The notes under the pieces were generated by a model. The model did not search any database, was not told the origin of the DNA, and saw only the letters and a list, made by a program, of their open reading frames with translations. This document shows, piece after piece, positions 1 to 32,000 of a DNA stretch of 32,000 nucleotides. The stretch is from Trichlorobacter lovleyi SZ (GTDB lineage Bacteria; Desulfobacterota; Desulfuromonadia; Geobacterales; Pseudopelobacteraceae), in NCBI RefSeq assembly GCF_000020385.1, contig NC_010814.1:2520001-2552000 (forward strand). Direction: 5' to 3'. The position numbers were made by a program, and so were the translations under genes. Every line of letters begins with the position of its first letter. Positions within the stretch are counted from its first letter, which is position 1.

Positions 1-172
1 TAAAGTCTTTACGATCACAACCAAAGACATAGGTTGCAACCGGAGTTGCGTCAGTTGCGTTCCGATAATGTTGCATCACTTCACGATCATCAACCTTAAC
101 ATTGTAGAGAATACCGCATCCTGAACAGACAAGCAGCGACAACAATAAAAACGGCCACATCACATGTTTCAT
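1..172 (-). CDS. Partial CDS (N-terminus only): putative lipoprotein; the rest lies left of the window
   Basis: ATG at 172..170 is preceded by GGAGAGG about 8 nt upstream. My translation is MKHVMWPFLLLSLLLVCSGCGILYNV..., a hydrophobic signal peptide followed by a lipobox-like SGC. It is too short for the ORF track because it runs off the window edge. Confidence 0.45.
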   Translation of the reverse strand, partial: MKHVMWPFLLLSLLVCSGCGILYNVKVDDREVMQHYRNATDATPVATYVFGCDRKDF

Positions 173-418
173 ACACAAATTCCTCTCCGTGAAAACATTT
201 TACTAACTCAGGGACGCAACTCACACCTCAAGAAAAGATCGCTCCACTTCGGTACAGTTACGGCAACGCACTGGCTGTAGGCACTATCAGCCTAACCTGC
301 AGCTTTTACAAAGACCGTGGTGATATAGTCCAACTGCTCGGTCAATAGCCGTTTGCAGGTAGCGCTATCATAGCCTCCGGTGGGTGGCATTGCTGAAATT
401 TCTTGTCGTTTAAATGGC

Positions 419-1204
419 TTACTCGTTTCCATCTTCAGCAACAAAATGAACCAGGCGGAGGCTGCCCTTGATCCCGTTCAGGCTGATTTCCTGATCAGTG
501 AGCACTCCCTGTGACCTGCGGCCCGGACGTTTCTTGAAGTACTCAACCAAGGCATTGTCCTTGAGCCGGGCTACAAAGAAGATGCCGCTGTCCATCAGGG
601 TCTGATACCAGTCGTAGTCGGTATAACCACGGTCAAAGACCACAAAAGAGCCGGTGGGCAGTTTGAGCAGTCTGGCCCAGTTGATCTCATGCTCTTTGCC
701 GGTGGTGACATCGAAGAACTCTGGCAGATAGCCGTCAGCAGAAAGACCGACATGCAGCTTTATGGCCCCTTTTGCCTTTTGGTAGCTGGCCCAGGGAAAC
801 ACCTTCAGGCAGAGGTTGATGACCGTGGCATCAAGCAGGTACAGCTTGGCGTCCAGCTTGAACCGGTTCTTCGGCGCAATGGCCTGGCAACGACCCAGCA
901 GTTTGTGAAAGATCTCTTTGTACAACTGATGTGGCTGTTCTTCATTCACCCGTGCCAATGTTGAACGGGGTACATCCCTGGTTCCCAGATGATAGAGCTT
1001 ATGTCCTTGAACCTTGAGATTATCAACCAGATCTCGCAGGCTTTTACGGCCCGTTAGCTGGCCAACCAGCATGGCGGTGAACTGGCTCCAACGTGAAAAA
1101 GAACGAAACTGCTGCCCGACATGATGCTTACGGGCGAGGGTCTCAAATTCATGTCTCTTGAAAAAACGAACAACTTGATTAAGGACTGTGTTACTATGTG
1201 GCAC
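419..1204 (-). pseudogene. IS4-family DDE transposase, C-terminally truncated (261 aa versus roughly 370-390 aa expected)
   Basis: GTG start with GAGGAG RBS. The N-terminal region (VVRFFKRHEFETLARKHH..., DUF4372-like) and two Asp motifs (LYLLDATVINL, VVFDRGYTDYDWY) are present. The distal catalytic Glu region (typical RWQIE-LFFK block) is absent in all three minus-strand frames downstream of 419. Confidence 0.75.
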
Positions 1205-1299
1205 GGCTCTGATCTCCTCGTGTTTATTGGTGTTTTGGCGAACTCAATATATCACAAGTAGCTCTCAGAGCCTCCTCTTATTCAATCAATTTATGGGAC
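419..1299 (-). mobile_element. IS4-family insertion sequence remnant; one terminus retained near 1299, distal part deleted
   Basis: It contains the truncated transposase ORF 419..1204. On the minus strand the outer end reads CTGTCCCATAAATTG..., a Tn5/IS4-like CTGTC start. This abuts the point (about 1296-1304) where the zeta-like ATPase reading frame resumes. No second terminus or transposase C-terminus is seen in 173-418. Confidence 0.6.
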
Positions 1300-1303
1300 A
1301 GCA

Positions 1304-1600
1304 GTGACCTTTCACCTGTTCTATCTCTGGCTCCCCTCCCCTGAGTTTGCCATTGCCCGTGTTGCCGAACGAGTCCAGATGGGCGGCCACAATGTACCGT
1401 CAGAAACTATCCGGCGCAGATACCATGCCGGATTAAAGAACTTCTTTGCCATGTATCAGCAGCTTGCAGACACCTGGCGCATCTATGACAACTCTGCACC
1501 TGGCTCCCCTCGCTTGCTATCAACCGGAGAACGTACTATAATTACAACTGTTGTTGATGCTCCGCTCTGGGATTCATTGAAAGGGACATATCATGGCTGA
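1304..1600 (+). pseudogene. C-terminal fragment of a zeta-toxin-like P-loop ATPase/kinase (COG4185-type), 5' half removed by the IS
   Basis: The fragment FHLFYLWLPSPEFAIARVAERVQMGGHNVPSETIRRRYHAGLKNFF...WRIYDNS matches the conserved C-terminal half of this family. The Walker A N-terminal half is missing. The frame opens right at the IS end, with an upstream in-frame TAG at 1259-1261. Confidence 0.7.
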
Positions 1601-1772
1601 GGCTGTAAAGAAGGATATCAGCAAAATTCTTGCTGAGGGTACCGAGATTGATGAGGCTGTCAAGCAGGCGGTACAGAAGGCAGTACTGCAGCACAAGTTA
1701 GCTGGCAATCCGATTGTGGGGATGAAGGATGGCAAGATGGTCTGGCTGAAACCGGAAGAGATTCAGGCTTAA
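1593..1772 (+). CDS. Small hypothetical protein (59 aa), overlaps the stop of the ATPase fragment
   Basis: ATG at 1593 overlaps the end of the upstream ORF (stop TGA at 1598-1600), giving an 8-nt overlap. My translation is MAEAVKKDISKILAEGTEIDEAVKQAVQKAVLQHKLAGNPIVGMKDGKMVWLKPEEIQA. I do not recognise a family, and a partner role to the ATPase is only a guess. Confidence 0.35.
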   Translation: MAEAVKKDISKILAEGTEIDEAVKQAVQKAVLQHKLAGNPIVGMKDGKMVWLKPEEIQA

Positions 1773-1913
1773 TCTTTCGCAGGTTGGGCTAATTTTAGTT
1801 GTTTTCAGATGCTACTAAATGGACAAACTCCACAGGGGAGTTAAGGCAAAATATATTGATTTTGTTAAGATAAATTTTACATCAACAGATTACATCCTTT
1901 TCATTAGACGTCA

Positions 1914-1936
1914 TTCGAATCCCGTTTCCCGCTCCA
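1914..1936 (+). other. tRNA-Gly 3'-end remnant (T-loop, T-stem 3' strand, acceptor 3' strand, CCA); candidate attR-type direct repeat
   Basis: TTCGAATCCCGTTTCCCGCTCCA parses as T-loop TTCGAAT, CCCGT, acceptor strand TTCCCGC, discriminator T and CCA. CGTTTCCCGCTCCA is identical to the 3' end of E. coli tRNA-Gly(GCC) as I recall it. The 50 nt upstream are AT-rich and contain no D-arm or anticodon arm, so this is a fragment and not a gene. Confidence 0.6.
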
Positions 1937-1944
1937 AACAAATC

Positions 1945-1975
1945 AAAGGGTCAGGCGTTTCGCCTGACCCTTTTT
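1945..1975. terminator. Bidirectional intrinsic terminator
   Basis: AAA-GGGTCAGGCG-TTT-CGCCTGACCC-TTTTT forms a perfect 10-bp GC-rich stem with a 3-nt loop. It has a T-run on the plus strand and TTTGATTTGTTT on the minus strand. It sits 9 nt after the tRNA remnant and 54 nt after the stop of the 1562-aa gene. Confidence 0.85.
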
Positions 1976-2028
1976 GCTTATCCATGTGGCCAGCCAAGGG
2001 AACAAAATCATGTACTGCTATTTTCGGA

Positions 2029-5000
2029 CTATGGTGTAATCGCCGGCTGACACCAGATGTTTCGGCTTTGCAGTTCCAAAAGCATTTCTGCTGCGCCACT
2101 ATCAAGCGGATTTAGCCCCAGCAATGCTCGCAGAGCGGTTTCACACGCATAGTGATCTGATGCACTCCGGCACAGGAGTTGTGCCCGTTCCAGCGCAGCA
2201 GCAGCATTTTCTTCATCCGCCTCCATGGCCTTTTCAAGGCAGTCAAGACGCTCTGTCCGGTCTGCACACCTATGTGCTTTGTACCACCACCAGGCAGAGA
2301 GGAGCTGCTGGCGAGAGGCGGTGGTTTCTTCGGAGAGCTTCCCCCAGAAAGAATCTGCCGGTATTTTTCCCACCGGGCAATCTGATGACGCCAGCTGTTG
2401 TTCAAGGGTCTGATACATACCGACCAGTTGATTGAACAGGCACCCTCGCTGTCTTAACAAGCTTTCGGAAGGATTCCGCAGGTCAGTACGGTAACGCCGA
2501 TACATCTCTTTCTGGGTTGCCACCATATCCGCTTTATAGCGGGTCGAGGTATTGGTAAGATCGTCCCGGACGCGGTATTCACAGGTGATATGAGGGGCTC
2601 GCCTGACCGGATAGTGGCGTGCGATCCTGATCCACAAATCCCAATCTTCATGTGTTCGTAGCGATTCATCAAACAGACCGACCGTTTCCAGACAACTCCT
2701 CGTATGCACCATGCAGAGAATCGGAATGTAATTTTCGCAGAGCAATTTTTCCCGATCAAACTCGTCCGCATAGATCACCTTACGCTCGGTCGTCACATAG
2801 CTGCCGTCAAGCAGCTGCTGGCATGCGCAGTAGGCATCGCTGTAGGCTGCCTGTACCCCCTGCGCCTGCATAAAATCAATGACGATGGCCAGGTGATCCT
2901 GATAGTACAGGTCATCGTCGTCCAGATAAGCGATGAACTGCCCGCGTGCGGCCCGAATACCGGCGTTCCGTGCTGCAGAGCGTTCCCGCCGTTCAGGCAG
3001 CCGGAGATGCACGATACGGTCGTCACGCATCGAGTCCAAAAGCTCTGTAAGATCGTCTCCGCCGTCGTTTACCACAACGACTTCCAGACTGGAAAGACTT
3101 TGATGCAGGATACTGCTGACAGCTTCCCGCAACATCTCCGGACGGTTATGGGTGGGAACGATAACCGATACGAGAGGCGGGAGAACGTTGCCGGCAACAC
3201 CGGCCCAAAAGCGGGCACCAGTATGGTCGCCGTGCCGTATTGACTTGATAATTCCAAGGTTCTGATGCGCCACTGTATTGGCGGAATCGTAGGCCAGTGC
3301 CTGCACAAACATCGCTTCAGCAAAGTCCAGATCGCTTACCCAGTGCCCGCCCCGGCGATAAAACTGAAACCCCAATGCGCCTGTTTCCACGTAGAGCCGA
3401 GCCAGTTCCTCCCGTTGAGCAGGTAGCGGGCGACCGTAAAGCCGCGCCAGACTTTCCGGCGAGGTATATTGTTTGCGGAGCATGTTCAACTCGTCTCTTC
3501 CTGATTTTTCAGTATGCTCAACGCTTGCAGCATGTTCAAGGTAGAGGCCGAGCGTCGCGGTAATTCGTCTTGCTTTCAGACCGGCACTGGCAAACCGCAG
3601 CATAAACTCACGATCTCCTGCCACCTTCAGATCAGCCCGGTACATCCCGATTTTTTCAAATACAGAACGGCGCAGCATCACTGCATGGGAACTGATCTGA
3701 TAGTACAGCAGCAAGGGAGGATAAAACGGCGGATACCTGAAGTGAAACTGATGCGTATCGTAGTTTAACCGGTCGTTTTCGAGCTTTGTCACCAACCAGT
3801 CACCGTAGGCGGCATCAAGCGCGGGATCAGCATTGAGAGCGTTGGCGAGCAGTTCAAGGGCATTGTTGCAGAAACGGTCATCCGTGTTTGCGTTGATAAG
3901 GTATCGCCCCCGAGCCATACTGACACCACGATTCCAGGCGGCGTAGACCGTTTCCCGCCGATCTGTACGCAGGTAACGGATACGGTCGGGATAGGTCTCC
4001 AAAAACGGCTGGATAGCGGCTAGCTCCTTCTGTGGAGAATCGGAATCAATGATGATCAACTCAAGGCGCCCTTGGGCGAATAATGTCTGTCCGACAAGGT
4101 CTTCAAGCCTGCCGTGTATGAACCGTTCGGCACTGTAGACTGAAATGATTGCCGTTACCGCAGGTAATTTGGAGTCATTGTCAGGGTGTACCACCTTCGG
4201 CGCCTCGTGCGGCGCCAGACCAAGGGCTAAACGACGTACCTCCGGACTATCCGGATTAATCGTCAAGAATTCGCGGCAAAATGCCGCTGCCACCGCATCC
4301 AGCCCCAACCGGCACAGGACCGCAATCATCTCTTCCGCCAGACCGGCATTATACGGCTGATACTCCAGAGCAAAACGGAACTCGTTAAAGGCACGCACGT
4401 ATTCGCCCCGGCACAGGTTGAGACGCCCGAGGTCACGATGGAGACGCGCAGAACAAGGATCGATGGCCGCAGCCCGACTGAGCCGCTGTTCCGCCCCTCT
4501 GCACTCTCCCTGCCCCAGGATATCCTCCCCCTCCTGCAAAAAACGCTGACACTGGTCACGCAGAACTGACAACTTATTCAGCTGCAGCAGCTCCGCAACA
4601 ACGTGCCGCTTTTCGATCAACGTAAGCAGACCGACTTCCCGCTGAAAAAAGTCCACCCGTTCAAGAGGCTGACCATTATGGAGTCTGGCTACTGCCACTC
4701 GAATATCGTCCAGGTAATGTCTCCACGCCGGGCGGGAATCTAAAGACAGAGCAGGGGCAAAACCGGGTTGAGCTATCAGTGCGGCAACCTGTTCACTATC
4801 TATTTTAAACGGTTCCGGCATGGCAGGTAAGGCATCAAGAACCCCGGCAAACCGTGCCCGCTCTGCCGTCAGAATGGTTTTTGCCTCATGATAATACTGC
4901 TCACGGTGCAAATAGCTCTTTTGCGTTCCGTAAACGCGCCGGAATCCGGCCAACAGGGTGTCAACCTGATGAAGCACGGTCACCCTGAAAAAGCGCACCC

Positions 5001-6717
5001 AAAGTTCCAGATCACCTGCCAGCTCAAAGCTGTTTGAAAGTGTGCCGCCTGCAGTCTCCCACAACGAGCGTCTCCAGAAGGTTCCTTCCTGTTGTATGAA
5101 AGGTTTATCAAAGATGCCGTTCAGATATTTACGGCGGCTCAGCACTTCCAAATTTTCTTGAAGATAATAAAGCCTGCCGGCACGGTCCCATTCATTTTGT
5201 CTGCCTGTGATCCACTCGGCTTCCGGGTGGGTCATGAAAACGGAGACCGCCTTGGCAAAGGCCAAGGGGTGAAACTTGTCGTCTGAATTCAACCAGGTCA
5301 TCAGTTCACCACGGGTATGCCGGAACCCTTCGTTGATGGCCTGATACTGTCCGCCATCCGGCCTGCTCTGCCAGTAGCTCAGATGTCTTTCATATTTTCT
5401 GATGATGTCGACAGATCCATCGGTGCTGCCGCCATCCATGATAACGTATTCCAGGTTCGGATAGCCCTGCCCCAGGACTGAATCAATACATTCTTCCAGA
5501 TAGTCAGCCTGGTTGTAGGAGGGAGTCACCAGTGCAAGTGTGGGCAGTGGCGACTTGCAACATATTTGTAAGCTTGCCTTTTCCGGACACTCACGCTGCT
5601 CAGGCAGGGGCGGCTGCAACGATGCGGCATCGGCAGAGCTGTCCCATGTCTGGCTGGAGCAGAACAGGTACCAGCCGTTGCCGAGGTCAACGCAGGGATA
5701 AGGAGCCCCCCCTCCCTGTTGCAGTGTTCCGGCAACCGCGGTGTGGGCAACAAAGCTGTGCTGTTCCTTCAAGTGTTCGGCATCCTGTGCCAGCCCATGC
5801 AGAAAGCCCGGGATGATACGACGCAGCTTTATCAGTTGTTGTTCAAGACAGTTAAGATAGGGAGCAACACAGCTGGTAACGACTTGCACAGGCAGCGGGT
5901 AGTGCAAATCCCGTGCAGGCATGACAACATCAGGTGTCAGGAAGGTAAACGCGTGAAAATGGTAAAAGATGACCGGATTGCCATCCACCAGGGGGCGCCC
6001 TGATGCATCGCATGAGAAGCGATAATTACCGTGATTCCAAGGGGCCACCCCGCCGCCGACATGATCCAGCACCCGCACCCCGGTGAAACGGGCGGGCCAG
6101 TCTTCAAGGTAAAGCTGATCCCCGAATTTACCGTCCTCAACCCGCTGGTAGCACCATTCAAGACAACGATCCCGCCACCAGCTGAGTGCCTCAAGACCAT
6201 CGGCATTGTTTCTGAAACAGAGCAGCCCGACGTTATAGGTGCCGTACCTTGCCAGAAAAGCCAACTGAGGCGAAAAACGATGTTCGTGAATCAGAATCGA
6301 GCTGTCACCAAGTGCTGCATAGATCGGAGCGGTTGATGAAAAGAAGTACAGATCGGCATCCAGGTAGGTGATCACATCGATCAAGGGAAAACGCTTCAGA
6401 AGGCAGGCTATAACGGAAGGTGTCAGGGTCCAGTAGTATTCAACCTGGCTCCGGTTTTGCTTTGCCGATGCCAGACCGCTGTCGCCGGCCTCAATATCAG
6501 CCAGCGGCACCGTAACCACCTGTTTGATCGCCAAACGATTCAGCAGCTCCTGTGTCAGCTCGTCAAGGCAGACCACGTACAGCCTGAACGGATCCGGCTC
6601 ATGAGCGTGCAGGGAACTGATCAGGGCCAGCCCCTTCAGCAGGTAGTTCTTATCAAAATAGGTGCAATAATACCGCATCGGGGGCACTGATATCCCTATA
6701 CCTCCGGTAACATTCAT
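2029..6717 (-). CDS. Giant multidomain glycosyltransferase (1562 aa): GT-A/GT8-like module, GT2 module 1, TPR block, GT2 module 2, GT2 module 3, C-terminal TPR-like helical region
   Basis: - Single uninterrupted ORF.
- Residues about 14-300: YFDKNYLLKGLALISSL...ITYLDADLYFF, a DxD GT-A fold.
- From residue 394 (nt 5538 down): LALVTPSYNQADYLEECIDSVLGQ...IMDGGSTDGS...NSDD.
- TPR at about residues 735-810 (nt 4515-4288).
- From residue 853 (nt 4161): VTAIISVYSAERF...IIIDSDSP...NTDD.
- From residue 1183 (nt 3171): VSVIVPTHNRPEML...VVVNDGGDD...YLDDDD.
- The start could instead be the Met at 6678. Confidence 0.8.
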   Translation of the reverse strand: MNVTGGIGISVPPMRYYCTYFDKNYLLKGLALISSLHAHEPDPFRLYVVCLDELTQELLNRLAIKQVVTVPLADIEAGDSGLASAKQNRSQVEYYWTLTPSVIACLLKRFPLIDVITYLDADLYFFSSTAPIYAALGDSSILIHEHRFSPQLAFLARYGTYNVGLLCFRNNADGLEALSWWRDRCLEWCYQRVEDGKFGDQLYLEDWPARFTGVRVLDHVGGGVAPWNHGNYRFSCDASGRPLVDGNPVIFYHFHAFTFLTPDVVMPARDLHYPLPVQVVTSCVAPYLNCLEQQLIKLRRIIPGFLHGLAQDAEHLKEQHSFVAHTAVAGTLQQGGGAPYPCVDLGNGWYLFCSSQTWDSSADAASLQPPLPEQRECPEKASLQICCKSPLPTLALVTPSYNQADYLEECIDSVLGQGYPNLEYVIMDGGSTDGSVDIIRKYERHLSYWQSRPDGGQYQAINEGFRHTRGELMTWLNSDDKFHPLAFAKAVSVFMTHPEAEWITGRQNEWDRAGRLYYLQENLEVLSRRKYLNGIFDKPFIQQEGTFWRRSLWETAGGTLSNSFELAGDLELWVRFFRVTVLHQVDTLLAGFRRVYGTQKSYLHREQYYHEAKTILTAERARFAGVLDALPAMPEPFKIDSEQVAALIAQPGFAPALSLDSRPAWRHYLDDIRVAVARLHNGQPLERVDFFQREVGLLTLIEKRHVVAELLQLNKLSVLRDQCQRFLQEGEDILGQGECRGAEQRLSRAAAIDPCSARLHRDLGRLNLCRGEYVRAFNEFRFALEYQPYNAGLAEEMIAVLCRLGLDAVAAAFCREFLTINPDSPEVRRLALGLAPHEAPKVVHPDNDSKLPAVTAIISVYSAERFIHGRLEDLVGQTLFAQGRLELIIIDSDSPQKELAAIQPFLETYPDRIRYLRTDRRETVYAAWNRGVSMARGRYLINANTDDRFCNNALELLANALNADPALDAAYGDWLVTKLENDRLNYDTHQFHFRYPPFYPPLLLYYQISSHAVMLRRSVFEKIGMYRADLKVAGDREFMLRFASAGLKARRITATLGLYLEHAASVEHTEKSGRDELNMLRKQYTSPESLARLYGRPLPAQREELARLYVETGALGFQFYRRGGHWVSDLDFAEAMFVQALAYDSANTVAHQNLGIIKSIRHGDHTGARFWAGVAGNVLPPLVSVIVPTHNRPEMLREAVSSILHQSLSSLEVVVVNDGGDDLTELLDSMRDDRIVHLRLPERRERSAARNAGIRAARGQFIAYLDDDDLYYQDHLAIVIDFMQAQGVQAAYSDAYCACQQLLDGSYVTTERKVIYADEFDREKLLCENYIPILCMVHTRSCLETVGLFDESLRTHEDWDLWIRIARHYPVRRAPHITCEYRVRDDLTNTSTRYKADMVATQKEMYRRYRTDLRNPSESLLRQRGCLFNQLVGMYQTLEQQLASSDCPVGKIPADSFWGKLSEETTASRQQLLSAWWWYKAHRCADRTERLDCLEKAMEADEENAAAALERAQLLCRSASDHYACETALRALLGLNPLDSGAAEMLLELQSRNIWCQPAITP

Positions 6718-6720
6718 TGC

Positions 6721-7383
6721 CTATCCGCGCCCAAGCAGCCGGTTGGCTGCTGCGTTGTTCGAAAAGCGCTGAGGCAGGGCGTATGCCTTTTGAGGCATTG
6801 CCACAAAATCACCTTTGGTCAAGGTTACGTAAACCGATCGTATCTCATGGGCTTCATTGGTTCCCGGATAGATAATTCCCAGACTGGCAGGCACATAGAG
6901 GCGCCAATCACACTCAAGAACCTTAAAACCGGCGCAGTTGCTCAAATAACGTAAACAGTCCGGGGTATACCGCCAAAAATCACCGGGTGACGGATGGTAG
7001 GGATAGGCAAAAACGGTTTCAATAATCAGCAAACTGTTATCTTTCATTATTTTAAACAGTGCGTCGAAAACCTTGAAAGGATTTTTGACATGCTCGATAA
7101 CATTCAGACAGACAGCGGTACTCACTCTGTTTTCAAAGATATAGGGCAAATATTCTATTGCAGGGTCACCCTTCTCCGGATTCAAAATTATATAGTCAGG
7201 ATCAATATGATCAAACGGACGCTGCGCCAATGATATCGAGCTGGCCTCCTGATCACCGCTAGCAATAGTCAGATCATAGTCGGCAATATACGGCTGTTCC
7301 ATCCCGCCTATGTCGACAAGCGTTCCGCGCAGGCCATAGCGTGCTATTTGCTCTGTTACCAGCTTGATATCATCCCAGAACAT
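6721..7383 (-). CDS. Class I SAM-dependent methyltransferase (about 220 aa)
   Basis: It has a TLVDIGG glycine-rich motif and a downstream CLNVIEHVKNPFKVFDALFKIMKDNSLLIIE block typical of Methyltransf_11/23-type enzymes. I prefer the ATG at 7383 because it overlaps the upstream stop as TAATG and has a GGAGAG RBS. The longest ORF would start at 7404. Confidence 0.6.
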   Translation of the reverse strand: MFWDDIKLVTEQIARYGLRGTLVDIGGMEQPYIADYDLTIASGDQEASSISLAQRPFDHIDPDYIILNPEKGDPAIEYLPYIFENRVSTAVCLNVIEHVKNPFKVFDALFKIMKDNSLLIIETVFAYPYHPSPGDFWRYTPDCLRYLSNCAGFKVLECDWRLYVPASLGIIYPGTNEAHEIRSVYVTLTKGDFVAMPQKAYALPQRFSNNAAANRLLGRG

Positions 7384-14893: not shown

Positions 14894-15167
14894 CACAAAT
14901 GCCATAACAGCCATAGCAGCGGGTTGGTGAGAGACTTCCTGATCACTTACGCTGCCATGCAGCGCATTTCATACGGACGATTAAGACGCGAAGGGACCGA
15001 ACATGGCAGCAGAAAATAAAAACGACTGCCTTGCTGTAGCCTGTTTTCAACCGAGATGGGATCTCCCATCAGTTTTGCCGGCTTGCAGCTTATTGCCAGA
15101 AATAATAACGGCCCATATACAGACACAAGCTCTGCCTGGACAGGTAATCGCCTGTGTTGAAGAAACT

Positions 15168-15689
15168 CTAAGCGGCACTGCGGGTCAAACGCTTGATCAG
15201 TGCATCATGGTCAGGATACTGCCGTAACAAAACACTGAGGTCAGCCAGTTCAAAATCTGCAAAAGCAAACCCCGGTGAAACCGTGCAGCTGACCAGGCTA
15301 TATTCCCCTGCTCCACTCATCTCGGCTCCGAACCAGGTTCCTGCAGGGACCGTAGCCTGAAAGACCTCTCCTGCTGCGATATCTGCCCCAAGCCTGATTG
15401 CAGAATGGATGCCGTCCGCTGTCAACAGGTGAATGGTCAGCCCTGCACCGCCATGGAAAAACCACAATTCATCGGACTTGATTCTGTGGAGCGCAGAGCA
15501 GTCGCCCTGCTCCAGCAGAAAATAAATGGCGGTACACCAGGAACGCGGACCGTCAAAACATTCCGGCAGGACATTGCCGGGAATTTGTCCGCCGGAGCGG
15601 TAGGTTTCCCGATACCAGCCACCTTCCGGGTGCTGGAAAAGCCCAAGGGCGCTGATCAACGCTGCTGCAGGTCGGTTTGTATCACTCAT
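15168..15689 (-). CDS. Cupin superfamily protein (DUF985 type)
   Basis: LFQHPEGGWYRETYRS...IYFLLEQGDCSALHRIKSDELWFFHGG...YSLVSCTVSPGFAFADFELA. I prefer the ATG at 15689, which has a GGAG RBS. The longest ORF starts at GTG 15713. Confidence 0.75.
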   Translation of the reverse strand: MSDTNRPAAALISALGLFQHPEGGWYRETYRSGGQIPGNVLPECFDGPRSWCTAIYFLLEQGDCSALHRIKSDELWFFHGGAGLTIHLLTADGIHSAIRLGADIAAGEVFQATVPAGTWFGAEMSGAGEYSLVSCTVSPGFAFADFELADLSVLLRQYPDHDALIKRLTRSAA

Positions 15690-15712
15690 AGCAGAACTCC
15701 ATCTATCCGGCA

Positions 15713-16129
15713 CTATTCTCCGATAATCTTGACCAGCACCCGCTTTCTGCGCTTGCCGTCAAACTCACCATAAAAAATCTGCTCCCAAGGCCCCAGGTCA
15801 AGCCTGCCTTCGGTAACCGCCACCACCACTTCACGCCCCATAATCGTGCGTTTCAGGTGGGCATCGCCATTATCTTCATAGCCATTATGACGGTAGCGGG
15901 AATGGGGTTTTTCCGGGGCCAGCTGCTCCAGCCAGCCCTCAAAATCCTGATGCAGGCCGGATTCATCATCATTGATAAACACGCTGGCCGTAATATGCAT
16001 GGCATTGCACAGCAGCAACCCCTCCCGGATGTCGCTCTGTTTCAGGCAGTCTTCTATGGTGGAGGTGATGTTGATAAATGCCCGCCGTGTGGGTGTTTCA
16101 AACCAGAGTTCCTTACGAAATGTCTTCAT
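15713..16129 (-). CDS. yjbQ: YjbQ/UPF0047 family protein (secondary thiamine-phosphate synthase type)
   Basis: [46 protein letters not shown]...[45 protein letters not shown] is a full-length family match. Confidence 0.8.
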
Positions 16130-17321
16130 ATGACCTCAACAATCTGATTCGCTGCTGCAGGATAAAGTCAGGTCGATGCTTTGCTCGCATCGCCTCAAGC
16201 TGGTCTTTGTCGATCCCCAGTTGCGCACTGTTCATGGCGGCAATCTCCAGGGCCTGAAACCACTGATCAGGGGTACTGTTGCCCGGTTTGTCAGCGGCTG
16301 ACACAACCGGCAGGATCCGGCTGATACCGGCCTTACAGGCCTGTTCCGCTATCCGCAACCTGGTTGCATCCCGCAATTCTGCCCAGCGGTTCAGGTTGGT
16401 ATGCAGGCGGCTGGTCCAGGCCAGTGCCCTGCCCCACTCTGCTGGTAGACAGAGCTGCTTGCACAGGTTCAGCGCAAGTTTGAATCCGGCCTCATCATGA
16501 CCATGGTGTTTTGGATACAGGGCCGGATCAGTGGACAGTTTGCCGATATCATGAAAAAAAGCACAGAAACGGGTCAGGGGATCAGGAGTTACCGCTGCAA
16601 CCCGTTGCAATACCTGCAGGCAATGGGTCAACAGATCCCCTTCAGGATGATGCTGCAGCGGCCCGGCGGGGATATCCGGCATCCTGAACAGTTCCGGCAG
16701 CCAGTCGGTTCCAAGCCTGTACTGAATCATCAGCTCAAAAAAACGCTCCGCCCGGTTTGCTGCCAGAGCCTTGATCATCTCGCGGCTGAACCGTTCAACC
16801 GGCAGGCAAGCCAGTTGGGCAGACCAATCCTGCTGTTGGATCAACTGCGCCGTTTCAGGAACCATCCGCCAGCCATCAGCCACAAAGCGTATACCACGGA
16901 TAATCCGTAGCGGGTCTTCGGCAAAACTCCGGCCTGAGCAGAGCCGCAGCAGCCGCTGCTGCAGGTCATGCTGGCCGTTCAAGGGATCATACAGCCTGCC
17001 GCTTAAGCTTAAGGCAATGGCATTGATGGTGAAATCACGACAGCTCAGATCAGCATCAAGTTGGCAAAGATCATCAAGCCGGATCAGTTCCAGCTTACCC
17101 AGCTGAGCATCATGATGAAACCAGACCGGCCTGGTGGTCTTGCCTGCAACCAGCCGAAAGCCGAGCAACGGCAGCAGCTCCTCAGGCAAGACGGCGATCA
17201 GGTCATAATCACTGGCAGGCTGCTGCAACAAAAAATCCCGCACCGTACCGCCAACCATAAGAATCAGGTCATGGTACTGCTGCGGGAAGAACTGTTGCAG
17301 GGGATGCTGCAGGGTATTCAT
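16113..17321 (-). CDS. cca: CCA-adding tRNA nucleotidyltransferase with HD domain
   Basis: It has the GGTVRDFLL...DYDL polymerase-beta head motif, the RDFTINA motif, and an HD domain (FFHDIGK...HHGHDEAG). Confidence 0.8.
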
Positions 17322-18235
17322 GCGAAATATCCGGAAATGACCTTCCGGGCCCCTGCAACCGGGTCACCTGCCCCATCCAGCCAATGGATAGTCACGCCGT
17401 TGCGTTCCATCCTGCGGAACCAGGTTTCCTGGCGTTTGGCAAAATCATGGATAGCGGCATTCAGTTTCTGGAACAGATCATTGCGGTTCAGCTCCCCCCG
17501 CAGGAATAGCCCGCCATAACGGTACTCCAGACCATAGTAGTCCAGGCGTTCCCAGGCTACCCCGCCGGTATGCAGCTGCTGAATCTCATCAAGCATGCCT
17601 GCCTCAAGCCGCTGACGCAGACGCTGGGTGATCCTACGACGCAGTTCCGCCCTGTCCCAGCGAATGCCCAGTACCAGAGGTTGAATAGCAGGAAACGGCT
17701 CCTGTTCTTCCTGCTCATCCGGTTGATAGCTGGCGATCTCAATGGCACGGATTGTACGGTTTCGGTCAGCAAGGTCTGTTCTGTTATGCTGGTCAGGCAC
17801 CAGATGCAAGAGGATCGCTGCCAGTTCGGTGTCGCTTTTATTTGCCAGCTCTGTCCGCAGCCGGGGATTTTCAGGCACCTCAACCATCCGGTAGCCCCGC
17901 AGCGCCGCATCCAGATACAGGCCGGTGCCACCGCATAAAATCGGTAGCTGACCACGGGCGGATATATCTTGAAACGCTCGCAGAAACAGACGCTGAAAGG
18001 TAAATACGCTGCACTCCTGCCCCGGTTCCAGAACATCAATCAGGTGGTACGGGACAGCGCCATATTCGTGCAGGTCTTTTCCGGTGCCGATATCCATCCG
18101 CCTGAAGACCTGGCGGGAATCAGCGGAAATAATCTCTCCGGACAGTTCCCGGGCCAACGAGACAGCAAGACGGGTCTTGCCGGAAGCGGTGGGGCCGAGG
18201 ATGGTTAACAGGTTACAGGAGGATGATGGTTTCAC
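17318..18235 (-). CDS. miaA: tRNA dimethylallyltransferase
   Basis: ILGPTASGKTRLAVSLA...IISADSRQVFRRMDIGTGK gives a P-loop plus the MiaA signature. It has an ATGA overlap with cca. Confidence 0.9.
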   Translation of the reverse strand: MKPSSSCNLLTILGPTASGKTRLAVSLARELSGEIISADSRQVFRRMDIGTGKDLHEYGAVPYHLIDVLEPGQECSVFTFQRLFLRAFQDISARGQLPILCGGTGLYLDAALRGYRMVEVPENPRLRTELANKSDTELAAILLHLVPDQHNRTDLADRNRTIRAIEIASYQPDEQEEQEPFPAIQPLVLGIRWDRAELRRRITQRLRQRLEAGMLDEIQQLHTGGVAWERLDYYGLEYRYGGLFLRGELNRNDLFQKLNAAIHDFAKRQETWFRRMERNGVTIHWLDGAGDPVAGARKVISGYFA

Positions 18236-18247
18236 AGGTAATCCTGA

Positions 18248-18679
18248 CTACTTCTGCACATCCAGCAGTTCAACATCAAACAACAGGGTGGCATTGGGCG
18301 GTATCACGCCACCTGCACCTCGGGCGCCATAGCCCAGATTGGCAGGGATAACCAGTTTCCGCTTGCCGCCAACCTTCATGCCCATCACCCCTTCATCCCA
18401 GCCCTTGATGACCTGCCCGATGCCGATGATGAAGCTGAACGGCTGCCTGCGGTCCACCGAGCTGTCAAACCTGGTGCCGTTCTCCAGCGTACCGGTGTAG
18501 TGTACCTTAACCTGCCTGCCCCTGGTCGGTGAGGCCCCTTTACCCACCACAACATCAACATACCTGAGTCCTGAATCGGTCGTTGTCATCTTGTTCACCT
18601 TTGTTTCCGCAGCATGCACCGGCATTGCACAGAAAATTGCAAGTGCCACGACACTGCACATTTTGATCAGGTTACGCAT
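18248..18679 (-). CDS. Secreted FKBP-type peptidyl-prolyl isomerase
   Basis: It has a signal peptide (MRNLIKMCSVVALAIFCAMPVHAAE) followed by the FKBP core: GLRYVDVVVGKG...VHYTGTLENGTRFDSS...FIIGIGQVIKGWDEGVMGMKVGGKRKLVIPANLGYG...LLFDVELL. Confidence 0.85.
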   Translation of the reverse strand: MRNLIKMCSVVALAIFCAMPVHAAETKVNKMTTTDSGLRYVDVVVGKGASPTRGRQVKVHYTGTLENGTRFDSSVDRRQPFSFIIGIGQVIKGWDEGVMGMKVGGKRKLVIPANLGYGARGAGGVIPPNATLLFDVELLDVQK

Positions 18680-18730
18680 CTGAACCGCCTTTCGATAGGT
18701 TGTCTGAACACCAGCCACTGCCGGGTTGTT

Positions 18731-19075
18731 TTAATAGGGCCGCAACTGTTCACCGGCGCCGATATGCCAGTGCAGGTGCTTGGATGACTGGTAGGTACCC
18801 AGGTTGGTATAGACCCGGCAGGCCCCGAAACGGGCCATAAAATCAGCGGCAATCAGCTTGGCCGTCCGCATCAGTTCCAGCAGCAGCTCATTGTCAGACT
18901 CTTCAAGGCTGATCAATGACTCAATATGCCTTTTCGGGAGCAACACCACATGATGCTCCCAGAGCGGGTTGGTGTGATAAAAGGCAAAGACCCGGTCATT
19001 CTGGAGGTAAACCGGCACCTCCAGCAGCCCTTTCAGGATCTTGTCGCAATAGAAGTCACAGATTGTATCTGACAT
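18731..19075 (-). CDS. HIT (histidine triad) family protein
   Basis: HHVVLLPKRHI and the terminal HLHWHI histidine triad. Confidence 0.8.
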   Translation of the reverse strand: MSDTICDFYCDKILKGLLEVPVYLQNDRVFAFYHTNPLWEHHVVLLPKRHIESLISLEESDNELLLELMRTAKLIAADFMARFGACRVYTNLGTYQSSKHLHWHIGAGEQLRPY

Positions 19076-19116
19076 GGCAGCCTGCTTTAACGTGGTATAT
19101 GCTCAACAGTAACGGT

Positions 19117-19704
19117 TCAATCTCTCATAGAACGCAGCTGCTGATCAACAAAACTGAACAGATCCGGCGTAAAGGCTTGAAAATCCTGCTGCAGGGTTGC
19201 ATGGTGCAGACTGAGCTCAATCTCGCAGCCGGCCAGCGGATTCGGACGGGCAATCCGGCGCGACATACGGGCAAACGCCCTGCCGATCCCCTCCCGGGTG
19301 CCGTAGGAAGGCAGCAGTTCATTGAATATCACCGCCAGCAACGGCTGCAGTTCCGGCGGCAGGGTCTGCTGATTGCCTTCAATCACCGTCCGTGTCCTGA
19401 CAAGGAAGGCACCAAACGGTTCATCTGTCCAGGCAGACCAGCTGTTCACCAGAAAATAGTCGTAGAACAGATCAACCATGATGCCGCGGTACAGGCCATA
19501 CTGCGGCGAGAGTGAGTAACGGCTCTGTCTGAAAAGCCGGTGCTGTTCTGCAAAGGAATCTATCCGGCGGTGCAGCTGCACCCCCTGACGGATGCGGGGA
19601 GGAAAGCGGTCCCGCAGACTGCCTTTGACAAAGTCGCCCATGAAGTTGCCGATCAACAGCTGATCGTCATCACCCGACAGGAGCATATGGAACAGAAAGT
19701 TCAT
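19117..19704 (-). CDS. acpH: Acyl carrier protein phosphodiesterase
   Basis: The N-terminus MNFLFHMLLSGDDDQLLIGNFMGDFVKG parallels E. coli AcpH (MNFLAHLHLA...GNLLADFVRG). The length of about 195 aa is also typical. Confidence 0.75.
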   Translation of the reverse strand: MNFLFHMLLSGDDDQLLIGNFMGDFVKGSLRDRFPPRIRQGVQLHRRIDSFAEQHRLFRQSRYSLSPQYGLYRGIMVDLFYDYFLVNSWSAWTDEPFGAFLVRTRTVIEGNQQTLPPELQPLLAVIFNELLPSYGTREGIGRAFARMSRRIARPNPLAGCEIELSLHHATLQQDFQAFTPDLFSFVDQQLRSMRD

Positions 19705-19819
19705 CCTCTTCCCCCAACGTCAAGGCATTCCCCGCACCGCTAACGCCCTGTTGCCTAACCGGATGCAGAGATGTAGAGTGTACTGCAGTTGTTGCTGATT
19801 CATAACCGGGGGTGACCAG

Positions 19820-20863
19820 ATGACCACACCACGCGAAACATCGCTCTACAAGACTCTGCCACTTGCGTCAGACCTGAAGGCCCGCCGCCGCTATATGATT
19901 GTCGATGAGCCGATTGTGGGCAACTTCAGGTTCGGCCTGCTACTGGAAGACCTGGATATCATGGCCGAGCAGGCAGCGCTGGGTTATGCCCGCAGCATTC
20001 ATCCTGATGCCAAGGTGGTGACCGCTGCCATCGACAATATCATTGTACGTCATGTGGTTGACAATGATCGTGATATCCGGATTGATGCCCGTATCAACCA
20101 TGTCGGCAGGTCATCCATGGTAGTGGGGATGCGGGTCGAGCATACCGGCGATCCGGCCACCCATATCGCTTCCTGCTACTTTACCATGGTGGCCAGAGGT
20201 GGTGAATCTGCCGAGGAAAGCAGGGTGCTGCCGCCACTGGAATACCGGGATGAGCTGGAAAAACACCGGGCAGAAAAATCCATGCAGGAGCGGGAACAGT
20301 ACCGTCAGCAGCAGGCAGCCCAGCAGGAGCCTCCCAGCCGCGAGGAGTATGAACTGCTGCACCAGCTTCATACCGCCCAGGACCAGCCCGGTTTCAACGG
20401 AATCAAGGCAGATAGTCTGGTGGTGGAATCCTGGGAGCGGATGTACCCTGAACAGGAGTATGTACCCCACAGGATCTTTGGCGGCTACATCATCCGCAGG
20501 GCCTATGAACTGTCCTCCATGTGTGCCGAACTGATTGCGCCTGACCGGGCCTTGATTGCCGCGGTCAACCGGATCAACTTCTTCCATCCGGTCAGGCTGG
20601 GGGACAAGCTGCACTATACCTGCCGGGTGGTCTACACCTGCGACAGCTTTGTCTGTGTTGAGGCCGGCATCGAGCGGATCAGCCGCGACCGCAACAGCAA
20701 GGCGCTTTCAAACTCCTGCCTGTTCACCTTTGTCAACGTAGACAGCACATTGCAGCATCAACCGGTTCCCGGCATCTATCCCACCACCTATGCCGAAGAT
20801 GCCCGCTATCTGGCAGCCTTTCGCAGCCACAGGGCGATGGTGAAACATTATGACCTGATCTGA
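19820..20863 (+). CDS. Acyl-CoA thioesterase with tandem hotdog domains
   Basis: Two hotdog-like halves (GLLLEDLDIMAEQAA...VTAAIDNI...GRSSMVVGMRV and HRIFGGYIIRRAYELSS...VNRINFFHPVRLGDKL) are separated by a charged linker. Confidence 0.6.
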   Translation: MTTPRETSLYKTLPLASDLKARRRYMIVDEPIVGNFRFGLLLEDLDIMAEQAALGYARSIHPDAKVVTAAIDNIIVRHVVDNDRDIRIDARINHVGRSSMVVGMRVEHTGDPATHIASCYFTMVARGGESAEESRVLPPLEYRDELEKHRAEKSMQEREQYRQQQAAQQEPPSREEYELLHQLHTAQDQPGFNGIKADSLVVESWERMYPEQEYVPHRIFGGYIIRRAYELSSMCAELIAPDRALIAAVNRINFFHPVRLGDKLHYTCRVVYTCDSFVCVEAGIERISRDRNSKALSNSCLFTFVNVDSTLQHQPVPGIYPTTYAEDARYLAAFRSHRAMVKHYDLI

Positions 20864-20868
20864 GGCTC

Positions 20869-22035
20869 CTAGTGAGCTGTTTGCCCGACCGGTGCAACAC
20901 GGGAGGGCAGCCTGATAAACTGGGCCAGCACCAGGGAGACCACGCCCAGTGCCGCCCCCATGATGAACGGTATCCGGTAGTCAAGCATCCAGAGATAGCC
21001 TCCCAGAGCCGGCAGGAAGACGGCAGCGACATGGTTGATGGTGAAACCGACCGCCGAGGTTGGCGCAATATCTGCCGGATCGGCAATCTTCTGGAAGTAG
21101 GTGCGGATCGCCACGGCAAAGTTGAACAGGATATAGTCGACGATATACATCCCGGCCACCACCCAGCGTGAAGAGGCATAGGCATAGGTTAAAAAGACCA
21201 GAATCACACCGGCATACTCAATCGTGCAGAGGGTTCGCTCACCAAAGGCGTTGATGGCCCGGCCGATCATCGGATTGATGATCCAGTTGATCAGGTTGTT
21301 GATGATAAACAGCACCGTGATGGCCTGCACGGAAAAATGAAAGACCTTGACCAGCAGGAACATGGAGAAGACCATGTAGATCTGGCGCCGGGCTCCGGAC
21401 ATGAAGGTCAGGGCATAGTAAAGCCAGTAGCGCCGCTTCAGAAACATCCGCAGTTTTTGGGGCGGCACATCAGCATGGCTGGGGTCTTGAAAGACCGCCC
21501 AGAGACCGGCCAGGGCAACCACGCTCCCCACCACCAGAAACATGCCGCGGTAATCCAGCACAAAGCCCATACCCCAGATTGCAGCAGCAGAGATGATGCT
21601 GGTAATGGCAGCCAGACTGCGCAGCTTACCCATCACTAACGGAGACTGGTGGGTTGAAAAGTATTGCAGGGTCAGGGATTGGTTAACGGTTTCATAGTAA
21701 TGGAAGCCGAAGCTCATCAGTAGTGTGGTCAGCGCCACACCGCTGAAGCTGGGAAAAAAACCGGTCAGGGCAACACCGATCCCCAGCAGGATGACCGACA
21801 GGGACGCCAGCCGGTGTTCTCTGATCACCAGCATCACATAAATCGCTGTTAACGCCAGAAAGCCGGGGATCTCACGGATCGACTGGGTCAAACCGACCTG
21901 AAGCCCGTCAAGGTGCACCGTCTCGACGGCAAAGTTGTTGAACAGCATGGTGTAGCCCTGCATCCCCGCCATGGAGGCTGCAGTCAGGATGGCCAGAAAA
22001 CTGAACATCTGCTTATTGGTAGAAGTGGTAAGCAT
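20869..22035 (-). CDS. MFS-type transporter (about 12 TM)
   Basis: The protein is hydrophobic throughout with a repeated 6+6 TM pattern. The longest ORF begins at a TTG (22080), so I prefer the ATG at 22035 (MLTTSTNKQMFSF...). The substrate is unknown. Confidence 0.6.
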   Translation of the reverse strand: MLTTSTNKQMFSFLAILTAASMAGMQGYTMLFNNFAVETVHLDGLQVGLTQSIREIPGFLALTAIYVMLVIREHRLASLSVILLGIGVALTGFFPSFSGVALTTLLMSFGFHYYETVNQSLTLQYFSTHQSPLVMGKLRSLAAITSIISAAAIWGMGFVLDYRGMFLVVGSVVALAGLWAVFQDPSHADVPPQKLRMFLKRRYWLYYALTFMSGARRQIYMVFSMFLLVKVFHFSVQAITVLFIINNLINWIINPMIGRAINAFGERTLCTIEYAGVILVFLTYAYASSRWVVAGMYIVDYILFNFAVAIRTYFQKIADPADIAPTSAVGFTINHVAAVFLPALGGYLWMLDYRIPFIMGAALGVVSLVLAQFIRLPSRVAPVGQTAH

Positions 22036-22193
22036 TGTTACAGCAGGTCTTTCATCAGTATTCCCCTTATCTGGAGCCAAATTATCTACGCACTGTAGAA
22101 CAACTGGCTACATCAGGCAACAGTATCTGCCGGACCGGGCTGATTTGCAATCATGTCTACTCCTGTGCTATGCATGGGGCAAGGGAGAAAGGC

Positions 22194-22958
22194 ATGCATA
22201 ATCAGCTGCAACAAACCGTCAATGCCCGTTATCACGAACTTGACCCGCACAACCGGGTACGCCTGCCCGTCATTTTTGCCTGGCTGCAGGAGGTTGGTGC
22301 TGAGCATGCCCTGCAGCTGGGGGTAGGGCTCAAGGACCTGAAAAAACTGGGCTTAACCTGGGTGCTGTCCCGGTTGACCCTTGAGCTGCAGCGTCCGATA
22401 CGCGGCACCGAGCAGGTAACGGTCACGACCTGGCCGGTTACCCGCGAGGGACGGTTTTCAATCCGGGATTACCTGTTGACTGATCAGCAGGGAAAAGACA
22501 TTGGCCGGGCAACCAGCTCATGGGCTGCAATCAACCTGAAGAGCCGCCGCCCGGTCAAGATTGATGAGCATCTGCCGCACTACCCGCTGCACCCGTTACG
22601 GGCTTTGGATGACCCCTTTGACACGCTGCCGGCGCTCGAGCAGTGCCGGACCATGCTGCAACTACCGGTTTTACGGGCTGACCTTGACATGAACAACCAT
22701 GTCAACAACACGGTCTATCCGGGCTGGGCACTGGAGGCGGTGCCGGAAGAGCTGTTCAGCCGGTCCGTACCGCTTCTGATTGAAATCGGGTTCCGCTCCG
22801 AAGCGCTCTACGGTGACAGCATACGCAGCTGCTGTGCCCCCCTCGGGACCGACCCACGGGTTCTGCTTCACAGGATTGAATCGGTAAAGGACGGCACGGA
22901 ATTGTGCCGGCTGCGTACAACCTGGCAGCCTGTTGCCCCACGGAGGCAGTCTGAATAG
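22194..22958 (+). CDS. Acyl-ACP thioesterase (FatA/FatB-like)
   Basis: ATG at 22194 follows a GGGAGAAAGG RBS. ARYHELDPHNRVRLPVIFAWLQEVGAEHA...LGLTWVLSRLTLELQRP...VTTWP...DLDMNNHVNNTVY gives the two-hotdog acyl-ACP thioesterase pattern, about 254 aa. Confidence 0.7.
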   Translation: MHNQLQQTVNARYHELDPHNRVRLPVIFAWLQEVGAEHALQLGVGLKDLKKLGLTWVLSRLTLELQRPIRGTEQVTVTTWPVTREGRFSIRDYLLTDQQGKDIGRATSSWAAINLKSRRPVKIDEHLPHYPLHPLRALDDPFDTLPALEQCRTMLQLPVLRADLDMNNHVNNTVYPGWALEAVPEELFSRSVPLLIEIGFRSEALYGDSIRSCCAPLGTDPRVLLHRIESVKDGTELCRLRTTWQPVAPRRQSE

Positions 22959-22982
22959 CCGTCGCTGACTGAACAAACGAGA

Positions 22983-23010
22983 AGAGGCCCGCTCTGTTAC
23001 GCGGGCCTCT
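22983..23010 (+). terminator. Terminator-like GC hairpin after the acyl-ACP thioesterase gene
   Basis: AGAGGCCCGC-tctgttac-GCGGGCCTCT forms a 10-bp perfect stem. The trailing sequence GGTTGT is only weakly U-rich. A second hairpin, CAGGCTA-aactga-TAGCCTG, follows about 50 nt later. Confidence 0.5.
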
Positions 23011-23327
23011 GGTTGTACCTCTATCTATGCACCATGTCCATGGTATGCAGGCTAAACTGATAGCCTGTTGGTTTCCTTCATATGTTGCCCAAACAGCCAG
23101 GCGGCGTATCTTCCATAGTGATTCCTCCATAAAACCAGCATGTACTGCGAGGAAACAATCACATACCCTCTTTTACTTCTCCCTCTCTTGCTTCTCCTTC
23201 TGGTACTTTGTTTCCAGGTAGCGCTACCTTGATTTCAAGATACCTTTTCCCGACAAATAAAACAGTCTGTTTTTTATTTTTTTTGCGGCGTATAGTGAGC
23301 AGGTATGCTTTCCGGCCGATCCATCAA

Positions 23328-23534
23328 TCAGCGGCCGGTTTTCCCATGACGTAACGGGGCAAACAGATATTCCAACCCGTTTACCTTGATTGCATGAACC
23401 GTCTGCAACATCCTGCCCAAGCGTCCTTCAGGAAATCCATTATTGGCAAACCAGACCACATAGCGTTCCGGCAGATCGATCAATAACCGCCCCTGATACT
23501 TGCCGAACGGCATCCTCATCTCTGCCAGCGCCAT
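23328..23534 (-). CDS. DUF3820 family protein
   Basis: MALAEMRMPFGKYQGRLLIDLPERYVVWFANNGFPEGRLGRML... is the typical DUF3820 core. ATG at 23534 has a GGAAGAG RBS. The longer ORF would need a TTG start at 23603. Confidence 0.7.
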   Translation of the reverse strand: MALAEMRMPFGKYQGRLLIDLPERYVVWFANNGFPEGRLGRMLQTVHAIKVNGLEYLFAPLRHGKTGR

Positions 23535-23609
23535 CAACTCTTCCGGATCAGCAGTCGCCTCATGACAGGGCTGCAGTGGATCATAGCAAGCGGGGGTGCC
23601 CAAGCCGGC

Positions 23610-25402
<1,793 letters not shown>

Positions 25403-25430
25403 GGCAGGCTGGGTACCACGGAGCAGGCAG

Positions 25431-25467
25431 CCTTGTCAACCGGATCGACCACCACAGGTTGACAAGG
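25431..25467. promoter_or_regulatory. BirA-type biotin operator
   Basis: CCTTGTCAACC-N15-GGTTGACAAGG is a perfect 11-bp inverted repeat, 29 nt upstream of the bioB start. It fits the published BirA site pattern TGT(A/T)AACC-N14-16-GGTT(A/T)ACA apart from C/G at the central A/T position. Confidence 0.7.
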
Positions 25468-25522
25468 CAGACAGGCTGATTCACCCAATGCGTTAAATTT
25501 GTATAATAATTCAGTTGAATGA

Positions 25523-25550
25523 TTGACGTGCAAAAAACTTGGACTATACT
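25523..25550 (+). promoter_or_regulatory. Candidate sigma70 promoter for the 25632 gene
   Basis: TTGACG (25523-25528), a 16-nt spacer and TATACT (25545-25550). A perfect TATAAT also occurs at 25502-25507. Confidence 0.5.
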
Positions 25551-25631
25551 TTTCCCGAACGCAGGCTCAGGCAGCAGATAGTACATTCACCACCATTCCG
25601 CCGCTTCAACGGCACACCACAGGAGGAAGAC

Positions 25632-25928
25632 ATGAAAAGGCTGTTCGCACTGATTGTGATGTTCACACTGACTACTCTGGCAACAAGCGCTTTTGCCGCT
25701 GAGATGAAGATGATCGGCACGGTCAGCGCAATCAGGATGGTTGGCGGTGGCGCTGAAATGACCGTAAAAGATCGCAAGACTGATGCAGCTGTCGTGCTGC
25801 AGGTGCGTGACGGTTCGAATATGGAAAAGATCAAGGACCGCAAGGTTCGGGTCGGTGATGAACTGAGGCTGCGTTATGACAGCGACAGCAAGGTTGTCCG
25901 GACCATCCAGAAGACCGCCGGTTGCTGA
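25632..25928 (+). CDS. Small secreted hypothetical protein (98 aa)
   Basis: AGGAGGAAGA RBS. It has a signal peptide (MKRLFALIVMFTLTTLATSAFAAE) followed by a beta-rich mature part ending ...QKTAGC. I do not recognise a family. Confidence 0.6.
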   Translation: MKRLFALIVMFTLTTLATSAFAAEMKMIGTVSAIRMVGGGAEMTVKDRKTDAAVVLQVRDGSNMEKIKDRKVRVGDELRLRYDSDSKVVRTIQKTAGC

Positions 25929-25955
25929 TCGGAAACAATGCAAAAATACGCGCTC

Positions 25956-25981
25956 AAAGGCCTGCCTGTGCAGGCCTTTTT
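25956..25981. terminator. Bidirectional intrinsic terminator between convergent genes
   Basis: AAA-GGCCTGC-ctgt-GCAGGCC-TTTTT lies between the stop of the 25632 gene and the stop of the ATPase gene (26057). Confidence 0.75.
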
Positions 25982-26056
25982 CAATTCCAGCAGGGTCTTT
26001 CCGGTTCCAGCCCGAGGAGACCGGCATGATAGTAAAAAAAACAACGGAGCAGAGTC

Positions 26057-27844
26057 TCAACCGGTAATTGAGATTACCTCATCGTAGGTGGTTGCCCCTT
26101 CCAACATCTTACGAATAGCAAGTTGACGCAGGGACAGAAAACCGTCCTGCTCGGCAGAACGCACCAGTTCTGCAAGATCAACCTTGTCTCCCACCATGGC
26201 CCGGATCCGCTCGTTCATCTCAAGCACTTCAAAGATACCGGTGCGGCCTTTATAGCCAGTGCCCCGACACCCCTTGCACCCCTCGCCCTCATAGACGGTG
26301 TAAGACTCGGCGGTCAATTGCAGATAGGTCCGTTCCTCTGCAGACAGCTGGCGCGGAACCTTGCAGTGGGGACAGACCTTGCGCAACAGACGCTGCGCGA
26401 TAATGCCGACCACCGTTGCCGTAATCAGATAGGGCGGCACTCCCAGATCCAGCAAACGGGCAATGGACGAAGGGGCATCATTGGTATGCAACGTGGAGAG
26501 CACCAGATGGCCGGTCAGGGCCGCCTGGACTGCGTTCTCGGCAGTTTCTTCATCACGGATCTCACCAACCATGACGATATCCGGGTCCTGCCGCAGGACC
26601 GTCCTCAGGATATTGCCGAAGGTGACGCCGATACTCTGTTGCACCGCAATCTGGTTAAACTCCTCCATCACCATCTCGATCGGATCTTCAATGGTAACGA
26701 TATTCACTTCCGGAGACGAAAGGTTACGCAGGGTTGAGTAGAGGGTCGTTGTCTTGCCCGAACCGGTTGGACCGGTGACCAGAATGATCCCGTTGGGACG
26801 GTGGATAAAGCTGTTATACAGAGAGTATTCCCGCGTATAAAAGCCGATTGAATCCAGTTCCTGAAACAGGATATCCGGGTCAAAGATCCGGATAACCACC
26901 TTTTCGCCAAAGGCGGTCGGCACGGTGGAAACCCGCAGTTCCACCTCTTTGTTGTTATGGCTGGTCTTGATCCGGCCATCCTGAGGGCGTCGCTTTTCAG
27001 CCAGATCCATGCGTGACAGGATCTTGATCCTGGAAACAATCGGAGCATGCAACGGCTTGGGCAGCAGATGGATATTATGCAACAGGCCGTCCAGCCGGAA
27101 GCGGATCAGACATTTCTCCCGCTTTGGCTCAATATGGATATCGCTGGCACGCTGGTCAAAGGCGTAGGAGAGCAGAAAATCCACTGCAGATATGACGTGA
27201 CGGTCATTCCCTTCAAGCTCATGCTCTCCTTTCAACTTGAAGAGCTGCTCAAGGTTCCCCAGGTCAATGGTCGTGGAGGACTCTGCCTCGGCAGCCAGGA
27301 CTGAGGCCCGGAAACCGTAAAACTCACGCAGTATTTTCTGGATGTCGCTGCATGAACTGAGTACCCGCCGGACCTTAAGGCGATGGGCAGTGGCAAACTC
27401 GCTCAGCACCTGATCATTAAAGGGATCAACCACCGCGATTGCCAGTTCACCGTCACGGGTGGCCACCGGCACGATCAGGTGTTTCAAGGCAAAGGGACGC
27501 GGGATATAGGAGGTGACCACATCAAGATCAAGCTTGAGCGGGTCAATCTTGAGATAGGGGATATTCAGAAACGACGCCAGCGCTTCCGTTATGGCATCCT
27601 CCGACAGAATACGTCCGTTTCCACCAGGCGTCTCAAGGTTGAATGAAGCCAGCAGCTGGGCAGGTGACGGCGCCTCCCCCCCACGATGCAGACGGCGCCC
27701 GCCGGCCTGGGGACCCGCTGTCAGGCGGGCCTCCTGGGCCTTGGCCTTGGCCAGCACCATGGCCCGCTGATCGCCAGTGAGCAGTTTTTTTTCAAACAGT
27801 AACGCGGTCAGATATTCAATGGTCAGTTTTGACTGTGTCCCCAT
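26057..27844 (-). CDS. GspE/PilB-family secretion ATPase (type II secretion / type IV pilus class)
   Basis: - T2SSE N-domain: ITEALASFLNIPYLKIDPLKLDLDVV
- Walker A: GPTGSGKTTTLY
- Walker B/Asp box: DPDIVMVGEIRD
- His box: TGHLVLSTLHTNDA
- Tetracysteine motif: CPHCK...CKGCRGTG. Confidence 0.85.
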   Translation of the reverse strand: MGTQSKLTIEYLTALLFEKKLLTGDQRAMVLAKAKAQEARLTAGPQAGGRRLHRGGEAPSPAQLLASFNLETPGGNGRILSEDAITEALASFLNIPYLKIDPLKLDLDVVTSYIPRPFALKHLIVPVATRDGELAIAVVDPFNDQVLSEFATAHRLKVRRVLSSCSDIQKILREFYGFRASVLAAEAESSTTIDLGNLEQLFKLKGEHELEGNDRHVISAVDFLLSYAFDQRASDIHIEPKREKCLIRFRLDGLLHNIHLLPKPLHAPIVSRIKILSRMDLAEKRRPQDGRIKTSHNNKEVELRVSTVPTAFGEKVVIRIFDPDILFQELDSIGFYTREYSLYNSFIHRPNGIILVTGPTGSGKTTTLYSTLRNLSSPEVNIVTIEDPIEMVMEEFNQIAVQQSIGVTFGNILRTVLRQDPDIVMVGEIRDEETAENAVQAALTGHLVLSTLHTNDAPSSIARLLDLGVPPYLITATVVGIIAQRLLRKVCPHCKVPRQLSAEERTYLQLTAESYTVYEGEGCKGCRGTGYKGRTGIFEVLEMNERIRAMVGDKVDLAELVRSAEQDGFLSLRQLAIRKMLEGATTYDEVISITG

Positions 27845-27860
27845 GCCTCAGCTTTCCTGT

Positions 27861-28286
27861 CTAGTGCATCAACTTGTTTTTTTTCAATCCCTCTTCACGC
27901 TGCTGCTCGATCCGTTTGCTGACCGCTTCAAGCACTTCGGCTTCACTGTATTTGGGTTTGGCAGCAATTCGTGGCAACTCCGAGTCGGCCCCCGCCAGGG
28001 TTGCAGCCATTTCCTCCTGCTTTGCCAGCGCCTCAAGCACCTGCTTTTTCTGTTCTTCATAGAAAATACTGTCCTTGGCCAGCTCCATGGCGCTCTTTAC
28101 CACCCCGCGCAAGGTAAAGGCCAGCAGCAGCAGCGGCACAATATCGTCCAGCCAATAGTCCAGACTCAGTTCACGAACCATCGTACCAGCCAGCAAACCG
28201 GCACAGGCCATCAACGCACCAAACAGGTTCCCAAGAAAGCGGAACTCAGCCCCTTCAGTGTATCCTTCGCCTGTTTTTTCAGTCAT
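27861..28286 (-). CDS. Small membrane protein with C-terminal coiled-coil-like region (141 aa), hypothetical
   Basis: ATG at 28286 has a GGAGAAGG RBS and overlaps the RND stop (GATGACTGA). Two hydrophobic helices (FLGNLFGALMACAGLLAGTMV, IVPLLLLAFTL) are followed by a charged helical tail. It lies 16 nt upstream of the ATPase start. Confidence 0.5.
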   Translation of the reverse strand: MTEKTGEGYTEGAEFRFLGNLFGALMACAGLLAGTMVRELSLDYWLDDIVPLLLLAFTLRGVVKSAMELAKDSIFYEEQKKQVLEALAKQEEMAATLAGADSELPRIAAKPKYSEAEVLEAVSKRIEQQREEGLKKNKLMH

Positions 28287-31200
28287 CTGCCTTCTCCTGC
28301 CGCGGCGTCCGCCTGATGTGCTGTTGCAGGCGGTCAAGATATATATAGACTACTGGTGTAATGTACAGTGTTAAAATTTGTGATACCAGCAAACCGCCAA
28401 CCACCGCCAGCCCCAGAGGACGGCGTGCATCGGCACCGGCACCGATCCCCAGTGCGATCGGAAGCGCCCCGGTCAGGGCGGCCATCGTGGTCATCATAAT
28501 GGGGCGGAAACGGATCAGGCAGCCCTGGTAGATGGCCCGCTCAGGGGTGATCCCTTCCGTACGCTGGGCATCCAGGGCAAAGTCGATCATCATGATGGCG
28601 TTTTTCTTGACGATCCCCACCAGCAGGATAATCCCCACAAAGGCGTACAGGTTCAACTCATGGCCGAACAGCAACAGGGTCAGCAACGCCCCGAGCCCTG
28701 CCGACGGCAGACCGGAAAGGATCGTCACCGGATGGATGTAACTTTCGTACAGCACCCCCAGCACGATATAGATCACTGCCACAGCGGCGATAAGCAGCCA
28801 GCTGAGCCCGGAGAATGATTGTTTGAAGGCCTGGGCTGTTCCCTGAAAGGCGGTGGTGATCCCGGTGGGCAGGGCTTTGGCCTCTTTTTCCACAGCAGCA
28901 GTTGCCTCACCAAGCGGCACGCCGGGGCGGATATTGAAGGAGACGGTCACTGCAGCGGACTGCCCCAAGTGGTTGACGGTCAGTGGCCCGACTGAGCGCT
29001 GTGCGGTCAACAAGGTAGAGAGCGGCACCAATTGGCCGATGGTAGAACGGACATGGAGCAGGCCAAGGGCGGCCTGGTCCTTCTGGTACTGCGGCTCCAC
29101 CTCCAGTATGACCTGATACTGGTTGCTCGGGGCAAAGATGGTGGATACCTGGCGGGAACCATAGGCGTAGTACAAGGCATCTTCCAACTGCTGCGGGGAG
29201 ACATTCAGAGCTGCAGCATGATCCCGGTCTATGGCAAGCCTCAGCTCGGGATTCCTGATCTGAAGGTCCGAAGTAACATCCTGCAGAATCGGCAGCCCCT
29301 TGAGGCGCGACTCAAACTGGGCGGCAGCCTGATACAGCTGGGTGGTGTCGGGCGACATCAGGGCGAACTGGTACTGTGCCTTTGAAAGTGTCGCCTCCAG
29401 CCGGATGGGCGGCGGATTCTGCAGAAAAACCTGAATACCGGGCAGCTGGGCCAGCTTCGGCCTGAGCTGCTGAATAACCGTGTCGGCGCTGTCTTTACGC
29501 TGGCTGAGGGGCTTCAGCCGGATAAACATGAAGCCGCTGTTGGAGCCGACCCGTGAACCGGAAGCACCGGCAGAGGACATGAACGCCTCAACATTGGGAT
29601 TCTGACGCACAATGTCGGCAGCAAGCTGCTGATTACGCATCATCTCTTCAAAAGATATCCCCTGGGCGCCTTCCGTAATGCCGTAGATACCGCCGGTATC
29701 CTCACTGGAAAAGAGTCCGGCAGGCATGCGCGCAAAAAGCCAGATGGTGACCAGTGCGGTTGCAATGGTAAAGAGCAGTGCAGACCTGAGATGCCTCAGC
29801 ACCCACTTCAGCGACGTAGCATACCCGTCACGCAACAGATCAAAGAAACGTTCCAGCAGCTGATAGAGGCGGCCATGCTGCCGGGAGACGTCGTGTGGCT
29901 TCAGAAACCTGCTGCAGAGCATCGGCGTCAGAGTCAGGGAGACAAAACCTGAAATCAGGATCGCCGCAGAGATGGTAACAGCAAACTCGTTCAAGAGCCG
30001 CCCCAGCATCCCCCCCATAAACAGCACCGGAATAAACACCGCAACCAGTGAGATGGTCATGGAAACAATCGTAAACCCGATTTCCCGCGATCCGCGCAGG
30101 GCCGCCTCCATCGGCTTCATCCCCTCCTCAATGTGGCGCACGATATTTTCCAGCATCACAATGGCGTCATCCACGACAAAACCAACCGACAGGGTCAGCG
30201 CCAGCAGGCTGATATTGTTGATGGAAATACCCAGGCCGCTCATGACGGCAAAGGTCCCGACAATCGAGAGGGGCACTGCCAGGCTGGGGATCAGGGTGGC
30301 CGGCAGGTTGCGCAGAAAGAGAAAGATCACCATGATCACCAGGCAGATGGTCAAGACCAGCGTAAACTTGACTTCATCAACCGACTCCCGGATCGAAACC
30401 GTCCGGTCGTAGAGGACATTCATCTGAAGGGCGGCAGGGAGCTGGTTCTGGAATTCCGGCAGGAGTTGCTTGATGGCATCCACCATCTCAATGGTATTGG
30501 CGCCCGGCTGACGCTGGACCGCCAGCACAATGGCCCGGGTCGCAAACTCCCTGCGATTGTACCAGGCCGCCACCTTATCGTTCTCCACGCTGTCCAGCGT
30601 GGTACCGACATCCTGTACCCGCACCGGCGAACCGTTCTTCCAGGCAATGATGGTCGGCCTGAAGGCCTCTGCCTTCAGGAGCGGCGCATTGGTTTGGATC
30701 GTCAGGGCCTGCTGCTTCCCCTGCAGCACACCGGTGGGAAGGTTCGAGTTTGCACGGGCCAGGGCTGAGGCAACCTCATCAATCCCGATCCCGCGGGCCG
30801 CCAGCTGACGCGGATCGACCTGCACCCGGGCAGCGTATTTCTGCGAGCCATAGACCAGTACCTGGGCCACACCGCTTACCATGGAGATCCGCTGTGCCAG
30901 CATGGTATCGGCGTACTCGTTCACCTGATGCAACGGCATGCTTTCCGAGTTGAGCGCAAGGTAGAGCACCGGCGAATCAGCGGGGTTGACCTTGCGGTAG
31001 GAAGGCGGGGTTGTCATGTCGGCCGGCAGCTTGCGCATCGCCTTCGCAATGGCGGCCTGTACATCCAGCGCAGCTGCATCGATATTGCGTTTCAGGGTAA
31101 ATTTCAGCGTGATGATAGAGATCCCCTGCCCATTGGTAGAGGTCATGGAGTCCAGACCGGCAATGGTGGAAAACTCCCGTTCAAGCGGGGTGGCCACCGC

Positions 31201-31383
31201 AGAGGCCATGGTTTCGGGGCTGGCGCCGGGCAGGTTGGAGGTTACCTGTATCGTGGGAAAATCAACCGTGGGCAGGTCATTAACCGGCAGGCCGCGATAG
31301 GCCAGCAGACCGAACACCAGCACGGCCAGCATGACCAGGCTGGTGGCAATCGGCCTGCGGATAAAGAGTTCGGAAACATTCAT
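28279..31383 (-). CDS. RND efflux transporter permease (AcrB/HAE1-like)
   Basis: MNVSELFIRRPIATSLVMLAVLVFGLLAYRGLPVNDLP... is a canonical RND N-terminus. The protein is over 1000 aa with 12 TM segments and two large periplasmic loops. I prefer the ATG at 31383 over the longest ORF (31437). Confidence 0.85.
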   Translation of the reverse strand: MNVSELFIRRPIATSLVMLAVLVFGLLAYRGLPVNDLPTVDFPTIQVTSNLPGASPETMASAVATPLEREFSTIAGLDSMTSTNGQGISIITLKFTLKRNIDAAALDVQAAIAKAMRKLPADMTTPPSYRKVNPADSPVLYLALNSESMPLHQVNEYADTMLAQRISMVSGVAQVLVYGSQKYAARVQVDPRQLAARGIGIDEVASALARANSNLPTGVLQGKQQALTIQTNAPLLKAEAFRPTIIAWKNGSPVRVQDVGTTLDSVENDKVAAWYNRREFATRAIVLAVQRQPGANTIEMVDAIKQLLPEFQNQLPAALQMNVLYDRTVSIRESVDEVKFTLVLTICLVIMVIFLFLRNLPATLIPSLAVPLSIVGTFAVMSGLGISINNISLLALTLSVGFVVDDAIVMLENIVRHIEEGMKPMEAALRGSREIGFTIVSMTISLVAVFIPVLFMGGMLGRLLNEFAVTISAAILISGFVSLTLTPMLCSRFLKPHDVSRQHGRLYQLLERFFDLLRDGYATSLKWVLRHLRSALLFTIATALVTIWLFARMPAGLFSSEDTGGIYGITEGAQGISFEEMMRNQQLAADIVRQNPNVEAFMSSAGASGSRVGSNSGFMFIRLKPLSQRKDSADTVIQQLRPKLAQLPGIQVFLQNPPPIRLEATLSKAQYQFALMSPDTTQLYQAAAQFESRLKGLPILQDVTSDLQIRNPELRLAIDRDHAAALNVSPQQLEDALYYAYGSRQVSTIFAPSNQYQVILEVEPQYQKDQAALGLLHVRSTIGQLVPLSTLLTAQRSVGPLTVNHLGQSAAVTVSFNIRPGVPLGEATAAVEKEAKALPTGITTAFQGTAQAFKQSFSGLSWLLIAAVAVIYIVLGVLYESYIHPVTILSGLPSAGLGALLTLLLFGHELNLYAFVGIILLVGIVKKNAIMMIDFALDAQRTEGITPERAIYQGCLIRFRPIMMTTMAALTGALPIALGIGAGADARRPLGLAVVGGLLVSQILTLYITPVVYIYLDRLQQHIRRTPRQEKADD

Positions 31384-31555
31384 GGCTGCCCTGTGCCCAA
31401 GAAAACAGTCAGACGGATACGCCTTTCGCCTGATCACTGGTTAGTGTAACGTTTTTCTTTTCGGCAGAAAGGGAAGATAACTTGTGCTGATATGCGCTTC
31501 CGGGTTGTTTTTGCAAAATGCGGTAAAATGGATGGAACTGTTGCAGGCAGGCCGG

Positions 31556-32000
31556 TCAAGGCTGTCCGGCACCGCCTGCGCTCTGAAGAATGGTTATCCG
31601 CTGTTCATCTGAATTGCTGACTGTACCGAGTTTTTTCAGATATTCCCTGAAGGCATCGCTGTCGATAATCCCGCTATCACTCCGAAATCCTGCAGCATTT
31701 TTTACGGCAGCAAAACCATCACCGCCGCCAGCCACAAAGGTGTTGACGACGGTACGGTACAGCGCAGCAGGCTCAACCGGCTGAAAGTTCCCCCTGCTGT
31801 CCCTGACGGTCAGGGCTGTCACCCGTGAACCTCTGGGGGCTGACAACTGTACGTTAAACCTGATGCCGGCAACATAGGGCATAACCGGCTGTTTGAGACC
31901 ATACTTGGCAATCAGAAAATCAATATTCCCCTCCAGGGCAGCTTGCAGTTCAGAACCGTTCAGATCAATCAGCACCAGGGTGTCGGCAAAGGGCATCACC
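31556..32000 (-). CDS. Partial CDS: 5'-nucleotidase C-terminal domain protein (UshA-like); N-terminus is beyond the window
   Basis: LIDLNGSELQAALEG...VAGIRFNV...VTALTVRD...YRTVVNTFVAGGGDGF is the 5'-nucleotidase C-terminal substrate-binding domain. The ORF is open at the window edge. Confidence 0.65.
   Translation of the reverse strand, partial: VMPFADTLVLIDLNGSELQAALEGNIDFLIAKYGLKQPVMPYVAGIRFNVQLSAPRGSRVTALTVRDSRGNFQPVEPAALYRTVVNTFVAGGGDGFAAVKNAAGFRSDSGIIDSDAFREYLKKLGTVSNSDEQRITILQSAGGAGQP

Follow-up and report, generated by a model that had tools for sequence, protein, structure and literature searches.

The protein ACD96063.1 (GenBank) of Trichlorobacter lovleyi SZ carries four glycosyltransferase modules of the GT-A type and an internal TPR block on a single chain. 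It is tentatively regarded here as a soluble, cytoplasmic, multi-module Leloir glycosyltransferase whose likeliest acceptor would be flagellin (ACD97076/ACD97077), modified in the cytoplasm before export. ACD96063.1 represents an uncharacterised variant among enzymes of known kinds, and the evidence that it assembles a flagellin O-glycan is moderate. The gene was analysed within a stretch of 32,000 nt (contig NC_010814.1, positions 2,520,001 to 2,552,000), referred to below as the window. The features of the gene, with coordinates in the window, are as follows.

2029..6717, (-) strand: ORF of ACD96063.1, 1562 aa
5638..6678, (-) strand: N-terminal GT8-like GT-A module (N-module), aa 14-360, assigned from the AlphaFold2 fold and Foldseek with Pfam GT8 sub-threshold; motifs YFD, D120-A-D122, N162-V-G, G-D200-Q201, W-N and FYH253FH
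4918..5544, (-) strand: GT2 module a (GT2a), aa 392-600, PF00535 at 87.3 bits; D428 in DGGSTD, D479-D480 in NSDD, D569 in AGDLELW
4213..4605, (-) strand: long helix (aa 705-735), then a three-repeat TPR block of six helices (aa 739-833)
3538..4164, (-) strand: GT2 module b (GT2b), aa 852-1060, PF00535 at 60.7 bits; D891 in DSDSP, D946-D947 in NTDD, D1035 in AGDREFM
2518..3177, (-) strand: GT2 module c (GT2c), aa 1181-1400, PF00535 at 101.8 bits; D1218 in NDGG, D1266-D1269 in DDDD, E1357-D1358 in HEDWDLW
2053..2331, (-) strand: C-terminal helical region of five helices (aa 1463-1554), AlphaFold2 pLDDT ~58-73

The single 1562-aa polypeptide described in the first-pass annotation is present as an ORF at 2029..6717, and the probability of 1562 stop-free codons, computed from the base composition of the window, is ~10^-27.8. 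The RefSeq start is Met14 (window position 6678), which gives a protein of 1549 aa, and all homologues start at the equivalent of Met14 with the sequence M(K/T)RYYCTYFD. The long ORF could in principle be a fusion produced by assembly or frameshift, or a decaying gene with some dead modules, and a sister strain (CP058409.1) does have the protein divided between two ORFs (829 and 734 aa). Against this, the exact protein is encoded in the complete T. lovleyi SZ genome (3.92 Mb), and its 90% cluster (n=22 sequences) includes copies of full length from NCBI, JGI, ENA and Logan assemblies. A fused 1556-aa orthologue with 84% identity and the same synteny is found in a Trichlorobacter-like lineage (L001, Logan assembly). 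Both halves in the split strain are intact, the first being 92% identical, and every catalytic motif is present and conserved. An assembly artefact was rejected on the basis of the many independent full-length copies and the fused, syntenic L001 orthologue; artefact or decay is left with next to no probability, and the fusion is real.

A GT-A/GT8-like module with a DAD motif (aa 120-122) had been proposed for the N-terminus, and this is borne out by its fold, with the Pfam GT8 score below threshold (PF01501; 17.9 bits with the whole protein as query, 20.7 bits with the segment; cut-off 24.3). NCBIfam gave no match to the N-module, and a profile of its family run against PDB sequences returned chance matches alone (E ~0.8-0.9). 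The AlphaFold2 model of the N-module has a pLDDT of 89 and a pTM of 0.88. Almost all of the 50 PDB matches listed by Foldseek for this model are GT8 enzymes (probability 1.0, TM-score 0.4-0.6), including LARGE1, glycogenin, XXYLT1 and LgtC (E 2.7e-9 to ~1e-7). Residues D120xD122, N162, D200-Q201 and H253 are invariant in 23/23 members of the N-module family; D120xD122, D200-Q201 and the late His may correspond to the metal- and sugar-binding residues of LgtC and glycogenin. The paralogue ACD97072.1 just reaches the Pfam GT8 cut-off (24.5 bits against 24.3). The family has 2133 representatives at E <= 1e-30, and in 39 of 76 loci the N-module is encoded by a stand-alone gene (~320-450 aa). It is large and here has no match above a curated threshold of Pfam or NCBIfam, so it could merit a formal description.

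The whole-protein Pfam scan gave three PF00535 stretches, and the three GT2 modules, when scored as separate segments, all exceed the gathering cut-off of 23.3 bits. The nucleotide-binding strands and DxD-type motifs previously ascribed to each of them were located at LALVTPSYNQ (aa 394-403) with NSDD (477-480), VTAIISVYSA (854-863) with NTDD (944-947), and VSVIVPTHNR (1183-1192) with DDDD (1266-1269). The best sequence match of GT2a is the chondroitin polymerase K4CP (E = 5e-15), GT2b matches PDB 6p61 (E = 1.3e-7), and GT2c matches PDB 9jma, a PglI-like beta-1,3-glucosyltransferase, with the motifs aligned (E = 1e-24). Conservation of the motif columns was determined using hmmalign. Motif residues of GT2a are conserved in at least 98% of 85 homologous domains; in GT2b (113 homologous domains) D947 and D1035 are conserved at 97% and 99%; and of six motif residues examined in GT2c, five are conserved at 97% or more, while D1267 is present in 31/38. 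Overall, conservation of the GT2 motif residues is 82-100% over sets of 38-113 homologous domains, except for D946 of GT2b, which alternates with N. AlphaFold2 models the GT2 cores as strands alternating with helices (pLDDT ~65-90), at a pTM of 0.35 that makes the inter-domain geometry unreliable, and all Foldseek matches to aa 381-1562 are GT2 structures (probability 1.0). Thus, by Pfam, AlphaFold2 and Foldseek, the count of four GT-A modules stands, with the predicted nucleotide-sugar and metal motifs intact and conserved across homologues. The GT8-like module is presumably retaining and the GT2 modules inverting. A recent tandem duplication of the GT2 modules was rejected because their pairwise identity is only 22-28%.

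The TPR block that had been placed at about residues 735-810 is genuine, as judged by Pfam TPR_14 and the AlphaFold2 helices. Pfam TPR matches cover aa 729-830 and lie right at threshold (TPR_14 24.7 bits, cut-off 23.5; TPR_19 24.5 bits, cut-off 25; TPR_16 23.9 bits, cut-off 32.7), and the six modelled helices are 9-14 residues long with a block-mean pLDDT of ~69-88, mostly 78-88. For the C-terminus, which had been called helical and TPR-like, the AlphaFold2 model agrees with the first term; the second is weakly supported, the best Pfam TPR match (TPR_14, E = 1.5) not being significant. Outside Trichlorobacter, the C-terminal region is matched by a single protein (P0008).

The combination of four glycosyltransferases with TPRs had been considered unusual, which did not hold up. 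At least four GT-A modules are present in 22 of the 120 best homologues, some having five (GT4 modules being left out of the count), and many of these proteins also carry TPR families. The same genome encodes a second such protein, ACD97080.1, in which four PF00535 stretches are combined with TPRs at the C-terminus, and in other Geobacterales giant multi-GT genes follow one another in islands. Multi-GT giants are common in environmental bacteria; it is the exact module order of ACD96063.1 that was found only in Trichlorobacter. An orthologue with its modules spread over two chains was also found. The split point in CP058409.1 lies exactly between the TPR block and GT2b, and this split pair, together with the stand-alone N-modules, indicates that covalent linkage of the modules is not required, which weakens the earlier proposal of an assembly line that would retain its intermediates.

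The gene is the last of a conserved four-gene operon, present in three Trichlorobacter genomes (SZ, L001 and CP058409.1), with the following features in addition to the glycosyltransferase gene.

10925..10949, (-) strand: sigma-28 (FliA)-type promoter-like motif, TAAA-N15-GCCGATTT
10063..10815, (-) strand: sulfotransferase (PF00685), first gene of the cassette
7383..10010, (-) strand: 875-aa methyltransferase-radical SAM/SPASM fusion protein, with an N-terminal domain of unknown type (aa 1-240), a TIGR04325-family methyltransferase (249-479) and a radical SAM/SPASM domain (560-875)
6721..7404, (-) strand: SAM-dependent methyltransferase, 227 aa (PF13489)
1945..1973, (-) strand: hairpin with a 13-bp stem and a weak T tail, found by consensus scan

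The gene of the 227-aa methyltransferase overlaps the 3' end of the gene upstream of it, and its own stop codon lies 3 nt before the ATG of the glycosyltransferase gene. The hairpin is located 56 nt 3' of the glycosyltransferase stop codon and, from its sequence, likely marks the end of the operon. The cassette is surrounded by housekeeping genes, and no flagellar genes were found within the 32-kb window. SDR and DegT genes, which precede N-module genes in 42/76 and 52/76 loci, respectively, are absent from the cassette. Homologues of the small methyltransferase (34-68% identity) are encoded close upstream of an N-module gene in 9 other loci and directly abut it in three (L021, L032 and L035), and homologues of the TIGR04325-type and radical SAM domains recur beside N-module genes elsewhere. 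The first 240 residues of the fusion protein had no match in Pfam, NCBIfam or PDB, and an initial guess that they are Maf/DUF115-like was dropped on that account.

SPASM radical SAM enzymes are often peptide maturases, and some RiPPs are glycosylated by GT2 enzymes. The cassette might make a glycosylated RiPP, its radical SAM/SPASM domain modifying a precursor peptide that the glycosyltransferase then glycosylates; the weak similarity of this domain to several peptide maturases in NCBIfam is in keeping with this. However, the conserved cassette showed no small ORF resembling a precursor, no protease and no exporter; the radical SAM domain is fused to a member of TIGR04325, a methyltransferase family of sugar clusters; and homologues of the radical SAM domain, the TIGR04325 domain and the small methyltransferase are repeatedly encoded next to sugar genes (SDR, DegT and N-module). 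A RiPP cassette is highly improbable on these grounds, namely the missing precursor and the sugar contexts of the accessory enzymes, and was rejected.

The sigma-28-like motif is located ~110 nt upstream of the sulfotransferase start and is the sole match in the window to the textbook pattern, against 0.04 expected for this enterobacterial consensus. The consensus used is that of E. coli/Salmonella, assumed to apply here. Six of the eight positions of the -10 element match, and the block is kept in two other Trichlorobacter genomes. The species' own flagellin promoters have the form TCAA-N16, as against TAAA-N15 at the cassette. A degenerate pattern derived from the species matches only the regions upstream of the cassette and two flagellin promoters of L084; this pattern is circular for the window and misses the flagellin promoters of L087.

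The closest homologue outside the species (P0003) is 49% identical over the N-module, GT2a, TPR block and GT2b. Its gene lies inside a flagellin island, downstream of SDR and DegT genes, in an organism whose flagellins share 84-89% identity with the SZ flagellins. The flagellin island of SZ encodes ACD97072.1 (a stand-alone N-module paralogue with 51% identity), ACD97080.1, two TPR-GT41 proteins and the SDR and DegT enzymes of sugar-nucleotide synthesis, and the gene of ACD97080.1 adjoins flbT and flagellin genes. Flagellin genes near N-module loci were detected by iterated HMM, and one was found at a distance of 10 kb or less for 12 of the 22 N-module giants (>=900 aa, with ACD96063.1 included and L002 counted). 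For the same 22 giants, no Wzt gene was found within 8 kb (0/22). It is the flagellin-island relatives and paralogues, the association of N-module giants with flagellin and not with Wzt, and the sigma-28-like motif that lead to the reading of ACD96063.1 as an assembler of flagellin O-glycans. The cassette itself is unlinked to flagellar genes, at ~1.1 Mb from the flagellin island as measured in the sister strain CP058409.1, and SZ is taken to be motile from the presence of flagellin genes. In the literature searched, nothing specific was found on flagella or glycosylation of G. lovleyi, flagellin glycosylation islands of Geobacter, flagellin enzymes combining GT2 and TPR, TIGR04325 or 'WfgS', nor was flagellin glycosylation in Trichlorobacter or Geobacter, or biochemistry of any member of the ACD96063.1 family, found there.

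The protein may instead work at the cytoplasmic side of the membrane and assemble a lipid-linked oligo- or polysaccharide, be it LPS O-antigen, capsule or exopolysaccharide, in the manner of the multi-module polymerases of ABC-transporter-dependent pathways. Methyl and sulfate groups would then decorate the chain or terminate it, and the TPRs would keep a multi-enzyme complex together. The best partial NCBIfam matches are to TuaG, EpsE, WcaA and PglI, which act in glycan assembly, all far below their cut-offs. The closest solved folds to aa 381-1562 are the two-module polymerases K4CP and PmHS2 (Foldseek E 1.6e-20 to 1e-14), and the nearest solved GT2 relatives (K4CP, the PglI-like AvpGT and WrtF) use lipid-linked or polysaccharide acceptors. 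Wzt genes accompany stand-alone N-module genes in 10 of 39 loci, and O-antigen synthesis in Klebsiella uses multi-module glycosyltransferases and terminating methyltransferases (PMC11231755). In contrast, the giants have no Wzt neighbours, and genes for wzm/wzt, wzx/wzy, an initiating phosphoglycosyltransferase, a ligase or export were not found among window ORFs of >=150 aa and in two syntenic loci; a scan of the window ORFs and the syntenic loci found no kps genes or coiled-coil terminator either. ACD96063.1 has no transmembrane helix (maximum Kyte-Doolittle average over 19 residues 1.64, within a TPR helix) and no obvious membrane-anchoring segment. It also lacks a coiled-coil ruler, whereas its cyanobacterial relatives have a coiled coil at the C-terminus, where ACD96063.1 has its TPR-like region. 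Synthesis of such a glycan is possible but on the unlikely side.

Alternatively, the TPRs could select a protein other than flagellin, such as a type IV pilin, an S-layer or other outer-surface protein, or a secreted cytochrome. This would suit the position of the cassette among housekeeping genes, far from a flagellin island already rich in glycosyltransferases of its own, and TPR-GT enzymes are reported to modify pilins as well, for example Ogt of Synechococcus (PMC9306852). Genomic context points to no specific alternative target, wherever the context of a close relative or paralogue is informative it is flagellar, and the operon is preceded by a sigma-28-like motif, so that a different protein acceptor appears quite unlikely.

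Several known systems share features with ACD96063.1. GmaR of Listeria is a TPR-guided cytoplasmic flagellin O-glycosyltransferase, and so is FlmG of Caulobacter crescentus. FlmG needs its TPR domain for modification, and it is this domain that binds flagellin (PMC7591256). ACD96063.1 likewise fuses TPR repeats to a Leloir glycosyltransferase, and its relatives and paralogues are located in flagellin islands. FlmG, with its one GT-B domain, adds just one pseudaminic acid, whereas ACD96063.1 has four GT-A modules and internal TPRs, no sequence relationship to FlmG, a gene outside the flagellar locus and only putative binding to flagellin. K4CP (2z86/2z87), PmHS2 (8vh7) and LARGE1 (7ui6) also place several GT-A modules on one soluble or peripheral chain; in LARGE1, the top fold match of the N-module, a GT8 module is joined to another GT-A module. 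These enzymes are two-module proteins that polymerise repeating disaccharides on glycan acceptors, whereas ACD96063.1 has four divergent modules with TPRs and no transporter or polysaccharide-pathway genes nearby. A further comparison set is formed by Klebsiella WbbM and the O4/O7 enzymes and by E. coli WbdA/WbdD, all of ABC-transporter-dependent O-antigen synthesis, in which modules are variably spread over single- and multi-module proteins and methyltransferases act as terminators (PMC11231755). WbbM (6u4b) is among the Foldseek matches of the N-module, and the split or fused state of the T. lovleyi gene mirrors the module plasticity of these glycosyltransferases. Their coiled-coil molecular rulers and wzm/wzt linkage are both absent at ACD96063.1. 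ACD97080.1 and the Nitrospira-type giants (~1400 aa; N-module, GT2, TPR and FkbM) similarly have at least three to four GT-A modules with TPRs. The Nitrospira giants share the N-module at ~50% identity, and their genes precede flagellin by ~5.5 kb; ACD97080.1 has no GT8-like module, and its GT2 modules are only ~25-30% identical to those of ACD96063.1. Both are uncharacterised, as is ACD96063.1.

Catalytic activity, the order of action, the donors and the flagellin acceptor are what we infer for ACD96063.1, and a defined oligosaccharide is a reasonable inference as to its product. Under the flagellin reading, each divergent module would add a different sugar or linkage to give a short hetero-oligosaccharide, and the TPR block, perhaps with the helical C-terminus, would dock the enzyme on the acceptor protein or on partner enzymes. 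The sulfotransferase (PAPS-type), the methyltransferase-radical SAM/SPASM fusion and the small methyltransferase may tailor the sugars by sulfation, radical chemistry and O-, N- or C-methylation. Flagellin (ACD97076/ACD97077) would be glycosylated in the cytoplasm and then exported, and the cassette would supplement the enzymes of the flagellin island ~1.1 Mb away or offer an alternative to them. A more specific version, in which a self-contained cassette under FliA control docks on flagellin through its TPRs, builds a tetrasaccharide on Ser/Thr and modifies it by C-/O-methylation, radical SAM chemistry and sulfation, is unlikely as a whole. We know of no sulfated, radical-SAM-tailored flagellin glycan that has been described, and were this version true, the first sugar would be added by a member of a large GT8-like family for which there is no dedicated curated model.

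If the flagellin reading is wrong, ACD96063.1 is still an ordinary multi-domain GT2-family protein, as which it is already annotated. T. lovleyi can be cultivated, and the natural pair of fused and split alleles provides a handle on whether the fusion matters. If the flagellin reading is correct, ACD96063.1 would combine the multi-module synthesis of polysaccharide polymerases with the TPR-based target selection of single-sugar flagellin transferases, and would represent a widespread and wholly uncharacterised cytoplasmic route to complex protein-linked glycans, one that hundreds of comparable giants from Geobacterales, Nitrospira, cyanobacteria and other groups would share.

The claim of a single long reading frame in the first-pass annotation was borne out: one uninterrupted ORF of 1562 codons lies on the minus strand of the window (2029..6717), each motif quoted from it was found in place, and the chance probability of an ORF of this length, computed from the window base composition, is ~10^-27.8. 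Exact-sequence look-up showed the window to be part of the complete Trichlorobacter lovleyi SZ chromosome (the species was formerly placed in Geobacter) and the product of the ORF to be ACD96063.1 (UniProt B3E576), an uncharacterised protein that already carries the annotation 'glycosyl transferase family 2'. The RefSeq start is Met14, giving 1549 aa; every homologue likewise starts there, with the sequence M(K/T)RYYCTYFD. Fusion through assembly error, ranked last among the explanations considered, was ruled out by the 90% cluster of the protein (n = 22 sequences), with full-length copies across many independent NCBI, JGI, ENA, and Logan assemblies, and by an orthologue of 1556 aa with 84% identity and the same synteny in another assembly. 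The gene closes a tight four-gene unit (the cassette), and a hairpin with a 13-bp stem follows its stop codon. The features are as follows.

10063-10815 (-), sulfotransferase, first gene of the cassette
7383-10010 (-), 875-aa fusion of an N-domain, a TIGR04325-family methyltransferase, and radical SAM/SPASM
6721-7404 (-), 227-aa methyltransferase, overlapping the gene upstream
2029..6717 (-), the glycosyltransferase (GT), last gene
5638-6678 (-), N-terminal module of the GT (N-module), aa 14-360
GT2a, first GT2 module, acidic motifs DGGSTD, NSDD, and AGDLELW
GT2b, second GT2 module, acidic motifs DSDSP, NTDD, and AGDREFM
GT2c, third GT2 module, acidic motifs NDGG, DDDD, and HEDWDLW

The N-module gave no above-threshold match in the curated Pfam or NCBIfam models (17.9-20.7 bits vs the Pfam GT8 threshold of 24.3; no NCBIfam match), and no PDB relative was detectable by sequence. 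Its AlphaFold2 model, built from a 23-sequence alignment, had a pLDDT of 89 and a pTM of 0.88, and nearly all of the 50 Foldseek matches listed were GT8 enzymes, including LARGE1, glycogenin, XXYLT1, LgtC, Skp1 galactosyltransferase, and WbbM. The residues invariant in the family are DxD, N-x-G, D-Q, and a late His, a pattern similar to the catalytic residues of GT8 enzymes, to which we presume they correspond from the LgtC and glycogenin structures. The family is GT8-like in its predicted fold, comprises 2133 representatives (50% identity, E <= 1e-30) and, in species-representative genomes, occupies no fewer than 594 loci.

Three distinct GT2 modules were recognized with Pfam (87, 61, and 102 bits when scanned singly vs a cut-off of 23.3), each with three GT2-type acidic motifs whose residues are conserved across 38-113 homologous domains. 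Their pairwise identity of only 22-28% rules out recent duplication. The nearest solved relatives are K4CP for GT2a (E = 5e-15), a Leptospira GT for GT2b (E = 1e-7), and the PglI-like AvpGT for GT2c (E = 1e-24). A TPR block at the Pfam threshold is predicted as six helices at aa 739-833 (block-mean pLDDT ~69-88, mostly 78-88, in an AlphaFold2 model of aa 381-1562), and the GT2b-GT2c linker may contain a single TPR-like repeat (aa 1129-1161), conserved in the cyanobacterial homologue P0010. Of the two TPR regions proposed in the first-pass annotation, the internal one stands, whereas the C-terminus is helical but weakly TPR-like. No transmembrane helix was predicted in the protein.

As proposed, the protein has four modules that are plausibly catalytic, together with a TPR block, but the architecture is not unusual. 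A homology search retrieved 399 proteins at E <= 1e-10 among 8000 candidates scored. Most of the best 120 are 900-2700 aa long, with several GT2 modules plus TPRs, GT4 modules, and methyltransferases; their sources are Geomonas, Citrifermentans, Nitrospira, cyanobacteria, and a large number of metagenomes. When N-type and GT2 modules alone are counted, the number reaches four or more in 22 of these 120 and five in six. A further example in SZ itself is ACD97080.1, whose 1435 aa include four PF00535 stretches and TPRs at the C-terminus. N-module giants (at least 900 aa) of Pelotalea chapellei and of Geobacter MAGs lie within >20-kb islands of consecutive giant GT genes. Among the matches listed, the exact order N-GT2a-TPR-GT2b-GT2c was found in Trichlorobacter only. 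Several cyanobacterial giants (P0010, P0024, and P0045) carry the GT2 trio in the same linear order, without the TPR insert and with a long Q/E-rich coiled-coil-like end in place of the T. lovleyi helical repeat; this end may represent another means of acceptor choice or chain-length control.

Orthologues with separate modules were also found. The sister T. lovleyi strain CP058409.1 carries the same cassette with the GT naturally split into two intact ORFs (L083 10001-14774): one of 829 aa that comprises N-module, GT2a, and TPR (92% identity to aa 14-838), and one of 734 aa (GT2b, linker, GT2c, and C-terminus). The split falls at the TPR/GT2b boundary, where ~80 nt of unrelated sequence replace the linker, and the 829-aa form occurs in a second assembly (P0124). 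Across 76 loci with the N-module, it stands alone as a gene of <450 aa at 39, and at 22 it forms the N-terminus of a larger protein (at least 900 aa, up to 3193 aa). Fusion of the modules, though genuine in SZ, is therefore facultative, and the idea that intermediates must be channelled is not supported.

The cassette is kept in all three Trichlorobacter genomes, flanked by housekeeping genes. Homologues of the 227-aa methyltransferase (34-68% identity) occur closely upstream of N-module genes at nine other loci, and one abuts the N-module gene in L021, L032, and L035. Besides L001, a Trichlorobacter-like Logan assembly, TIGR04325-type methyltransferases occur at 10 further N-module loci and rSAM/SPASM at three; in P. 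chapellei, rSAM/SPASM is fused to a small methyltransferase. Judged from this recurrence, the accessory enzymes are not accidental neighbours. The protein is probably a four-module glycosyltransferase acting alongside enzymes that tailor by methylation, sulfation, and radical-SAM chemistry. The N-module gene is preceded by a DegT aminotransferase in 52 of the 76 loci and by an SDR epimerase/dehydratase in 42, which suggests that the module acts on an amino-deoxy sugar; both genes are missing from the window cassette.

Other features of the surroundings were recorded. Searches of Pfam, NCBIfam, and PDB sequences gave no match for the N-domain (aa 1-240; 9291-10010, minus) of the 875-aa fusion; this domain co-occurs with a TIGR04325-type methyltransferase in the Nitrospira locus L075. 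GC content is 0.44-0.50 over 7001-11000 (the three accessory genes) vs ~0.54-0.58 for the GT and most of the window, which may reflect a distinct, possibly horizontal, origin of the accessory genes. Positions 1-2028, downstream of the GT, hold a short DDE transposase ORF (DUF4372 + DDE_Tnp_1; 419-1204, minus) and small ORFs (1304-1600 and 1593-1772); ribonucleotide reductase directly follows the GT in L001 and CP058409.1, and 1-2028 has the appearance of a mobile-element insertion in SZ. An aptamer of the c-di-GMP-I (GEMM-I) riboswitch class (RF01051; 14760-14834, minus; 60 bits vs a gathering score of 35) is followed ~200 nt downstream by a 75-aa ORF (14331-14558, minus). Geobacter relatives carry many GEMM-I elements, part of them cGAMP sensors.

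Flagellin is proposed, tentatively and at somewhat less than even likelihood, as the acceptor from genome context, a promoter-like motif, and analogy with FlmG, the Caulobacter crescentus flagellin glycosyltransferase. P0003, the closest homologue outside the species among the matches listed (49% identity over N+GT2a+TPR+GT2b), is encoded inside a flagellin island immediately after SDR and DegT genes, in an organism whose flagellins are 84-89% identical to both SZ flagellins. The SZ island (ACD97072 to ACD97080, gene order following accession order; L084 1-20828) contains the following.

Stand-alone N-module paralogue, 51% identical
Two TPR-GT41 (OGT-like) proteins
Two flagellin genes and FlbT
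Four-GT2+TPR protein, 1435 aa (ACD97080.1)
All-TPR protein, 306 aa
SDR gene, and DegT gene at the far end
Giant GT-methyltransferase-B12-rSAM protein

Among the 22 N-module giants, 12 have a flagellin gene <=10 kb away, L002 counted in, and none has the polysaccharide ABC-transporter gene Wzt nearby; Wzt accompanied shorter N-module genes only, among them 10 of the 39 that stand alone. A putative sigma-28 motif (10925-10949, minus) precedes the first cassette gene by ~110 nt and its block is conserved in the other two Trichlorobacter genomes; the pattern TAAA-N15-GCCGAT matched once in the 32-kb window vs 0.04 expected, but the consensus is the textbook enterobacterial one and the match is imperfect. 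FlmG binds flagellin through its TPR domain (PMC7591256), and the window protein likewise bears a TPR block. Against flagellin, the cassette and the flagellin island lie ~1.1 Mb apart in the sister strain, and the solved relatives of the GT2 modules use glycan or lipid-linked acceptors. A polysaccharide acceptor ranks next. Another protein as acceptor ranks after polysaccharide, and a RiPP after that. The gene content of the flagellin island suggests that Trichlorobacter makes a very elaborate flagellin glycan, as yet unstudied, and in the literature searched, multi-GT giants with TPRs that lie in such islands do not appear to have been described as a class.
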